Shown piece after piece: positions 1-64,000 of a DNA stretch of 64,000 bases. Each line of letters starts with the position of its first letter. The stretch's first letter is position 1. The stretch spans positions 7,542 to 71,541 of the forward strand of contig CAYNLA010000001.1 in the NCBI GenBank assembly GCA_964397915.1, read 5' to 3'. The notes below the pieces were generated by a model, which ran no database searches, was not told the DNA's origin, and worked only from the letters and a program-made list of their open reading frames with translations. A program made the translations under genes and the position numbers. The stretch comes from an uncultured Polaribacter sp. (GTDB lineage Bacteria > Bacteroidota > Bacteroidia > Flavobacteriales > Schleiferiaceae).

Positions 1-1780
1 CCAGAGGAGAGCCTGAGTGCCAAATTCCTTCAAGGCGGTGTCCACGCGTACGAACAATAGTTGGAGCCATCTGACCACCAACAGTTCTGTAATGCACAGT
101 TGCCAAGTCATCCGACATTATTTGCAATGCATAAAGTAAATAGTCCAAGTACTGAATTTCAGCAATTGGTCGAAGACCACGCATGGCCAACCCAATTCCT
201 TGTCCCATTATTGTTGCCTCACGAATCCCAGCATCCGATACACGAGTTTCTCCATATTTGGCTTGCATACCCTCTAGACCCTGGTTGACATCTCCAATTT
301 TACCCGAATCCTCACCAAAAACCATGGCTTGAGGGTACTTACTGAATAAGGCGTCGAAATTATCACGAATGACAATGCGAGCATCTACCGATTCCGAACC
401 ACTAAGATCAGGTGCTACGAATTCTAGTAATTTTTCTTCGTCATTTGGGTTGTACAGGTGAGAGCTATAACGACGTTCTTGCTCAGCAGTTGCTGTACGT
501 AGCCATTGCTTCATCGCACTTTGATCGATCTTTGGGTCATTGGCTGTCAATCGAATAGCCTTACGGACCGCTTTAATTGACATGGCTGCGTCTAGATCTA
601 CTTGAGCCTCCAATTCTTGAATTAGAGGGGTAACAAATATTCCTTTTTCACCTATCTGCTGAACGGGTCGTAATAACCCAAGAGCCTCAGTGCGGAGGGT
701 AGAAGGAAGGCTTTGGAAAATGGACCAAGCTTCTTTTTTACCTTCTCGAGCAGCCTTTTTAGCTTCTTGCTCAACTTCGTTTAGTTCTTCCTGTGTGGCA
801 ATTCCACGCTCAATAATCCAATTTCCAAATTGAAGGATACAATCATGATCTTTCTCCCATTGCAAGCGCTCGGGGCTTTTGTAGCGCTCGTGCGATCCTG
901 AAGTACTATGTCCTTGAGGTTGGGTCATTCCTTTAACATGAATCAACACGGGAACATGCTCTTCGCGAGCAACTTTTGAAGCGCGAAGGAATGTCTTGAT
1001 CAACTCGGGGTAATCCCAAGCTTGTACAACGAAAATATCATACCCTTTTCCGTTCTCGTCACGTTGGAAACCCTTTAAGATTTCAGAGATATTTTCTTTT
1101 GTCGTTTGGTATTCGGCCCCGACGGAAATTCCGTATTCGTCATCCCAAACAGAAATAACCATGGGTACTTGGAGTACGCCTGCTGCATTAATCGTCTCAA
1201 AGAATAAACCTTCAGAAGTAGAGGCGTTACCAATTGTACCCCATGCTACTTCGTTTCCATTATTTGAGAATTTCTCAGATCCATCAAATTTCACCTCTTT
1301 GTAAACCTTAGAGGCTTGAGCCAGACCAAGTAATCGAGGCATTTGCCCCGCCGTAGGACTTATATCTGAAGAACTGTTGTACTGTTTGGTTAAATCAACC
1401 CAATTCCCATTTTCATCTAAAGATCTTGTGGCAAAGTGGCCGTTCATTTGGCGCCCACCTGCCATTGGCTCTACGTTTACGTCCGTAACGGCATATAATG
1501 AGGTGAAGAAGCTCGTTGCATCCATCTCTCCGAGGGCCATCATAAAGGTTTGGTCTCTGTAATATCCAGAACGGAAATCACCTAATTCGAAAGCTTTAGC
1601 CCATGCTATTTGGGCCAATTCTTTACCTGCTCCAAAAATTCCAAATTTTGCTTTTCCTGTGAGAACTTCACGTCGTCCCATGAGGGAACATTCTCTAGAC
1701 ATTGTTGCAATTCGGTAGTCCTCAAGGACTTCCGTTTTGTATTCCTGGTAGCTGATTTCTTTGGTATGTTTCTCTGTCAT
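1..1780 (-). CDS. 2-oxoacid dehydrogenase E1 component, fused alpha/beta, TPP-dependent; C-terminal end cut by window edge
   Basis: Own translation from ATG at 1780-1778: MTEKHTKEISYQEYKTEVLEDYRIATMSRECSLMGRREVLTGKAKFGIFGAGKELAQIAW... The frame stays open to position 1 (...VIRTRGHRLEGIWHSGSPL). It is absent from the ORF track because there is no stop in the window. Confidence 0.8.
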   Translation of the reverse strand, partial: MTEKHTKEISYQEYKTEVLEDYRIATMSRECSLMGRREVLTGKAKFGIFGAGKELAQIAWAKAFELGDFRSGYYRDQTFMMALGEMDATSFFTSLYAVTDVNVEPMAGGRQMNGHFATRSLDENGNWVDLTKQYNSSSDISPTAGQMPRLLGLAQASKVYKEVKFDGSEKFSNNGNEVAWGTIGNASTSEGLFFETINAAGVLQVPMVISVWDDEYGISVGAEYQTTKENISEILKGFQRDENGKGYDIFVVQAWDYPELIKTFLRASKVAREEHVPVLIHVKGMTQPQGHSTSGSHERYKSPERLQWEKDHDCILQFGNWIIERGIATQEELNEVEQEAKKAAREGKKEAWSIFQSLPSTLRTEALGLLRPVQQIGEKGIFVTPLIQELEAQVDLDAAMSIKAVRKAIRLTANDPKIDQSAMKQWLRTATAEQERRYSSHLYNPNDEEKLLEFVAPDLSGSESVDARIVIRDNFDALFSKYPQAMVFGEDSGKIGDVNQGLEGMQAKYGETRVSDAGIREATIMGQGIGLAMRGLRPIAEIQYLDYLLYALQIMSDDLATVHYRTVGGQMAPTIVRTRGHRLEGIWHSGSPL

Positions 1781-1827
1781 GTGATAGGGTTGATTTTACT
1801 CCCTACAAATATACGACAGAATAGGCC

Positions 1828-2019
1828 CTACATTATTCGCTTGAAGACGAAGAGAACGAACAAGGTGATTACAATGAATAACATCACCTGAATACCGCCA
1901 CTTTTGTAATGGACATTGTGCAATTTCAAGTCCTTGCGATAGCTGTAGATTAAATAGGATAGAAATGCGATAGCAAATAAGCCTGCGAATATCCAATGAC
2001 CGGTTGTTATGTTTTCCAT
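1828..2019 (-). CDS. small membrane protein, two hydrophobic helices, unknown function
   Basis: 63-aa ORF filling the gap between E1 and the MazG-like gene. It has two hydrophobic segments (WIFAGLFAIAFLSYLIY and VMLFIVITLFVLFVF). No family recognised. Confidence 0.4.
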   Translation of the reverse strand: MENITTGHWIFAGLFAIAFLSYLIYSYRKDLKLHNVHYKSGGIQVMLFIVITLFVLFVFKRIM

Positions 2020-2061
2020 GTTGTAAATTTACATTCCATTGTATGAATAGACTTGATTCCC

Positions 2062-2457
2062 ATGAAGAAACAATTAGAACACGTAGAAAAATTCCATAAC
2101 ACTTTCGGCATAAATAATCAGTATGCCCCAACTAGTGCTATTTCTGATGCTACCATAGATCTGAGATTTCGATTAATGGCAGAGGAAAATGAAGAATACC
2201 TCGAAGCTGCCAAAGCAGGAGATTTAGTCGAGGTTGCGGATGCCTTGGGTGATATGATGTACATTCTATGTGGAACCATATTAAGCCATGGAATGCAGCA
2301 TGTAATAGAGGAAGTTTTTGAGGAAATTCAGGCTTCCAATATGAGTAAATTGGGGGAGGATGGGAACCCTATTTACAGAGAAGATGGTAAGGTCATGAAA
2401 GGACCAGGGTATTTCAAACCTAATATTGCCGCGGTATTAGACCGAATGAGAGGCTAG
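2062..2457 (+). CDS. MazG-like nucleotide pyrophosphohydrolase family protein
   Basis: All-alpha MazG/HisE-like pattern: RFRLMAEENEEYLEA...EVADALGDMMYILCG. ATG at 2062 preferred over the TTG at 2053. Confidence 0.65.
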   Translation: MKKQLEHVEKFHNTFGINNQYAPTSAISDATIDLRFRLMAEENEEYLEAAKAGDLVEVADALGDMMYILCGTILSHGMQHVIEEVFEEIQASNMSKLGEDGNPIYREDGKVMKGPGYFKPNIAAVLDRMRG

Positions 2458-3938
2458 GGGAGTAAATCAGATTTTGTAGGTCGTTGCTCAAACTTTGGTG
2501 TGCAACCATTCAATGATGTTGTCTCAGCTTGATTCAGCGGGGCGTATTTCGCTTGGACATCACGAGCCATTTGAACACGCTTCACCTCACCATTCATAAA
2601 TTTTAAACGCAACCAAGAACAGGTACTATTATTTACCCCTTGGGCTTGCGTTTCTGAGACATTGAACAGCAAGCTTTGAGTATTGCCTTCTAATCGGACC
2701 ATTTTCATCTGGTTGTCATCGAAATATCCGCTCAAAGACTTACCAACCACTTGGTCAAAATAGAGGCTGTCCTTGGTTTGATTCATAATCTTGACATTAC
2801 CAATCATATAAATACTGTCCAATTGTTTCTTCAAAAGCTTTAATGCGGCAGAGTCCGCTTCAAATTGACTTTGAGAGCTCCACAGTGTCGGCATTGGATA
2901 CAATGAAAGAAACTGAGTCGATTCATCATAGAAAAAATTACTGCTTTTCCCCTGAAAATCAGGGCTGAAGAATTGTGTCGCCCCCTTTAAGTATACTCGT
3001 TTATCCGTGCTATCTGATCGGATAAAAAGTGAATCGCCAATTGCATAAAGCGTATCGCTGTTCATCGATTGCTTATAATGTACGGGAGTATACGCATCCA
3101 CAAATACTGGATTTGATGCATAGTTTATGTAGTCGCTCTCAAGCACAAATCCCTCAGTTGTATCTGCAACCATGGCGTTACCAACCAATACCCCAGACTC
3201 TATCTTAAGATTATATTCTAAAGAATTGGATTTAATAAAACGCTTCGGAGACCTCATTGTAGCACCATCTCGAAGATGGAGTAAGCGTTCATCTGCTTCG
3301 TAGTTCCCTGAACGACAATTCAATACCGTGCTGTCCTTTATCATTTCAGTAGGGCCTGCGAACTCATAATGGTTTTTATTTGGACTGTAGAGTAATGTAT
3401 CTGTAGTCATGTAGAACGAGGTGTCCTTTGCGATTACATTTCCTCGAAGTTTGACCAAATCAGCATCTGTATTGAAACTTCCAACGTCTGCCGTTAAGGC
3501 TAAACTCTTCCGCTCAAGAGTAGATCTCGTGATAAAATATGCGGTGGAGTTATTTCTATTGAATCTAAGACTCGTTGTTTCAAGTCTAGAAGAAGGCGTC
3601 GTTAAAATGACTTCTTTCGAGATGACGAAAACACGATCGTTACCGTTGTAATCGAGACGTTTTCCCTGCACTCGAATGGTGTCCGATTGAACGATTCGAA
3701 CATTACCGAAAGCCTGGAACGTATTCGCTGGTTGAATCAAAATAGCTGAATCGCAATACATCTTTGCAACATCTTGCTGTAAACCAACATTTCCACGAAG
3801 ATAAAAGGTGCGTGAGTCATCACTTCCTTTAACAATATCGGTGATATCGCTACTAAGAATAGAAATTCTTGTTTGGCCCCAACCTATGCTAAGGGTGGAG
3901 AAAAAAAGGGCCACACAAAGTTGTATGGCCTTTCTCAT
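2454..3938 (-). CDS. OstA/LptA-like repeat protein, secreted
   Basis: Signal peptide MRKAIQLCVALFFSTLSIGWGQ. Repeated LptA/OstA-like beta-jellyroll strings (YLRGNVGLQQD...AFGNVRIVQSD...LRGNVIAKD). Its start overlaps the purA stop by 1 nt. Confidence 0.55.
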   Translation of the reverse strand: MRKAIQLCVALFFSTLSIGWGQTRISILSSDITDIVKGSDDSRTFYLRGNVGLQQDVAKMYCDSAILIQPANTFQAFGNVRIVQSDTIRVQGKRLDYNGNDRVFVISKEVILTTPSSRLETTSLRFNRNNSTAYFITRSTLERKSLALTADVGSFNTDADLVKLRGNVIAKDTSFYMTTDTLLYSPNKNHYEFAGPTEMIKDSTVLNCRSGNYEADERLLHLRDGATMRSPKRFIKSNSLEYNLKIESGVLVGNAMVADTTEGFVLESDYINYASNPVFVDAYTPVHYKQSMNSDTLYAIGDSLFIRSDSTDKRVYLKGATQFFSPDFQGKSSNFFYDESTQFLSLYPMPTLWSSQSQFEADSAALKLLKKQLDSIYMIGNVKIMNQTKDSLYFDQVVGKSLSGYFDDNQMKMVRLEGNTQSLLFNVSETQAQGVNNSTCSWLRLKFMNGEVKRVQMARDVQAKYAPLNQAETTSLNGCTPKFEQRPTKSDLLP

Positions 3939-5209
3939 TATTTTCTCATAATTGTTTGCGCTCTATCCGGACCCACACTAACAAGTGTGATAGGAACACC
4001 CACTTCAGCCTCAATGAAAGCAATGTAATCCTTGAATGTTTGCGGGAACTCGTCCTCTGCAACCATCTTAGTCAGATCTTCCTCCCATCCAGTCATCTCA
4101 GTGTATATAGGCTCTATCAGGTCTTCTTGAAGCTTGTATGGCAAATGGTCGATAACTTCACCTTTGTACTTGTATGCTGTACAAATTTGTAGATTTCCTA
4201 TACCGGATAATACATCTGCCTTCATCATCATTAACTCTGTAACGCCATTTACATTGATAGCGTATTTCAACGCCGGTAAATCTAACCAACCACAACGTCG
4301 AGGACGCCCAGTAGTAGCACCGAACTCATGACCATTTGACTGGATCGTTTCACCCAGGGCGTCAAAAAGTTCTGTAGGGAAGGGGCCTGAGCCAACTCTC
4401 GTACAATAGGCCTTGAAAATACCGTATACATTTTTGATTTTGTTTGGCGCAATACCCATACCTGTACAAGCACCTGCACAAGTTGTATTGGATGAGGTGA
4501 CAAATGGATAGGTTCCAAAATCGATATCCAATAATGTTCCTTGTGCTCCTTCAGCCAAAATGGTTTTTCCTTCCGCCATTTTCGTATGGAAATACGGCTC
4601 ACTGTCAATGATATCAAGCGATCTTAGATATTCAACAGCGGCAAACCACGTAGGTTCTAATTCTTCTAGGTTGTATTCAAAATCGGCATACCCACCTAAA
4701 AGTTGCTCATGTTTAGCAACCAATTGATCGTATAATTCTTGGAAATTATCCAATTGAATATCCCCGACACGCAAACCGTTTCTGCCGGTTTTGTCCATAT
4801 AGGTAGGACCAATTCCCTTCAAAGTGGAACCGATTTTCTTTTTGCCCTTTGAACTTTCACTTGCAGCATCAAGCAATCTATGTGTTGGAAGAATCAAATG
4901 TGCCTTGCGCGAAATTTTCAAGCGTGACAAAACATCAGGCTCTTGGGCAATCAGTTTATCTAGCTCAGTCTTGAAGATTACGGGGTCAATTACAACACCA
5001 TTTCCTACAACATTCATCACACCTTGGTGAAATACACCTGAAGGAATGGTATGTAGGACATGTTTTTTGCCCTCAAATTCTAAGGTGTGACCTGCATTAG
5101 GGCCGCCCTGGAACCTTGCGATGATATCATATTGACGCGTCAATACATCTACAATTTTACCTTTTCCTTCATCACCCCATTGGAGCCCAAGAAGCACATC
5201 TACTGCCAT
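3938..5209 (-). CDS. purA: adenylosuccinate synthase
   Basis: N-terminus MAVDVLLGLQWGDEGKGKIVD with P-loop, GPNAGHT, TTGRPRRCGW; 423 aa. Confidence 0.97.
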   Translation of the reverse strand: MAVDVLLGLQWGDEGKGKIVDVLTRQYDIIARFQGGPNAGHTLEFEGKKHVLHTIPSGVFHQGVMNVVGNGVVIDPVIFKTELDKLIAQEPDVLSRLKISRKAHLILPTHRLLDAASESSKGKKKIGSTLKGIGPTYMDKTGRNGLRVGDIQLDNFQELYDQLVAKHEQLLGGYADFEYNLEELEPTWFAAVEYLRSLDIIDSEPYFHTKMAEGKTILAEGAQGTLLDIDFGTYPFVTSSNTTCAGACTGMGIAPNKIKNVYGIFKAYCTRVGSGPFPTELFDALGETIQSNGHEFGATTGRPRRCGWLDLPALKYAINVNGVTELMMMKADVLSGIGNLQICTAYKYKGEVIDHLPYKLQEDLIEPIYTEMTGWEEDLTKMVAEDEFPQTFKDYIAFIEAEVGVPITLVSVGPDRAQTIMRK

Positions 5210-5211
5210 AT

Positions 5212-5661
5212 TTAGTTGTTGTTGGACGGTTTTCTCTTTGCGTAGAAGTAAAGACTATGACTTTCAACCTCTACACCGAAAAGATCTTCGATAGTTTGTT
5301 TAATGTTTTGAATTCTTGGATCACAAAATTCGAATACTTCGCCTGTATCCGTGAGAATAACGTGATCGTGTTGTTTGTTGAAATACGATTTCTCGTAAAA
5401 GCTTTGGTTCTGACCAAACTGATGTTTGCGAACTAAACCACATGTAATTAGTAATTCAATGGTATTGTACAATGTGGCACGCGAAACGCGATAATTCTTA
5501 TTCTTCATGTTTAGATACAAGGTCTCTACATCAAAGTGGTCGTCATTTTCGTAGACCTCCTTTAAAATAGCAAAGCGTTCAGGAGTCTTTCTTTGGTTGT
5601 TTTCTTCCAAATAGCGACCGAACACTTCCTTAACCTTCTCGTATGCTTCTGTTGTACCCAT
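5212..5661 (-). CDS. Fur family transcriptional regulator
   Basis: Winged-helix [26 protein letters not shown]...[13 protein letters not shown] and C-terminal HDH...C region; 149 aa. Metal specificity is not determinable. Confidence 0.8.
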
Positions 5662-5689
5662 GAGAATTAAAGCGCTAAAATACGTCGTA

Positions 5690-7906
5690 TCAACTGAATT
5701 TTCCGACTCTCGATACAGTACTTATACCCTCAAGTTGTTTAATATTTTGAATGGTATCGGTTAAGGCCACTTTATCCGCGACTTCAATGGTCAATTGACC
5801 TGTGAATAACCCGTCATCGACGGAGAATGAGATGGCTTTTATATTCAGGCTTAATTCACTCGAAATAACCTTGGTAACATCATTCACTAGTCCCATCCGA
5901 TCCATGCCTTCGATGAGCAAATTGATGGTCGCCATGCTGCCTTTTTTGTCAACCCATTTTGCCTTCAATGTTCTATTGGCAAAACGACTCTGTAATAAAA
6001 CTGCATTTGGACAATCATCTCGATGAACTTTAAGTCCTTCTGCAGTCGTTACAAATCCAAACACTCGGTCGCCAGGAATGGGGTTACAACATTTTGCAAG
6101 TGTGTATTCCATTTCGTGCTCGTCAGTTCCGAATACGAGCATCAAATTCTTATTCTTCTGGGCTTCCTTTTCTAAAGGTTTTTGCTTTGCATAACTGCTC
6201 TTAACAATCTTCCGCTTGAAGTAATTTACGAGACCCGCAGTCTCTCGTGCGTATTCCCGTAATTTCTTATTGTCGATTACACCTAAACCAACCTTGTAAT
6301 ACAGTTCCTCTGGAGTTCGTAAACCGAAGAAATTGACCAATTTCTGAATATTGCTATGTGTACTTTTCAGCTTGAGTACTTTCAATTTGCGCTCAAGAGT
6401 CATTTGGCCTTGACCTGTAATGAGTTGCTTCTCTTTTTTAAGGCTTTGCTTAATTCTTTGCTTTGCCTTTCCTGTCTTTACAAATCCCAACCATTCTTCC
6501 TTGGGCTCCTGTTTTAAGGACGTTAAAACCTCGATTTGATCTCCGGACTTTATAGGTGAGCTAAGAGGGACCAACTTTCCATTGACCTTCGTTCCGAGGC
6601 AATGCGCACCTACCTCTGAATGAACGTCAAAAGCAAAATCAAGAGCGGTAGCACCTTTCGGTAGAGTGACCATTTCACCTTTAGGAGTAAAGACGAAAAT
6701 CTCACTTGAAAAAAGGTTCATTTTGAAGTTGTCAATGAAGTCTTCGCTGTCGTTATCTGGATTGTCCAAGAACTCACGAATTCTTCGCAACCAGCTGTCT
6801 AACTGATTACTGCCGGAACTATCTTCTTTATATTTCCAATGCGCTGCAAAACCATTCTCAGCGATATCATCCATTCGCTTCGTACGAATTTGAACTTCAA
6901 CCCAGTTGCCATCTGGCCCCATAACGGTGGAGTGTAGACTCTCATATCCATTACTTTTTGGAGCCGAAATCCAATCTCTTAATCGCGACGGATTAGGATT
7001 ATAATTTTCAGTTATAATGGAATACGCTTTCCAACATTCTGCTTTCTCGGCAGCTAAGGGGGTATCTAAAATTATTCGAATGGCATATTTATCATAGACC
7101 TCATCAAAAGAAATATGTTGGTTGTGCATTTTTCTTCGAATAGAATAAATGCTTTTGGTTCTTTTCTTTATTTCGAACTTCAAACCGGACTTTTTCAACT
7201 CGTCACCAACGGTTCGGGTAAACTTATTGAGATAATCAAAGTCCTTCTTCAAAAGAAGATCCATCTTGGTTTGAAGGTCCTCGAAAACTTCAGGCTCAGT
7301 ATATTTTAAACTGATATCCTCCAACTCAGTTTTGATGCGGAATAAGCCTAATCGGTGGGCTAATGGGGCATAAATGAAGAGCGTTTCGGATGCAATCTTT
7401 AATTGTTTATGCGGAGGCATGCCCTGCATGGTTCTCATATTATGCAGGCGGTCTGCCAACTTTATAAGAATCACTCGGACATCATCAGAAATGGTTAAGA
7501 GCATTTTCCGATAGTTTTCGAGCTGCATACTGCTCTCCATTCCAACTACACCAGAGATTTTGGTCAAGCCATCAATCAATCGAGCCACGTTCGGGCTAAA
7601 CATGTTTTCAATATCTTGGAGCGTGTAGTCAGAATCTTCCACGACATCATGCATCAGCGCGGTCGCAATACTCGTAGGACCCAGGCCAATTTCAGTCGCA
7701 ACGATTTGGGCTACAGCAATTGGATGCGTGATATAGGGTTCTCCAGTTTTACGGCGTACGCCTTTATGAGCATCCTTTGCCAGTTGAAAGGCACGAGTAA
7801 TGAGCTGGTTATCCGCGTCTTCAGTCTTATACTCAATACTGTTGAGCAAATCTTGGAAGGCGCCTTCTACCAATATGAAATCTCTATCCTCGTTTGTGGT
7901 CATCAA
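5690..7906 (-). CDS. spoT: bifunctional (p)ppGpp synthetase/hydrolase (RelA/SpoT homolog)
   Basis: HD hydrolase motif (HPIAVAQI...LMHDVVEDS), synthetase core (YSIRRKM...YKYAIRIIL...GYESLHSTV), TGS and C-terminal ACT-like region; 738 aa. Confidence 0.95.
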
Positions 7907-7907
7907 T

Positions 7908-8606
7908 CTAGTCGATTAAGAAAATTGCGGGTCTTTTGCTTAAATCAAAACGTTCCTGCTTCCACTGGCTGATGGTTTTCGTCTTGATTTCCTGACTATC
8001 TAAGGTAATATCTACGGCGATACAAAGTTTGGTCTCAGGATGCAAAATCGTTAAGAGTTCTTCCAAAAGTTTGTTATTCCTATAGGGCGTTTCCATAAAG
8101 ATTTGGGTGATACCGTCACGACAATCTTTGACCATGGCTTGAAAAACCCGCTTGCGAATCTGTTTGTCAAACGGAAGGTATCCTCTAAAGGTGAATTGTT
8201 GTCCATTAAAACCGCTGCCCATCAGCGCTAGAAGGATAGAGGAGGGGCCGACTAAGGGAAATACATTTAGGCCTCGACGATGCGCAATACTTACTATTTC
8301 AGCTCCTGGATCGGCCACACAGGGTACACCTGCCTCTGAAATTATACCAATATCATGTCCTTCCTCCGCAGCATCTAGAAACTTTGGTAAGTCCAAAGGA
8401 TCTGTATGTTTATCCAAGATGTCTATTCTAAGTTCTTGCTGATTTTTATCCGGCAGCATTGATTTGATGTATGCTCTTGCCGTGCGTTCATTTTCAACAA
8501 TCAAATATGTAATGCTCATCAATTTACTTTGAACATCGATGGGAATGGTTTCTGAGAAGTTTTGACCACCAAGAGTATTCGGAATTAAATAGATATTTCC
8601 TCTCAT
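7908..8606 (-). CDS. SAM-dependent methyltransferase, tetrapyrrole-methylase (RsmI/YraL-like) fold
   Basis: IYLIPNTLG N-terminus, GIISEAGVPCVADPG, GPSSILLALMGSG motifs. Confidence 0.7.
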   Translation of the reverse strand: MRGNIYLIPNTLGGQNFSETIPIDVQSKLMSITYLIVENERTARAYIKSMLPDKNQQELRIDILDKHTDPLDLPKFLDAAEEGHDIGIISEAGVPCVADPGAEIVSIAHRRGLNVFPLVGPSSILLALMGSGFNGQQFTFRGYLPFDKQIRKRVFQAMVKDCRDGITQIFMETPYRNNKLLEELLTILHPETKLCIAVDITLDSQEIKTKTISQWKQERFDLSKRPAIFLID

Positions 8607-9049
8607 ACGTTTCTTTCAATAAATGCATTAATGGCTTGTTCAAGCATTTCAAACACCTCAGAAAATCCACTTTGACCGCCAGTATACGGATCTGGGACCT
8701 GCCTGTTCTCGCCCGGATAGATTTCATTCATAATCAGTCTAACTTTTGAAGCACTTTGCTCATCTGGGGCTAAGCGCACAATGTTGCTATAGTTTGATGA
8801 GTCCATTGCGAAAATGACATCAAAATTTTCAAAGTCTTGAACTTGAAATTGTCGGGAGCGCTGATGATCAATGGATATACCATTTCGTCGAGCCTCTAAT
8901 ACCGAACGTGTATCAGGTCGTTCACCTTGATGCCAACCGGAGGTACCTGCAGAATCTACGGACCAATGTTCGGGTAATTTTGCTTCGAGAATTCCGTGAG
9001 CTAGTGGGGAACGGCAAATATTGCCTAGGCAAACCATTAGAATTTTCAT
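8603..9049 (-). CDS. low molecular weight protein-tyrosine phosphatase
   Basis: Active-site loop MKILMVCLGNICRSP (CX5R) and DP general-acid motif (QVPDPY); 148 aa. Confidence 0.9.
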   Translation of the reverse strand: MKILMVCLGNICRSPLAHGILEAKLPEHWSVDSAGTSGWHQGERPDTRSVLEARRNGISIDHQRSRQFQVQDFENFDVIFAMDSSNYSNIVRLAPDEQSASKVRLIMNEIYPGENRQVPDPYTGGQSGFSEVFEMLEQAINAFIERNV

Positions 9050-9051
9050 AA

Positions 9052-9082
9052 TAAAAAAAGTCAGTACCCGAAGATACTGACT
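9052..9082 (-). terminator. rho-independent terminator downstream of dnaA
   Basis: 8-bp stem AGTCAGTA(9059-9066)/TACTGACT(9075-9082). On the minus strand it is followed by a T-run (plus-strand A-run 9053-9059). Confidence 0.7.
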
Positions 9083-9106
9083 CTAATAGCATTCATTAAA
9101 AATGTC

Positions 9107-10540
9107 TTATGATAATGTGAGTCTTTTCTGTAAATCCTCCACATAAGTTCTGAAGCGCTTGTCTGTTTCCTTCAGATTATTTACCGTTCTGCAAGCATGC
9201 AAGACTGTCGCATGGTCTTTATTACCACATTGTTGGCCAATTGATGCAAGGCTGTTCTTGGTCAATTGTTTTGAGAAATACATAGACAACTGACGCGCTT
9301 GTACGATTTCTCTTTTTCGAGTTTTACTCTTCAACAACTCAAGAGGCATATCAAAGTAATCGCAAACGACTTTTTGAATAAAGTCAATTGAAATCTCTCT
9401 AGTCGTGCTCTTAACGAATTTATCGACCATTGACTTTACTAGGTCCATGGTGATTTCTTTTCTATTTAAGCTACTTTGGGCCAAAATAGAGATAAGGGCA
9501 CCTTCGAGCTCTCTAATGTTGGAATTGATGGCATAAGCGATGTATTCTATGATCTCTTGATCCATTTCAATACCATCGTTATACAGCTTCTTAACCAAGA
9601 TTGCAACGCGAGTTTCTAAATCCGGTTTCTGTAAATCAGCGCTCAATCCCCATTTAAAACGGCTTAACAAACGTTGCTCCATACCTTGTAGCTCCACGGG
9701 AGCACGATCCGAGGTTAGAATAATTTGATTGCCATTTTGATGGAGGTGGTTGAAAATCTCAAAGAACACATCTTGAGTTTTTTCTTTACCTGAGAAACTC
9801 TGAACATCATCGATAATGAGCACATCAATCATTTGATAGAAATGCACAAAATCATTTTTGGTGTTGTTCCGTATGCTGTCAATAAATTGTTGTGTGAATT
9901 TCTCAGCACTAACGTACAAAACGGTCTTTTCAGGGTAGTTGTCCTTTATTTCAACACCAATGGCATGAGCCAAATGGGTCTTTCCTAGACCTACACCACC
10001 ATACAACATCAAAGGATTGAATGAGGTGCCTCCTGGATTCTTAGATACCGCAAAACCCGCACTACGCGCCAATCTGTTGCAATCACCCTCGATAAAATTA
10101 TCGAAGTTGTAACTTGGATTTAGCTGAGAATCGATGTTAAGCTTTTGAAGACCGGGTATAACGAAAGGATTTTTAATGCTCTTCTCGTTTCCAATCTTCA
10201 TTGGCATGTTAACACTTTGGGGATTGATCTTCTTACGACCAGCACTTGGGAGCTTCATCGTAGGAGGTGTAGCGTTGTCGTAAGCATTCTCTAAGACAAT
10301 GCTATATACCAATTTTGCGTTCGTGCCTAACGATTTAGTAATCGCTGATCTAAGTAGTTGAATGTAGTTCTCTTCGAGGTATTCATAAAAGAACTTAGAA
10401 GGTACTTGAACAGTAAGTACAGCTCCCTGAATTTTTAGTGGTTTGATTGGCTCAAACCATGTTGCAAAACATTGTTCATCTACATTGTCATTAATGAATT
10501 GGAGTGTATCATTCCAAACGGCATTAACGCTTTTATCCAT
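9107..10540 (-). CDS. dnaA: chromosomal replication initiator DnaA
   Basis: AAA+ Walker A GGVGLGKTHL, Walker B IDDVQ, C-terminal DNA-binding helix KDHATVLHA. ATG at 10540 (MDKSVNAVWN) preferred over the TTG at 10546. Confidence 0.97.
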   Translation of the reverse strand: MDKSVNAVWNDTLQFINDNVDEQCFATWFEPIKPLKIQGAVLTVQVPSKFFYEYLEENYIQLLRSAITKSLGTNAKLVYSIVLENAYDNATPPTMKLPSAGRKKINPQSVNMPMKIGNEKSIKNPFVIPGLQKLNIDSQLNPSYNFDNFIEGDCNRLARSAGFAVSKNPGGTSFNPLMLYGGVGLGKTHLAHAIGVEIKDNYPEKTVLYVSAEKFTQQFIDSIRNNTKNDFVHFYQMIDVLIIDDVQSFSGKEKTQDVFFEIFNHLHQNGNQIILTSDRAPVELQGMEQRLLSRFKWGLSADLQKPDLETRVAILVKKLYNDGIEMDQEIIEYIAYAINSNIRELEGALISILAQSSLNRKEITMDLVKSMVDKFVKSTTREISIDFIQKVVCDYFDMPLELLKSKTRKREIVQARQLSMYFSKQLTKNSLASIGQQCGNKDHATVLHACRTVNNLKETDKRFRTYVEDLQKRLTLS

Positions 10541-10546
10541 GGTCAA

Positions 10547-10878
10547 AAAATCTCTTATCGGCGGCTGTTCAAACCTCCGTCAGTGTACAGTTAATATAAA
10601 ATGTCTGGGGCGGCAATTTTGAGGTGAGTGTGACCTCATTGTCTTGCTTTACAAATGTGTTTATAAAATCCCAATCAAAAAAATTTTTATGGGGTTGTGT
10701 TAATAAAAAGTTTTGTTTAAGGGGTTGTATAATCATCTGTTAATCAATGATTTGAGTATTCGGCCAAAAAAAATAAGTATAAATTACTGCTATGGCGCTG
10801 CCTTGTGCATAAATAGTAGAGTTTGAGCCTTTTGGGTTGTGGAATTCATCCGAAGGAAAGTTCTAAATTGAAGGCCCA
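10547..10878. promoter_or_regulatory. unusually long intergenic region between divergent dnaA and thioesterase; dnaA promoter and possible DnaA-box/oriC-related elements
   Basis: 332 bp. It has two A/T runs, one 8/9 DnaA-box match TGTGCATAA (10804-10812), and GGGGTTGT at 10691 and 10721 plus GGGTTGT at 10834. Confidence 0.3.
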
Positions 10879-11295
10879 ATGGAAATAAATTTTACAAATA
10901 TTACTGAATTTCGTCCGCGCTATTCCGAGACGGATCAAATGGGTGTGGTGTACTACGGAAACTACGCCAGCTATTTCGAAGTTGGCCGTGTCGAATTGCT
11001 TCGGGATATTGGGATGACCTATGCAGAAATGGAAGCTTCAGGAACAATGCTTCCAGTAGTACATATGTCTATTGATTTTAAGCGTGGTGCGAAGTACGAT
11101 GAGCGGATCTTTTTGGAGACCAAACTTATTGACTTGCCAACACGAAAGATATCATTTTACCATCATTTGCGTGACGCCTCAGGCAACACGCTGGTCACAG
11201 GTAAGGTTGTCCTTGTTTTTTGTGATACAAAAACTTTTAAGCCAAAAAGTTGTCCTGAAACATTACTTAAATGTCTTAGCGAACCTTTAAAGTAA
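10879..11295 (+). CDS. acyl-CoA thioesterase, YbgC/4HBT hotdog family
   Basis: RYSETDQMGVVYYGNYASYFEVGRVELLR catalytic Asp region; 138 aa. Confidence 0.85.
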   Translation: MEINFTNITEFRPRYSETDQMGVVYYGNYASYFEVGRVELLRDIGMTYAEMEASGTMLPVVHMSIDFKRGAKYDERIFLETKLIDLPTRKISFYHHLRDASGNTLVTGKVVLVFCDTKTFKPKSCPETLLKCLSEPLK

Positions 11296-12853
11296 GCGCG
11301 GGCATGTCCGTTCCATAGACTTCAATGAGGCAAGTATGTCGATTCAAAACGGTTGCACCTGGCGCGGCGACCAATTGTGAAATCAATCTACCAAGGGCAT
11401 CGTACTCATTTACGAATAATTCGGAATCCTTGGGGTTGAGTATTCCTCTTTCTCCCAATTCATTCGCGAATATACTCGGGTTAAGTACTTGGGTAAGGTT
11501 CGCAACCTCACTTGTAGTTAGGATGTTCTTTGGAGTGCCAAATGCGGAATTAATTTGATTTTGATACTGTCCACCTGTGATAAGCGAATCGGTAAACAAT
11601 ATATTCTTAGCGATGGAGCGAAGGCTTTGATTGGGAAGAAGCATATGGCATGCTTCGAGAATTATCTTGTCCGCTGTTGAAGGATTTACGCCATTTGACT
11701 CTGAAAATTCTAACATAGCACTCGTCATTAAGTCGGTATGCTGATAGATGTTGGAAAAGAATAGGGTATTGTAGTTCTTAACACCATCGTAAGCAATGGA
11801 ACGTCCATTCCAAAACGTATTGTTTCCATCCCAATCAAATACTCTTGTACTTGTGACACCGATATTTCTGCCGTAGCGTTCTGCGAAATAATCCCCGAGA
11901 CTTTCATCAAAAGTTCTCCGCTCTGTTCCTGTGTTTGTATTTGGCGCAACTGAATGCGAAATAGCATGACTTAGTTCATGAATGATGACATCAGCATCTT
12001 CGGCATCGTCAACGCCACCTTCTCCGAAATAAAGACGCGGTGGATTATAACCGAAATTAAACATGCTTTGATCTTGACCATTGAGTGCTTGAGGATCAAC
12101 ATGTATGGCATAATTCAGCACTGAATCGTAGCCTAGGCTTTGAAGATATTCATTCATCTTGGAGATATGATAAACAACCATAACCTGTTCGAATTCTGGT
12201 TCTGATCTGCTGCTTATCCAATCAGAAGGCACCGTGCTTGGGGCAATATACGGTGCGTCAAAATCGACCACTTTAATAAATTGATTCTCCAATTCCGCAC
12301 CTCCTTGGATTGCATTGACCTCTATGCTGTCTATTAGTGTTAAAGAATCTAAGATTGCTCCATTTCCATCGTTCAAATCCACATAATTGCCGCCATAGCT
12401 GTATCCGTTGGGTGAAAGCGGGTCAGGGTTGAAAACGCGAACTGCGACTGTTGTATCCGTTAAATGCGCATTCAAATCTCTAATTTGCACTACCTCATTC
12501 CTCGACCGTATGGTGATCTGATGCGTGGATCCTTGTAATAGCGTATCGATGGTTATGTCTAGCCACTGTTGGCCATCAAACCATAAGGCGGGTCCTATGG
12601 GATTTAAAGGAAGTAAAGACCGCTTATAAGGGTTTAGGGTGGAACTGTGTTTAATTATCGTTCCGTCTGAATGATGATGAAGTTCCAATTCTAGCTCATC
12701 AAAGAGCATTGCTCCACTGACACTTAATGCGAAACGCTTATAAAGCGCATGTGGACTGTGGTGCGTACTGCTAAGCGTTCGCTTTATTTCAGGTGTATTC
12801 TGACTAAAGAGGCTAAAACTAATGAGTAACAGTAATGAGGTGATTGTTTTCAA
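11276..12853 (-). CDS. secreted zinc metalloprotease with T9SS-type C-terminal sorting domain
   Basis: Signal peptide MKTITSLLLLISFSLFSQ and HExxH (VIIHELSHAISH). The last ~70 aa look like a Por/T9SS CTD (LNPS...VNEYDALGRLI...LTLKVR). Confidence 0.6.
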   Translation of the reverse strand: MKTITSLLLLISFSLFSQNTPEIKRTLSSTHHSPHALYKRFALSVSGAMLFDELELELHHHSDGTIIKHSSTLNPYKRSLLPLNPIGPALWFDGQQWLDITIDTLLQGSTHQITIRSRNEVVQIRDLNAHLTDTTVAVRVFNPDPLSPNGYSYGGNYVDLNDGNGAILDSLTLIDSIEVNAIQGGAELENQFIKVVDFDAPYIAPSTVPSDWISSRSEPEFEQVMVVYHISKMNEYLQSLGYDSVLNYAIHVDPQALNGQDQSMFNFGYNPPRLYFGEGGVDDAEDADVIIHELSHAISHSVAPNTNTGTERRTFDESLGDYFAERYGRNIGVTSTRVFDWDGNNTFWNGRSIAYDGVKNYNTLFFSNIYQHTDLMTSAMLEFSESNGVNPSTADKIILEACHMLLPNQSLRSIAKNILFTDSLITGGQYQNQINSAFGTPKNILTTSEVANLTQVLNPSIFANELGERGILNPKDSELFVNEYDALGRLISQLVAAPGATVLNRHTCLIEVYGTDMPALTLKVR

Positions 12854-13412
12854 ATTGTCCTTTGATTTCCTCGAATTTACTTCGAATTACTGATATGGTA
12901 TAGGTTAAGTTGACATGCTGATCACGATGAAGGACTTCTACGTTTTCCATTCTACAGATACGCTCAACAAATGATATCTGATCATAGGTAAAATGGACCT
13001 TGAACTCATTCGTTATTACGTTTGATACGATGGAAGTTGAATTTAGACAGGCCTGTGTAGCATCGCCATAAGCGGTAATTAAACCCGCAACACCTAGCTT
13101 CGTTCCGCCGAAATATCGCACCACAACAACCGCCACATTATACAAGTCGTACGACTTTAAAACCCGGAGAATTGGGGCACCTGCGGTATTGGCTGGTTCT
13201 CCATCGTCATTGCTTCTTTCTAAAACTTCAAGTGGTTCTATCCGATATGCCCAGCAATAATGATTAGCACCTTTTTCTTGTGCCTTTATCAAGTCCAATT
13301 GTGCAAAGAAACTCTCCTTTGATTGCACAGGTAAAACATAGGCGGTAAATGTGCTGCCCTTTACCTTTAAGCTCTCCCTATTAGGTTGATTTACCGATTT
13401 ATAGCGATCCAT
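12819..13412 (-). CDS. YigZ/IMPACT family protein (UPF0029)
   Basis: KGSTFTAYV...HYCWAYRI...NDDGEPANTAGAPIL...VVVRYFGGTKLGVAGLITAY. Confidence 0.8.
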   Translation of the reverse strand: MDRYKSVNQPNRESLKVKGSTFTAYVLPVQSKESFFAQLDLIKAQEKGANHYCWAYRIEPLEVLERSNDDGEPANTAGAPILRVLKSYDLYNVAVVVVRYFGGTKLGVAGLITAYGDATQACLNSTSIVSNVITNEFKVHFTYDQISFVERICRMENVEVLHRDQHVNLTYTISVIRSKFEEIKGQFENNHLITVTH

Positions 13413-14421
13413 GATACACCTCTAAAACATCATCGCAAAGTCTATTTTGGTGCTGAAAATCCTTCTCAAACGCTGGAGCCTTTGTGCCCGCTTCGAGGAG
13501 AATTGGCGAAGTATATCGATGAACTTCGTCCACCAAATTCGTCTGCATAAAAGAAGCCAAGAGTAGCGATCCACCCTCAACAATTATTGAAGTAATTCCC
13601 CAATGTAGAAGCTCCGGCAACCATTGTTCTATATCCTTTGGATCCTTATGAATGCAATCAAAACCATCAACTTGTTTTTGGCTGATCAACAACGGAGGAA
13701 TTTCAAAAGATTTTAATAGCTCAAAATCAGGTTTATACTTTTCGCCGATCAATAGAATCGGTCGTGGAGGCTTGCCACTGAAATGGCGAAGATTGAGACG
13801 TGGTTGGTCCAATATTGCAGTTTTTGCCGTAACAACGATGCCGTCGTGTTGTGCTCTAAGCCGATGCGTATAGCAACTCGTAATTGGACCTGATATTTGA
13901 GTAGGGCCCATACGAAGACCTCTGTCAGCGTCTATGAATCCATCAGCGGATTGCGCAAATTTTAGGGTTATGTAAGGTCGATTCTCTTTCATATTGGTGA
14001 AGAAAACCCTATTCAATTCAATGAAAGGCGTAGGATCTGGTGCCAATTCCACTTGAATACCATGTTTTTCAAGATAATGCACCCCTTTGCCGGAGACTTC
14101 AGGATTTGTATCCAAACAACCTATAACTACTTTTCGAATCTTCTTCTCAACCAACAAATGGCTACATGGCGGTGTTTTACCAAAATGCGAACAAGGTTCA
14201 AGACTGCAGTACACCGTTGACTCGCTTAGTAATGAAGGATTTTTGACACTTTTTATTGCCATTACCTCGGCGTGTGGTTGACCTGCTCTATGGTGGTATC
14301 CCTCCCCAATAATTTTATTGTCATGAACAACAATAGCACCTACCAGCGGGTTGGGAGAGGTGTAGCCGCGAGCATAATTGGCCAATTGTAAGCAACGTGT
14401 GAGAAACTTGGCGTTATCCAT
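13399..14421 (-). CDS. ribD: bifunctional riboflavin biosynthesis deaminase/reductase RibD
   Basis: Deaminase motifs HAEV and SLEPCSHFGKTPPC, with a C-terminal reductase domain. ATG at 14421 (MDNAKFLTRCL) preferred over the longer ORF from 14475. Confidence 0.92.
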   Translation of the reverse strand: MDNAKFLTRCLQLANYARGYTSPNPLVGAIVVHDNKIIGEGYHHRAGQPHAEVMAIKSVKNPSLLSESTVYCSLEPCSHFGKTPPCSHLLVEKKIRKVVIGCLDTNPEVSGKGVHYLEKHGIQVELAPDPTPFIELNRVFFTNMKENRPYITLKFAQSADGFIDADRGLRMGPTQISGPITSCYTHRLRAQHDGIVVTAKTAILDQPRLNLRHFSGKPPRPILLIGEKYKPDFELLKSFEIPPLLISQKQVDGFDCIHKDPKDIEQWLPELLHWGITSIIVEGGSLLLASFMQTNLVDEVHRYTSPILLEAGTKAPAFEKDFQHQNRLCDDVLEVYHGSL

Positions 14422-14459
14422 GATACAAAGGTAGGGCAGTGTGCCTATTTTCGAAGGAC

Positions 14460-17728
<3,269 letters not shown>

Positions 17729-17732
<4 letters not shown>

Positions 17733-18616
17733 ACAACATTGATTTAAGCGGCGTGGGTGTCGCGCTCATCACACCTTTCAAAACTGATTTATCGGTTGAT
17801 TATAATGGACTTCATGCGCTTCTCGAGCATTGCATCAAAGGGGGTGTAGATTATTTCGTAGTAAATGGAACCACTGCGGAGAATCCGGTTCTATCCGTTG
17901 AGGAAAAGAAATCCATTTTAGAATTCATCATAGAGAAAAATGCGAACCGACTTCCGATTATCTATGGAATAGGGGGCAATAACACCATGGCGTTGGTTGA
18001 AGAACTTCAAAGTTTTGATGTTGAAGGAGTTAGTGCTATCCTTAGCGCCAGTCCGTATTACAATAAGCCAACCCAAGAAGGAATTTATGCGCATTATGCA
18101 ATGCTGAGCCAAAGCAGCCCATTACCGCTCATACTTTATAATGTACCCGGTAGAACCAGCAGCAATATTAGCGCGGAAACCACGGTTCGACTTGCGAAGG
18201 ATTTTGGCAATATTATCGCAATCAAGGAAGCCAGTGGAAATCTTGATCAAATCACGGAGATTATCCTGAATAGACCTCCTGGATTCCAAGTGATTTCTGG
18301 TGATGATAATTTAACCATACACATGATGCTTCTCGGTGCAGAAGGAGTTATTTCGGTCAGCGGACAAGGGATTCCACACCTGTTTTGTGCCATGGTAGAT
18401 GCCGCACTTGAAGGAAACTTTAGCGAAGCACAAGCACTTCATTTATCGCTATTTGAAATTACTAACCTTTTGTTTGCAGAAGGAAATCCAGCAGGTGTAA
18501 AAGCACTTCTTGATTTACAACACATTTGTGGGCCAACTGTTAGGTTGCCATTGGTTGAAGCAAGTGAGGGCTTAAGAGAGGAAATGAAAGAAATTCTCAA
18601 TGGCTTAATATACTAG
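17729..18616 (+). CDS. dapA: 4-hydroxy-tetrahydrodipicolinate synthase
   Basis: GVGVALITPF...VVNGTTAE...IAIKEASG (Schiff-base Lys). Start taken at ATG 17729 (MNNIDLSG); the ORF-track extension from 17624 overlaps the upstream gene. Confidence 0.95.
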
Positions 18617-18708
18617 TTGTTAATTAACTACACTTCATTAATTATTTTCTAACAGTGTTCTAACGTCTCCTTTTTTCCGCAGAAGCATGTTTGTATAAAT
18701 GCTACGCC

Positions 18709-19088
18709 ATGGAAAAGAGACCTCTTGATGTTTGTGTTATCAGCGATGTTCATTTAGGAACATTTGGCTGTCATGCAAAAGAGTTAAACGAATACCTAAA
18801 AACAATCGATCCGAAAATCTTGGTATTGAACGGTGATATTGTAGACATCTGGAATTTTCGTAAAAGCTATTTTCCTAAATCGCACATTAAAGTCAAACCA
18901 TCTACATGAATTCAGAGAATTGGGTTGAAAATTTAAGTGCGCTAGAATATGCAAATGGAAAGTGGACATTATATTCACATCCTTCAACTCAGCCCGATGA
19001 CGATGATGAGGATGAAAACGATGATTTCTCCTTAAGTCAAGAGGCGATTTTAACTCACATCGTAAACAACAGGCCGAAGTCTGCATAA
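18709..19088 (+). pseudogene. LpxH-like UDP-2,3-diacylglucosamine diphosphatase / metallophosphoesterase remnant, internally deleted and frameshifted
   Basis: Frame 1 encodes only motifs I-II (MEKRPLDVCVISDVHLG...VLNGDIVDIW...FPKSHIKV), then a stop at 18907-18909. Frame 3, open from 18891, continues with the family C-terminus (TIYMNSENWVENLSALEY...). The GNHD and GHxH motifs are missing. Confidence 0.7.
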
Positions 19089-19089
19089 T

Positions 19090-20115
19090 TTGAAAATACT
19101 TTATGCCTTTCAGGGAACCGGAAATGGTCACGTAGCTCGGGCTCGTGATCTAATACCACGTTTCGCTTTGCATGGTGAAGTAGATGCGCTAATTGCTGGA
19201 CTTGAATCGGATATAGACTTAGGATTTCCTATTCGATACCAATTGAAGGGGCTGGCAATGGTGTATGACAAGAACGGTGCGGTGAGTTATTGGAATAGCT
19301 TGCTGCGTAACAACCTACTTAGATTTATCGTCGATGTAATAAGGCTGCCCGTTAGGAGCTATGACCTTGTGGTAATCGACTTTGAAGCCGTAACGTCATT
19401 CGCCTGTCTGTTAAAAGGAGTAAAATCCCTTCAATTAAGCCATCAGGCTGCTTATTTATCTCAGCTCAGCCCCAGACCGAGGAAACGAAGTGTACATTGG
19501 GAAATGGTGTTGAGATACATGTCTCCTTCGTCATATGCAATAGGTTTTCATTTTAGTGCTTATGATACCTTCATATTGCCTCCTATCATTCGAAAGGAAA
19601 TTAGAGTTTTGACACCGACCATTGGCGACTACTATACGGTCTACTTGCCCTCATACAGTGTAAGCTACTTAGTTGATTTTTTCAAACGTTTCGAGAATGA
19701 ACGTTTTCAAATTTTTACAAAAGAAGACGTTGATTATCAGAAATATAACTCACGTGTATTTAAAGCTTCCGTTGAGGAATTTAAAACCTCATTAGTTCAT
19801 TCTAAAGGCTTGATTTGCGGCGCTGGATTTGAAGCGCCTGCCGAGGCAAGATACTTGGGCAAGAAAGTACTGGTTTGCCCAATAAAGGGACAATATGAGC
19901 AGTTGTGCAATGGTATTGCCTCACAAGACGTTGGGGCCTTTTTTGTGTCTTCCGTTGACGATTCGCAAAGGCTAATCTTCCATGAATTCTTCAATTCAAG
20001 CGCTGCTGAAAGAATGGCTTGGAAAGATTATGCAGATGACTTGGTAAGGTGCATTGTTAATAACGCTATAAATCGTAAGCCCCTAGACGATATTTCCTCT
20101 TTACAAGTGTGGTAA
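19090..20115 (+). CDS. glycosyltransferase (GT-B, UDP-glycosyltransferase-like)
   Basis: N-terminus (TTG)MKILYAFQGTGNGHVARA and C-terminal GAGFEAPAEARYLGKKVLVCPIKGQYEQ nucleotide-sugar binding pattern. Confidence 0.65.
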   Translation: MKILYAFQGTGNGHVARARDLIPRFALHGEVDALIAGLESDIDLGFPIRYQLKGLAMVYDKNGAVSYWNSLLRNNLLRFIVDVIRLPVRSYDLVVIDFEAVTSFACLLKGVKSLQLSHQAAYLSQLSPRPRKRSVHWEMVLRYMSPSSYAIGFHFSAYDTFILPPIIRKEIRVLTPTIGDYYTVYLPSYSVSYLVDFFKRFENERFQIFTKEDVDYQKYNSRVFKASVEEFKTSLVHSKGLICGAGFEAPAEARYLGKKVLVCPIKGQYEQLCNGIASQDVGAFFVSSVDDSQRLIFHEFFNSSAAERMAWKDYADDLVRCIVNNAINRKPLDDISSLQVW

Positions 20116-20121
20116 AAACAC

Positions 20122-20129
20122 TACATTTG
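20122..20129 (+). promoter_or_regulatory. Bacteroidota -7 promoter box (TAnnTTTG) for bamD
   Basis: Exact TACATTTG ending 7 nt before the bamD ATG at 20137, which implies a leaderless or near-leaderless mRNA. Confidence 0.5.
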
Positions 20130-20136
20130 CACCTTC

Positions 20137-20904
20137 ATGAAGGAAGCACTACATATCACATTTTTTAGTCTCTTCTTGGCACTCACCAGTTGTGGTGAAT
20201 ATCAAGAAGTCCTTAAGAGTAAGGATTTAGATTATAAATTCTCTAAGGCTGTCGAATACTATGACGCCGGAGAATACAATAAGGCGTATCCAATTTTTGA
20301 CGAACTCATTTCTTTATACAGAGGTACTCACAAGGCACAAGAAGTTTATTTCTATTATGCTCATACCCTCTACAAGCAAAGAGATTATATTCTGGCGGGG
20401 TATCACTTCAAGAACTTCTATAAGACCTTCCCGAATGATGAAAAGGCTGATGAAGCAGCGTTTTTGACCGCATATTGTTATTACCTCGAAGCGCCGGAAC
20501 ATAGCCTTGATCAAGCATATACATACAAAGCAATCAATGAAATCCAGTTATTCATTAACACTCACCCAGAGTCAGACAAGATCGAGGAGTGTAATGAATT
20601 TATGGAAGACCTGCGAGGGAGATTGGAGAAGAAAAGCTACGATATAGCTTACCAATACTACCACACACGCAACTACAAGGCAGCCATTACTGCCTTTACC
20701 ACCACACTTAGCGAATTCCCGGATACCCCATACCGTGATGACGCGATGTATTACCGCGCTATTGCGGCCTATAAGTTGGCTGAGAATAGCTTAGAGCAAT
20801 TGCAAGAAGAACGTTACAGAGAGGCTAGAACGGCTCTGAACGATTATGAAGTTGCTTTTCCTGAGAGTCCAAGGCTAAAGGACTTACAAAAATTGAATCC
20901 TTAA
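20137..20904 (+). CDS. bamD: outer membrane protein assembly factor BamD (TPR lipoprotein)
   Basis: Lipobox LALTSC and TPR-like repeats (AVEYYDAGEYNKAYPIFDEL...); 255 aa. It sits upstream of rpoZ and coaBC. Confidence 0.85.
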   Translation: MKEALHITFFSLFLALTSCGEYQEVLKSKDLDYKFSKAVEYYDAGEYNKAYPIFDELISLYRGTHKAQEVYFYYAHTLYKQRDYILAGYHFKNFYKTFPNDEKADEAAFLTAYCYYLEAPEHSLDQAYTYKAINEIQLFINTHPESDKIEECNEFMEDLRGRLEKKSYDIAYQYYHTRNYKAAITAFTTTLSEFPDTPYRDDAMYYRAIAAYKLAENSLEQLQEERYREARTALNDYEVAFPESPRLKDLQKLNP

Positions 20905-20918
20905 AATTTCTATAACTC

Positions 20919-21239
20919 ATGGATTACAAGAAAATGCAAGCGGACAAAACAACCCGCACGCACAACACCAATGAAATCGACGCTGCAACAAACAACATTT
21001 ACGAGGCGTTGACCATTATTGCAAAGCGCGCTGAGCAAATAAATGACACGACGCGTGAAGAATTGCACGCCAAATTGGAAGAATTTGCTTCTTCAACTGA
21101 ATCACTAGAGGAAATCTTTGAAAACAAAGAACAAATCGAAGTAAGTAAGTTCTACGAAAGTTTGCCAAAGCCTACAGCTCTTGCAATGCAAGAGTGGTTG
21201 GAAAATCGCATTTACTTCCGCAAAGAGGAAGAAAAGTAG
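20919..21239 (+). CDS. rpoZ: DNA-directed RNA polymerase subunit omega (Bacteroidota type)
   Basis: NIYEALTIIAKRAEQIN...FENKEQIEVSKFYESLPKPTALAMQEWL matches my memory of flavobacterial RpoZ. Confidence 0.7.
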   Translation: MDYKKMQADKTTRTHNTNEIDAATNNIYEALTIIAKRAEQINDTTREELHAKLEEFASSTESLEEIFENKEQIEVSKFYESLPKPTALAMQEWLENRIYFRKEEEK

Positions 21240-21248
21240 TCTATCAAC

Positions 21249-22469
21249 ATGAGCCTTTTACACGGTAAAAAGATACTTGTAGGAGTATCTGGCAGTATCG
21301 CCGCCTATAAAAGCGCTCTTCTCGTAAGAGAATTTGTAAAAAGGGGTGCTGAAGTCCAAGTCGTTATTACTACGTCTGCTAAGGATTTCATCACTCCTTT
21401 GACTTTATCCACACTAAGTAAACGTCCAGTTTACAGCGATTTTATTGAAGAAGAACAAAAGGCCTATGGTGTTTGGAACAACCATGTAGATATGGGTCTT
21501 TGGGCAGATTACATGGTAATTGCTCCGGCTTCATCGAACACCTTGTCTAAAATTGCGACAGGAGCTTGTGATAATCTATTGACCGCCGTTTACTTGAGTG
21601 CCAAGTGTCCAGTTTTTGTAGCACCAGCCATGGATTTAGACATGTATGCAAATGGCGCTACCCAAGACAACCTTAATACGCTTCGTTCACGGGGTGTTGA
21701 AATTATTGACTCTGAAGTTGGGGAACTGGCTTCAGGACTCGATGGTAAGGGCAGAATGGCCGAGCCGTTAAATATCATCGGCTATCTCGAATCCTATCTT
21801 AAACTTAACCTGCCGTTAGCAGGTAAGAGGTTGCTAATCAATGCAGGACCTACACATGAGCACATCGACCCGGTTCGTTTCATAGGGAACAATAGCTCTG
21901 GAACTATGGGTCACGCACTTGCCCGTGCGGCTGCCGACTTAGGTGCTCAAGTTACATTGGTCTTAGGTCCAACAAACAAGTCGTTTGATTTCACTGGTAT
22001 TGAAGTCAAACACGTCACAAGCGCTAAAGAAATGTATTTCGAAATGAATACACTATTTCCTGAGGCACACTTGACTATTTGTTCCGCAGCGGTTGCTGAT
22101 TACACACCTGATGTTGTCGCTCATGAAAAGGTTAAGAAGACAGCAAATGAAAGCCTAGAAATCAAATTGGTCCCTACAGTAGATATTTTGAAAGAACTAG
22201 GTTCTCTTAAGAGTTCAAAACAAAAACTCGTGGGATTTGCGCTTGAAACAACTGACGGCGAGAGCTACGCTAAGGATAAGCTGGTTCGGAAAAATGCCGA
22301 TGCCATTATTTTAAATGAATTAGGCGATCCTGGAGTTGGCTTTAATACGAATACTAACAAGGTAGACGTTTTCCTAAGCAACGGGAGTTCTTATTCTTAT
22401 CGTCTGAAGCCAAAGAAAGAATTAGCAAAAGAACTCATCTTGGATTTCATTAGATGGTTTAACTTGTAG
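21249..22469 (+). CDS. coaBC: bifunctional phosphopantothenoylcysteine decarboxylase / phosphopantothenate-cysteine ligase
   Basis: Flavoprotein N-domain GKKILVGVSGSIAAYK, PAMDLDMY, and CoaB domain INAGPTHEHIDPVRFIGNNSSG. Confidence 0.95.
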   Translation: MSLLHGKKILVGVSGSIAAYKSALLVREFVKRGAEVQVVITTSAKDFITPLTLSTLSKRPVYSDFIEEEQKAYGVWNNHVDMGLWADYMVIAPASSNTLSKIATGACDNLLTAVYLSAKCPVFVAPAMDLDMYANGATQDNLNTLRSRGVEIIDSEVGELASGLDGKGRMAEPLNIIGYLESYLKLNLPLAGKRLLINAGPTHEHIDPVRFIGNNSSGTMGHALARAAADLGAQVTLVLGPTNKSFDFTGIEVKHVTSAKEMYFEMNTLFPEAHLTICSAAVADYTPDVVAHEKVKKTANESLEIKLVPTVDILKELGSLKSSKQKLVGFALETTDGESYAKDKLVRKNADAIILNELGDPGVGFNTNTNKVDVFLSNGSSYSYRLKPKKELAKELILDFIRWFNL

Positions 22470-22471
22470 GG

Positions 22472-23380
22472 ATGCGTAAACAAATAGTACTATTATTTCT
22501 TGTTTTCTTTGCCACCGCTCAGGCTCAGGAGCTTAGAGCTGTTGTCAAAGTACTAAGTCCTGAAGTTCAAGCGACAAATAAAGATATTTTTCAGGCACTA
22601 GAATCCAGTATTGACAATTTCTTGAACGGTACCACTTGGACAGAATATAAATACAGTGACGAAGAACGAATAGAGTGCAGCTACATATTGACCATTAAGA
22701 GCTTGAATGGCAATAAATTCGATGCGAATTTACAAGTACAGTATTCACGTCCTGTATTCGGATCTAAATACAATAGTCCCGTGCTGAATATTTTAGATAA
22801 GGATGTTGTTTTTAGCTACCAAGAGAATGAGCCCATCGATTTTCAGCAAAATACATATACGACTAACCTTAGTTCCATTCTTGCATTTTACGCCTATACC
22901 ATTATTGGTGCCGATCGATCCACTTTCAAAGCAAATGGAGGTGATGCTGAATTTGCGATTGCACAAAACATTGTGACTACTGCACAGAGTGGTGGTGGGG
23001 CAAGCGGTTGGAAGAGTTTTGATGGAACCAAAAATAGATTCTGGATCTCGGATCAGCTGAACTCTCCCGTTTTCGAACCCCTGAAGGAATGTTGGTATCT
23101 ATACCATCGACAAGGGCTTGATCTCATGTACAAGCAGGACAACCACGAACAAGCCTTAAACACTATCAGCACGGCACTCCAGAAATTAAATGAGCCCAAT
23201 CAAAAACGACCCAACAGCTTTGTTCTCAATATTTTCTTTGATGCAAAGCATACGGAAATCGTAAATATATTTTCTCAGGCGTCTAGTTTTGGGGTGGATA
23301 CAAAATCATTACAGAGTACCCTGGAAACAATTGATCAAACTCATTCGAGGGAATATGAAAATCTTGGAACTGCAAAGTGA
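22472..23380 (+). CDS. DUF4835 family protein (secreted)
   Basis: Signal peptide followed by ELRAVVKVLSPEVQATNKDIF...ERIECSYILTI. It occupies the conserved position between coaBC and recN seen in Flavobacteriia. Confidence 0.65.
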   Translation: MRKQIVLLFLVFFATAQAQELRAVVKVLSPEVQATNKDIFQALESSIDNFLNGTTWTEYKYSDEERIECSYILTIKSLNGNKFDANLQVQYSRPVFGSKYNSPVLNILDKDVVFSYQENEPIDFQQNTYTTNLSSILAFYAYTIIGADRSTFKANGGDAEFAIAQNIVTTAQSGGGASGWKSFDGTKNRFWISDQLNSPVFEPLKECWYLYHRQGLDLMYKQDNHEQALNTISTALQKLNEPNQKRPNSFVLNIFFDAKHTEIVNIFSQASSFGVDTKSLQSTLETIDQTHSREYENLGTAK

Positions 23381-25017
23381 TTCAACGGATTTACATAAAC
23401 AACTTCATCCTAATCGATGATCTAACCTTAGATTTTGATACTGGGATGACCGTACTTACTGGTGAAACCGGAGCTGGAAAGAGTATTTTGCTCGGCGCAT
23501 TAGGTGCGGCACTTGGTAATCGACTGGCATCCAAAGGGTTGATTAAGGATTCTAAGAAGAAGGCGGTTATAGAAATTACTGTATCTATTGAAGAATCTTT
23601 CAAAGAAGCTTTTGAATCCAGGGATTTTGATTTCGATACCTCTACGGTATTTCGTAGAGAATTATTGCCAAGTGGGAAAAGTAGAGGCTTTATAAATGAT
23701 ACCCCTGCAAAAAGCAGTGATTTAAATTATTTCGCAAGTTTTTTTATTGATATCAATAGTCAAAGTGATTCTAGGCTATTTAACGAAACGGTAGCTCAGC
23801 TTTCTTTAATTGATACGTTCGAACCCTTAGAGGTTGAATTAGCCGCTTACGAAGCGGCCTACAAAGGTTGGACATCAACAAAGAAAGAATTGGATGTATT
23901 AAGTTCATCTCAGGAGCGAAATGACTTAGACTATCTAGAATTTCTTTACCACGAGCTTGATAAAGCCAATATTAAGCGAGGAGAGTTAGATGATATAGAA
24001 TCTACATTATCACGAGTAAAAGGTGATTTCAAGTATAAAGAAGGGCTTGAAAGCTCAGTCCGACTGATTTCTTTCGATCATGGATTGATGGATACCATTT
24101 ATTCTTTGGAATCTGAGCTTGAAAAACTCAGTGCTATAGATGAAAGTCTCGAAGATCAACTACATGAGGTTCAAGACATCATACCTAAATTGCAAATTCT
24201 TGAGAGGAGTCTTCAATCTAAGTTGAACCAAAGTTCAATGGAGGTAGATGTCGATGAGCTGCAATCGAGGGCGAGTAGAATACGCTCCTTAGTCACAAAA
24301 CACCGTGTCCTGCATTCAGATGAATTAGTCGATAAGTTTGAAGCCATTGCGAATGATATCGCTGCCATTCATTCTAGATCGAGTAGGATTGAAGAGCTAC
24401 AAGAAAACCTAAAGTCTTGGGAGGCACGAATGAAGGAAACGGGAGATTTACTTCATGAGAAAAGAGTATGTGCTGGAGTTAAGATTCAAACCGAAGTACA
24501 AAAGAATTTGGAACAAGTAGATTTGGGAAAAGCACGCTTCGAATTACGTTGGTCAACGACTTCTCCTAAAGCTTTTGGAACCTATAAACCTGAATTTTAT
24601 TTTTCAGCTAATCCTGGTACGCCTTTGGAACTGCTGAATAAAGTAGCATCTGGTGGTGAAAGTAGTCGATTAAAATTAGCATTGAAGGCGGCATTGGGAA
24701 TGCATTCAAAACTAAGCTGTCAAATTTTTGATGAGATAGATACGGGCATTAGTGGTTCCACTGCACAAAAAGTAGGGGCCACCATGAAACGACTTAGTGG
24801 CAATCAACAAATCATCACTATAACACACTTACCACAGGTAGCTGCCTATGGTGCAGCCCATTGGAAAGTTGTCAAAACACAATTAGATAACGAAACCAGT
24901 ACTTCTGTAGAAATCCTTAACGATGCATCAAGGATATCCGAGATTGCTAGAATGCTAAGTGGTGAGGTTATCACCAATGAAGCGCTTAAGCAAGCAGAAG
25001 TGTTGCTATACCAATAG
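23377..25017 (+). CDS. recN: DNA repair protein RecN
   Basis: SMC-like Walker A LTGETGAGKS, long coiled coil, signature ASGGESSR, Walker B IFDEIDTG. Confidence 0.95.
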   Translation: MIQRIYINNFILIDDLTLDFDTGMTVLTGETGAGKSILLGALGAALGNRLASKGLIKDSKKKAVIEITVSIEESFKEAFESRDFDFDTSTVFRRELLPSGKSRGFINDTPAKSSDLNYFASFFIDINSQSDSRLFNETVAQLSLIDTFEPLEVELAAYEAAYKGWTSTKKELDVLSSSQERNDLDYLEFLYHELDKANIKRGELDDIESTLSRVKGDFKYKEGLESSVRLISFDHGLMDTIYSLESELEKLSAIDESLEDQLHEVQDIIPKLQILERSLQSKLNQSSMEVDVDELQSRASRIRSLVTKHRVLHSDELVDKFEAIANDIAAIHSRSSRIEELQENLKSWEARMKETGDLLHEKRVCAGVKIQTEVQKNLEQVDLGKARFELRWSTTSPKAFGTYKPEFYFSANPGTPLELLNKVASGGESSRLKLALKAALGMHSKLSCQIFDEIDTGISGSTAQKVGATMKRLSGNQQIITITHLPQVAAYGAAHWKVVKTQLDNETSTSVEILNDASRISEIARMLSGEVITNEALKQAEVLLYQ

Positions 25018-25056
25018 TATAAACTATTTTAGCATTTCAATTCAACACGAAAAACT

Positions 25057-25881
25057 ATGTCAAATGGACTATTGAGCGGAAAATGCGGTATCGTATTTGG
25101 TGCTCTTAATTCAGATTCTATTGCTTGGAAGGCCGCTGAAGCCATTCATGCTCAAGGAGGTAAAGTTGTTTTAACCAATGCTCCTATCGCTATGAGAATG
25201 GGGGAACTTAATGGTCTTGCAGAGGCAATTGATGCGCCTATTATTCCAGCGGATGCCACTAACATGGATGAACTCAATGCTCTAATTCAAGGAGCAATGG
25301 ATCACTTTGGTGGTAAACTAGATTTTATCTTGCATTCTATTGGCATGAGTGTCAATGTTCGCAAAGGCAAGCATTACACAGAATTGAATTATGATTGGCT
25401 TCAAAAAGGCTGGGACGTGAGCGCTGTGAGCTTTCACAAAGTCATGCAAACTGCTTGGAACTTGGACGCAATGAACGAATGGGGTTCAATTCTCGGTTTG
25501 ACTTATATGGCCGCTCAACGTACGTTCCCAGATTACAATGATATGGCCGACAACAAGAGTTATCTAGAAAGTATTGCTCGAAGCTTTGGTTACCACTGGG
25601 GTGTTAAGAAAAATGTACGTGTTAATACAATTTCTCAAAGCCCTACACCAACAACCGCTGGTTCTGGTGTTAAAGGATTTGGTGGATTTATTGCTTATGC
25701 AGAAAAGATGTCACCCCTAGGAAATGCTACTGCTGAGGATTGTGCTAACTACTGTGTGGCCATGTTCTCTGACTTAACCAAACGTGTTACAATGCAAAAC
25801 CTATACAACGATGGTGGTTTTAGTAACATGGGAGTCAGCGATCTCGTAATGGCTCAATTTATGGAAGGAGAGGAGCAATAA
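25057..25881 (+). CDS. fabI: enoyl-[acyl-carrier-protein] reductase (NADH), FabI
   Basis: SDR fold: GKCGIVFGALNSDSIAW...FILHSIGMS...YMAAQ...NKSYLES...NTISQSPTPTTAG. Confidence 0.9.
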   Translation: MSNGLLSGKCGIVFGALNSDSIAWKAAEAIHAQGGKVVLTNAPIAMRMGELNGLAEAIDAPIIPADATNMDELNALIQGAMDHFGGKLDFILHSIGMSVNVRKGKHYTELNYDWLQKGWDVSAVSFHKVMQTAWNLDAMNEWGSILGLTYMAAQRTFPDYNDMADNKSYLESIARSFGYHWGVKKNVRVNTISQSPTPTTAGSGVKGFGGFIAYAEKMSPLGNATAEDCANYCVAMFSDLTKRVTMQNLYNDGGFSNMGVSDLVMAQFMEGEEQ

Positions 25882-25903
25882 CCTTGCTTCAATTTGAATA
25901 AAT

Positions 25904-25936
25904 AAAAAGCCACCTCTTTACGGGGTGGCTTTTTTA
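25904..25936. terminator. bidirectional rho-independent terminator between fabI and the convergent GT gene
   Basis: AAAAAGCCACC(25904-25914)...GGTGGCTTTTTT(25924-25935). The A-run/T-run symmetry allows use on both strands. It overlaps the last codons of the minus-strand ORF. Confidence 0.7.
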
Positions 25937-27288
25937 TAGAGTTTAAGTTTCGCCTTCTCGAATTCCTCGACAAGCTCAAAACCTTCTGGGGTATTTTCCT
26001 CACTTTGAGTCAAATACAAACTTTGCTCTGCATTCGAGAAATACAATTTATTGTACCGAGCGCCGATCGCTGATAGTTTCCATTGCAACTCCAATTGGTT
26101 CACTTGAATATGAGATTGAGGATACAATTTCGAAATTTCAGTTAATGCTTTAATCGTATGCTTATCTCTAGAGGGGCTTTTACTGTAATATAAGCTCAGT
26201 CCAATTGCCACGACCCACAATGACAAGTTTGCGATAGTCAAGCGCTTTACCCACCGTTTACGTTGAATGGTCCAAGGCCAATCGTTTTGTTCGAAAAGCA
26301 TAGCAAAACCGAGCATCCAAAAAACCATCGCAGGCATAAAATAGTAATGGTGCTGACGATCCATAAAAAAGAATGGAAGGGTGCCACTAAGCGCTATGAG
26401 AAAAAAGAAAATGGTTTCTTTCCTCAACGAATACAAAGACTTTCGGCGTATAGTTAAAATCGCCAAAACTAACATTGGTATAGCCAGTTGTTTCAATATT
26501 TCTAAAAGACTCATCATTGCAGATCCTGACTGCTCACGCTCTCCCGATAATGTTGGCAAGAGTTGTCGATCTAAATACCCGTTGAAGAATTTCTGAAAAT
26601 CAGGTTGGTAGATATAGAAATATGAAAAGAGTGCACTAAAAACGACTACCATAGAGAACAAGCTCACAAAAGCAGATTTACGATGCTCCGGAAAAAAGAC
26701 AGCCAGTAGGGGTAATGTAACTATTGGAAAGAGACCCACTGGTCCCTTAATCCCAACAGCAATGAAAAATGCAACACCAGCTAAGGCACTCCAGAAATAG
26801 TTACGCTTGAAGGTCCCTTCAATCAGCAACCAAACCACTGCCAAAACTGCTGTATTCAATGGCGCTTCAAGCATGTTGTTCTGATGCACCCACATTACCG
26901 TAGGCGTTAGTGTCCATAAAAGTTGGGGGATCCATGCACGATGTCCTGCAGGTATAAACAGGGTCCAAATACGTCGAAGCATCAAAATACTCAATCCATA
27001 CATGGTATATGGATAGATTCTATCTACCCAAGGTTGATCACCAAAGAGTCGGTAAAAAAAACTATGCAGCCCGAACGAAAAAGGAGGGTGTTCAAAAAAC
27101 GTAGGATGAATGTATGGTGTGTAATGAGGAGCCCAGAAACTACCTACCCCTTCTTCTAAATTTCGAGCTATTGTAGCATAGGTAAGTCCATCGAAAAACA
27201 TACCCTTAGTAAACAATAGAGGTAGCATGAGCAATGCAGCTACAGCCCAAGAAAATTGATTCAATCGATGGTTAATGAAATGACTCAT
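25918..27288 (-). CDS. polytopic membrane glycosyltransferase, ArnT/PMT (GT39/GT83)-like
   Basis: More than 10 hydrophobic segments. N-terminal loop FFDGLTYATIARNLEEG resembles the DE-type loop of ArnT/PMT enzymes. Confidence 0.55.
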   Translation of the reverse strand: MSHFINHRLNQFSWAVAALLMLPLLFTKGMFFDGLTYATIARNLEEGVGSFWAPHYTPYIHPTFFEHPPFSFGLHSFFYRLFGDQPWVDRIYPYTMYGLSILMLRRIWTLFIPAGHRAWIPQLLWTLTPTVMWVHQNNMLEAPLNTAVLAVVWLLIEGTFKRNYFWSALAGVAFFIAVGIKGPVGLFPIVTLPLLAVFFPEHRKSAFVSLFSMVVVFSALFSYFYIYQPDFQKFFNGYLDRQLLPTLSGEREQSGSAMMSLLEILKQLAIPMLVLAILTIRRKSLYSLRKETIFFFLIALSGTLPFFFMDRQHHYYFMPAMVFWMLGFAMLFEQNDWPWTIQRKRWVKRLTIANLSLWVVAIGLSLYYSKSPSRDKHTIKALTEISKLYPQSHIQVNQLELQWKLSAIGARYNKLYFSNAEQSLYLTQSEENTPEGFELVEEFEKAKLKLYKKATP

Positions 27289-28868
27289 TAATATTCACTC
27301 TTTAAATGAAACGTGATCTTGTCAAATTTTTCCTGCGCCATTTGAAGCGAGAACTGCGAATCCGCAAGAAACACAAGTCTACCAAATTTATCCTCAGCTA
27401 AATACCGCTGCTTCAACGTACTGAATTCCTTGAGTTGGGATTCGTCGGTACTTTCAATCCAGCATGCCTTGAAAGCTGGAAAGGCCTCATAACTGCATTT
27501 AGCATTATACTCATGTTCCAATCGGTATTGAATTACCTCGTATTGCAAAGCCCCGACTGTTCCAATGATTTTTCGATTGTTTTGCTTTAGGGTGAACAAT
27601 TGTGCCACACCTTCATCCATTAATTGATCGATTCCTTTCGACAATTGCTTTGCCTTTAGCGGATCATCATTATTAATAAATCTGAAATGTTCCGGTGAAA
27701 ATGAGGGAATACCTGTGAAATGAAGATCCTCTTTAGTAGTTACAGTATCTCCAATTCTAAACGTTCCATTATCCGGAATACCGATAATATCACCCGGGTA
27801 GGCTTCATCTATGGTACTTTTTTTCTCAGCCATGAAAGCCGTAGGGGCACTAACTCTGAACGTCTTGCCCGTTCTAGTGTGGACATACTGCTTATTCCGC
27901 TCAAACTTTCCACTAACCACTTTTAAGAACGCAATTCTATTGCGATGATTAGGGTCAATGTTGGCGTGAATTTTAAATACGAAGCCACTAAAGTCTGATT
28001 CTTCTGGTAACACACGACGTTCTTCGGCCTCCTTAGGTTGGGGATAAGGGGCGATCTCTTGAAAGCAATCCAAAAGTTCCCGAACACCAAAATTATTTAA
28101 GGCAGATCCAAAGAATACGGGACATAACGCACCATTTAAATATTCCTCTTGATTGAATTTAGGATATACGGCATCGAGTAGCTCCACATCGCTTCTCAAT
28201 TCTTGCGCTGCATCAGCTCCAACAAGTTGATCTAAAGTGGGGTCTGAAATATCTGTGATGGCAACACCTTCACTTATTTTCTGCTTATTCTCAGCACCAT
28301 ATAAATGGACATTGGACTCCCATTTATTGTACACTCCTTTAAAGCGTTGTCCCATACCTATTGGCCAAGACATAGGGCATAACGTGAGGCCTAACTTTTG
28401 CTCGACTTCATCAATAAGATCAAATCCATCTTTCCCTTCGCGGTCCAACTTATTAATAAAAACGATAATTGGCGTGTCCCTCATCCGACACACCTGAACT
28501 AGTTTCTCCGTTTGAGTCTCAACACCTTTCGCAACGTCAATGACGACAATAACACTATCACACGCCGTTAATGTTCTATAGGTATCCTCAGCAAAATCTT
28601 GGTGACCTGGTGTATCTAATATATTGATCTTCTTGTCCTTATAATAGAATCCCATTACGGATGTAGCAACAGATATACCACGTTGCTTTTCAATCTCCAT
28701 GAAATCAGAGGTAGCCGATTTTTTAACCTTGTTACTTTTAACTGCTCCAGCCTCCTGAATAGCTCCACCAAAGAGCAGCAGCTTTTCAGTAAGTGTTGTT
28801 TTTCCGGCATCCGGGTGAGAAATAATTCCGAAGGTTCGTCGCTTTTGTATTTCGGCTTTAATAGACAT
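27288..28868 (-). CDS. prfC: peptide chain release factor 3
   Basis: GTPase motifs RRTFGIISHPDAGKTTLTEK, DTPGHQDF, NKLDR; 526 aa. Confidence 0.96.
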   Translation of the reverse strand: MSIKAEIQKRRTFGIISHPDAGKTTLTEKLLLFGGAIQEAGAVKSNKVKKSATSDFMEIEKQRGISVATSVMGFYYKDKKINILDTPGHQDFAEDTYRTLTACDSVIVVIDVAKGVETQTEKLVQVCRMRDTPIIVFINKLDREGKDGFDLIDEVEQKLGLTLCPMSWPIGMGQRFKGVYNKWESNVHLYGAENKQKISEGVAITDISDPTLDQLVGADAAQELRSDVELLDAVYPKFNQEEYLNGALCPVFFGSALNNFGVRELLDCFQEIAPYPQPKEAEERRVLPEESDFSGFVFKIHANIDPNHRNRIAFLKVVSGKFERNKQYVHTRTGKTFRVSAPTAFMAEKKSTIDEAYPGDIIGIPDNGTFRIGDTVTTKEDLHFTGIPSFSPEHFRFINNDDPLKAKQLSKGIDQLMDEGVAQLFTLKQNNRKIIGTVGALQYEVIQYRLEHEYNAKCSYEAFPAFKACWIESTDESQLKEFSTLKQRYLAEDKFGRLVFLADSQFSLQMAQEKFDKITFHLKSEY

Positions 28869-28886
28869 CTATATCGAATTAGAGTG

Positions 28887-28894
28887 CAAATATA
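28887..28894 (-). promoter_or_regulatory. Bacteroidota -7 promoter box (TAnnTTTG) for prfC
   Basis: The minus strand reads TATATTTG, 18 nt upstream of the prfC ATG at 28868. Confidence 0.45.
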
Positions 28895-28981
28895 TCAAAG
28901 GTATATGTGCATACTTGCGGAAATTTAGTATACTCGCACGTTTATCTTAAACCATTAGGTTAAATTGGTGTTAGAGGGTAC

Positions 28982-29866
28982 GTGGAAAGCAGGTATTCAA
29001 TAAAAGATTTAGAGCAAATAAGTGGTATCAAGGCGCATACATTGCGTGCTTGGGAGCAACGCCATAAGCTTATTAACCCGAAAAGAACGAGTACCAACAT
29101 TCGTTTTTATGGGGATGACGATTTACGTACCGTCCTGAATACGTCAGTGCTCCTGGACGCGGGGTATAAAATCGGTCAAATAGCTAAACTCAGTAGCTCT
29201 GAGCTCAGTGCTAAGGCCCTGGAGGAATCTCCTTATACAGGCGCCTATACTTATGAACTCAACGAACTGAAGTTGTCTACCTTAAACTTTGACTTACCTC
29301 GTTTTGAAGAGGTGATGAGTCATTGTGTTTCTAAGTTTGGTGTCCACAAGACCTTTCAAGAGATTATTGGGGATTATATCCAGGAGTTGGGCAAATTGTG
29401 GCTTGCGGGGAACGTAAGTATATCACAAGAGCACTTTATGTCTTCGCTCATTCGTCAAAAATTGTTCTCGGCTATCGACTCGCTACCAAGTGTATCCGTC
29501 CCAAAATCTGGAAGCTATGCACTGTTCTTACCTGCAAATGAACTGCATGAACTTGGATTGCTATATCTAACTTACGTTTTAAAGGAAAGGGGAGAGCACG
29601 TCTATTATTTAGGGCAAAGTCTTCCTAAAGAGTATTTGGAGGATCTTTTGAATTATAAAAACGTTACTCATCTAATCTCAGCCTTCACAACCAATCCAGA
29701 TGTTGAACAATTGGATGACTATCTTGTAGAACTTGACGATATGGTCGAAGGAAAAGACGTTCAAGTTCTGCTTACTGGCTATCTATTTTCTCAGTTTCAG
29801 CCCAAATCAGACTATCGCAATATTGAGATTTTCCAGTCTTTAAAGGACTTGAGCGCTAGTATTTAA
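28982..29866 (+). CDS. MerR-family regulator with CarH/LitR-type adenosylcobalamin-binding photoreceptor module
   Basis: N-terminal MerR HTH YSIKDLEQISGIKAHTLRAWEQRHKL. C-terminal signatures W-x9-E-H (W140LAGNVSISQE150H151, W codon at 29399-29401) and E-x-H-x-x-G (ELH189ELG, H codon at 29546-29548). GTG start. Confidence 0.8.
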   Translation: MESRYSIKDLEQISGIKAHTLRAWEQRHKLINPKRTSTNIRFYGDDDLRTVLNTSVLLDAGYKIGQIAKLSSSELSAKALEESPYTGAYTYELNELKLSTLNFDLPRFEEVMSHCVSKFGVHKTFQEIIGDYIQELGKLWLAGNVSISQEHFMSSLIRQKLFSAIDSLPSVSVPKSGSYALFLPANELHELGLLYLTYVLKERGEHVYYLGQSLPKEYLEDLLNYKNVTHLISAFTTNPDVEQLDDYLVELDDMVEGKDVQVLLTGYLFSQFQPKSDYRNIEIFQSLKDLSASI

Positions 29867-29899
29867 TGATTTTATCGTTTGTTTAATAATTTTTTAAAA

Positions 29900-29921
29900 A
29901 AGTTTGACAGAATGTTCAAAC
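29900..29921 (+). promoter_or_regulatory. candidate CarH/LitR operator upstream of the ECF sigma gene
   Basis: AAGTTTGACAG (29900-29910) fits the 11-bp CarH repeat pattern nAnnTnnACAn as I recall it. The adjacent AATGTTCAAAC (29911-29921) misses by one base. The pair also contains GTTTGA-N8-TCAAAC. Confidence 0.35.
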
Positions 29922-29964
29922 ACTTTGTTTAACTTTAAACTCCGAAACGTTAAACAAACTAATT

Positions 29965-30471
29965 ATGTCTACCGCAGAATTCGGTCAACTCATTGATAGA
30001 GAGTATGAGTTTTTAAATCAGCTCGCTATGAAATTGACAAAGCAACGAGATGATGCTGAGGATCTCATACAGGATACCTACTACAAGGCATTAAAGAATA
30101 AAGACAAGTTTGCTACTGGAACGAATTTGAAAGGGTGGTTGTATACCATCATGAAAAATACGTTCATCAACAATTACCGTAGAAAGCGTAATCAAAATAC
30201 GTTTGTTGACGAAACGGATTCTCAATTCTTCTTGAATTCTAAAGAATCTAGTAAAAGCACTCATACCGAAGCCAATGTGGATAATGAGTACATCATGAAT
30301 CAAATCGGTACCATTGAAAAGCATTACACCGAGGCATTTTTCATGCATTACGAAGGCTATAAGTATGAGGAAATCGCAGAGCACTTCGGTATTCCTTTAG
30401 GTACGGTCAAATCAAGAATATTCTTGGCTAGACAGAAAATGATGGAAAAATTAGGCGACCTTCGCTATTAG
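29965..30471 (+). CDS. ECF-type RNA polymerase sigma-70 factor
   Basis: Region 2 DAEDLIQDTYYKALKNKDKF...LKGWLYTIMKNTFINNYRRK and region 4 YKYEEIAEHFGIPLGTVKSRIFLARQKM; 168 aa. No adjacent anti-sigma ORF. Confidence 0.9.
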   Translation: MSTAEFGQLIDREYEFLNQLAMKLTKQRDDAEDLIQDTYYKALKNKDKFATGTNLKGWLYTIMKNTFINNYRRKRNQNTFVDETDSQFFLNSKESSKSTHTEANVDNEYIMNQIGTIEKHYTEAFFMHYEGYKYEEIAEHFGIPLGTVKSRIFLARQKMMEKLGDLRY

Positions 30472-30494
30472 TCCTACCACCTAAACGCCCCACA

Positions 30495-31970
30495 ATGAAA
30501 TCAGTTATAGTAATCGGCTCTGGATTTGCCGGTTTGAGTTCCGCATCCTTTCTTGCCAAGTCTGGATACGACGTCACCTTGCTTGAAAAAAATGATCAAT
30601 TAGGCGGTCGTGCCCGTGTTTGGGAAACCAAAGGCTACAAATTCGATATGGGACCTAGTTGGTATTGGATGCCAGATGTATTTGAGCGCTATTTCGAAGC
30701 GTTTGGATATGAGGTTCCCGAACTATATGAATTGATAAGGCTAAACCCTTCCTATCGAGTGGTCTTTGGACCAGATGAATTCGAAGATCAAAGCGCGAAT
30801 ATGAAAGAGTTAGAGGCTATGTTTGAACGCCTCGACCCAGGATCTAGCAAACGGCTTCAAAAGTTTTTAAAGGAAGCTGCCTATAAGTACGAAGTTGGAA
30901 TTAAGGACTTAGTACATAAGCCATCGAGATCCTTACTCGAGTTTGCTGATTTTAGAATTCTAAAGGGCTTATTTCAATTGGACTTACTAAAAGACATGCG
31001 TAAGCACGTTGCTGAAGTAAGTACCCACCCGAAGTTGAAAGCTATAATGGAGTTCCCAGTATTATTCTTGGGAGCTTTACCTCAAAATACTCCAGCCCTA
31101 TACAGCTTGATGAATTATGCCGATATGTCTTTAGGTACTTGGTATCCAAAGGGCGGAATGAATAAAATCATTGAAGCAATGGTAAAAGTCGCGAAGGAGC
31201 AAGGGGTTAAATTCCGCACCAATGCTGAAGTAACGGGTTTCAAGTACTCGGGAGATAGAATAGTAGGGGTTACAACTAAGAAAGGTGCCTTTAGCGCAGA
31301 TATAGTTGTAGCTGGCGCCGATTATCATCACGTAGATCAGAACGTATCTGCGGAAGACAAGCGTGAATATTCTGAAAAATATTGGGAGAAGAGAAAAATG
31401 GCTCCTTCATCGTTGCTGTTTTACCTTGGAATAAAGGGGGAAGTGCCGAACGTCTTGCACCACAATTTGTTCTTCGACCATGAATTGGATCAGCATGCAG
31501 CGGAACTCTATACAACGCCACAGTGGCCGACGAAGCCATTGTTCTATGCGAGCGCTCCTTCAAAAACAGATAAATCAATCGCACCTGAAGGCTGTGAGAA
31601 TATGTTTCTTTTGATGCCTACTGCTCCTGGTTTAGGAGGTGATACAGAGGAGGTTAGAGAGAAATATTACAACATTATGATGGATCGACTTGAACAATTT
31701 ACGGGTTCAAGCATTAGAGATAGAGTAGAGGTTAAACGCAGCTTTGCATTCTCCGATTTCAAATCAGAGTACAACAGCTTTAAAGGAAATGCTTACGGGT
31801 TAGCCAATACAATTGACCAAACGGCAATTCTAAAACCGAGACTAAAGAGCAAAAAAGTACGTAACCTTTATTTCGCAGGACAACTTACAACACCGGGACC
31901 TGGTGTACCGCCAACCTTAATTAGTGGGGAAGTTGTAAGCAAAGAAATAGCTAAAGACTTCAAACTATAA
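30495..31970 (+). CDS. crtI: phytoene desaturase
   Basis: FAD motif VIVIGSGFAGLSSASFLAKSGYDVTLLEKNDQLGGRA and C-terminal carotenoid-desaturase motif YFAGQLTTPGPGVP. Confidence 0.93.
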   Translation: MKSVIVIGSGFAGLSSASFLAKSGYDVTLLEKNDQLGGRARVWETKGYKFDMGPSWYWMPDVFERYFEAFGYEVPELYELIRLNPSYRVVFGPDEFEDQSANMKELEAMFERLDPGSSKRLQKFLKEAAYKYEVGIKDLVHKPSRSLLEFADFRILKGLFQLDLLKDMRKHVAEVSTHPKLKAIMEFPVLFLGALPQNTPALYSLMNYADMSLGTWYPKGGMNKIIEAMVKVAKEQGVKFRTNAEVTGFKYSGDRIVGVTTKKGAFSADIVVAGADYHHVDQNVSAEDKREYSEKYWEKRKMAPSSLLFYLGIKGEVPNVLHHNLFFDHELDQHAAELYTTPQWPTKPLFYASAPSKTDKSIAPEGCENMFLLMPTAPGLGGDTEEVREKYYNIMMDRLEQFTGSSIRDRVEVKRSFAFSDFKSEYNSFKGNAYGLANTIDQTAILKPRLKSKKVRNLYFAGQLTTPGPGVPPTLISGEVVSKEIAKDFKL

Positions 31971-32806
31971 TGAAAGCACTATTTGACAGCATTAGCATTC
32001 GGTCGAGCCGAATGGTTACGAAGGCTTATAGTACTTCGTTCTCTCTTGGAATCTTAGGTTTAGATCGTAAATACCACGATCCCATCTATGCCATTTATGG
32101 CTTTGTGCGATTTGCAGATGAGATTGTCGACTCCTTCGAGGGATATGCCCAAAAAGAATTATTGGAAGATTTCTGGAAGGATACCTACAAGGCATTAGAC
32201 CTGAAAATAAGTTTGAATCCTATTCTAAACAGTTTTCAGCAAGTCGTTCATGCCTACAGTATTGATCGTGATTTAATTGAGACTTTTTTAAAGTCGATGG
32301 AAATGGACCTCTACAAGCATGAATATGATGAAGCAGGCTACAAGGCTTACATACTAGGTAGTGCGGAAGTCGTTGGTCTAATGTGCTTAAAGGTTTTTGT
32401 CGATGGCAATGAGGAAAAATATCAATTGCTCAAGAAACCAGCCATGCAATTGGGGTCAGCTTTCCAAAAGATAAATTTCCTTCGTGATTTAAATGCGGAT
32501 TACCACAGCCTCGGACGAACTTATTTTCCGGGTGTAGACTTGAATAACTTTAACGAGGAGGTAAAGGCTGAAATTGAAGCGGATATTGAAATAGACTTTA
32601 ATGCCGGATATGAAGGCATCAAGCAGCTACCCAAAGGCGCTCGTTTCGGTGTTTACATAGCTTACGTTTACTACTACAGTTTATTTAAGAAGATTGAAAA
32701 GACTCATTGTGACCTCATTTTGAATGAGCGGGTGAGAATCAGTAACAAAAGAAAATACGGCTTATTCTTGAGCTCTTATTTTAGACATACCATTAATTGG
32801 ATTTGA
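31970..32806 (+). CDS. crtB: phytoene synthase
   Basis: SQS/PSY motifs YAIYGFVRFADEIVD and FQKINFLRDLNADY. Confidence 0.92.
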   Translation: MKALFDSISIRSSRMVTKAYSTSFSLGILGLDRKYHDPIYAIYGFVRFADEIVDSFEGYAQKELLEDFWKDTYKALDLKISLNPILNSFQQVVHAYSIDRDLIETFLKSMEMDLYKHEYDEAGYKAYILGSAEVVGLMCLKVFVDGNEEKYQLLKKPAMQLGSAFQKINFLRDLNADYHSLGRTYFPGVDLNNFNEEVKAEIEADIEIDFNAGYEGIKQLPKGARFGVYIAYVYYYSLFKKIEKTHCDLILNERVRISNKRKYGLFLSSYFRHTINWI

Positions 32807-32808
32807 CA

Positions 32809-33339
32809 ATGCTTGAACAAGTTATCCTGGTCGATGAGCAAGACAATGCTCTAGGACTGATGGAGAAAATGGAAGCGCATCGCTTGGCGAAACTACACCG
32901 TGCATTCTCTGTTTTCGCCATGAATGACAAAAATGAAATTCTTTTACAACGTCGTGCTTTGCATAAATACCACAGCGGTGGACTTTGGACGAACACATGT
33001 TGTTCGCATCCACGAGACGGTGAGACCGTAGAGCAGGCCGCTAAAAGACGTTTAATGGAGGAGATGGGATTCACTTGTGAAGTGAAACGAATTTTCTCTT
33101 TTATATACAAGGCAGAATTGGATAACGACCTAACAGAGCATGAATTAGATCACGTTCTGATCGCTCGTTACAATGAAGATCCGAATATTAATCCCGATGA
33201 AGTCGATAGTTTTGATTGGAAATCTGTAGAGTGGGTTGCAAATGACATGAAGTCAAACCCTGATAGCTATACAGTTTGGTTTAAAATTATCTATGACCGA
33301 TTCTTAACCTATTGGATGAATGAGAATCACGGTCTCTAG
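32809..33339 (+). CDS. idi: isopentenyl-diphosphate delta-isomerase, type 1 (Nudix)
   Basis: HRAFSVF...LLQRRALHKYHSGGLWTNTCCSHP...AAKRRLMEEMG. ATG at 32809 preferred over the TTG at 32797. Confidence 0.9.
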   Translation: MLEQVILVDEQDNALGLMEKMEAHRLAKLHRAFSVFAMNDKNEILLQRRALHKYHSGGLWTNTCCSHPRDGETVEQAAKRRLMEEMGFTCEVKRIFSFIYKAELDNDLTEHELDHVLIARYNEDPNINPDEVDSFDWKSVEWVANDMKSNPDSYTVWFKIIYDRFLTYWMNENHGL

Positions 33340-33730
33340 AAAAGCGCACTTCAATGCAGCGCACAGACTTCATAACCCAGAATTGAGTTCATCGGAGAAT
33401 CTCGATGTCTTTGGAAAATGCAATAATGAGTATTTCCATGGCCATAATTACGAGTTGGTGGTGAGTGTAACTGGCGAAGTAGATCCTAAAACTGGATACC
33501 TAATCGATATGAAGGTTTTAAGGGATCACATTAAAAACGAGGTAGAAGAGTATCTCGACCACAAGAATTTGAATATTCAGGTAGCTGAGTTCAAAACTTT
33601 GAATCCAACGGCAGAGCACATTGCTTATGTCATCTGGAACCGATTAAGAGTCGTACTTGAAAAGGATTTAGAACTTTCAGTAAGACTTTATGAAACCCCA
33701 AGAAACTTTGTGGATTACAGCGGTTTATAA
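33320..33730 (+). CDS. 6-pyruvoyl-tetrahydropterin synthase family protein (PTPS/QueD superfamily)
   Basis: AHFNAAHRL and GKC34NNE37YFH40GH42NYEL active-site block. Cys is 5 residues and Glu 2 residues before HGH. 136 aa. Confidence 0.85.
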
Positions 33731-33741
33731 AAAATTCAATC

Positions 33742-34413
33742 ATGACTACACACGATAATAAATACACCCCCGAAGATCTAGAGAACCTCGTAGAGGCACA
33801 TCTTGGAACCTCAGTTGACACCCCACTCAGAGGGGATGCCTTTGCGAAGTCTGATGATGAAAAGATTGCTCTTATTGCCGCTAAGTTCCATGATATCATG
33901 GAAATTTTGGGTTTAGATTTAACCGATGATAGCCTTCAAGGCACTCCGCTACGAGTTGCTAAAATGTATGTAAAGGAGGCCTTTTCAGGGCTTAATCCAG
34001 ATAATAAGCCTGAAATGAAGTTATTCGACAATAAGTTTAGGTATACCGAGATGCTCATTGAGAAAGACATCAAAGTCCATTCACACTGCGAGCATCACTT
34101 TGTACCCATTATCGGCAAATGCCACGTAGCGTACATTCCAAATGGAAAAGTGGTTGGCTTGAGTAAGCTAAATAGAATAGTGCGTCATTACGCTAAACGA
34201 CCACAAGTTCAAGAGCGCTTGACAAGACAAATTGCTGAAGCACTAATGGATGGGTTAAATACGCAACATGTCGCTGTCTACCTCGAAGCGGACCATATGT
34301 GTGTCAAAACACGTGGGATAGAGGATGATCATAGTTCTACGGTGACAATGGCCTTCCACGGTAACTTCGAAAAGGAAATAAATAAGCGTGCTTTTCTAGA
34401 GTCCTTTAGATAA
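33742..34413 (+). CDS. folE: GTP cyclohydrolase I
   Basis: [52 protein letters not shown]. Confidence 0.95.
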
Positions 34414-35714
34414 TGCAAGAAGTTTCGGTCTTTTGGTTTCGTCGGGACCTCCGGATAGACGATAATGCAGGTCTGTGGAAAGCCCTGAAATCTGGGCAGC
34501 CAGTCTTACCCATTTTTATCTTTGATCGAAACATCCTAGATAAACTCGAGGAACGTAGTGATGCTAGGGTATCCTTCATTCATCAAAGCATCACGGCCAT
34601 AAACAGCCAATTAAAGGAATACGGCTCAGCTCTTCATGTCTTCTATAGTACACCAATGGAGGTAATGCAAGACCTAAGTCAGAAGTATGAGGTTAAATCT
34701 GTTTTTTTAAATCGAGATTACGAGCCTTACGCGAAAGAACGAGATCAGCAAGTATATGACTTTTGGAAAGCTCGGGGAGTAGATGTTATAGGGGCAAAAG
34801 ATCATGTGATATTCGAAAAAGACGAGGTCGTGAAAGGTGATGGCACCCCTTACTTAGTCTTTAGTCCATATGGCCGCGCTTGGAGGAAAATTCTAAAACC
34901 TTACCACTATAAATCGTACCCTACTGAAAAGTATTTTGGCAAATTCTTCAGATGTGAATTTGGCTCAATACCGTCATTAGAGGATATGGGTTTTGAAAAG
35001 ACGGATATTCCAATTCCATCTTTACAGATTGACTCGAATATTATTAAAACCTACGATTCGACTAGAAATTTCCCAGCGAAGAAAAACGGAACTACCCGTT
35101 TGGGAATACATTTACGCTTCGGCACATTGTCCGTAAGGAAATTATTAGCCCACGGTATTCATTATAATGAGACCTTCGTAAATGAGCTAATCTGGAGAGA
35201 TTTCTATCAAATGGCCTTATACAATTTTCCAAATAGCCGCGAAAAAGCAATAAAACCTAAGTATGATTTTATTCGTTGGGAAAACAATGAAGATCATTTT
35301 AAGGCTTGGTGTAAAGGAAAAACGGGATATCCCATTGTGGACGCGGGAATGCGTGAATTGAACCAAACGGGATACATGCATAATAGAGTTCGCATGATTG
35401 TAGCAAGTTTCTTAACTAAACACCTGTTGATTGACTGGAGATGGGGAGAGGCTTATTTTGCTCAAAAACTTTTGGATTTCGACCTGGCCTCGAATGTAGG
35501 AGGGTGGCAATGGGCAAGCGGCAGTGGACTCGATGCTGCTCCATACTTTAGAGTGTTCAACCCTACTGCCCAAATGGAGAAGTTTGACAAGGACTTGAAA
35601 TACATCAAGAAATGGGTACCGGAGTTAGAAACGCATCTTTACCCACAACCAATAGTTGAACACAAATGGGCGAGAGAACGTTGTCTTGAGCGCTTCAAAG
35701 AGGCGCTACAATAA
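34413..35714 (+). CDS. cryptochrome/photolyase family protein (class I CPD photolyase or Cry-DASH-like)
   Basis: N-terminus FWFRRDLRIDDN. FAD domain TGYPIVDAGMRELNQTGYMHNRVRMIVASFL...WQWASGSGLDAAPYFRVFNP. Confidence 0.9.
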   Translation: MQEVSVFWFRRDLRIDDNAGLWKALKSGQPVLPIFIFDRNILDKLEERSDARVSFIHQSITAINSQLKEYGSALHVFYSTPMEVMQDLSQKYEVKSVFLNRDYEPYAKERDQQVYDFWKARGVDVIGAKDHVIFEKDEVVKGDGTPYLVFSPYGRAWRKILKPYHYKSYPTEKYFGKFFRCEFGSIPSLEDMGFEKTDIPIPSLQIDSNIIKTYDSTRNFPAKKNGTTRLGIHLRFGTLSVRKLLAHGIHYNETFVNELIWRDFYQMALYNFPNSREKAIKPKYDFIRWENNEDHFKAWCKGKTGYPIVDAGMRELNQTGYMHNRVRMIVASFLTKHLLIDWRWGEAYFAQKLLDFDLASNVGGWQWASGSGLDAAPYFRVFNPTAQMEKFDKDLKYIKKWVPELETHLYPQPIVEHKWARERCLERFKEALQ

Positions 35715-35717
35715 ACT

Positions 35718-37142
35718 TTAGACCTTTTCAGTCTCGGGGGAGTAACCAAAGAGTTGTTTCTCTTTAATTACCGTATCTACATACTTTGGTAGACATTCTT
35801 CCCAACCATCTTCGCCACAACGTATTTTACGGAGCACCTCTCTTGAAAAAATATTGGTTATGTCTTGGTCAAACTCTTCAATATCCAATATTCTATTATG
35901 GAAGATGAGATAATCAATAATTGGTCGGAAGCGTGGATGAACCTCTGCATCTTCCTTGCGTGTAATCTTTGAAGTTTGGTCTTCTTGGAAAGGATAAACA
36001 AGAATTTTAAGGTCCTTTGAGAAGATTCTACCGAATGCCTCTAAAATACCGCCTTGTAAACCACGATAGTATTTTTCATTAAAGAGCTCAGATAGATTAT
36101 TAACACCCATAACTAACCCTTGGCGCTTCTTAGAGAATCGTCCGAAGTAGTCAACGAGCTTATAATATTCTTGGTAGTTTGATATGAGCACAGTCTGCCC
36201 AAGGCTACATAGAATTTCAGCACGATCTAGGAAATCTTGTTCATCGATTTCACCCTCGGCCAAGAGGTTATTCAAAGTAATCTCCCAAAGGACTACTGTT
36301 TTGTCTGGATTTACCTTTCTATCGTTCGAAAATACTTCGTATCCGCGCTTAATCATGTCCATATTGACACGGGTAACCGGACGAAAAGATCCTCTCATGG
36401 CTAGAATATGCTTTTTGTAAAGCAATTCTGCTGGCAACAAATTGTTTCCTTCTGGACCGAAAATCACTGCGTCCGTATACCCATTTTTGATCAATTGCAA
36501 TGACATCAAACGATTGTCAACCTGCTCAAAATCAGGTCCTGAGAAGTTGATTAGATCAATCTCAATAGCTGCATGGTCAATATTGTCGTAGAGACTTCGT
36601 AGCAATTCCTTACAATCTGTAAATAGATTGTAAGCACCATAAATAAGATTGGTTCCTAATCTACCTACAGTTTCTTGTTGATGCTTCGCTTCGTTCTCAT
36701 GCAACCTGAAGTGTAAAAAGATATCATTCGTTGCTTTGTCAGGAGCGGTTTGAAAACGAATACCCATCCAGCCATGGCCCTTGAAGGTTTTCGCAAAATT
36801 GATCGTTGCTACAGTATTCGCGTATGCGAAATACGTTTTCTCAGGATGAATTTCCCGGTCTAAACGCTTTTCAATCAAACTGTATTCGTGTTTGAGCATC
36901 TTTCGAACGCGGCTTTCCGTAACATATCTGCGATCTTCTTCGATGCCATAAATGTCATCAGAGAAGGCCTTGTCATAGGCGCTCATTGCCTTTGCGATAG
37001 TTCCCGAAGCTGCTCCAGCTCTAAAGAATTCACGAACTGTTTCCTGCCCAGCACCAATTTCCGCAAACGTACCGTAGATGTCGGGGTTTAGGTTAATTTT
37101 AAGTGCCTTTTGGGCGGTAGTAAGAATGACCCTGTCCTTCAT
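35718..37142 (-). CDS. conserved cytoplasmic protein of unknown function (474 aa)
   Basis: Long clean ORF with no signal peptide or TM segment. N-terminal GTFAEIGAGQETVREFF block. I cannot assign a family. Confidence 0.6.
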   Translation of the reverse strand: MKDRVILTTAQKALKINLNPDIYGTFAEIGAGQETVREFFRAGAASGTIAKAMSAYDKAFSDDIYGIEEDRRYVTESRVRKMLKHEYSLIEKRLDREIHPEKTYFAYANTVATINFAKTFKGHGWMGIRFQTAPDKATNDIFLHFRLHENEAKHQQETVGRLGTNLIYGAYNLFTDCKELLRSLYDNIDHAAIEIDLINFSGPDFEQVDNRLMSLQLIKNGYTDAVIFGPEGNNLLPAELLYKKHILAMRGSFRPVTRVNMDMIKRGYEVFSNDRKVNPDKTVVLWEITLNNLLAEGEIDEQDFLDRAEILCSLGQTVLISNYQEYYKLVDYFGRFSKKRQGLVMGVNNLSELFNEKYYRGLQGGILEAFGRIFSKDLKILVYPFQEDQTSKITRKEDAEVHPRFRPIIDYLIFHNRILDIEEFDQDITNIFSREVLRKIRCGEDGWEECLPKYVDTVIKEKQLFGYSPETEKV

Positions 37143-37229
37143 ACTTCGTTTGATAGGTAGTTATAGTAGCAAAAGTAAGGCTTCCAAAGGTTTATCCGTA
37201 GAAGATTACTGCTTAATTCCGTACAATAA

Positions 37230-38015
37230 ATGGGCCAAAAAGGTGAATTAATATTTATGGGTACAGGCACATCACAAGGTGTACCAGTCATTGGTTGTGA
37301 TTGCGATGTTTGTATCAGCAAGGACCCCAAGGATAAAAGAAGTCGTTCATCCGTTCATTTCTCGTTTAGTGATGCCAAAATTCAAGTAGATACAGGGCCT
37401 GATTTTAGAAGTCAAATGCTGCGGGAAAATATTTCAGGGGTAGATGCGGTTTTCTTCACTCATGAACATCAAGATCACATTGCTGGACTTGATGATGTAC
37501 GCCCTATGATTTTTCGAACAAAGAAGGCAATGCCCATTTATGGACAGGAACGTGTCATTAATAGAATCAAACGGGCATTTCATTATGCCTTTGAGGAGAA
37601 CCCGTATCCAGGTGCACCTAAATTTGATATCAACTACATCAATGACTCCAATCTTGTTGTAATCAACGGGATAGAAGTTTTACCCATTTCTGTGATGCAT
37701 GGCCAACTTCCCATATTGGGATATAGGATAGGGGATACCGCCTACATTACAGATGTAAAAACGGTACCTAACACCTCATTACAATTGCTAAAAGGACTTA
37801 AAACACTCGTCTTTGATGCCCTACATGATTATCCCCATCAAAGCCATTGTACATTGGATGAGGCCATTGAATGGGCTGAGATAATTGGGGCAGAGTCAAC
37901 GTATTTCATCCATTTAAGCCATCACATGGGTACACATGAGGCGACGACGAGGAGATTGCCTGAAAACATGCACATTGCTTACGATGGACTACGGTTGCCC
38001 GTTTCTACCCTTTAA
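37230..38015 (+). CDS. MBL-fold metallo-hydrolase (PhnP-like)
   Basis: GTGTSQGVP...CDCDVC Zn-ribbon-like insert and HEHQDH metal motif. Confidence 0.8.
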   Translation: MGQKGELIFMGTGTSQGVPVIGCDCDVCISKDPKDKRSRSSVHFSFSDAKIQVDTGPDFRSQMLRENISGVDAVFFTHEHQDHIAGLDDVRPMIFRTKKAMPIYGQERVINRIKRAFHYAFEENPYPGAPKFDINYINDSNLVVINGIEVLPISVMHGQLPILGYRIGDTAYITDVKTVPNTSLQLLKGLKTLVFDALHDYPHQSHCTLDEAIEWAEIIGAESTYFIHLSHHMGTHEATTRRLPENMHIAYDGLRLPVSTL

Positions 38016-39274
38016 AGCGAAAGTAGATTTCCCTTTACAAAGACCGCTTTAACATTATGCGAAGTATGGGTTCCGCGGAATGGATTATTATGAGCTTTGC
38101 TTGCAAAACCTGTCCAATCTTGTCCATCAGTTCCAATAATTGTGAACTCCGCTTCTCCACCTTCAACGATACCCAAACTAGGCAACCCCAGTAGCTTACG
38201 AGGATTGGTCGAACATAATTCTTGGATGCGTTCGTTGGGGATAAGGTCTAGATCTAACAAATGACATAATGCGCCTTCGAATCCTGCCATTCCAAATTCG
38301 GCATTATCAAATTCACATTGCTTTTGTTCGATGTCTTTTGGCAAATGATCCACAGATAAACAATCGACTGTTCCGTCAAGGGTCGCGTTTAAGAGTGCTT
38401 CTTGATCCTTTTTGCTTCTAAGCGGAGGGCTGACTTTGAGCGAGGTATCGTAGTGTATTAAATCCTCTTCTGTGAATAAGAGATGATGGATGTTTACACT
38501 ACAGGTTACGTTCAAGCCTAATTCTTTTGCTTCACGAATAGCAGCAATTCCCTTCGCTGTACTCACACTTGCGATGTGTAAGGATCCTTCGGTATACTCT
38601 AGAATATTTAAATCTCGCTGAATACGGGCGTACTCGGATAATGCAGGTATGCCTTTCAGGCCAACATATGTACTCGTCACGCCCTCATTCATTTTACCTC
38701 CCGCGACAAGTTCATGATCTTCTGGATGAACCATAATTCGACCGAAAGGCTTCGTGTAGAGGAGGGCAAGTTTCAACAAATTGGCGTTTGACATGCCATG
38801 TTTGTAATCAACGAATAACTCACTGCCGTGCTCGAACATGTCGAACATTTCACTAAGCTCTTCTCCTTTACGTCCCTTAGTAGCGGTGCCGATTGGAATT
38901 AAATGAACTGGACTTTGATCGCTTTTATTGGTAATGAATTCTATTCCGGTCTTATTATCGGCAAACGGGGTTCCATTGCTTACTACACCTACGGCTGTAT
39001 AGCCACCGGCTGCAGCGGCCGCTGCACCAGATCGCAGGGTCTCAGACTCTTCGTTTCCGGGCTCGCCTAAATCACTGTGCAATTCAGCAAAACCTGGATA
39101 AAGATCTGCCCCAGCAGCATCCCAAGTATTCCCATCAAAAGAATCAATAGTACCGATTTGTGCAATAGAATCTCCTTCAATCAATACATCAACAGTTTCA
39201 TTGTGATAAGGACTGTTGGTGTCAACGATGTGCGCGTTCTTAATCAGGAGCTGCATCTCAGAAAATTTTGACAA
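38012..39274 (-). CDS. dihydroorotase-like amidohydrolase with degenerate metal ligands (PyrC-prime-like)
   Basis: Amidohydrolase fold by overall pattern. The N-terminal HxH is ELHSDLGEPG, and the later HV/HIST-type His is SLHIASVST. VDHLPK is retained. An alternative start is the ATG at 39256 (MQLLIKNAH). Confidence 0.7.
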   Translation of the reverse strand: MSKFSEMQLLIKNAHIVDTNSPYHNETVDVLIEGDSIAQIGTIDSFDGNTWDAAGADLYPGFAELHSDLGEPGNEESETLRSGAAAAAAGGYTAVGVVSNGTPFADNKTGIEFITNKSDQSPVHLIPIGTATKGRKGEELSEMFDMFEHGSELFVDYKHGMSNANLLKLALLYTKPFGRIMVHPEDHELVAGGKMNEGVTSTYVGLKGIPALSEYARIQRDLNILEYTEGSLHIASVSTAKGIAAIREAKELGLNVTCSVNIHHLLFTEEDLIHYDTSLKVSPPLRSKKDQEALLNATLDGTVDCLSVDHLPKDIEQKQCEFDNAEFGMAGFEGALCHLLDLDLIPNERIQELCSTNPRKLLGLPSLGIVEGGEAEFTIIGTDGQDWTGFASKAHNNPFRGTHTSHNVKAVFVKGNLLSL

Positions 39275-40721
39275 AAATAACGGCTATTAGCACGAAAAGC
39301 AATGCAAAGAGCAAGGCAATTTTTGAATTGTCCCAATCAACCTGCGCCAATGCTAGGTTTTCGCTTCCAATTTCTGAAGATTCACCGAATAAAATCTGAT
39401 CACCAAAGCGCTCAAGATTTACGGCGTAGTTATCGTTTCCTAGCGGCCTATTAGTACCGATGTTAACGGAACTGCTTTTGAACGACCACTGCTTTAGCGC
39501 TGTATAGTAGGGGTGCGTTACATCATCTATTTCAAATCCTTGCATGTAAATTCTTTGAGAAGATTGAGAAATAAAGCCCGATAGTATGCTCTCCCCATCT
39601 TGTAGTAATGCTTCGCTCGTTGGATCGATGAAGTTAGACTTTTCGGGGGATGGCCAATTATTTCTAGGTGAAGCACCTATAAAATACTTTGAGTAGAAGG
39701 GGTGATTTAGATTCGCCCTTGGCTGCTCTAGAATTTTCGCGTTTTTCAATTCTACAGGAAAAACTAAAAGCGTTTTTACAGAGGATAATATGGGTTCTGG
39801 GATAAAATCAAAACCGAACAACACCGCAGTTTCAAACTCGGTTTCAAGTGGCTCGGAAAAATCATCATACTCAATTATAGTGTCTACTTTGAATACCTTG
39901 GCGATTTGCGTTGCGGCTTGTTTTTGATTATCCAATAAATAGTAAAGTGCTCTTCTTGACTTCGATCGCTTCCTTATTTTGATTGTATTATCGGCTTCCA
40001 ACAAGTCAGAACTATGAACGACAGAATACTCCAGATCCGCTTTTAGAAGGTCCAATTGGATATCAATTTTTGACACGGAGTCCCATTCGAGGAATAATTC
40101 ATCACCTTCAAACATTTTCCACAACCCCTTATCATCACCGGTATTAAGCGCAACCTTATCGTCACTCAATTCTACCGAGCACAATGCGTTGAAGAGAACG
40201 TCACGCTTTGGAAGCAAATAAGACGCGTAATTTGAATCAATGGGCGCAAAGCCATAGGAGAGCAGTGTGCCCATGACTTCAGGTAGTGGTGCCAGTGATG
40301 AAGGCCATTGCTCTAATACGGTCAATAGAGCTGCCTTGTCAATACTATTCAGTTCTGTACCACCACGCAACAGGACATTGTACTTCCCTGATGGAAGCAA
40401 GGGCAATAAATCAACAAGCCAATCTTGTCGTTGTTCCCAACCCGCAGGGTGATTGTCAATAATTAACGTTTTAGAAGGTTTGTCTAGGGACGGCTTTGCT
40501 AATGCTAGCACCACAGCAAGAACAGCTAAAATGCGCAGAAGCAATACGATTAAATCTTTTAAACGATGCCGTTTCCGCTGTTTAGCTTGAAACGTTTTGA
40601 GCCACATTAATGATGGAATCGCTATAGGCTTTGAAGGTCTTCGACCTATCATATGGATAACTAGCGGGACCAAGGCAAATAGTCCCGCCCATAGCCATTG
40701 TGGTTGTTCAAATCCTATCAT
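39258..40721 (-). CDS. BatA N-terminal double-TM domain protein
   Basis: N-terminus FEQPQWLWAGLFALVPLVIHMIGRR, typical of the aerotolerance BatA-N/TIGR02226-type domain. C-terminal TM anchor. Confidence 0.65.
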   Translation of the reverse strand: MIGFEQPQWLWAGLFALVPLVIHMIGRRPSKPIAIPSLMWLKTFQAKQRKRHRLKDLIVLLLRILAVLAVVLALAKPSLDKPSKTLIIDNHPAGWEQRQDWLVDLLPLLPSGKYNVLLRGGTELNSIDKAALLTVLEQWPSSLAPLPEVMGTLLSYGFAPIDSNYASYLLPKRDVLFNALCSVELSDDKVALNTGDDKGLWKMFEGDELFLEWDSVSKIDIQLDLLKADLEYSVVHSSDLLEADNTIKIRKRSKSRRALYYLLDNQKQAATQIAKVFKVDTIIEYDDFSEPLETEFETAVLFGFDFIPEPILSSVKTLLVFPVELKNAKILEQPRANLNHPFYSKYFIGASPRNNWPSPEKSNFIDPTSEALLQDGESILSGFISQSSQRIYMQGFEIDDVTHPYYTALKQWSFKSSSVNIGTNRPLGNDNYAVNLERFGDQILFGESSEIGSENLALAQVDWDNSKIALLFALLFVLIAVIFVKIF

Positions 40722-41149
40722 TTTAATCGTGCATTCACCAGCGTAAACGGTAAGTTCTCAGGAGTTGTATTTAGCTTGATTTGCCCAATTACGGTGACTA
40801 CATCATCCGTCAATAATTTTTGTGGTGATTCAAATAAGATTTCCATTACGCTTTCCGGTCCAGCTGCACCGCAGAAAAAGCAAGATGAAAATGGAAATGC
40901 ACTTAATGCATAGACTTGGTCTACAGGATCAAGAACAATGGCATATCCAGTTACTAATACATAAGAACCTGACCATGATTTGCGCTGTTCCTCAGTCCAT
41001 TGAGGAACTTGGACCCAGGTCGCAGTAGGTTCATCATAAACTTCTTCAAATGAAATTGATTCCAACTCACTCCATAATAGGCGTTCTTGCGCCGCCACAG
41101 CAGTGCCCATCATGATAAAAGTGAGTATTAAAACAGATCGCTGTATCAT
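40718..41149 (-). CDS. secreted small protein, DUF3299-like, paralog A
   Basis: Signal peptide, then VTGYAIVLDP...YALSAFPFSSCFFCGAAGPESVMEILF. It is a tandem paralog of the upstream ORF. Confidence 0.6.
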   Translation of the reverse strand: MIQRSVLILTFIMMGTAVAAQERLLWSELESISFEEVYDEPTATWVQVPQWTEEQRKSWSGSYVLVTGYAIVLDPVDQVYALSAFPFSSCFFCGAAGPESVMEILFESPQKLLTDDVVTVIGQIKLNTTPENLPFTLVNARLK

Positions 41150-41565
41150 CCGTGAAATTCTGCTTGCTGAATAATGAAGAATAAACGGTAGGGATCCTTT
41201 TCATTGAAGACTATCGTTCCTTTAATTACAACAAATTGGTCCGTAATTAAATGATCAGGTTGATTCTTAAAAACCAATTCAACCACCGTGTTTGGAGCCG
41301 CGTTACCGCAAAAAAAACAGCTTGAAAATGCATATCGACTGAGTGCGTATTGCTTTGTCTGAACATCTACAGGCACCAAATAACCTTGAAGTACAACCTC
41401 TTGATTCTTATAGCCATCAAGCCATGTTGGAAATTGAGGTTGGTATAGTCCATCTGGTGTTGTAGTGTAGGGAACTGCGAGTAAATCCCAGGACAACACT
41501 TGTTGTGCTTTCATGGAAGTGATGCTACTCAGACATACCAACGAAATAAATAAGAGATTTTTCAT
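41146..41565 (-). CDS. secreted small protein, DUF3299-like, paralog B
   Basis: Signal peptide MKNLLFISLVCLSSITSMKAQ, then LQGYLVPVDV...YALSRYAFSSCFFCGNAAPNTVVELVF. Confidence 0.6.
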   Translation of the reverse strand: MKNLLFISLVCLSSITSMKAQQVLSWDLLAVPYTTTPDGLYQPQFPTWLDGYKNQEVVLQGYLVPVDVQTKQYALSRYAFSSCFFCGNAAPNTVVELVFKNQPDHLITDQFVVIKGTIVFNEKDPYRLFFIIQQAEFHG

Positions 41566-41569
41566 AGTA

Positions 41570-42640
41570 TTATTTTCGCAATCGCATGATTACTAGCGAC
41601 GTAAGCCATAGCGTTAAACAAACTCCGTAATCAATAATCTGTATTGAACCTGGAAAATAATTCTCAATAACTTGTAAGGAGAGGAGGAGGCCAAAAAATC
41701 CAAAAAGACTATAAAGGCCGAAAGCTGCGAGAATCTTTTTCCCATTCGTCCATTTTAACGTTGCCAAATATGCTTGGGTGGAACGTTCGTTTCCTGCTAT
41801 GTTCCACATCATAGCTAAGTACAGTAATGCCATTACAATACCTAGAATAGTCCCGAATTTCCGTGCTTTCAAAAGTGTTGGTTCCCATTGCTTTTGAATC
41901 TGTCCAAACACAAAAACAGGAAAAGCGCCTTGCTCATCAGCTCTCTTTGCAATAGTTGCCGGGAGCATCAACATGGCAGACTTTGATTTTAATCGCAGCA
42001 AAAGTGAGGTATAGGTCCGCTCAGATTGATGATGTAAATCGAGATAAGCTTCATTCGTCGTGAAGAAACAATCTTGGTCCGATTGTCGGTTCGCTTTAAT
42101 GATGCCTACAACTTTAAGAGGATGAGCGTGTCCTTCGCCTCGCGCATCGCTGCCGTGAGATGATTGCAATTCATTTCCAATCTCAATGCCTAAGGATGTT
42201 GCCAAATTTTCGGCCAAGACTAGATCGTGTGGTCCATTGGGATAATGGCCTTCTAACAATGTAATTCCAAACCATTCGTAATAGCCGTCTTCAACGCCAA
42301 CTAAAGGGTGTCCATCGATATTATCGCCCATGGACAATGCACAAGAGTTCTGTACCAGTGGATGTTTGGTCCAAAAATCATAGGTTGAGCCTGAAATATT
42401 ACCCGTTGGATTCTCTAATCGAAACAGGGCGTTTGCAATAATTTGAATGGGACTTCCTTTATAACCAATGATTACATCGACCAATTCTGCGCTTTCCTGC
42501 CATGTGGAATACAAATATTGTTCTCCTGCTTTTGAAGACTTTATCAGTGAGCCTGTCGTAAATGCCAATACAAAAACGACACCCAATAACATCCAGCGAC
42601 GCTTTAATTGGATCAACCATATGTAAACGACCTTCATCAT
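41570..42640 (-). CDS. ABC transporter permease, MacB/FtsX-like, with large extracytoplasmic domain
   Basis: One N-terminal TM segment, a ~220-aa loop containing HGSDARGEGHAHP, then a C-terminal TM bundle; 356 aa. Confidence 0.7.
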   Translation of the reverse strand: MMKVVYIWLIQLKRRWMLLGVVFVLAFTTGSLIKSSKAGEQYLYSTWQESAELVDVIIGYKGSPIQIIANALFRLENPTGNISGSTYDFWTKHPLVQNSCALSMGDNIDGHPLVGVEDGYYEWFGITLLEGHYPNGPHDLVLAENLATSLGIEIGNELQSSHGSDARGEGHAHPLKVVGIIKANRQSDQDCFFTTNEAYLDLHHQSERTYTSLLLRLKSKSAMLMLPATIAKRADEQGAFPVFVFGQIQKQWEPTLLKARKFGTILGIVMALLYLAMMWNIAGNERSTQAYLATLKWTNGKKILAAFGLYSLFGFFGLLLSLQVIENYFPGSIQIIDYGVCLTLWLTSLVIMRLRK

Positions 42641-43167
42641 AACTCAAATCGTTTAGCCGCAGAGAATGCTTTCTTAAGACGTTCGTCGTGGGTTACGACA
42701 ATAACCGTCCCTAATGGATTGTCTATACTCCAATTTTCAATAAGCTCGATGGCTTTATCAGCCCAATCATCATCAAGCGCACTGGTCGGCTCATCAAGTA
42801 ATAATAGTTCCGAATCCACGTGCAATGCTGCTAGTAGCGAAAAACGTTGCAATTGACCAATGCTTAGTTCATGAGGAAAACGACGGACCAATTGGTCCAA
42901 TCCTAAACTTGTAAAATCCACACCCTGAGCTCCAGCAACCTTCAACTGTTCGTGCATCCTTAAATAGGGAATCCAAGTAGGGGTTTGAGACATAATGGAA
43001 GAGGAGCCTTCTACATTCGGAATAGGACCATCCGCCTTTAGTATTCCGTGTAGAACCCTCAAAAGAGTAGTCTTGCCGGTACCTGAAGCGCCGGTAACCA
43101 AAATGATTCCTGATACTAATTCCAGTTTAGGATAGTTGATGGTATGTGTACCGAAGTTTACAGTCAT
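42637..43167 (-). CDS. ABC transporter ATP-binding protein (short, 176 aa)
   Basis: Walker A GASGTGKTT, Q-loop MSQTP, variant signature LSIGQLQR, Walker B LLLLDEPTSALD, H-loop VVTHD. Confidence 0.85.
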   Translation of the reverse strand: MTVNFGTHTINYPKLELVSGIILVTGASGTGKTTLLRVLHGILKADGPIPNVEGSSSIMSQTPTWIPYLRMHEQLKVAGAQGVDFTSLGLDQLVRRFPHELSIGQLQRFSLLAALHVDSELLLLDEPTSALDDDWADKAIELIENWSIDNPLGTVIVVTHDERLKKAFSAAKRFEL

Positions 43168-43619
43168 CCGAATAAGTTATAGCAATAAACCAATGGTGCC
43201 GCGATACAATACGCCAATTTCATCACCATTCCAGTAAACAATCCAATCACTGCAAAAAATGCCGCTTTTAAGCTTTTCAATACATCACGGGTTTGTAAAA
43301 GTTCACCCAACATGGCACCCACAAAGGCTGCCAGAATGAAAAACGGAGTGATAATTCCAGCAATCAAACCGATGAGCGCTCCACGGGAAGCCGCCTTCGA
43401 ACCACCGCCAAGCTTTGTAAATATGGAAGGCATAAAATAATCGGCCACGAAAACAATAAGTCCAAGGCTCGCCCAAACAGCTAAATTCATGCCCTCTATG
43501 GGGCCTTGGTTTGTGAGTATTAAGACCAATGCACCTGCCGTGAGTAATGGACCGGGAAGCACTGGCAATACGGCTCCAGCTAGACCTGCGATGAACAATA
43601 AAACAATTGCAACTTCCAT
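43164..43619 (-). CDS. DUF456 family membrane protein
   Basis: Four hydrophobic helices. N-terminus LAGAVLPVLPGPLL is typical of DUF456. Confidence 0.65.
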   Translation of the reverse strand: MEVAIVLLFIAGLAGAVLPVLPGPLLTAGALVLILTNQGPIEGMNLAVWASLGLIVFVADYFMPSIFTKLGGGSKAASRGALIGLIAGIITPFFILAAFVGAMLGELLQTRDVLKSLKAAFFAVIGLFTGMVMKLAYCIAAPLVYCYNLFG

Positions 43620-43678
43620 GAGGTTAAATATACAATGGTAGCCGCTGCCATACCGTAATATTCCAATAGTTTTACCCT

Positions 43679-44926
43679 GTGAAATTTGTAGTTGTAGATA
43701 TTGAAACCACAGGTGGGCGACCCGATGGAAATGGAATCACAGAGATTGGTATTGCACATGTCGAGCATCGACGAATCGTGCACAAGTGGTCGAGTTTTGT
43801 CAACCCGCACAAAAGTATTCCTTACAATATCCAAATGCTTACTGGGATCAGCGACGATATGGTGGCCGATGCCCCAACGTTTGCAGAACTGATTCCCGAG
43901 TTATTAAATCAGCTAAAAGGTGACGTATTTGTTGCACACAGCGTAAACTTCGACTACAGCTTTATTGATGCTGCCTTTCGTGCGAATGGCGTCAGTTGGC
44001 GGATGCCTAAGCTTTGCACCGTAAAGTATAGCAAGGCCGTATTTCCTGAGTTTGGTAGATATTCATTATCTCACCTTGCAAGAACACTTCAGGTAGAGAA
44101 CGATAACCCACATCGTGCCCTGAGTGATGCCTTATGTGCTGCAGAAGTACTAATACACTGTATTAATGCGGATTACGATGAAAAGAAATTGAACGATCCA
44201 AAACTAGGTTTGCTCAAGCGAATTCAAATGCCCGACCATCTTCCCGCTGCTGTGTACGACGCTCTACCGAAATCTCACGGCGTTTATGAATTCCTTGATG
44301 CCTTCGGAACCCCATTGTACATTGGAAAGGCCAATAATATCAAGTCACGCATTACACAGCACTTCAGTACGCAGCAAGGAAGTACGAAGTACCAACGCCT
44401 CATGAAGGAATGTTACAATATCAAATACACATTACTTCCAAACGAAACATTGGCATTGATTTATGAAGATCATCTCATTCGTCAACATTGGCCACCACTC
44501 AACAAAGCTCAAAAGAAGCAAGCTTTAAAATTTGGACTTTACACCTTCACCAATGGGAAGGGAGAATTGAAGTGGGTCATACAAAAAGTAATAGGGAGTG
44601 GTGCGTTACAAAGGTTCGGTTCCTATCTCGCCGGACAGCAATGGATAGCTGCGTATAAAACTGAATTGCAATCTGAAGGACTAACGTTAGAGGAGGGGCT
44701 GTCGCTTTTAAAAGCAAATCAAGAACAACGGATGCTACTTCCTCTTGGAACAGGAGCACTTTTTATTGAAAACGGAAGTATCGTTGGAATTTATAGTGGA
44801 GATGACTTTCTGCATAATGAGCAATGGGTCAGGGAAAACTTCACGGCTGTGCAGCCTTCCCCGACCATCAATTCCATTGCGATGAAGATGCTCGATCAGA
44901 ATTCCGACCAAGTCATCCTTCTTTAA
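43679..44926 (+). CDS. DnaQ-like 3'-5' exonuclease fused to GIY-YIG nuclease domain (Cho/UvrC-N-like), plus uncharacterised C-terminal region
   Basis: Exo I VVVDIETTG, Exo II VAHSVNFDYSF, Exo III HRALSDA. GIY-YIG block GVYEFLD...LYIGKANNIKSRITQHF. GTG start. Confidence 0.8.
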   Translation: MKFVVVDIETTGGRPDGNGITEIGIAHVEHRRIVHKWSSFVNPHKSIPYNIQMLTGISDDMVADAPTFAELIPELLNQLKGDVFVAHSVNFDYSFIDAAFRANGVSWRMPKLCTVKYSKAVFPEFGRYSLSHLARTLQVENDNPHRALSDALCAAEVLIHCINADYDEKKLNDPKLGLLKRIQMPDHLPAAVYDALPKSHGVYEFLDAFGTPLYIGKANNIKSRITQHFSTQQGSTKYQRLMKECYNIKYTLLPNETLALIYEDHLIRQHWPPLNKAQKKQALKFGLYTFTNGKGELKWVIQKVIGSGALQRFGSYLAGQQWIAAYKTELQSEGLTLEEGLSLLKANQEQRMLLPLGTGALFIENGSIVGIYSGDDFLHNEQWVRENFTAVQPSPTINSIAMKMLDQNSDQVILL

Positions 44927-47550
44927 TCCTTTTTCTCTTCAGAGGCACTTTCAGCTTGAGCATCCACATCATCCGATGAGTCAATCGCCTTTGAATCGTT
45001 TTCACCTAGCTTTATCGAAGGCTTGGTTACTAGGAACGATAACTCCTTGTCTGAAAGGCTTATTTCAACCGCATCTCCTTCATTAATTTCCTTTCCAATA
45101 ATCTTTTCAGCTAAAGGATCTTCAACTAATTTCTGCAAGGCGCGCGCTAATGGACGTGCTCCGAATGCTTCATCGAAACCTTCATCAGCAATGAAATCCT
45201 TCGCTTCTTGTGTCATTGAGATTCCATAACCTAAGTCTTCAATGCGTGTGAAGAGCCCTTTCAACTCGATATCAATGATCTTATGAATGTCTTCGCGACT
45301 CAAGCTGTTGAATAGCACAACATCGTCTATTCTATTCAAGAATTCAGGCGCAAAGGCTTTTTTCAAAGCACTTTGAATGACACTTTTTTCAATGTCGTTC
45401 TTTCCTTGTTCACGGGCAGTGGTTCCAAAACCAACTCCAGTACCAAAGTCCTTTAGTTGCCTAGATCCCAAATTGGAAGTCATGATGATAATCGTATTCT
45501 TAAAGTCGACCTTCCTACCTAAACTATCCGTTATTTGGCCATCGTCAAGTGCTTGTAGTAATAGGTTGAAGACATCAGGGTGTGCTTTTTCAATCTCATC
45601 GAGGAGTATGACAGAGTAGGGCTTACGACGAACACGTTCCGTCAATTGACCACCTTCCTCATAACCTACATATCCTGGAGGCGCTCCTACAAGTCGGCTG
45701 ATTGCAAATTTCTCCATGTATTCGCTCATGTCAATACGAATCATGTTGTCTTCGCTATCAAAGAGGAGCTTCGTAAGTTCCTTAGCCAATTGAGTTTTAC
45801 CTACGCCCGTGGGACCTAAGAATATAAATGAACCGATGGGTTTCTTCGGATCCTTGAGTCCCGCTCGATTTCTTTGTATCGCCCGAACAATTTTCTTAAC
45901 GGCTTCATCCTGACCAATGACCGACCCTTTCAACTGGGTTTCCATTTGGCTGAGCTTGTCCATTTCCTGTTGGGCTACACGCTGCACGGGTACTCCGGTC
46001 ATCATTGCTACAACCTCCGCTACCTCAGGCTCGTCAACGATTTTCTTGTTCATTTTGATGCTGTCCTCCCAGGCTTCTTTGGCGTTGGCCAATTTTGCTT
46101 CTAGTTTCTTTTCATCATCGCGAAGTTTAGCAGCCTCTTCGTAGCGTTGAGATTTGACAACTCGAACTTTTTCTTCTTTAATATGCTGTAACTCTGCTTC
46201 CAATTCGGTAATGGTCTCAGGTACTTCAATATTGATAATATGTACTCGTGATCCTGCCTCATCTAAAGCATCAATGGCTTTATCAGGTAAGTGACGATCA
46301 CTCATGTAACGCTGAGTTAATCGTACACATGCATCTATCGCTTGAGGTGTGTAAATCACATTATGGTGATCTTCGTACTTGTCTTTGATGTTGTTGAGGA
46401 TTTGAACCGTTTCTTCAGGTGAAGTAGGATCTACAGTCACTTTTTGGAAACGACGCTCTAAAGCTCCATCCTTCTCTATATATTGGCGGTATTCATCCAG
46501 AGTTGTGGCACCTATACATTGTATTTCACCACGTGCCAAGGCCGGCTTAAACATATTTGATGCATCCAATGAACCCGTGGCGCCACCCGCACCAACGATT
46601 GTATGCAATTCATCAATGAATAATATGATATCGTCGTTTTTCTCAAGTTCGTTCATGAGCGCCTTCATGCGTTCCTCAAATTGACCACGATATTTGGTTC
46701 CTGCCACTAAACTCGCTAAATCTAAAGAGATAACTCTTTTATTGAACAAGACCCTGCTAACCTCCTTATTTACAATTCTTAAGGCTAATCCTTCGGCGAT
46801 GGCGCTTTTTCCAACACCTGGTTCACCGATGAGTAGCGGATTGTTCTTTTTTCTGCGGCTTAGAATCTGACTTACACGCTCTATTTCCTTTGTGCGACCT
46901 ACAACAGGGTCAAGTCGCCCCATATCAGCCGCTCTCGTTAGATCCTTTCCAAAATTATCTAGGACTGGGGTTTTAGATTTTTCTTTCCGACCACCTGCAG
47001 GGGAGTTTCTCCTGCTACTTGAAGGCGTGCTGCCTTCATCCATTTCACCTTCATCATAGCTCATGGATGGACTACTCAAATCATCTTTTGGCTCATCAGC
47101 AGTATCCGTTTCGATATAATTGCTTTGGTATTCACTTTTAACAGCATCGTAAGAGGCTCCAAACTGGGACATTACACCACTGATTGGGTCGTTATCATTG
47201 CGAAGAATACACAAGAGTAGGTGTGGAGTCCTGATAATTGGACTCTGAAAAAGCTTTGCTTCAAGAAATGTTGTTTTCAGCGCTTTTTCCGCTTGCCGTG
47301 TTAAAGGCAAGTTTTTACCGTTAGCCGCTTGATGCGTAGCATAGGGCGTAGAAATGCTCTCAATCTTCGTGCGAAGTTGTTTTAAATCCAATCCTAGATC
47401 TTTCAAAATCTGAATTGCTGTGCCTTCACCTTCACGAATGATGCCGAGCAATAAGTGCTCTGTACCAATATAATCGTGCCCTAAACGAAGGGCTTCTTCT
47501 TTGCTGTAAGTGATGACGTCTCGAACTCTGGGGCTAAAATTCTCTTCCAT
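44923..47550 (-). CDS. clpC: ATP-dependent Clp protease ATP-binding subunit ClpC
   Basis: Clp-N repeats and two AAA+ modules ([15 protein letters not shown]; [20 protein letters not shown]). ATG at 47550 (MEENFSPRV) preferred over 47598. Confidence 0.93.
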
Positions 47551-47730
47551 ATTGCAACGGTTATTTGACCTAATGTGGTAATGCACATAGCGTGCCAACC
47601 CTATATCTCAAATCTAATGGCATAATTGCTCGGTTTGACGGGCACACAAGAGATGTTTTGTTAACATACACATGTGGATAAAAGGCGCAAGTTCAAAGCG
47701 CATTCTACGCACTATAGAGGGCTGAAAGGC

Positions 47731-47738
47731 TATATTTG
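47731..47738 (+). promoter_or_regulatory. Bacteroidota -7 promoter box (TAnnTTTG) for gyrA
   Basis: Exact TATATTTG, 46 nt upstream of the gyrA ATG at 47785. Confidence 0.4.
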
Positions 47739-47784
47739 AAAATTACGAAAAAACGCGGCGCTCGCCGCTCTAAATACTGACAAT

Positions 47785-50343
47785 ATGGCGCAGGGAGAAA
47801 AAATTATCCCAATCAATATTGAGGAGCAGATGAAGAGTTCCTACATCGATTATTCGATGTCGGTTATTGTTTCTCGTGCTTTACCGGATGTTCGCGACGG
47901 ATTAAAACCCGTACACAGAAGAGTACTTTACGGCATGCATGACATGGGTGTAACCAGTACAAAGGCCTACAAAAAGTCCGCAAGGGTAGTAGGGGATGTA
48001 TTGGGTAAATACCACCCGCATGGCGATAGCTCAGTGTATGATACCATGGTGCGTATGGCACAGGATTGGTCACTGCGATACATGCTCGTTGATGGCCAAG
48101 GTAACTTTGGTAGTGTCGATGGAGATAGTCCGGCTGCGATGCGATACACTGAGGTGCGTATGCGCAAGATCGCAGAGGATATGCTCTCCGATATTGATAA
48201 GGACACTGTTGATTGGCAACTCAACTTTGATGACTCATTAAAGGAACCAACTGTACTACCTACCAGAATTCCAGGATTGCTCGTTAATGGCGCCTCTGGT
48301 ATTGCCGTAGGTATGGCGACCAATATGCCACCGCATAACTTAACCGAAAGTATCAATGCAATCAATGCGTACATCGATGATAGCGAGATTGATATTGACG
48401 GATTAATGCAACACATCAGTGCCCCTGATTTCCCAACTGGCGGAACAATCTATGGATACGAAGGTGTTCGCGATGCATTCCACACCGGTCGAGGTAGAAT
48501 TGTCTTAAGAGGAAAAGCAATTATCGAAGAGGTTAAAGGCCGTGAATGTATTATCGTTACAGAGATACCTTACCAGGTGAATAAGGCGGATATGATCAAA
48601 AAAACCGCTGAACTCGTTAATGATAAAAAGATAGAAGGCATCTCAGACATTAGAGATGAAAGTGATCGCAAGGGAATGCGTATCGTTTACGTCTTGAAAC
48701 GTGATGCCGTTCCAAACGTAGTCCTAAACAAACTTTATAAATACACACAGTTACAGAGCTCATTCTCTGTGAACAATATTGCCTTGGTGAATGGACGTCC
48801 TGAGATGCTGAATCTTAAGGATATGATTCATCACTTCGTAGAACACAGACATGAAGTCGTAGTTCGTCGAACGGAATACGAGTTACGCCAAGCAGAAAAG
48901 CGCGCACATGTCCTTGAAGGATTGTTGATTGCAATTGACAATTTAGACGCGGTAATCAAGCTCATTCGTGCCTCTGCTACTCCAGATGAAGCGAAAAACG
49001 GTTTGATGACCGAGTTTAAACTGAGTGAAATCCAAGCGAAGGCCATCTTGGACATGCGTCTTCAAAAACTCACTGGTCTAGAGCGCGATAAGATCAAGGC
49101 TGAGTACGAAGAACTCATGAAGACTATCGATTATTTAAAATCTGTATTAGCAGATAAGGGTCTTCGTATGTCTATCATCAAAGAAGAACTTGAAGAGGTT
49201 AAAGTGAAGTTTGGTGATGAGCGCAGAACGGATATAGAATTTGCCGGTGGCGATGTAAGCATTGAAGATATGATTCCTGATTCTGAAGTGGTTATCACCA
49301 TTTCTCACGCGGGCTACATCAAGCGTACAGCACTTTCAGAATACAAAAAACAGAACAGAGGTGGAGTAGGAGCCAAAGCTGCGAGTACTAGGGATCAAGA
49401 CTTCATTGAACATGTTTTTGTAGCTACCAACCACCAGTACATGTTGCTCTTCACTGAGCAGGGACGCTGTTTCTGGATGCGAGTGTATGAAATTCCGGAA
49501 GGTACACGTCAAAGTAAAGGACGTGCAATCCAAAACCTAATCAACCTCCCTCAAGACGACAAGGTTTTGGCCTTTATTAATGTTCTAAATCTAAAAGACG
49601 AGGACTACATTAATAATCATTTCATCGTAATGTGTACCAAGCAGGGAATTATCAAAAAGACCAGCTTAGAGGCATATTCTCGTCCACGTGTAAATGGTAT
49701 CAATGCCATAACTATAAGGGAAGGGGATACCTTATTGGAAGCCAAACTTACGAATGGTGAGCAGGATATTATGCTCGCGGTGAAGAGCGGTAAAGCAATC
49801 CGATTCCCAGAAAGCAAGGTCCGCGGAATGGGGAGAAATGCCTCAGGTGTCCGTGCCATTTCTGTAGATTCAGAAAACGACGAAGTGGTAGGAATGATTG
49901 TGGTCAAAGAAGGAGACGGATTTGACGTTATGGTTGTAAGTGAACAGGGATACGGAAAGCGTTCATCACTTGAAGATTACAGAATCACGAACCGAGGCGG
50001 TAAAGGGGTTAAAACCATTACCGTGACAGATAAAACTGGAGAGTTGGTAAGCTTGAAGGCTGTGACTGATGAAGACGACTTGATGATCATCACGAAAAAA
50101 GGCACCATGATTCGAATGGGTGTTGATACCTTAAGGGTAATGGGACGCGCCACACAAGGTGTTCGATTAATCACATTGCGTAAAGGTGATGAGATTGCAT
50201 CAATCGCCAAGGTACCTGCGTCTGAAGAGGAAGAAGAAATCGTCGATGTAGATGGAGTAGAGGTTATAGATGGAATTGACCCAACTACAGAAGCTACAGA
50301 TGCATCGTCTGAAGAATCGAATGAAACAACTTCTGAGGAATAG
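47785..50343 (+). CDS. gyrA: DNA gyrase subunit A
   Basis: [28 protein letters not shown], active-site region AAMRYTE, beta-pinwheel CTD, acidic tail; 852 aa. Confidence 0.97.
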
Positions 50344-50379
50344 TAAACTTGGCGCAATGTTTGTTTTACCAATGAAAAC

Positions 50380-50387
50380 TACATTTG
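50380..50387 (+). promoter_or_regulatory. Bacteroidota -7 promoter box (TAnnTTTG) with upstream TTTG
   Basis: Exact TACATTTG. A TTTG lies at 50360-50363, 16 nt upstream. The ATG of the TPR gene is at 50418. Confidence 0.45.
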
Positions 50388-50417
50388 TAGGCACTTAAAA
50401 ACGAAGAGATTAGAATT

Positions 50418-51737
50418 ATGAAAAAGCTACTAGTCGCAGTATTAACCGCTGCAACTTTTATGGCAACAGCTCAGGAAGCCCCAAAGGTTACCAGTGCAAT
50501 TATTGCTCTTAGAGGCAATGAACTTGTTGAAGCTAAAGGGTTTATCGATGAAGCAACCGCAATTATCGACGGTAAGAATCAGGCTGAAATCAAAGAGAAA
50601 ATCATGTCAAAGTACCACTTTAACAAGGCGTTGATTTACTCTAAGATTGCTTCTTCACCAGATGCGGAAATCAAGGCTTTGGCTGCAGATGCAAATGAGG
50701 TTGCTGCACAAAGCTTGTTAGACTTGATTCTTTTTGAAAAGAATGCAAAAAAGCAACTGTATACGGCTGATGCACAGCGTGAATCACAAACGATCGCTTA
50801 CAATTACTTGGTAGAAGCTGGTTCTGCCTATGAAGCAGGTGATTACGAAAAAGCGTATCAAGGATATATGAGCGCATTTGAATTAAAGAAGAATGAACTT
50901 CTTGGTGAATTTGCGTATCTCGATACAAGCTTATTATTCAACGCAGGTATTATAGCGGGTTCCGCTGGTGATCTAGAATCAAGCAGTGCTGCCTTTGCAG
51001 AATGCTTAGGACTTGGTTACAAGGGAATCACGTTCACTGCAACTGATATTTTAGGAAATCCTAAGCAATACCCAAACAAAGCAGCCCTAGATAAAGCGGT
51101 TGCAGGTGGTTTAGCTACTGATCCAGTTATTGGTGAGGATGTACGTCCAAGTATTTACATCAGTTTGATCAACAATGCTAAGAAATTGGAAAAGGTTGAC
51201 GATTACAATAAATGGTTGACGGAAGCCCGTGTAGCATATCCGGAAAATAAGGATTTGCTTGATATCCAATTACAGTCTTTCCTTGATGTAAAGGATTACG
51301 ATGGCGCAATGAAGAACTTAGATGAAGCCATTGCGAAGAATCCAGATAAAGGCATTTATCATTTTGTAAAAGGAAATATCCTTCAAACAGAAATGAAAGA
51401 TCTTGATGCGGCGTTGGTCGAATACAAAGCAGCATTGGAGAAAGATCCGGAAATGAGTGATGCAATGTACATGTGTGGTCTAGTATATATCGATCGTGCA
51501 AATAAAATCACTGAGGAGATGAATAACCTGGGCTTGAATGAGACCCGTAAGTACAATGCGCTCAAAGACAAGCAAAAAGAAGTTTTCGGCGAATCACTTG
51601 AGTATTTTGAAAAGTCTTACGAAATGAAGCCTGATGATATGGATATCGTTCGTGCACTTATGGAGGTTTACCGCAAGGTTGGCGATTACCAGAAGTCTAT
51701 GGACATGAAAACCATTCTAGACGAAGCAGGAGAATAA
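50418..51737 (+). CDS. tetratricopeptide repeat protein (secreted)
   Basis: Signal peptide MKKLLVAVLTAATFMATAQ and multiple TPR-like units (GDYEKAYQGYMSAFEL, KDYDGAMKNLDEAIAKNPD, AALVEYKAALEKDPE). Confidence 0.7.
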   Translation: MKKLLVAVLTAATFMATAQEAPKVTSAIIALRGNELVEAKGFIDEATAIIDGKNQAEIKEKIMSKYHFNKALIYSKIASSPDAEIKALAADANEVAAQSLLDLILFEKNAKKQLYTADAQRESQTIAYNYLVEAGSAYEAGDYEKAYQGYMSAFELKKNELLGEFAYLDTSLLFNAGIIAGSAGDLESSSAAFAECLGLGYKGITFTATDILGNPKQYPNKAALDKAVAGGLATDPVIGEDVRPSIYISLINNAKKLEKVDDYNKWLTEARVAYPENKDLLDIQLQSFLDVKDYDGAMKNLDEAIAKNPDKGIYHFVKGNILQTEMKDLDAALVEYKAALEKDPEMSDAMYMCGLVYIDRANKITEEMNNLGLNETRKYNALKDKQKEVFGESLEYFEKSYEMKPDDMDIVRALMEVYRKVGDYQKSMDMKTILDEAGE

Positions 51738-51753
51738 ACACATTCTACGATAG

Positions 51754-51786
51754 AAAGCCCGGTTTCAGTGATTCCGGGCTTTTTTG
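51754..51786 (+). terminator. rho-independent terminator after the TPR gene
   Basis: AAAGCCCGG(51754-51762)/CCGGGCTTT(51774-51782), followed by a T-run. Confidence 0.8.
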
Positions 51787-51901
51787 GATCTTTATTCTTT
51801 TTGGCTATAATATATATTATGTTAAATAGTATTTTTATAGAACTACTCCTCTGCGTGAGTATGATAGATAATTCGATTTCATATCCCGGCCCGATCTCAA
51901 A

Positions 51902-54900
51902 TTAGGCCGATTCCGCAGATTTACGTCCACGCTTCATCGTAGTACTGGTTTTACTGTAGTTATCCTTTTCGCGAGCCATGGTATCCTCATATCGTGGATC
52001 TGGAACCATGGCGACTTTGTAGAGCGCCGAAGCTTCGATACTGAAGAAGCCAAATTCTTCCACAACGCGACCCTGTACACGATAAATACCTTTGCCACGA
52101 AACGGAAATTGTGCAGCGATGTTTGGGAAATGCACGCTGTCCAAGAATTCACCCTCTTGATCAACGAACGTGGCAAAATTCATTCGATCGCCTTTTATTG
52201 TTTTTGTGTCTTTCACCGTCACTAAATACCCGTACGAAATAACGAAGTGCCCCAGTTTATCAGGTAATTCCCTGGCCATAGTACCGTTCTCCAAAGGTTC
52301 ATCGGCCAATTCAAACGGGTCACACAGTGGAAATCCTAGGAGCTCAATTTGATCGAAGGCTTCTTCGAGACTACTTTGTTGAAGTATTGGAATCTTATAA
52401 TCGTGCGGTTGTTGATTGCCCTTAAATAAACTAGGTGGTGCTGCTATAACTTCTTTCGTATTACGGCCTCGAAGCATGTGATGGGCTTCCCAAAGTAAGG
52501 TTTGTTTTGACTTTCCAGTAAAGCGTAGGGCACCGATACGTATTAGTAATGAAATCTGCTCTATCCCAACAGGAACGCGGTCTATGAAATCTGCTAAATC
52601 CATAAAGGGTCCTCCCTCCTCGCGTTCACGCCCTATGTATACACCTATTTTTTCATCTAAACTTCGCAACAATACAAAGCCCAGGTAAATAGTGTTCCCT
52701 TGAATCACTGTAGGATAATCACCATACTGTACACAGGGTGCTTCGATCTGACCTCCATTGCGGCGAGCTTCGTGAACATAGAACTCTGTTCTGTAGAACC
52801 CGCCGAAATTATTTATCACCGCAACCATGTATTCCAAGGGATAATGTGCCTTCAAATAGAGGCTTTGATAGCTTTCTACGGCATACGATGCACTATGACC
52901 TTTAGCAAAAGCATAGCCTGCAAAACTTTCTATTTGACGCCAAATCTCACGACTCAGTTCTTCACTATATCCTCGCTCCCTACAGTTTTTAAAATATTGA
53001 TTTTCAACATTTTGAAACTCTCTTCTTGAACGAAATTTCCCTGACATTCCTCGACGCAATACATCGGCTTCTCCCAGCGAAAGCCCTGCGAAATAATGGG
53101 CGACTTTGATGACATCTTCTTGGTAGACCATCACTCCAAAGGTGTCCGGCATAATCTCAAGCATCACAGGGTGTGCATCCTTTCTACGCTCTGGATCAGT
53201 AAACCGCAGTATATACTCACGCATCATCCCACTATTACTTACTCCTGGGCGAATAATGGAACTGGCCGCGACCAGTCCTAAATAGGTATCGACCTTGAGT
53301 TTTTTAAGTAGCATTCTCATCGCCGGCGATTCCACATAGAAACATCCCATGGCCAAGCCATTTCGCAGTAAGTTTTTAATGGCCTCATCTTCTTTAAACC
53401 GCCGTAAGTCACGTATATCTATAAATGGACGATCCGGCTTGTTCTTTGCCACGATGGCTAGGGTGTCCTGAATTTTAGAAAGACCTCGCTGGCTCAGGAT
53501 ATCAAATTTATGCAGGCCAATATCTTCAGCGATGATCATATCAAACTGCACAGTTGGAAATCCTTTGGGAGGCATAAAAGTCGCGCTGTGGTAGTGCAAG
53601 CTTTGCTGTGCGATTAGTATTCCTCCTGCATGAATACTAAGGTGGCTTGGAAACCCTTGTATGTAAGTGCTATAACGAAGTACGAGATGGGATAATTGAT
53701 CGAGCGAGCCCGATGAGAAATTCCCTTTACTTAGTTTGTCTATCTCGTGCTTGGGTAAACCGAACACCTTCCCTAGTTCTCGAACCACCGATTTGTACTG
53801 AAATGTGTTGTAAGTAGCTAACAGTGAGGTATGTGGGAACCTTTTGAAGATGTACTGGGTGATATCCTCGCGATCGCGCCATGAAAAATCAAGGTCAAAA
53901 TCTGGTGGTGAGGTTCGATGCAGGTTGATAAATCGCTCGAAGTACAGGTCCAGTGCGATTGGATCAACATCCGTGATTTTAAGAAGGTAGGCGACAATGC
54001 TGTTGGCCCCGCTCCCCCGCCCCACGTAGAAATAACCACGTTTTTGAGCGTAATTCACAATATCCCAATTGATTAAGAAGTAGGACACAAAGTTCTTTTG
54101 GGCGATGAGGTCCAGTTCTTTCTCAATGCGTTCCTTGACCTTGAAGTCTGACTGTGGATAGCGGTACGGTAAGCCGTCGTAGCAAAGCTTTCTTAGAAGT
54201 TTCAGGTCCTTTTCGCGTGAACCTGAATAGGTCTGAAGATTTAGCGCGGCGTCCTCCGGTAAGGTCATTTTACAGTCCTGAAGGATTTGAGCTGCATTTC
54301 TAAGGAGTTCAGGTGCGGATGCATAGGCCTCACGAAGGGCATGATCTTCTAAATACAGGTCGTCGATGCTGCCTTGGGCTTCTTTTGATAGTTTGCTGAG
54401 CAGGGTATTTTCATCAATGGCTCGGAGCAAGCGATGCGCGTTGTGGTCCCGTTTTCCTCTGAAAGAAGCAGTTGGGAACGCGACGAGTTTGTGCTTCGCA
54501 TCTTTCCACTTTCGAAACGGTAAGGACGGAACTTCGGAGGGTGTAATGCCTATACATTCATTGTTCGCAAGATCCTTTAAGTCAATATCTGAGGAGGTTG
54601 GATAAATGATCCAAGTATTGGCAAGGGTCTTTCTATCAGGGCGCTGTGGAAATTTTACGCTGTGATGTAAATGCCAACTTAGATGGTCGTTGATTTCCCG
54701 CATCCCTTCCCAATTTCTCGCCAGCATTACATAGCATTGGCGAGTACCATTACGAAAATCAACACCTACCACAGGGCGTTTATTGGGATGATTACGCATG
54801 AGGTGCAAGACCGTCATGCACGCCGAAGTGTTGTTAATGTCTGTCAATGCCATCACAGGCCAGGGCTGGTCTTCAAAGAATTTTATCCATTCTTTAGGCG

Positions 54901-54949
54901 ACACGATTCCATAGCGCAAGCTGTAATAACTGTGCGTATTCAATAGCAT
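51902..54949 (-). CDS. dnaE2: error-prone DNA polymerase III alpha-subunit paralog (DnaE2-type)
   Basis: PHP N-terminus LNTHSYYSLRYG, Pol III alpha core (GRGSGANSIVAYLL, FDLDF) and OB domain; 1015 aa. It lies in an operon with a Y-family polymerase and an S24 repressor. Confidence 0.85.
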   Translation of the reverse strand: MLLNTHSYYSLRYGIVSPKEWIKFFEDQPWPVMALTDINNTSACMTVLHLMRNHPNKRPVVGVDFRNGTRQCYVMLARNWEGMREINDHLSWHLHHSVKFPQRPDRKTLANTWIIYPTSSDIDLKDLANNECIGITPSEVPSLPFRKWKDAKHKLVAFPTASFRGKRDHNAHRLLRAIDENTLLSKLSKEAQGSIDDLYLEDHALREAYASAPELLRNAAQILQDCKMTLPEDAALNLQTYSGSREKDLKLLRKLCYDGLPYRYPQSDFKVKERIEKELDLIAQKNFVSYFLINWDIVNYAQKRGYFYVGRGSGANSIVAYLLKITDVDPIALDLYFERFINLHRTSPPDFDLDFSWRDREDITQYIFKRFPHTSLLATYNTFQYKSVVRELGKVFGLPKHEIDKLSKGNFSSGSLDQLSHLVLRYSTYIQGFPSHLSIHAGGILIAQQSLHYHSATFMPPKGFPTVQFDMIIAEDIGLHKFDILSQRGLSKIQDTLAIVAKNKPDRPFIDIRDLRRFKEDEAIKNLLRNGLAMGCFYVESPAMRMLLKKLKVDTYLGLVAASSIIRPGVSNSGMMREYILRFTDPERRKDAHPVMLEIMPDTFGVMVYQEDVIKVAHYFAGLSLGEADVLRRGMSGKFRSRREFQNVENQYFKNCRERGYSEELSREIWRQIESFAGYAFAKGHSASYAVESYQSLYLKAHYPLEYMVAVINNFGGFYRTEFYVHEARRNGGQIEAPCVQYGDYPTVIQGNTIYLGFVLLRSLDEKIGVYIGREREEGGPFMDLADFIDRVPVGIEQISLLIRIGALRFTGKSKQTLLWEAHHMLRGRNTKEVIAAPPSLFKGNQQPHDYKIPILQQSSLEEAFDQIELLGFPLCDPFELADEPLENGTMARELPDKLGHFVISYGYLVTVKDTKTIKGDRMNFATFVDQEGEFLDSVHFPNIAAQFPFRGKGIYRVQGRVVEEFGFFSIEASALYKVAMVPDPRYEDTMAREKDNYSKTSTTMKRGRKSAESA

Positions 54950-54964
54950 TTCCCCTACCCGATT

Positions 54965-55774
54965 TTAGAATCCTAAGTCCAGTTTTCGTTGGCGTGCTTG
55001 GGTCATTCCCATGCCTTGTAAAGACAGGTGTGAATAGATCTCGTAATCATATTCCGGAACTAGACGCTCCCCTATGGGCTTCAAGAGTTCAGGACCATTA
55101 GCGCTTGGGCTTTTAATGGCTGCAGAGATGGGATACGCATTGAGTTCTTCCGAGGGGTATGGATTTAACAGGTCTGTGATTTCTGCCAGCGGAATGGATG
55201 GGTTCAACCAGATTTGCTCGTCCTCTTCTTGAAGAATTACGGGCGATCGGTGGTGATCTATGGCTGCCGTGATTTTGTTCTGAACGGTTGTAATGATGGC
55301 ATAGCTATCTATGATTTCGCCAGTATCCGGATTTACCCACGAATCGTAAATACCTGCAAAGGCAAAAGGCGCTCCATCTCTTTTGTAGACTACATAGGGT
55401 TTTGAGAGGCGTTCCTTTTGAGGTCCTTCGATAAACGCATCTGCAAGAACTAAACAGCGCTTTGAGCGAATGCTCTGACGAAATGCGGGCTTAGTCGTAA
55501 TGCCTTTTGCACCGCGATAGGCCGGATCATTCTCCGAATTGTGGTCTCCTTCAGAGCGGGCATTGAACAGATGGAACGGCTTCTTAGCCCAATACGGGGT
55601 AAAGCCGAAGCGGTAATGCTTAATGGTCCCTGGGTGCTCCTGGGTGATTACAGCGCCTAAATCACCAATGCTCGTGTTTGTATTAGGTGCATAGAGATCC
55701 GGGCGCTCTACGATAGCACTGAAGCGCTTTTCTACTGCTTTAATCTTACTGATATTGACGTATCTGCCACACAT
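54965..55774 (-). CDS. SOS response-associated peptidase (SRAP/YedK-like abasic-site processing protein)
   Basis: Catalytic N-terminus MCGRY, NARSE, HHRSPVIL; 269 aa. The C-terminus is ...QRKLDLGF. Confidence 0.88.
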   Translation of the reverse strand: MCGRYVNISKIKAVEKRFSAIVERPDLYAPNTNTSIGDLGAVITQEHPGTIKHYRFGFTPYWAKKPFHLFNARSEGDHNSENDPAYRGAKGITTKPAFRQSIRSKRCLVLADAFIEGPQKERLSKPYVVYKRDGAPFAFAGIYDSWVNPDTGEIIDSYAIITTVQNKITAAIDHHRSPVILQEEDEQIWLNPSIPLAEITDLLNPYPSEELNAYPISAAIKSPSANGPELLKPIGERLVPEYDYEIYSHLSLQGMGMTQARQRKLDLGF

Positions 55775-55803
55775 GGTACTCTTCTCTCTAAGTTAAATTC
55801 TTT

Positions 55804-57015
55804 TTACTGATGTCTGTTGGCCAATAGCGGCGGCGGTTCTCCATTGAAAGGATTGGTCCTTCCTATGGTCTTTGCGCCTAGTGAGACTGCTCGTAAAACA
55901 GAGCGATCGCCAAAGCGTTGACGAATGTGATCCATTGCACTGTAGAGTCTACTCAATTCCTCACTTTCTTCAAAGAGATTCATTTGGTAGCCACCGCCAA
56001 CCAAATGAGAACAGCGCACACCCACTAAGCGGACTAATAGCCGGCGGTCATAGAGACGCTTGAATAGTTCCTTCACCTTGGGAATGAGAATGTGGTCAGC
56101 TGCGGTATACGGAATACGCGCTTGTAGCGTATGGGTATTAAAGTCTGAATAACGGATTTTAACCGTGATGCAAGACGTGAGTTTATCGCCTCTACGCAGC
56201 TGGTAAGCCAAATTTTCCGCCATGGCTACTATGATTCCTTCGAGTTTGACCACATCAATGGTATCCTTGGCAAAGGTTCGTTCGGTAGAGATGCTCTTTC
56301 GCTCTTGATACGGTACCACAGGACTTTGATCGACACCTTGTGCTTTGTGCCAGATTACCGATCCATGTTTCCCCATCACACTTTGCATCATCTCCAAGGG
56401 CATTTCCTGAAGCGTCTGTATGCGTCGTACCCCAAGATTTCGAAGCGTTTGGTACGTCTTCTCTCCCACCATAGGTATTTTTCGCACTGATAAGGGCGCC
56501 AAAAACGGGCGTTCTAAGCCTTTTTGGATGTAAATCTTATTATTGGGTTTCGCCTCGCCGGTTGCGACTTTACTAACGGTTTTATTTCCAGAAAGGCCGA
56601 AACTGATCGGCAGTCCGGTTTCTCGAATGACCTTATCTCGAAGTTCACTAGCAAACTTGAAGTTGCCGAAGAATCGATCCATGCCTGTGAGATCCACATA
56701 GAACTCATCCACAGAGGTTTTCTCGTAGACCGGTACATCCTCTTTGATCACATCTGTGACCAGGTTGGAGTACTTGCTGTAGTTGGCCGAATTTCCACGA
56801 ATCACAATGGCTTCAGGACAAAGGTCTTTTGCCATTCGCATGGGCATGGCAGAGTGCACACCGAATTTTCGTGTTTCATAGCTGCACGCAGCCACTACTC
56901 CACGATCACCAGTTCCTCCAATAATAATAGGTTTTCCCATGAGACGCGTATCCATAAGACGCTCTACAGAAACAAAGAATGTATCTAAATCCAGATGAAG
57001 GATGGAACGGTCCAT
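55804..57015 (-). CDS. dinB: Y-family DNA polymerase IV with intact catalytic residues
   Basis: ILHLDLDTFFVSVE, AACSYETRKFGV and SVDEFYVDLT carry the catalytic D/E triad. ATG at 57015 (MDRSILHLD) preferred; the longer ORF starts at 57048. Confidence 0.88.
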   Translation of the reverse strand: MDRSILHLDLDTFFVSVERLMDTRLMGKPIIIGGTGDRGVVAACSYETRKFGVHSAMPMRMAKDLCPEAIVIRGNSANYSKYSNLVTDVIKEDVPVYEKTSVDEFYVDLTGMDRFFGNFKFASELRDKVIRETGLPISFGLSGNKTVSKVATGEAKPNNKIYIQKGLERPFLAPLSVRKIPMVGEKTYQTLRNLGVRRIQTLQEMPLEMMQSVMGKHGSVIWHKAQGVDQSPVVPYQERKSISTERTFAKDTIDVVKLEGIIVAMAENLAYQLRRGDKLTSCITVKIRYSDFNTHTLQARIPYTAADHILIPKVKELFKRLYDRRLLVRLVGVRCSHLVGGGYQMNLFEESEELSRLYSAMDHIRQRFGDRSVLRAVSLGAKTIGRTNPFNGEPPPLLANRHQ

Positions 57016-57051
57016 GAGTGGGTATTTATGAGTTTTAGGGGTGTTCACAGC

Positions 57052-57083
57052 CTATTTGAGCGGCCCTTGGGCCGCTCAAATAG
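57052..57083 (-). promoter_or_regulatory. perfect 14-bp-stem hairpin between the repressor gene and dinB (attenuator/terminator or operator)
   Basis: CTATTTGAGCGGCC(57052-57065)-CTTG-GGCCGCTCAAATAG(57070-57083). It begins 22 nt after the repressor stop. There is no U-tract on the minus strand. Confidence 0.5.
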
Positions 57084-57105
57084 CAATGCTTGTATGTATT
57101 TTTTT

Positions 57106-57888
57106 CTAGTTGTCCTTGAGCGTACTCATCTCCTTGCGCAGGTCTGCGACCATATGCATAAGCTGAGACATCTCTTGATTTGTACCCGCTGCCGGAAGCT
57201 CGAAACAAGTGTAGCCAACGGCTTTCCAAGCTTCTACAAGTCGATCAACAGGTACGGTATACGGTGCAAATTGCGGGTTATCGGATTTGAGCATTAGCTC
57301 ACCAACGTGGAGGTTGTTAATTACACGCTTGTACACAACACCTTCATCCTTAGTAATGAGTACATAACAATCGTCATTACGGATGGATTTCCAGTCTTGA
57401 ACATATTCCGTGATTACATACGAACCCGGTTTAATGGGAAGCATGCTCTCTCCACGAATTTGGAAAACGCGGTAGGTACGGTCTTGTGGAAGTTCAGGGA
57501 ACGGCATAGAGAAACGTGGCAACGCGCCTATGTAATCTGCATCTCCATACCCCGCTAAATATCCGGCAGAGGCCTTTACTGGAACCAAGGTTCCCAACTC
57601 TTTCTCATCTGTACCGTCTACAACCACAGGAAGAATGCGCAACTGTGCACCACTTACATCTGCTTTTGGAATAGATCCGCCGCCGGAAAGATCTTTGTTT
57701 ACGAAATCATCTAAGCGAACCTGGAAATACGCTGCAAGATGTTGCAAGGTGTGCAACCTAGGTTCCGCCCTACCTTCTTCATAGGCACCGATCATGGCAC
57801 GCTTTACTCCAATCTTTACCGCTAACTGCTCCTGCGTCAGCGCTTCTTTCTTTCGAAGAAACTTCAAATTGTTCTTTACGTAGTTCAT
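57106..57888 (-). CDS. CI-like HTH (XRE) + S24 peptidase repressor, non-canonical LexA type
   Basis: HTH LTQEQLAVKIGVKRAMIGAYEEG, candidate cleavage site ASAGY, catalytic Ser in RGESMLP and Lys in VVYKRV. ATG at 57888 (MNYVKNNL) preferred over 57915. Confidence 0.82.
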   Translation of the reverse strand: MNYVKNNLKFLRKKEALTQEQLAVKIGVKRAMIGAYEEGRAEPRLHTLQHLAAYFQVRLDDFVNKDLSGGGSIPKADVSGAQLRILPVVVDGTDEKELGTLVPVKASAGYLAGYGDADYIGALPRFSMPFPELPQDRTYRVFQIRGESMLPIKPGSYVITEYVQDWKSIRNDDCYVLITKDEGVVYKRVINNLHVGELMLKSDNPQFAPYTVPVDRLVEAWKAVGYTCFELPAAGTNQEMSQLMHMVADLRKEMSTLKDN

Positions 57889-57948
57889 ACAGCGTATCTT
57901 TAAAAACCAAGGCACAGCATGCCCTGTTGATTTACAATGCTAATTTAG

Positions 57949-57960
57949 TTAGAATTCTAA
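57949..57960. promoter_or_regulatory. perfect 12-bp palindrome in the divergent promoter region; candidate repressor operator
   Basis: TTAGAATTCTAA is its own reverse complement. It lies 60 nt upstream of the repressor ATG at 57888 and 33 nt upstream of the GTG at 57994. Confidence 0.35.
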
Positions 57961-57993
57961 TATTTTCATCATTCGCTCTGTTATTTTTTTGAC

Positions 57994-58530
57994 GTGGAGT
58001 TAAAAAAGGTCTTAAATACCTGTACTGTTGCTAAGGACGAGATATATGCCCGATGGATAGAAGCTGCCATTACGGAAGAAAAAGTATTGCATGCTGTTGT
58101 GGAACTAGCCTTTGGCGGTACGGAACGAGAACGCACTAGAGCTTGCTGGATTTTGCATCATATCGGGGATCGGAAGCCAAAATTGTTGAATGTATTTGTT
58201 CCACGAATGATCGAACAATTGGACCATAGCACCACAGATGCCGAGGTCCGATTCATTTTGCGCTACTTCGCTACCCAAGAACTTCCAGAGCGCGAAAGCG
58301 ATAAGGGCCTATTATTGGATTACAGTTGGAACTGCATGACCAACCAAAAGGCTGCAATCGCACCGCGGGTCTATGCTATGACTATTGCGTATAAGATGTG
58401 TGGAGAGCACCCGGAATTGGCCCAAGAATTGGCGCAAACCATTGAAAACGTTGTAGAATACGGCAGTGCAGGTATGAAAAACCGCGGAGGCAAAATCATA
58501 CAATGGCTGCGAAAAGATGGGCTACTCTAA
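57994..58530 (+). CDS. hypothetical all-alpha protein (possibly HEAT/ARM-like)
   Basis: 178-aa ORF with a GTG start, helical-repeat-looking sequence (ACWILHHIGDRKPKLLNVFVPRMIEQL). It is divergent from the S24 repressor. No family assigned. Confidence 0.45.
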   Translation: MELKKVLNTCTVAKDEIYARWIEAAITEEKVLHAVVELAFGGTERERTRACWILHHIGDRKPKLLNVFVPRMIEQLDHSTTDAEVRFILRYFATQELPERESDKGLLLDYSWNCMTNQKAAIAPRVYAMTIAYKMCGEHPELAQELAQTIENVVEYGSAGMKNRGGKIIQWLRKDGLL

Positions 58531-59748
58531 GGGGTAACCGGCCATGGCATTGCCCGCAAGAAAGCCACCAGTCCAAGCCGCTTGGAAGTTGAATCCACCA
58601 GTAATGCCATCGATATCAAGGATTTCACCGGCCAAATAGAGGTTCGGACACAGGCGACTTTGGAACGTTTTAAAATCTACTTCTTTTAGATCCACCCCTC
58701 CTGCTGTCACAAATTCTTCTTTGAAAGTCGATTTGCCGGAGACTTGGAATACTGCACTGGTCAACTCGGTGCAAAGATCCTTGAGGTGCTTGTTGCTCAA
58801 ATCGCCCCAAGTTGCTGTGTTCTTAATCCCTGCAGCCTCAACCATCGATTTCCAAAGGCGCAATGGCATTCCAAACATGGCGTGGTTGCCAATTCTTTTC
58901 TTCCCATTATCCTTCTTTTCGTCATTTAGCTCAGCTAATACGAGATCCTCATCCCTACCAACCCAATTAATCAAAATCGGGAATCGGTAGAATCGATCGC
59001 TCAACTCGCGCGCACCCCAAGCGCTCAAACGCAATACGGCCGGGCCTGAAAGTCCCCAATGTGTAATGAGTAAAGGACCGGAAGCCTCCAAGTCCGAAGC
59101 GGCAATCTGAACAGTTGCATTGGGCACACTAATGCCACTGAGCCCCTTGATACGTGGGTCTTTAATGTTGAATGTGAAGAGCGATGGCACAGGTTCAATA
59201 ATCTTATGACCTATCTTTTTGAGGTTATCCCACATCATTTTCGACGAACCGGCGGCAATCATTACCGCATCCGCCTCATAGGTCCTTCCATCATTAGTTT
59301 TTACCTCCCAAGTACCGTCATCATTGGGTTGAAATGATTTCACTCCGGAAGATGTAAGCACAGCTATTCCATTGGATTCCGCCATATCAAGCAGACAATC
59401 GATAATGGTTTGAGAAGAATCGGTCACTGGAAATACGCGGTTGTCCGATTCAATTTTCAGCTCCACACCACGGTCGGCGAACCACTCCATGGTGTCGCCT
59501 GGTTGAAATTTGTGAAACGGGCCTAAGAGTTCGCGACTGCCACGTGGATAAAAAGTAACCAGCTCTCGAGGGTCAAAACATGCATGGGTAACGTTGCAGC
59601 GACCGCCACCGCTGATCAATACCTTACCAAGGACATCCTTTCCCTTTTCCAGTAAGATGATTTCGGCTTCAGGATTTGCTTCTGCACAAGCTATGGCAGC
59701 AAAATAGCCCGCTGCACCACCACCAATAATAACCACTCGTTTTTCCAT
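58522..59748 (-). CDS. NAD(P)/FAD-dependent oxidoreductase, HI0933/BaiN-like flavoprotein
   Basis: VVIIGGGAAGYFAAIACAE...GGGRCNVTH...C-terminal LYLAGEILDIDGITGGFNFQ. Confidence 0.85.
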   Translation of the reverse strand: MEKRVVIIGGGAAGYFAAIACAEANPEAEIILLEKGKDVLGKVLISGGGRCNVTHACFDPRELVTFYPRGSRELLGPFHKFQPGDTMEWFADRGVELKIESDNRVFPVTDSSQTIIDCLLDMAESNGIAVLTSSGVKSFQPNDDGTWEVKTNDGRTYEADAVMIAAGSSKMMWDNLKKIGHKIIEPVPSLFTFNIKDPRIKGLSGISVPNATVQIAASDLEASGPLLITHWGLSGPAVLRLSAWGARELSDRFYRFPILINWVGRDEDLVLAELNDEKKDNGKKRIGNHAMFGMPLRLWKSMVEAAGIKNTATWGDLSNKHLKDLCTELTSAVFQVSGKSTFKEEFVTAGGVDLKEVDFKTFQSRLCPNLYLAGEILDIDGITGGFNFQAAWTGGFLAGNAMAGYPLE

Positions 59749-59752
59749 TCCG

Positions 59753-59760
59753 CAAAATTA
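59753..59760 (-). promoter_or_regulatory. Bacteroidota -7 box (TAnnTTTG) for the flavoprotein gene; leaderless geometry
   Basis: The minus strand reads TAATTTTG, ending 4 nt before the ATG at 59748. Confidence 0.4.
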
Positions 59761-59806
59761 CATCAATAAAGCCTTTAACAATGATGTCTAAAAAATAACA
59801 AAGCGG

Positions 59807-59814
59807 TAATTTTG
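59807..59814 (+). promoter_or_regulatory. Bacteroidota -7 box (TAnnTTTG) for the ACT-like gene
   Basis: TAATTTTG, 20 nt upstream of the ATG at 59835. It forms a 10-bp inverted repeat with the box at 59753-59760. Confidence 0.4.
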
Positions 59815-59834
59815 CAACGAAATACTGCAATACG

Positions 59835-60494
59835 ATGAATTTACGTGAAGCCTTAGAGGAATGCCTGCGCAAACGCCCTTTCATTGAAGAGGCCCTACAA
59901 GAAGACCTCATTAATCTTAGTTCTTTAGCTCGAGCAATCCGACCAGATATTGAACGACTCATAGGCAAAGAAATCAAGGAAAGCGCCGTAGTCATGGCCA
60001 TTCGACGCCGTGAGCCTCGTTTACAACTTAAAATGCAGCACAAACTGCAACAGTTCATCGCATCCCTTGGAGACATTATTGTGCGATCAAACCTAGTTGC
60101 CTACACCTACAAGAAAACACCCGCCCTCACTGCAAAACAAGCCGTATTTCTGGATGCCATCCAAGGCAAACCTTCGGGTTTCCACAGTTTTACTGGCGGT
60201 ATGGAAGAGACCACGGTGGTCGTAAGCGAAGATTATTCGACCGATTTGGAGTTGGCCATGCAAGGCGAGCAACAACTCAGTGTTGCCAAAGACCTGAGCT
60301 CAATCACATTGCGATTGCCAACCAGTAGCTCAGAGGTCATTGGACTGTACTATTTCTTCTTTAAACACATCGCTTCGGCAGGTGTGCCGATTAAAGAAAT
60401 TATCTCAACTACGAACGAAGCAACCTTCATCGTGCACAATGATGATGTGAACGCGGCATTCTCTACCATCAATACCATTAAGCGCGCCACTTAA
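59835..60494 (+). CDS. hypothetical protein with C-terminal ACT-like domain
   Basis: C-terminal LSSITLRLP...VIGLYYFFFKHIASAGVPIKEIISTTNEATFIVHNDD resembles an ACT fold. The N-terminal part is unassigned. Confidence 0.5.
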   Translation: MNLREALEECLRKRPFIEEALQEDLINLSSLARAIRPDIERLIGKEIKESAVVMAIRRREPRLQLKMQHKLQQFIASLGDIIVRSNLVAYTYKKTPALTAKQAVFLDAIQGKPSGFHSFTGGMEETTVVVSEDYSTDLELAMQGEQQLSVAKDLSSITLRLPTSSSEVIGLYYFFFKHIASAGVPIKEIISTTNEATFIVHNDDVNAAFSTINTIKRAT

Positions 60495-60581
60495 CTGTGA
60501 ATAACTGATACTTATTCCGCTTTCTTGGTTTTCCAATTCGACCGCCCCAATTTCTTGGGACTAATCTAAATTTCTAATAAA

Positions 60582-60920
60582 ATGGAAAATCAAGTTCAAC
60601 TCATTGGAAACTTGGGAATGGATCCCGAGTCAAAACAAATCAGTGATTCACTAAAAGCCTCGTTCACACTGGCGACCAACACGGTCTATCGCGACAGTGA
60701 TGGCAACAAAAAAACCATGACCGACTGGCACAACGTCGTCGCTTGGGGTGGTCTTGCCCAAACCATCGCCCAATACGTTAAAAAGGGTGATAAAATTGGA
60801 ATCGCAGGCCGATTAGTTACTCGTTCATACGAGGACGAAAAAGGCACCAAGAAGTACTATACAGAAGTAATTGCGAAGGATTTGCTCATGCTCGGGTCGA
60901 AGCGCAGTGAAAAAAACTGA
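60582..60920 (+). CDS. ssb: single-stranded DNA-binding protein, OB fold only, no acidic C-terminal tip
   Basis: VQLIGNLGMDPE...TDWHNVVAWGGLAQ...KGDKIGIAGRLVTRSYEDEKGTKKYYTEVIA. It ends ...GSKRSEKN without a D-D-(I/L)-P-F type tail. Confidence 0.85.
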   Translation: MENQVQLIGNLGMDPESKQISDSLKASFTLATNTVYRDSDGNKKTMTDWHNVVAWGGLAQTIAQYVKKGDKIGIAGRLVTRSYEDEKGTKKYYTEVIAKDLLMLGSKRSEKN

Positions 60921-60926
60921 CCCCTC

Positions 60927-60955
60927 CCAACACCAGGCCTGTGGCCTGGTGTTGG
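60927..60955. terminator. bidirectional hairpin terminator between convergent ssb and the M14-like gene
   Basis: 13-bp perfect stem CCAACACCAGGCC(60927-60939)-TGT-GGCCTGGTGTTGG(60943-60955). It lies exactly between the two stop codons. The T-tract is weak. Confidence 0.65.
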
Positions 60956-62023
60956 TTATCCTTGACTTATAAGTTGTCCTTCCTCAAAAAGATAATCACC
61001 AAAAACACCCGTAACGGGCTTGTCTATTTGCAAGGGTTGCGTAAGGCCAATTGAAGTTCCATCCACTTCCTTCATTCGAGGGCGTGAAGCCAGGTCACCT
61101 AGATCATCCACGACATACAAAAGGCCCATAGCATGACCATTGACGTATTGGATGCGCTTAATAGCAACATCTACACGCATGTGTGCATACAACACATTAG
61201 TGAACACCAACTCTAACAAGCCGTTTTCATTCAGAGGAAGTGCATCATATGGCTCACTACCCCCTTCGTAACCTGCATTTAGGGTTTTTAATATGAGGTT
61301 CAAACCAAACGCACGGGCTTTCTTGCGATTGAAGTCGCCTACGGCCACTCCGCTTTCAATAAGAATGTTAGGAAGACCATTTGCCATGAGGTAATCGCCT
61401 ATGGCTGTTGGGTAAAATTCATCCGTATAGCGGCCTACACCCGCTAAATCTGTATTCATCGATACGAGTGCATTGCTCAGTCGTACCATGGTTTTCTTTC
61501 GTAACGGAGTTACAGCGCGACTTTTTTCAGCGCTTGGTACCAACAATGAAGTAAAGGCCGGAATTCCATCGGTATGGAAAATGGTACGTTGATCATGAAG
61601 GTTAAAACATAATTCTGGCTCATGCATCTTGATCCAACCGATGAGCTTTGCACTTTCAATGGTTTGAAATGCTCTGAAGTCGCGATTCAAATCTATACCG
61701 ATTCCGTTTCTTCTTGAATACCGAACGTAAGCATCAGGGTTCGCAACAGGCAATACATGCAGTGTGAATTCAGCTAAATCCAACTGTTTCTTTTGAAACA
61801 ATTCTACAAGTGCAAGGAGCATGAATATCCCAGTTGTTTCATTTCCGTGCATACCTGCCCAGATACAAATGGAACGCGGACCATTTCCCAGTTTCTTATA
61901 CAACAACGGTCGTTCCTCACTTGAGTAGCCTAGAATATCCCAATCAAAGGCTGTCCTGATCTTCTCATAGGTTATATACCACTCGTTTTGAGATAAATAA
62001 GTGCTATCGGATGTACTAAACAT
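60956..62023 (-). CDS. M14-like zinc hydrolase, succinylglutamate desuccinylase/aspartoacylase family
   Basis: Zn motif CIWAGMHGNETTG and second His region LHDQRT; 355 aa. Confidence 0.7.
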   Translation of the reverse strand: MFSTSDSTYLSQNEWYITYEKIRTAFDWDILGYSSEERPLLYKKLGNGPRSICIWAGMHGNETTGIFMLLALVELFQKKQLDLAEFTLHVLPVANPDAYVRYSRRNGIGIDLNRDFRAFQTIESAKLIGWIKMHEPELCFNLHDQRTIFHTDGIPAFTSLLVPSAEKSRAVTPLRKKTMVRLSNALVSMNTDLAGVGRYTDEFYPTAIGDYLMANGLPNILIESGVAVGDFNRKKARAFGLNLILKTLNAGYEGGSEPYDALPLNENGLLELVFTNVLYAHMRVDVAIKRIQYVNGHAMGLLYVVDDLGDLASRPRMKEVDGTSIGLTQPLQIDKPVTGVFGDYLFEEGQLISQG

Positions 62024-62084
62024 TCTTGTAGATTTATACTTGAAGTTACATCACATAACTGACTTTTACCCAAATACAATTCTT

Positions 62085-63056
62085 ATGAACTGGAAGTATT
62101 CCATTTTCGCCGTTGTAGGATTCATTTCAACCGCATGTGTTACAGATGAAACAACTGTAACTATCGGCTTTGGTAGCTGTAATGAGCCTAATCAAACGGA
62201 CCATCTACTACCAACGTTGAGTGCAGCATTGGACACCCTTGATACCTATATCTGGCTTGGTGACAATATCTACCTTCAAGACCAGCAGTGGGACAATTAC
62301 AAGAGCACAATGGAACGGTATAATGAGGTATTTGGATCTCCCGTATTTCAAGAGATCCTTGGTAAAACCCGACATTTAGCGATATGGGACGATCATGATG
62401 CGGGGCCAAACGATTGTGATTTGTCCACGTTTAGCGGATTTTCTACCACTATGCGGGCGTTTAAGGACTTCTGGCAGCCCTCTTATTACCAACCAGATTC
62501 CAATAGTTACTACGGCCGTACTACCCTCGCAGAAGGTCGTGTAGAGATTTACTTACTGGACAACCGTAGCTTTCGCACAGACAAGGACAGCTTTCATGCC
62601 ACTGTTTTTGGGGTTGAACAACTCAATTGGTTCCACAATACCCTGCAACAATCTACGGCAGAGGTACATTTAATCTGTATGGGCGGCCAACTTTTGAATA
62701 CCGCTCAAGTCTTTGAGAATATGAGCAACTATCCTCATGAGCGCGAAATACTCTTACAATGGCTTTCTGAGGCACCAGGAGCGCCGATTGTATTGACTGG
62801 AGACCGTCACAGCGGTGAAATTAATGCTATTGAAATCAATGGAAAGAAGATTGTAGAGGCATGTGCATCACCTATTACAGCCAATGCGCATCCCCATCAC
62901 GATGAAGAAAATACTACAAGGGTTCACGAGGGCACTACCGATACTCAACATTTTGGAACACTTCGTTTGAACTCGGAAAAGGGACAATGGAATATTTCCG
63001 TTTCATTAATAGACTCAGAAGGTGTTGCTTTGTTTCAATACAATTACGAGGTGTGA
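62085..63056 (+). CDS. PhoD-like phosphatase / metallophosphoesterase lipoprotein
   Basis: Lipobox FISTAC, WLGDNIYL, IWDDHDAGPND, LTGDRHSGE. ATG at 62085 preferred over the ORF start at 62001, which overlaps the divergent gene. Confidence 0.75.
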   Translation: MNWKYSIFAVVGFISTACVTDETTVTIGFGSCNEPNQTDHLLPTLSAALDTLDTYIWLGDNIYLQDQQWDNYKSTMERYNEVFGSPVFQEILGKTRHLAIWDDHDAGPNDCDLSTFSGFSTTMRAFKDFWQPSYYQPDSNSYYGRTTLAEGRVEIYLLDNRSFRTDKDSFHATVFGVEQLNWFHNTLQQSTAEVHLICMGGQLLNTAQVFENMSNYPHEREILLQWLSEAPGAPIVLTGDRHSGEINAIEINGKKIVEACASPITANAHPHHDEENTTRVHEGTTDTQHFGTLRLNSEKGQWNISVSLIDSEGVALFQYNYEV

Positions 63057-63058
63057 AA

Positions 63059-63091
63059 CAATTAATTAAAACAGTTTAATCAATTGTTTTT
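63059..63091 (+). terminator. AT-rich hairpin plus T-run after the PhoD-like gene
   Basis: CAATT-A-ATTAAA(63059-63070)/TTTAAT-C-AATTG(63075-63086) with one mismatch, followed by TTTTT. Confidence 0.35.
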
Positions 63092-63223
63092 CAATAGATT
63101 GAATATATTGTAATGAAGCAAGACTTTACTCAATATCTTATCCCTTAAAAGCACCGGAATCTTAAGCGAAATTTCATTTGAATTCTATTTTTGAAGTGTT
63201 TCAATTGTATTACATTTGTAACT

Positions 63224-63574
63224 ATGGAAGATGTAGTACACAGGATTCAAGAGTATATGGACCGAAATGGTCATAATGCGACCACATTGGCTAAAGCCAT
63301 TGGCATGAATCGCCCTACGCTTGTGCACATTTTAAACGGACGTAATAAACCGAACTTACAGCTGCTCCAACAATTGGCCTTATTCGATGCTGAATTGGAT
63401 CTACGTTACCTATTAACAGGGGTTAAAAGTGAAAACTCATCTCAAGTGCTTCCGCAAAAAGAATTGGACCTAGCCCCTCCCACTCCATTGGCGCAACCCG
63501 AAACAATGTCCTCCGAAAAACTGTTGGTATTAAATCCAAATGGCACTTGGAATAGCTATACTAAAGAAGCGTAA
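63224..63574 (+). CDS. XRE-type helix-turn-helix protein
   Basis: HTH NATTLAKAIGMNRPTLVHILNGRNKP. ATG at 63224 (MEDVVHRIQEY) preferred over 63191. Confidence 0.65.
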   Translation: MEDVVHRIQEYMDRNGHNATTLAKAIGMNRPTLVHILNGRNKPNLQLLQQLALFDAELDLRYLLTGVKSENSSQVLPQKELDLAPPTPLAQPETMSSEKLLVLNPNGTWNSYTKEA

Positions 63575-63606
63575 AGCGCGTATATTTGTACTGAATTCAC
63601 AGGACT

Positions 63607-64000
63607 ATGATTACAAAGAACAAAGTACTACTCGGTTTAATTATCGTTGCGTTCGTTTCACGAATTGCTCCACATTATCCAAACTTTACTGCAATGGGTG
63701 CTCTTGCATTCTTTGGTGCAACACGTACGAAGAACACTTGGGCTACACTTTCAATAGTTTTTGGTGTAATGATGCTTAGTGATTTAATCATCAACAACAT
63801 CGTTTATCCGACCGGTGAGTTTGTGCTGATGTATTCTGGCTCTTTGTTTACATATGCGGGATTCGCTGCATATGCCCTTCTTGGTAGATATGCATCAAAC
63901 GGAAAGAATACTGCTGGTCTGATGCTACTAGGCTCTTTAAGTTTCTTCCTCCTAAGTAACCTTGGCGTTTTCTTTAGCGCCTTTAGTTTATTTCCCCAGA
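63607..64000 (+). CDS. DUF6580-like polytopic membrane protein (putative transporter component); 3' end cut by window edge
   Basis: Own translation from ATG 63607: MITKNKVLLGLIIVAFVSRIAPHYPNFTAMGALAFFGATRTKNTWATLSIVFGVMMLSDLIINN... It is open to the window end. The listed ORF 63540-63779 is in another frame. Confidence 0.65.
   Translation, partial: MITKNKVLLGLIIVAFVSRIAPHYPNFTAMGALAFFGATRTKNTWATLSIVFGVMMLSDLIINNIVYPTGEFVLMYSGSLFTYAGFAAYALLGRYASNGKNTAGLMLLGSLSFFLLSNLGVFFSAFSLFPQ

Follow-up and report, generated by a model that had tools for sequence, protein, structure and literature searches.

The window, by which we mean the whole 64-kb stretch of DNA that was analysed, carries on its minus strand four open reading frames separated by gaps of 90, 29 and 15 nt. 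The coordinates, domain calls and motifs given for this four-gene block in the initial annotation were all confirmed. The genes and the smaller elements associated with them are listed here in the direction of transcription.

57940..57952, minus strand: exact CTAA-N5-TTAG operator, CTAACTAAATTAG on the coding strand, 52-64 nt 5' of the repressor ATG
57935..57942, minus strand: candidate -7 promoter element of the Bacteroidetes type, TAGCATTG, identified by reading the sequence
57106..57888, minus strand: non-canonical LexA repressor, 260 aa, in which a linker joins an XRE/CI-type HTH (aa 4-66) to an S24 autopeptidase domain, followed by a terminal helix
57052..57083, minus strand: hairpin lying after the lexA stop and before the polY start, its perfect stem of 14 bp closed by a loop of 4 nt
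55804..57015, minus strand: Y-family polymerase (PolY), 403 aa
55972..55986, minus strand: conserved beta-clamp-binding-type motif QMNLF of PolY, aa 344-348
55888..55971, minus strand: RecA-N-terminus-like (RecA-NT) motif EESEELSRLYSAMDHIRQRFGDRSVLRA of PolY, aa 349-376
55807..55854, minus strand: conserved C-terminal tail NPFNGEPPxxLA[HN]R of PolY, aa 388-403
54965..55774, minus strand: SRAP protein, 269 aa
54968..55054, minus strand: flexible tail of SRAP, aa 241-269, a conserved segment followed by the C-terminal KLDLGF
51902..54949, minus strand: DnaE2B-group Pol III alpha paralogue, 1015 aa
52424..52438, minus strand: internal clamp-binding-type motif PPSLF of DnaE2B, aa 838-842
51754..51782, no strand assigned: inverted repeat AAAGCCCGG...CCGGGCTTT in the gap where dnaE2 and the TPR gene converge

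The order LexA, PolY, SRAP, DnaE2 is shared with 10 related genomes (L001-L010) and is repeated on four more distant contigs, from Phaeocystidibacter and three other lineages, so the juxtaposition is not due to chance; the block is read as a four-gene DNA-damage operon, and operons of this kind are already known from Bacteroidota. The inverted repeat beyond dnaE2 has 14-nt arms that are 86% complementary, with an A-run and a T-run at its flanks; as a candidate bidirectional terminator, it would form the 3' boundary of the operon.

The repressor matches Pfam HTH_3 (4.8e-13) and Peptidase_S24 (1.2e-6, above the gathering score), and its HTH profile matches the Xre, CI and P22 C2 repressors. The protein has the motifs ASAGY (aa 106), GESM (146) and YKRV (186), in which A108-G109 is the candidate cleavage bond, S148 the candidate nucleophile and K187 the candidate general base. 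All four residues are invariant in 15 homologues and also in a set of 26, and the Lys is aligned, weakly, to LexA 'VTVKRL'. The start codon is supported by the conservation of the N-terminus among the homologues in L002-L010.

The exact CTAA-N5-TTAG sequence occurs once only in 64 kb, inside the repressor promoter; about 1.07 matches are expected by chance per window, and hence about 0.002 in the 105-nt spacer. It is overlapped by a second palindrome, TTAG-AATT-CTAA, and the block bearing the operator, AATGATGAAAATATTAGAAnTCTAAnTAAATTAGCATTGT, is kept in L001-L010 while the flanking sequence diverges. At two other loci (L083 and L084) CTAA-type boxes occur as a tandem pair 5' of lexA. The -7 consensus of Bacteroidetes promoters is TAnnTTTG, from which TAGCATTG differs by one mismatch; it overlaps the right half of the operator, and loci with a divergent lexA carry clean TAATTTTG boxes at the equivalent place, which makes it a candidate -7 element.

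Judged from these features, the regulator is a member of the non-canonical LexA family of Bacteroidetes (CI-like HTH plus S24), and here the initial annotation was borne out by the invariant A108-G109, S148 and K187, the terminal helix and the operator in the promoter. The family, with its CTAA-N5-TTAG cluster, was described by Sanchez-Osuna et al. in 2021 (PMC8565304), who showed by EMSA and mutagenesis that the motif is bound, published mitomycin-C RT-qPCR and included DinB-Pol III alpha operons and SRAP (COG2135) in the regulon. The window protein shares with that family the CI-like HTH, the S24 domain with Ala-Gly, Ser and Lys, the terminal alpha-helix and the autoregulatory box. It differs in that one operator, 5' of lexA only, would serve the whole block, and in that a conserved hairpin separates lexA from the polymerase genes; identity to the divergently encoded Flavobacteriaceae regulators is only 36-42%. 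By analogy with the family, LexA would bind the single operator overlapping its own promoter, and DNA damage would lead, through RecA-stimulated self-cleavage at A108-G109, to derepression.

That the repressor might instead be the remnant of a prophage or mobile element, and the cassette cargo that moves horizontally and not an SOS operon of the host, was considered because the N-terminal domain is phage-CI/Xre-like, the G+C content is slightly higher in the block (0.45-0.48) than in the flanks (about 0.40-0.44), and selfish genes (a Y1 transposase, a PemK toxin and PF05635 genes) are inserted in related operons. However, no phage or integrase genes were found near the block among the window ORFs, the genes on either side (HI0933-like, TPR, gyrA side) keep their synteny throughout the family, and the operator and protein features fit a chromosomal SOS regulator family. 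Mobile cargo is thus a very improbable explanation.

The hairpin between lexA and polY has a predicted RNA folding energy of -28.7 kcal/mol (z = -5.4), equalled by 0/200 shuffles. Its core, GAGCGGC...GCCGCTC, occurs once in the window, and it is conserved in L001-L010 while its flanks diverge. It has no U-tract after it and no Rfam match, and neither a CTAA-type operator nor a -7-like box was found in the lexA-polY spacer. Most likely, the hairpin is an internal attenuator that holds polymerase expression below repressor levels. A structure of this stability, placed right after the lexA stop and conserved, could also be a full terminator, which would leave lexA monocistronic and polY-SRAP-dnaE2 constitutive or under another regulator, with no recognisable regulated promoter; the missing CTAA-type operator upstream of polY agrees with this, and a single GGA-N5-TCC-class box in the L002-L010 spacer hints at a second regulator. 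On the other hand, the hairpin lacks a U-tract, no -7-like element lies downstream of it, the GGA box is missing in the window and in L001, and an unregulated mutagenic polymerase pair would be unusual. Moreover, lexA and polY are 7 nt apart in L082, and the genes are co-directional in L083 to L086. We consider a monocistronic lexA distinctly unlikely. Co-transcription, in which a transcript from lexA would run via the hairpin into polY-SRAP-dnaE2, is favoured by the spacer without operator or -7-like box, by the 7-nt gap in L082 and by the downstream gaps of 29 and 15 nt.

PolY matches Pfam IMS (8e-43) and IMS_C (7e-25), has the motifs LDLDTFF at 8 and SVDEFY at 101, and passes the NCBIfam DinB equivalog NF002677 (268 bits, cut-off 256). 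Its alignment to the Pol IV structure 7yll (1e-61) begins at residue 1, which supports the start codon, and places D8, D10, D103 and E104 on the residues of an active Pol IV. Identity is 68% over 393 aa to Cellulophaga algicola ADV50500 and 61% to Rufibacter AKQ45465, whereas it is only 22% over 140 aa to Mycobacterium tuberculosis ImuB. PolY is therefore classed as a predicted active DinB-like enzyme of the 'Bacteroid-PolY2' group, in keeping with the earlier view that it is not ImuB-like.

Three elements follow one another in the C-terminal part of PolY. The first is the clamp-type motif, which recurs as YQ[IM]NLF in virtually all of about 60 distinct tails, with Q and F invariant in the tail alignment (A3). 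The second is the RecA-NT motif: Pfam DUF4113 falls on exactly aa 349-376 (E = 0.033, below the gathering score), and against the whole PDB the tail profile A3 has RecA as its sole match, in register with RecA residues 3-30. The E-value of that match, 3e-5, is inflated by tandem-fused RecA chains, and against single RecA copies the score is weak, about 5 bits per match; by eye, the motif also resembles the N-termini of C. algicola and Rufibacter RecA. The third is the C-terminal tail, in which N, F, G and P are invariant (41 tails), a candidate docking peptide for DnaE2B.

DnaE2B matches Pfam DNA_pol3_alpha (7e-62), finger (1e-32) and HHH_6 (1e-13), and E. coli alpha at 2e-82. PDFDLDF (D350/D352) and KFDIL (D483) are aligned to D401/D403/D555 of E. 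coli alpha, and the palm is accordingly predicted to be catalytically intact. The PHP domain appears shortened, degenerate and dead: it scores 22.2 bits when the whole protein is searched, short of the gathering score, and 26.7 for the N-terminus in isolation, barely over the 26.4 required, and its HxH is replaced by N[CT]H in 81/81 orthologues. The tau-binding C-terminal domain is absent. Its earlier identification as dnaE2 holds insofar as the protein is a Pol III alpha paralogue, but canonical DnaE2/ImuC was rejected (406 bits against a cut-off of 939 for the NCBIfam error-prone polymerase model). Only the superfamily model TIGR00594 is passed, the score staying below both the DnaE1 and the DnaE2 NCBIfam equivalog cut-offs, and the protein falls into group DnaE2B, sharing 51% of residues with the exemplar ADV50501 over about 400 aa. 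In its clamp-type motif, which we take from its position to be the equivalent of QADMF in E. coli alpha, L841 and F842 are invariant in 81 orthologues and Q stands at 838 in 50/81; the window clade has a non-Q variant, which is P in the window.

The ImuA-ImuB-DnaE2 cassette of Caulobacter, Pseudomonas and Mycobacterium serves damage-induced mutagenesis, and the window resembles it in that, under predicted LexA control, a Y-family protein is paired with a Pol III alpha paralogue that is non-replicative. Unlike that cassette, the window has no ImuA, the catalytic residues of its Y-family member are intact and the ImuB-C domain is absent from it, and its DnaE, which retains a clamp-type motif, is of group DnaE2B instead of DnaE2A. 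The pairing of an active PolY with DnaE2, which the initial annotation contrasted with the classical cassette, is not a new departure: it was described in Bacteroidetes in 2019 (PMC6511836) and classified as the 'PolY-DnaE2B-RecA' mutasome type in 2026 (PMC12926913). As in the C. algicola exemplar ADV50500/ADV50501 of that type, an active polymerase with QxxLF clamp and RecA-NT motifs lies immediately 5' of a shortened-PHP DnaE2, and neither ImuA nor ImuB-C is present in the window. The window differs in its co-directional lexA, which is divergent or distant in the exemplar type, and in a canonical SRAP gene between the polymerase genes, the published module having no SRAP partner. The RecA-NT motif makes RecA the predicted substitute for ImuA. 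[quoted passage not shown]

SRAP matches its Pfam profile at 3.3e-45 over positions 1-213 of 214 and PDB 2f20 at 2.5e-31; YedK and HMCES were also matched. C2, N71, E116 and H175 do not vary among 60 homologues, and the protein is predicted to be a canonical abasic-site crosslinker of the YedK/HMCES type with a complete catalytic set. The AF2 model has a mean pLDDT of 90, with domain residues 1-240 above 90 and the last three 10-residue blocks at 50-56. The 30-residue C-terminal extension contains the conserved segment EYDYEIY..L.L[EQ]GMG.T.AR.R, in which E241, G254, M255 and G256 are invariant. At the C-terminal position taken in the window by KLDLGF, QxxLF is found in most relatives. A [QP]xx[LIM]F motif lies within the last 12 aa in 63/116 subfamily members (54%), at the exact C-terminal end in 47 of these, and 11 further members have a hexapeptide variant, while 35/116 lack the terminal motif. 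Among 803 unrelated ORFs, 1.0% had the motif; in shuffled tails it appeared on average 0.5 times per 116 and never more than 4 times. The tail thus looks built to dock, as a candidate beta-clamp-binding peptide.

In the synteny survey, polY lies immediately 5' of dnaE2 in 76/80 loci and non-canonical LexA is adjacent in 34/80. SRAP adjoins the polymerase pair in 34/80, and by lineage it stands between the pair, after it or divergently before it. The subfamily of the window lies between polY and dnaE2 in 4/4 look-ups and in 10 loci of the window clade; in L013 it lies directly upstream of dnaE2, where the contig stops before any polY. The adjacent SRAPs of Flavobacteriaceae are of divergent classes and seem to lack the catalytic Asn and His, and together with the non-adjacency of SRAP in 46/80 loci this means that a shared obligatory mechanism is not implied.

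The most economical reading of the clamp-binding-type peptides on PolY, SRAP and DnaE2B is that they would deliver the three enzymes together to the beta clamp at stalled forks. PolY and DnaE2B would form a mutasome of the PolY-DnaE2B-RecA type, with RecA recruited by the RecA-NT motif in the role that ImuA has in ImuA-ImuB-DnaE2. SRAP would shield ssDNA abasic sites from breakage, and the two polymerases would insert and extend past lesions. The window clade departs from consensus in two of these peptides, KLDLGF (SRAP) and PPSLF (DnaE2), which counts against co-delivery. To the explanation as a whole, a LexA-type damage-inducible operon for this mutasome plus SRAP with co-delivery to the clamp, taken jointly with a chromosomal location in a marine Flavobacteriales bacterium (Cryomorphaceae/Schleiferiaceae), we give a probability of about 0.8. 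The 'coupled shield-and-bypass' pathway for abasic sites proposed at the outset is no more than a hypothesis, though a reasonable one. The initial interpretation as a whole is supported only in part, since the module was already published.

It is also quite possible, albeit at less than an even chance, that SRAP is an SOS gene hitch-hiking on the LexA promoter and protecting abasic sites independently, its clamp motif, if real, merely targeting it to forks in general. SRAP is found in three positions around the polymerase pair and comes from several unrelated classes, SRAP genes also occur with UmuDC, Ku/ligase and PolB2 operons (PMC3765255, in its accessible part; PMC11791011), and the 2026 survey does not have SRAP among the DnaE2B-PolY-RecA partners (PMC12926913). 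Against a shared regulon alone stand the short gaps and the constant placement of this subfamily, and SRAP-type genes have been recruited repeatedly and independently to the same polymerase pair, which speaks for selection on the combination. A structural or regulatory role like that of UmuD' or ImuA, in which SRAP gates the polymerase by binding PolY and/or DnaE2B through the EYDYEIY...GMG segment and crosslinking is secondary, would suit the gene's place between both polymerase genes and the conserved post-domain segment; 'UmuC-SRAP-like-RecA' complexes have been modelled, with SRAP-like proteins as putative PolY-binding regulatory subunits (PMC12926913). This role is nevertheless unlikely, as the crosslinker catalytic set is kept whole and published PolY-DnaE2B-RecA models score well without SRAP (PMC12926913).

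The linkage of SRAP with DinB, DnaE2 and an S24 regulator in Bacteroidetes was already catalogued in 2013 by Aravind, Anand and Iyer, in their survey of SRAP neighbourhoods with translesion polymerases. The accessible part of their work (PMC3765255) places SRAP in operons with DinB and sometimes with LexA and 'a DnaE paralog', and its supplement gives <-UmuD||DinB->DnaE2->SRAP for Imtechella, DinB->DnaE2->SRAP for F. johnsoniae and SRAP->?->DinB->DnaE2->SplB with a divergent LexA for Nonlabens; SRAP was read there as an autopeptidase, not as an abasic-site crosslinker. Neither the order DinB->SRAP->DnaE2 nor a clamp-binding SRAP tail was found in that part of the catalogue. In the searchable literature we did not find the place of this subfamily between polY and dnaE2, its full catalytic set or the QxxLF clamp-binding-type ending on its flexible tail, and what is new relative to that literature is a SRAP tail apparently made for clamp docking, as on both polymerases.

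The eukaryotic SRAP protein HMCES has a C-terminal PIP box for PCNA and works in connection with replication forks and translesion synthesis. In the window protein, similarly, the SRAP domain precedes a flexible tail with a predicted short sliding-clamp-binding motif at its end. Unlike HMCES, this subfamily has a candidate motif of the bacterial beta-clamp QxxLF type instead of a PIP box, and whereas HMCES is reported to restrain mutagenic TLS, the window SRAP is predicted to be co-expressed with TLS polymerases.

The best-supported reading of the four minus-strand genes is a LexA-type damage-inducible operon. It would supply two polymerases, an active one for insertion and another for extension, together with a protein that shields abasic sites; each of the three has a clamp-type peptide, and the Y-family polymerase (PolY) would recruit RecA. 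This reading is built on gene identities, catalytic residues, the operator, synteny and motif conservation, from which we infer induction and co-transcription of the genes. The four ORFs of the initial annotation were recovered with the same borders, and the locus contains further features:

57994-58530, plus strand: 178-aa ORF (ORF178), divergent from lexA, with a 105-nt operator region common to both
57106-57888, minus strand: lexA, the CI-like S24 repressor
57052-57083: perfect 14-bp hairpin in the lexA-polY spacer
55804-57015, minus strand: polY, the Y-family polymerase
54965-55774, minus strand: SRAP gene
51902-54949, minus strand: dnaE2, the Pol III alpha homologue
51754-51782: bidirectional terminator-like repeat 3' of dnaE

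The lexA-polY, polY-SRAP and SRAP-dnaE2 spacers are 90, 29 and 15 nt long. The Pfam domains are HTH_3 and Peptidase_S24 in the repressor, IMS, IMS_C and IMS_HHH in the Y-family polymerase, SRAP (3.3e-45, from profile position 1) in the SRAP protein, and DNA_pol3_alpha, finger and HHH_6 in the Pol III alpha homologue. All the motifs quoted in the initial annotation are present, namely ASAGY at position 106, GESM at 146 and YKRV at 186 of the repressor, and LDLDTFF at 8 and SVDEFY at 101 of PolY.

With the Pol III alpha homologue as query and one genome taken per species, 80 loci were collected. The nearest, from an uncultured Cryomorphaceae MAG, encodes a Pol III alpha homologue with 96% identity and a repressor and a Y-family polymerase with 100% identity; the next-nearest belong to Schleiferiaceae and Cryomorphaceae MAGs (~78% identity of the Pol III alpha homologue), and the more distant ones to Flavobacteriaceae, Cytophagales and Saprospiraceae (51-57%). 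Neighbours were counted by profile searches over every ORF of the 80 loci. In 76 loci the DnaE gene is immediately preceded by the Y-family gene, and of the remaining four, three are truncated at contig ends; a SRAP gene adjoins in 34/80, and a CI-like S24 repressor gene likewise in 34/80. The co-directional order repressor, PolY, SRAP, DnaE was found in the ten closest loci (L001-L010), which together with the window are referred to as the window clade. In Flavobacteriaceae the repressor is divergent in most loci, and the SRAP-type gene either follows dnaE (20 loci) or stands upstream and divergent (3 loci). Derivation of the block from a prophage or another mobile element is unlikely and was rejected, since the flanking synteny is conserved.

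The HTH of the repressor is of the multi-helical XRE/CI type and not the winged HTH of LexA (HTH_3, 4.8e-13); the profile matches in the PDB were Xre, CylR2 and the P22 C2 and 434 repressors, and the LexA DNA-binding domain family PF01726 was not among the Pfam matches of the protein. The C-terminal part reaches 28.6 bits for Peptidase_S24 against a gathering score of 23.3, and A108-G109, S148 (in G-[DE]-S-M) and K187 (in Y-K-R) are invariant in sets of 15 and 26 homologues, K187 aligning weakly with LexA K156. When the full-length profile was compared with the PDB, HTH matches swamped the rest; because the C-terminal domain alone matched LexA and UmuD' marginally (E 0.35-0.6), the S24 assignment depends on Pfam together with the invariant motifs. 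The S24 domain is followed by a conserved C-terminal extension with invariant L250 and E253, and a terminating alpha-helical segment after S24 is a feature of the non-canonical LexA family defined by Sanchez-Osuna et al. 2021 (PMC8565304). According to EMSA with mutagenesis, members of that family bind GGA-N5-TCC or CTAA-N5-TTAG; their regulons respond to mitomycin C in RT-qPCR, and DinB-Pol III alpha operons and SRAP fall within them (PMC8565304). The type of HTH, the S24 domain with its Ala-Gly and Ser/Lys residues, and an operator in the repressor's own promoter bear out the earlier assignment to the non-canonical Bacteroidetes LexA class.

The operator is an exact CTAA-N5-TTAG at 57940-57952, located 52-64 nt upstream of the repressor ATG, and it is the sole one in the 64-kb window. 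The chance expectation is 1.07 in 64 kb and ~0.002 in the 105-nt spacer; a 40-nt block around the site is kept in relatives, the flanking DNA having diverged. Sites with one mismatch occur at chance level in the window (35 found versus 29.9 expected), and none of them lies in nearby promoters, that of the short ssb gene included. GGA-N5-TCC was rejected as the cassette operator, as none of its 20 window sites is in the cassette promoters and the closest falls within the lexA coding sequence. In other lineages of the family, tandem GGA-N5-TCC boxes stand before the polymerase genes, or else CTAC-N5-TAAG-like palindromes with a TAATTTTG -7 box, and therefore different lineages wire one polymerase pair to different branches of the repressor family. 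A sigma-70 promoter scan, which does not cover Bacteroidetes promoters, gave 5 promoter-like sites versus 11.3 expected, and neither it nor a scan for U-tract terminators was informative. Two side observations concern the same sequences. GGA-N5-TCC is over-represented window-wide (12.0 +/- 3.4 sites expected; 0/100 shuffles reach 20), most of the sites being far from the cassette, and the excess may reflect a codon or composition effect. In addition, a terminator-like hairpin with a T-run is present in the lexA leader (57908-57926, minus strand), between operator and ATG, in the window and L001 only; the segment carrying it is deleted in L002-L010.

ORF178, which shares the operator region, may be co-regulated by SOS. 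The protein matched no Pfam or NCBIfam family and has just 14 homologue clusters among 5.8 billion proteins. Its AF2 model (pLDDT 95) is an all-helical HEAT/ARM-like repeat for which no specific neighbour was found in the PDB (best E 0.01), and identification as an AlkD-like glycosylase was rejected. The ORF occurs in L001-L003, L006, L007 and L009, and is missing from L010 and from the more distant Phaeocystidibacter contig (L082).

Neither an operator nor a -7-like element was found upstream of polY in the window clade. The spacer hairpin has a folding energy of -28.7 kcal/mol (z = -5.4) and a GC core that occurs once in the window, and it is kept in L001-L010 despite differing flanks; Rfam gave no match at E <= 1 within 51500-58700. 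Our interpretation is that the hairpin lies inside one transcript and acts as an attenuator or stabilizes it. A less likely rival explanation would make it a full terminator and lexA monocistronic; the stability of the stem speaks for this, and the lack of a U-tract speaks against it, as does the distance of 7 nt between lexA and polY in Phaeocystidibacter (L082). The hairpin is missing from P. marisrubri. A separate observation is that six of the 78%-identity relatives (L002, L003, L006, L007, L009 and L010) carry a single box of the GGA-N5-TCC class (GGATTTTCTCC) ~72 nt upstream of polY, which is lacking in the window and L001, and which hints at input from a second Bacteroidetes SOS regulator class.

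PolY passes the NCBIfam DinB equivalog cut-off and aligns over 373 residues with the Pol IV structure 7yll, the catalytic carboxylates being in register: HLDLDTFF and SVDEFY correspond to HVDMDAFF and SIDEAY (D8, D103 and E104 in E. coli DinB numbering). The view that this Y-family member keeps its catalytic residues and is not ImuB-like was thus confirmed. Identity to M. tuberculosis ImuB is 22% over 140 aa only, and an ImuB assignment was rejected because the catalytic residues are intact and the protein ends 27 residues past its RecA-N-terminus-like (RecA-NT) motif, leaving no domain of ImuB-C size. PolY shares 68% identity over 393 aa with ADV50500 of Cellulophaga algicola, the 'Bacteroid-PolY2' exemplar, and 61% with AKQ45465 of Rufibacter.

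The tail of PolY is strongly conserved in ~60 distinct orthologues and consists of three parts: a clamp-type YQ[IM]NLF (QMNLF in the window), which would bind the clamp; a helix, LxLYxAMDxIRxR[FY]G; and an invariant NPFNGEPPxxLAHR (55807-55854, minus strand) at the extreme C-terminus after the RecA-NT motif. The helix matched DUF4113 weakly (E = 0.033), and in a comparison with the entire PDB the tail profile matched RecA alone, at residues 3-30, with an E-value inflated by tandem-fused RecA constructs. These single matches are weak but in agreement, and its sequence identifies the helix with the RecA-NT motif that Timinskas and Venclovas 2019 (PMC6511836) described. In place of the cognate RecA N-terminus, those of C. 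algicola and Rufibacter from the supplement of a 2026 survey (PMC12926913) were set beside the motif, recA being absent from the window and from the first 80 loci. Since PolY bears this motif, RecA, which it would bind, and not SRAP is the predicted stand-in for ImuA, and the suggestion that SRAP occupies an 'ImuA slot' has to be given up. The C-terminal NPFNGEPPxxLAHR, which is not discussed in the searched passages of the papers, may be where DnaE2B docks.

The Pol III alpha homologue is assigned to group DnaE2B by orthology; it has an intact palm and a degenerate PHP site, and is predicted to be catalytically active. The palm residues D350, D352 and D483 align with D401, D403 and D555 of E. 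coli. For PHP, the whole protein scores 22.2 bits and does not reach the gathering score, which the isolated N-terminus barely exceeds (26.7 versus 26.4); all 81 orthologues have N[CT]H instead of HxH, and the PHP region is ~40 residues shorter than its E. coli counterpart. At residues 838-842 of the window protein, which we take to correspond to the internal clamp motif in E. coli alpha, all 81 orthologues have L841 and F842 and 50 of them Q838; the window has PPSLF. The NCBIfam scores are ambiguous, as neither cut-off was reached: the DnaE1 model gave 493 bits versus 1002 and the DnaE2 model 406 versus 939, and on the latter score canonical DnaE2/ImuC (NF004225, error-prone DNA polymerase) was rejected. 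Placement in DnaE2B was made by direct identity to published exemplars, the reference DnaE sequences of the 2026 supplement being cut at 400 aa: 51% over ~400 aa to ADV50501, the C. algicola 'DnaE2B' exemplar, and 42% to AKQ45466 of Rufibacter, with DnaE2A giving short local matches only. Timinskas et al. 2014 had described the PHP and thumb domains of Bacteroidetes DnaE2 as reduced, and a separate DnaE1 is given for C. algicola and Maribacter in the 2026 supplement (PMC12926913).

The SRAP protein begins with MCGRY, and all 60 homologues share its Cys2, N71, E116 and H175; its sequence matches in the PDB are 2f20, YedK and HMCES. The residue set is the full one of a YedK/HMCES-type crosslinker, and abasic-site crosslinking is predicted on this ground. 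In the AlphaFold2 model, pLDDT exceeds 90 over residues 1-240 and drops to 50-56 in the last 30, the profile expected of a linker with a short linear motif. The subfamily has 4971 matches at E <= 1e-20, the best 120 of these 4971 being 265-294 aa long, and in 4/4 contexts fetched the gene lies between polY and dnaE2, cultured Phaeocystidibacter marisrubri among them. The classical beta-clamp-binding motif is [QP]xx[LIM]F. It is found in the last 12 residues of 63/116 full-length subfamily members (for example as QGSLF, QQSLF, QGELF, QLSIF or PPTLF), in 47 of the 63 as the exact C-terminus, and a hexapeptide variant is present in another 11/116; the window clade has KLDLGF. Among 803 unrelated ORFs the frequency is 1.0%, and shuffled tails averaged 0.5 matches, with at most 4, of 116; internal matches in SRAP proteins fall within the folded core. 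Conceptually, this beta-clamp-type motif parallels the PIP box of HMCES, and no paper linking a bacterial SRAP to a clamp motif was found in the literature searchable.

These features allow a more far-reaching proposal, which is tentative and to which we give roughly a three-in-ten chance. A dedicated SRAP subfamily of a large Bacteroidota lineage, encoded between the polymerase genes and equipped with the full crosslinking chemistry, would be the clamp-tethered fourth component of a PolY-DnaE2B-RecA mutasome. Its flexible QxxLF tail would correspond to the HMCES PIP box but have an independent origin, the hand-over between abasic-site shielding and bypass by the two polymerases would take place on a single sliding clamp, and the lexA-polY hairpin would set the stoichiometry of repressor and enzymes. 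There are two rivals to the main reading of SRAP. It could be an independent, co-regulated passenger, and for this speaks its variable position, the gene not being adjacent to the polymerase pair in 46/80 loci; or, less likely, it could be a regulatory subunit, and against this speaks the complete set of crosslinking residues. As for the SRAP-type proteins encoded after dnaE in Flavobacteriaceae, these have 22-34% identity to the window SRAP protein and appear to lack the catalytic Asn and His (MAFFT alignment). Besides the class of the window, four or more SRAP-type classes (N-termini MCFHTS, MCYD, MCYRTR and MCYSTR) accompany polY-dnaE2 in this family, with Cys2 and Glu kept and the catalytic Asn and His apparently missing, downstream of dnaE2 in L042-L079 and upstream in L025, L040 and L062. 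The Flavobacteriaceae classes may, from their residues, be non-crosslinking, and the post-dnaE proteins resemble the 'SRAP-like' accessory proteins of the 2026 survey (PMC12926913).

Much of this organization has been described. A Bacteroidetes system that lacks ImuA and ImuB-C and has 'two apparently active polymerases', PolY2 and DnaE2, has been reported (Timinskas and Venclovas 2019, PMC6511836), and the 2026 survey classes the system as DnaE2B-PolY-RecA, with AlphaFold models in support (PMC12926913). SRAP was placed in DinB operons, sometimes with LexA or 'a DnaE paralog', by Aravind et al. 2013 (PMC3765255), and excerpts from their supplement give <-UmuD||DinB->DnaE2->SRAP-> for Imtechella, DinB->DnaE2->SRAP-> for F. 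johnsoniae and SRAP->?->DinB->DnaE2->SplB, with LexA divergent, for Nonlabens. As the polymerase pairing (2019, 2026), the SRAP association (2013) and the regulator class (2021) are each published, the cassette is a gene-order variant and not a new kind of system. Of the earlier interpretation, the gene identities, the active Y-family polymerase and the LexA class stand; the ImuA slot and the departure from known cassettes do not.

The locus extends the known module, in a different gene order, to an uncultured marine Flavobacteriales family. The possible gain is the SRAP subfamily embedded in polY-dnaE2 operons with its clamp-type C-terminal peptide, next to clamp motifs on both polymerases: a modest, testable addition relevant to work on SRAP/HMCES and bacterial mutasomes. 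A compact operon of shield, inserter, extender and regulator would offer a tractable system in which to study how SRAP/HMCES crosslinks and translesion synthesis are coordinated, for instance in cultured P. marisrubri (GCA_008933165.1), where the same operon occurs.

Some minor observations relate to the surroundings of the operon. In three more distant contigs the operon is longer by a radical-SAM gene, probably SplB-like, which overlaps dnaE2 at its 3' end or abuts it (L082 10877-11911, L083 11375-12706, L086 10001-11062); the window has a convergent TPR gene in its place. Genes of PF05635 (23S rRNA intervening-sequence/Avd-like four-helix proteins) stand between successive operon genes in L083 (4909-8267), L084 and L086 (5615-5962), a Y1 transposase lies between lexA and polY in L086, and in L085 polY and SRAP are separated by a PemK toxin pair. 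In the window, a short SSB paralogue (60582-60920, plus strand; 112 aa) located 2.7 kb from the cassette consists of the OB domain alone, without the acidic C-terminal tail, and the CTAA-N5-TTAG operator was not found upstream of its gene. It is adjoined by an M14-type peptidase gene (60956-62023, minus strand), and the pair is syntenic in Phaeocystidibacter (L082).
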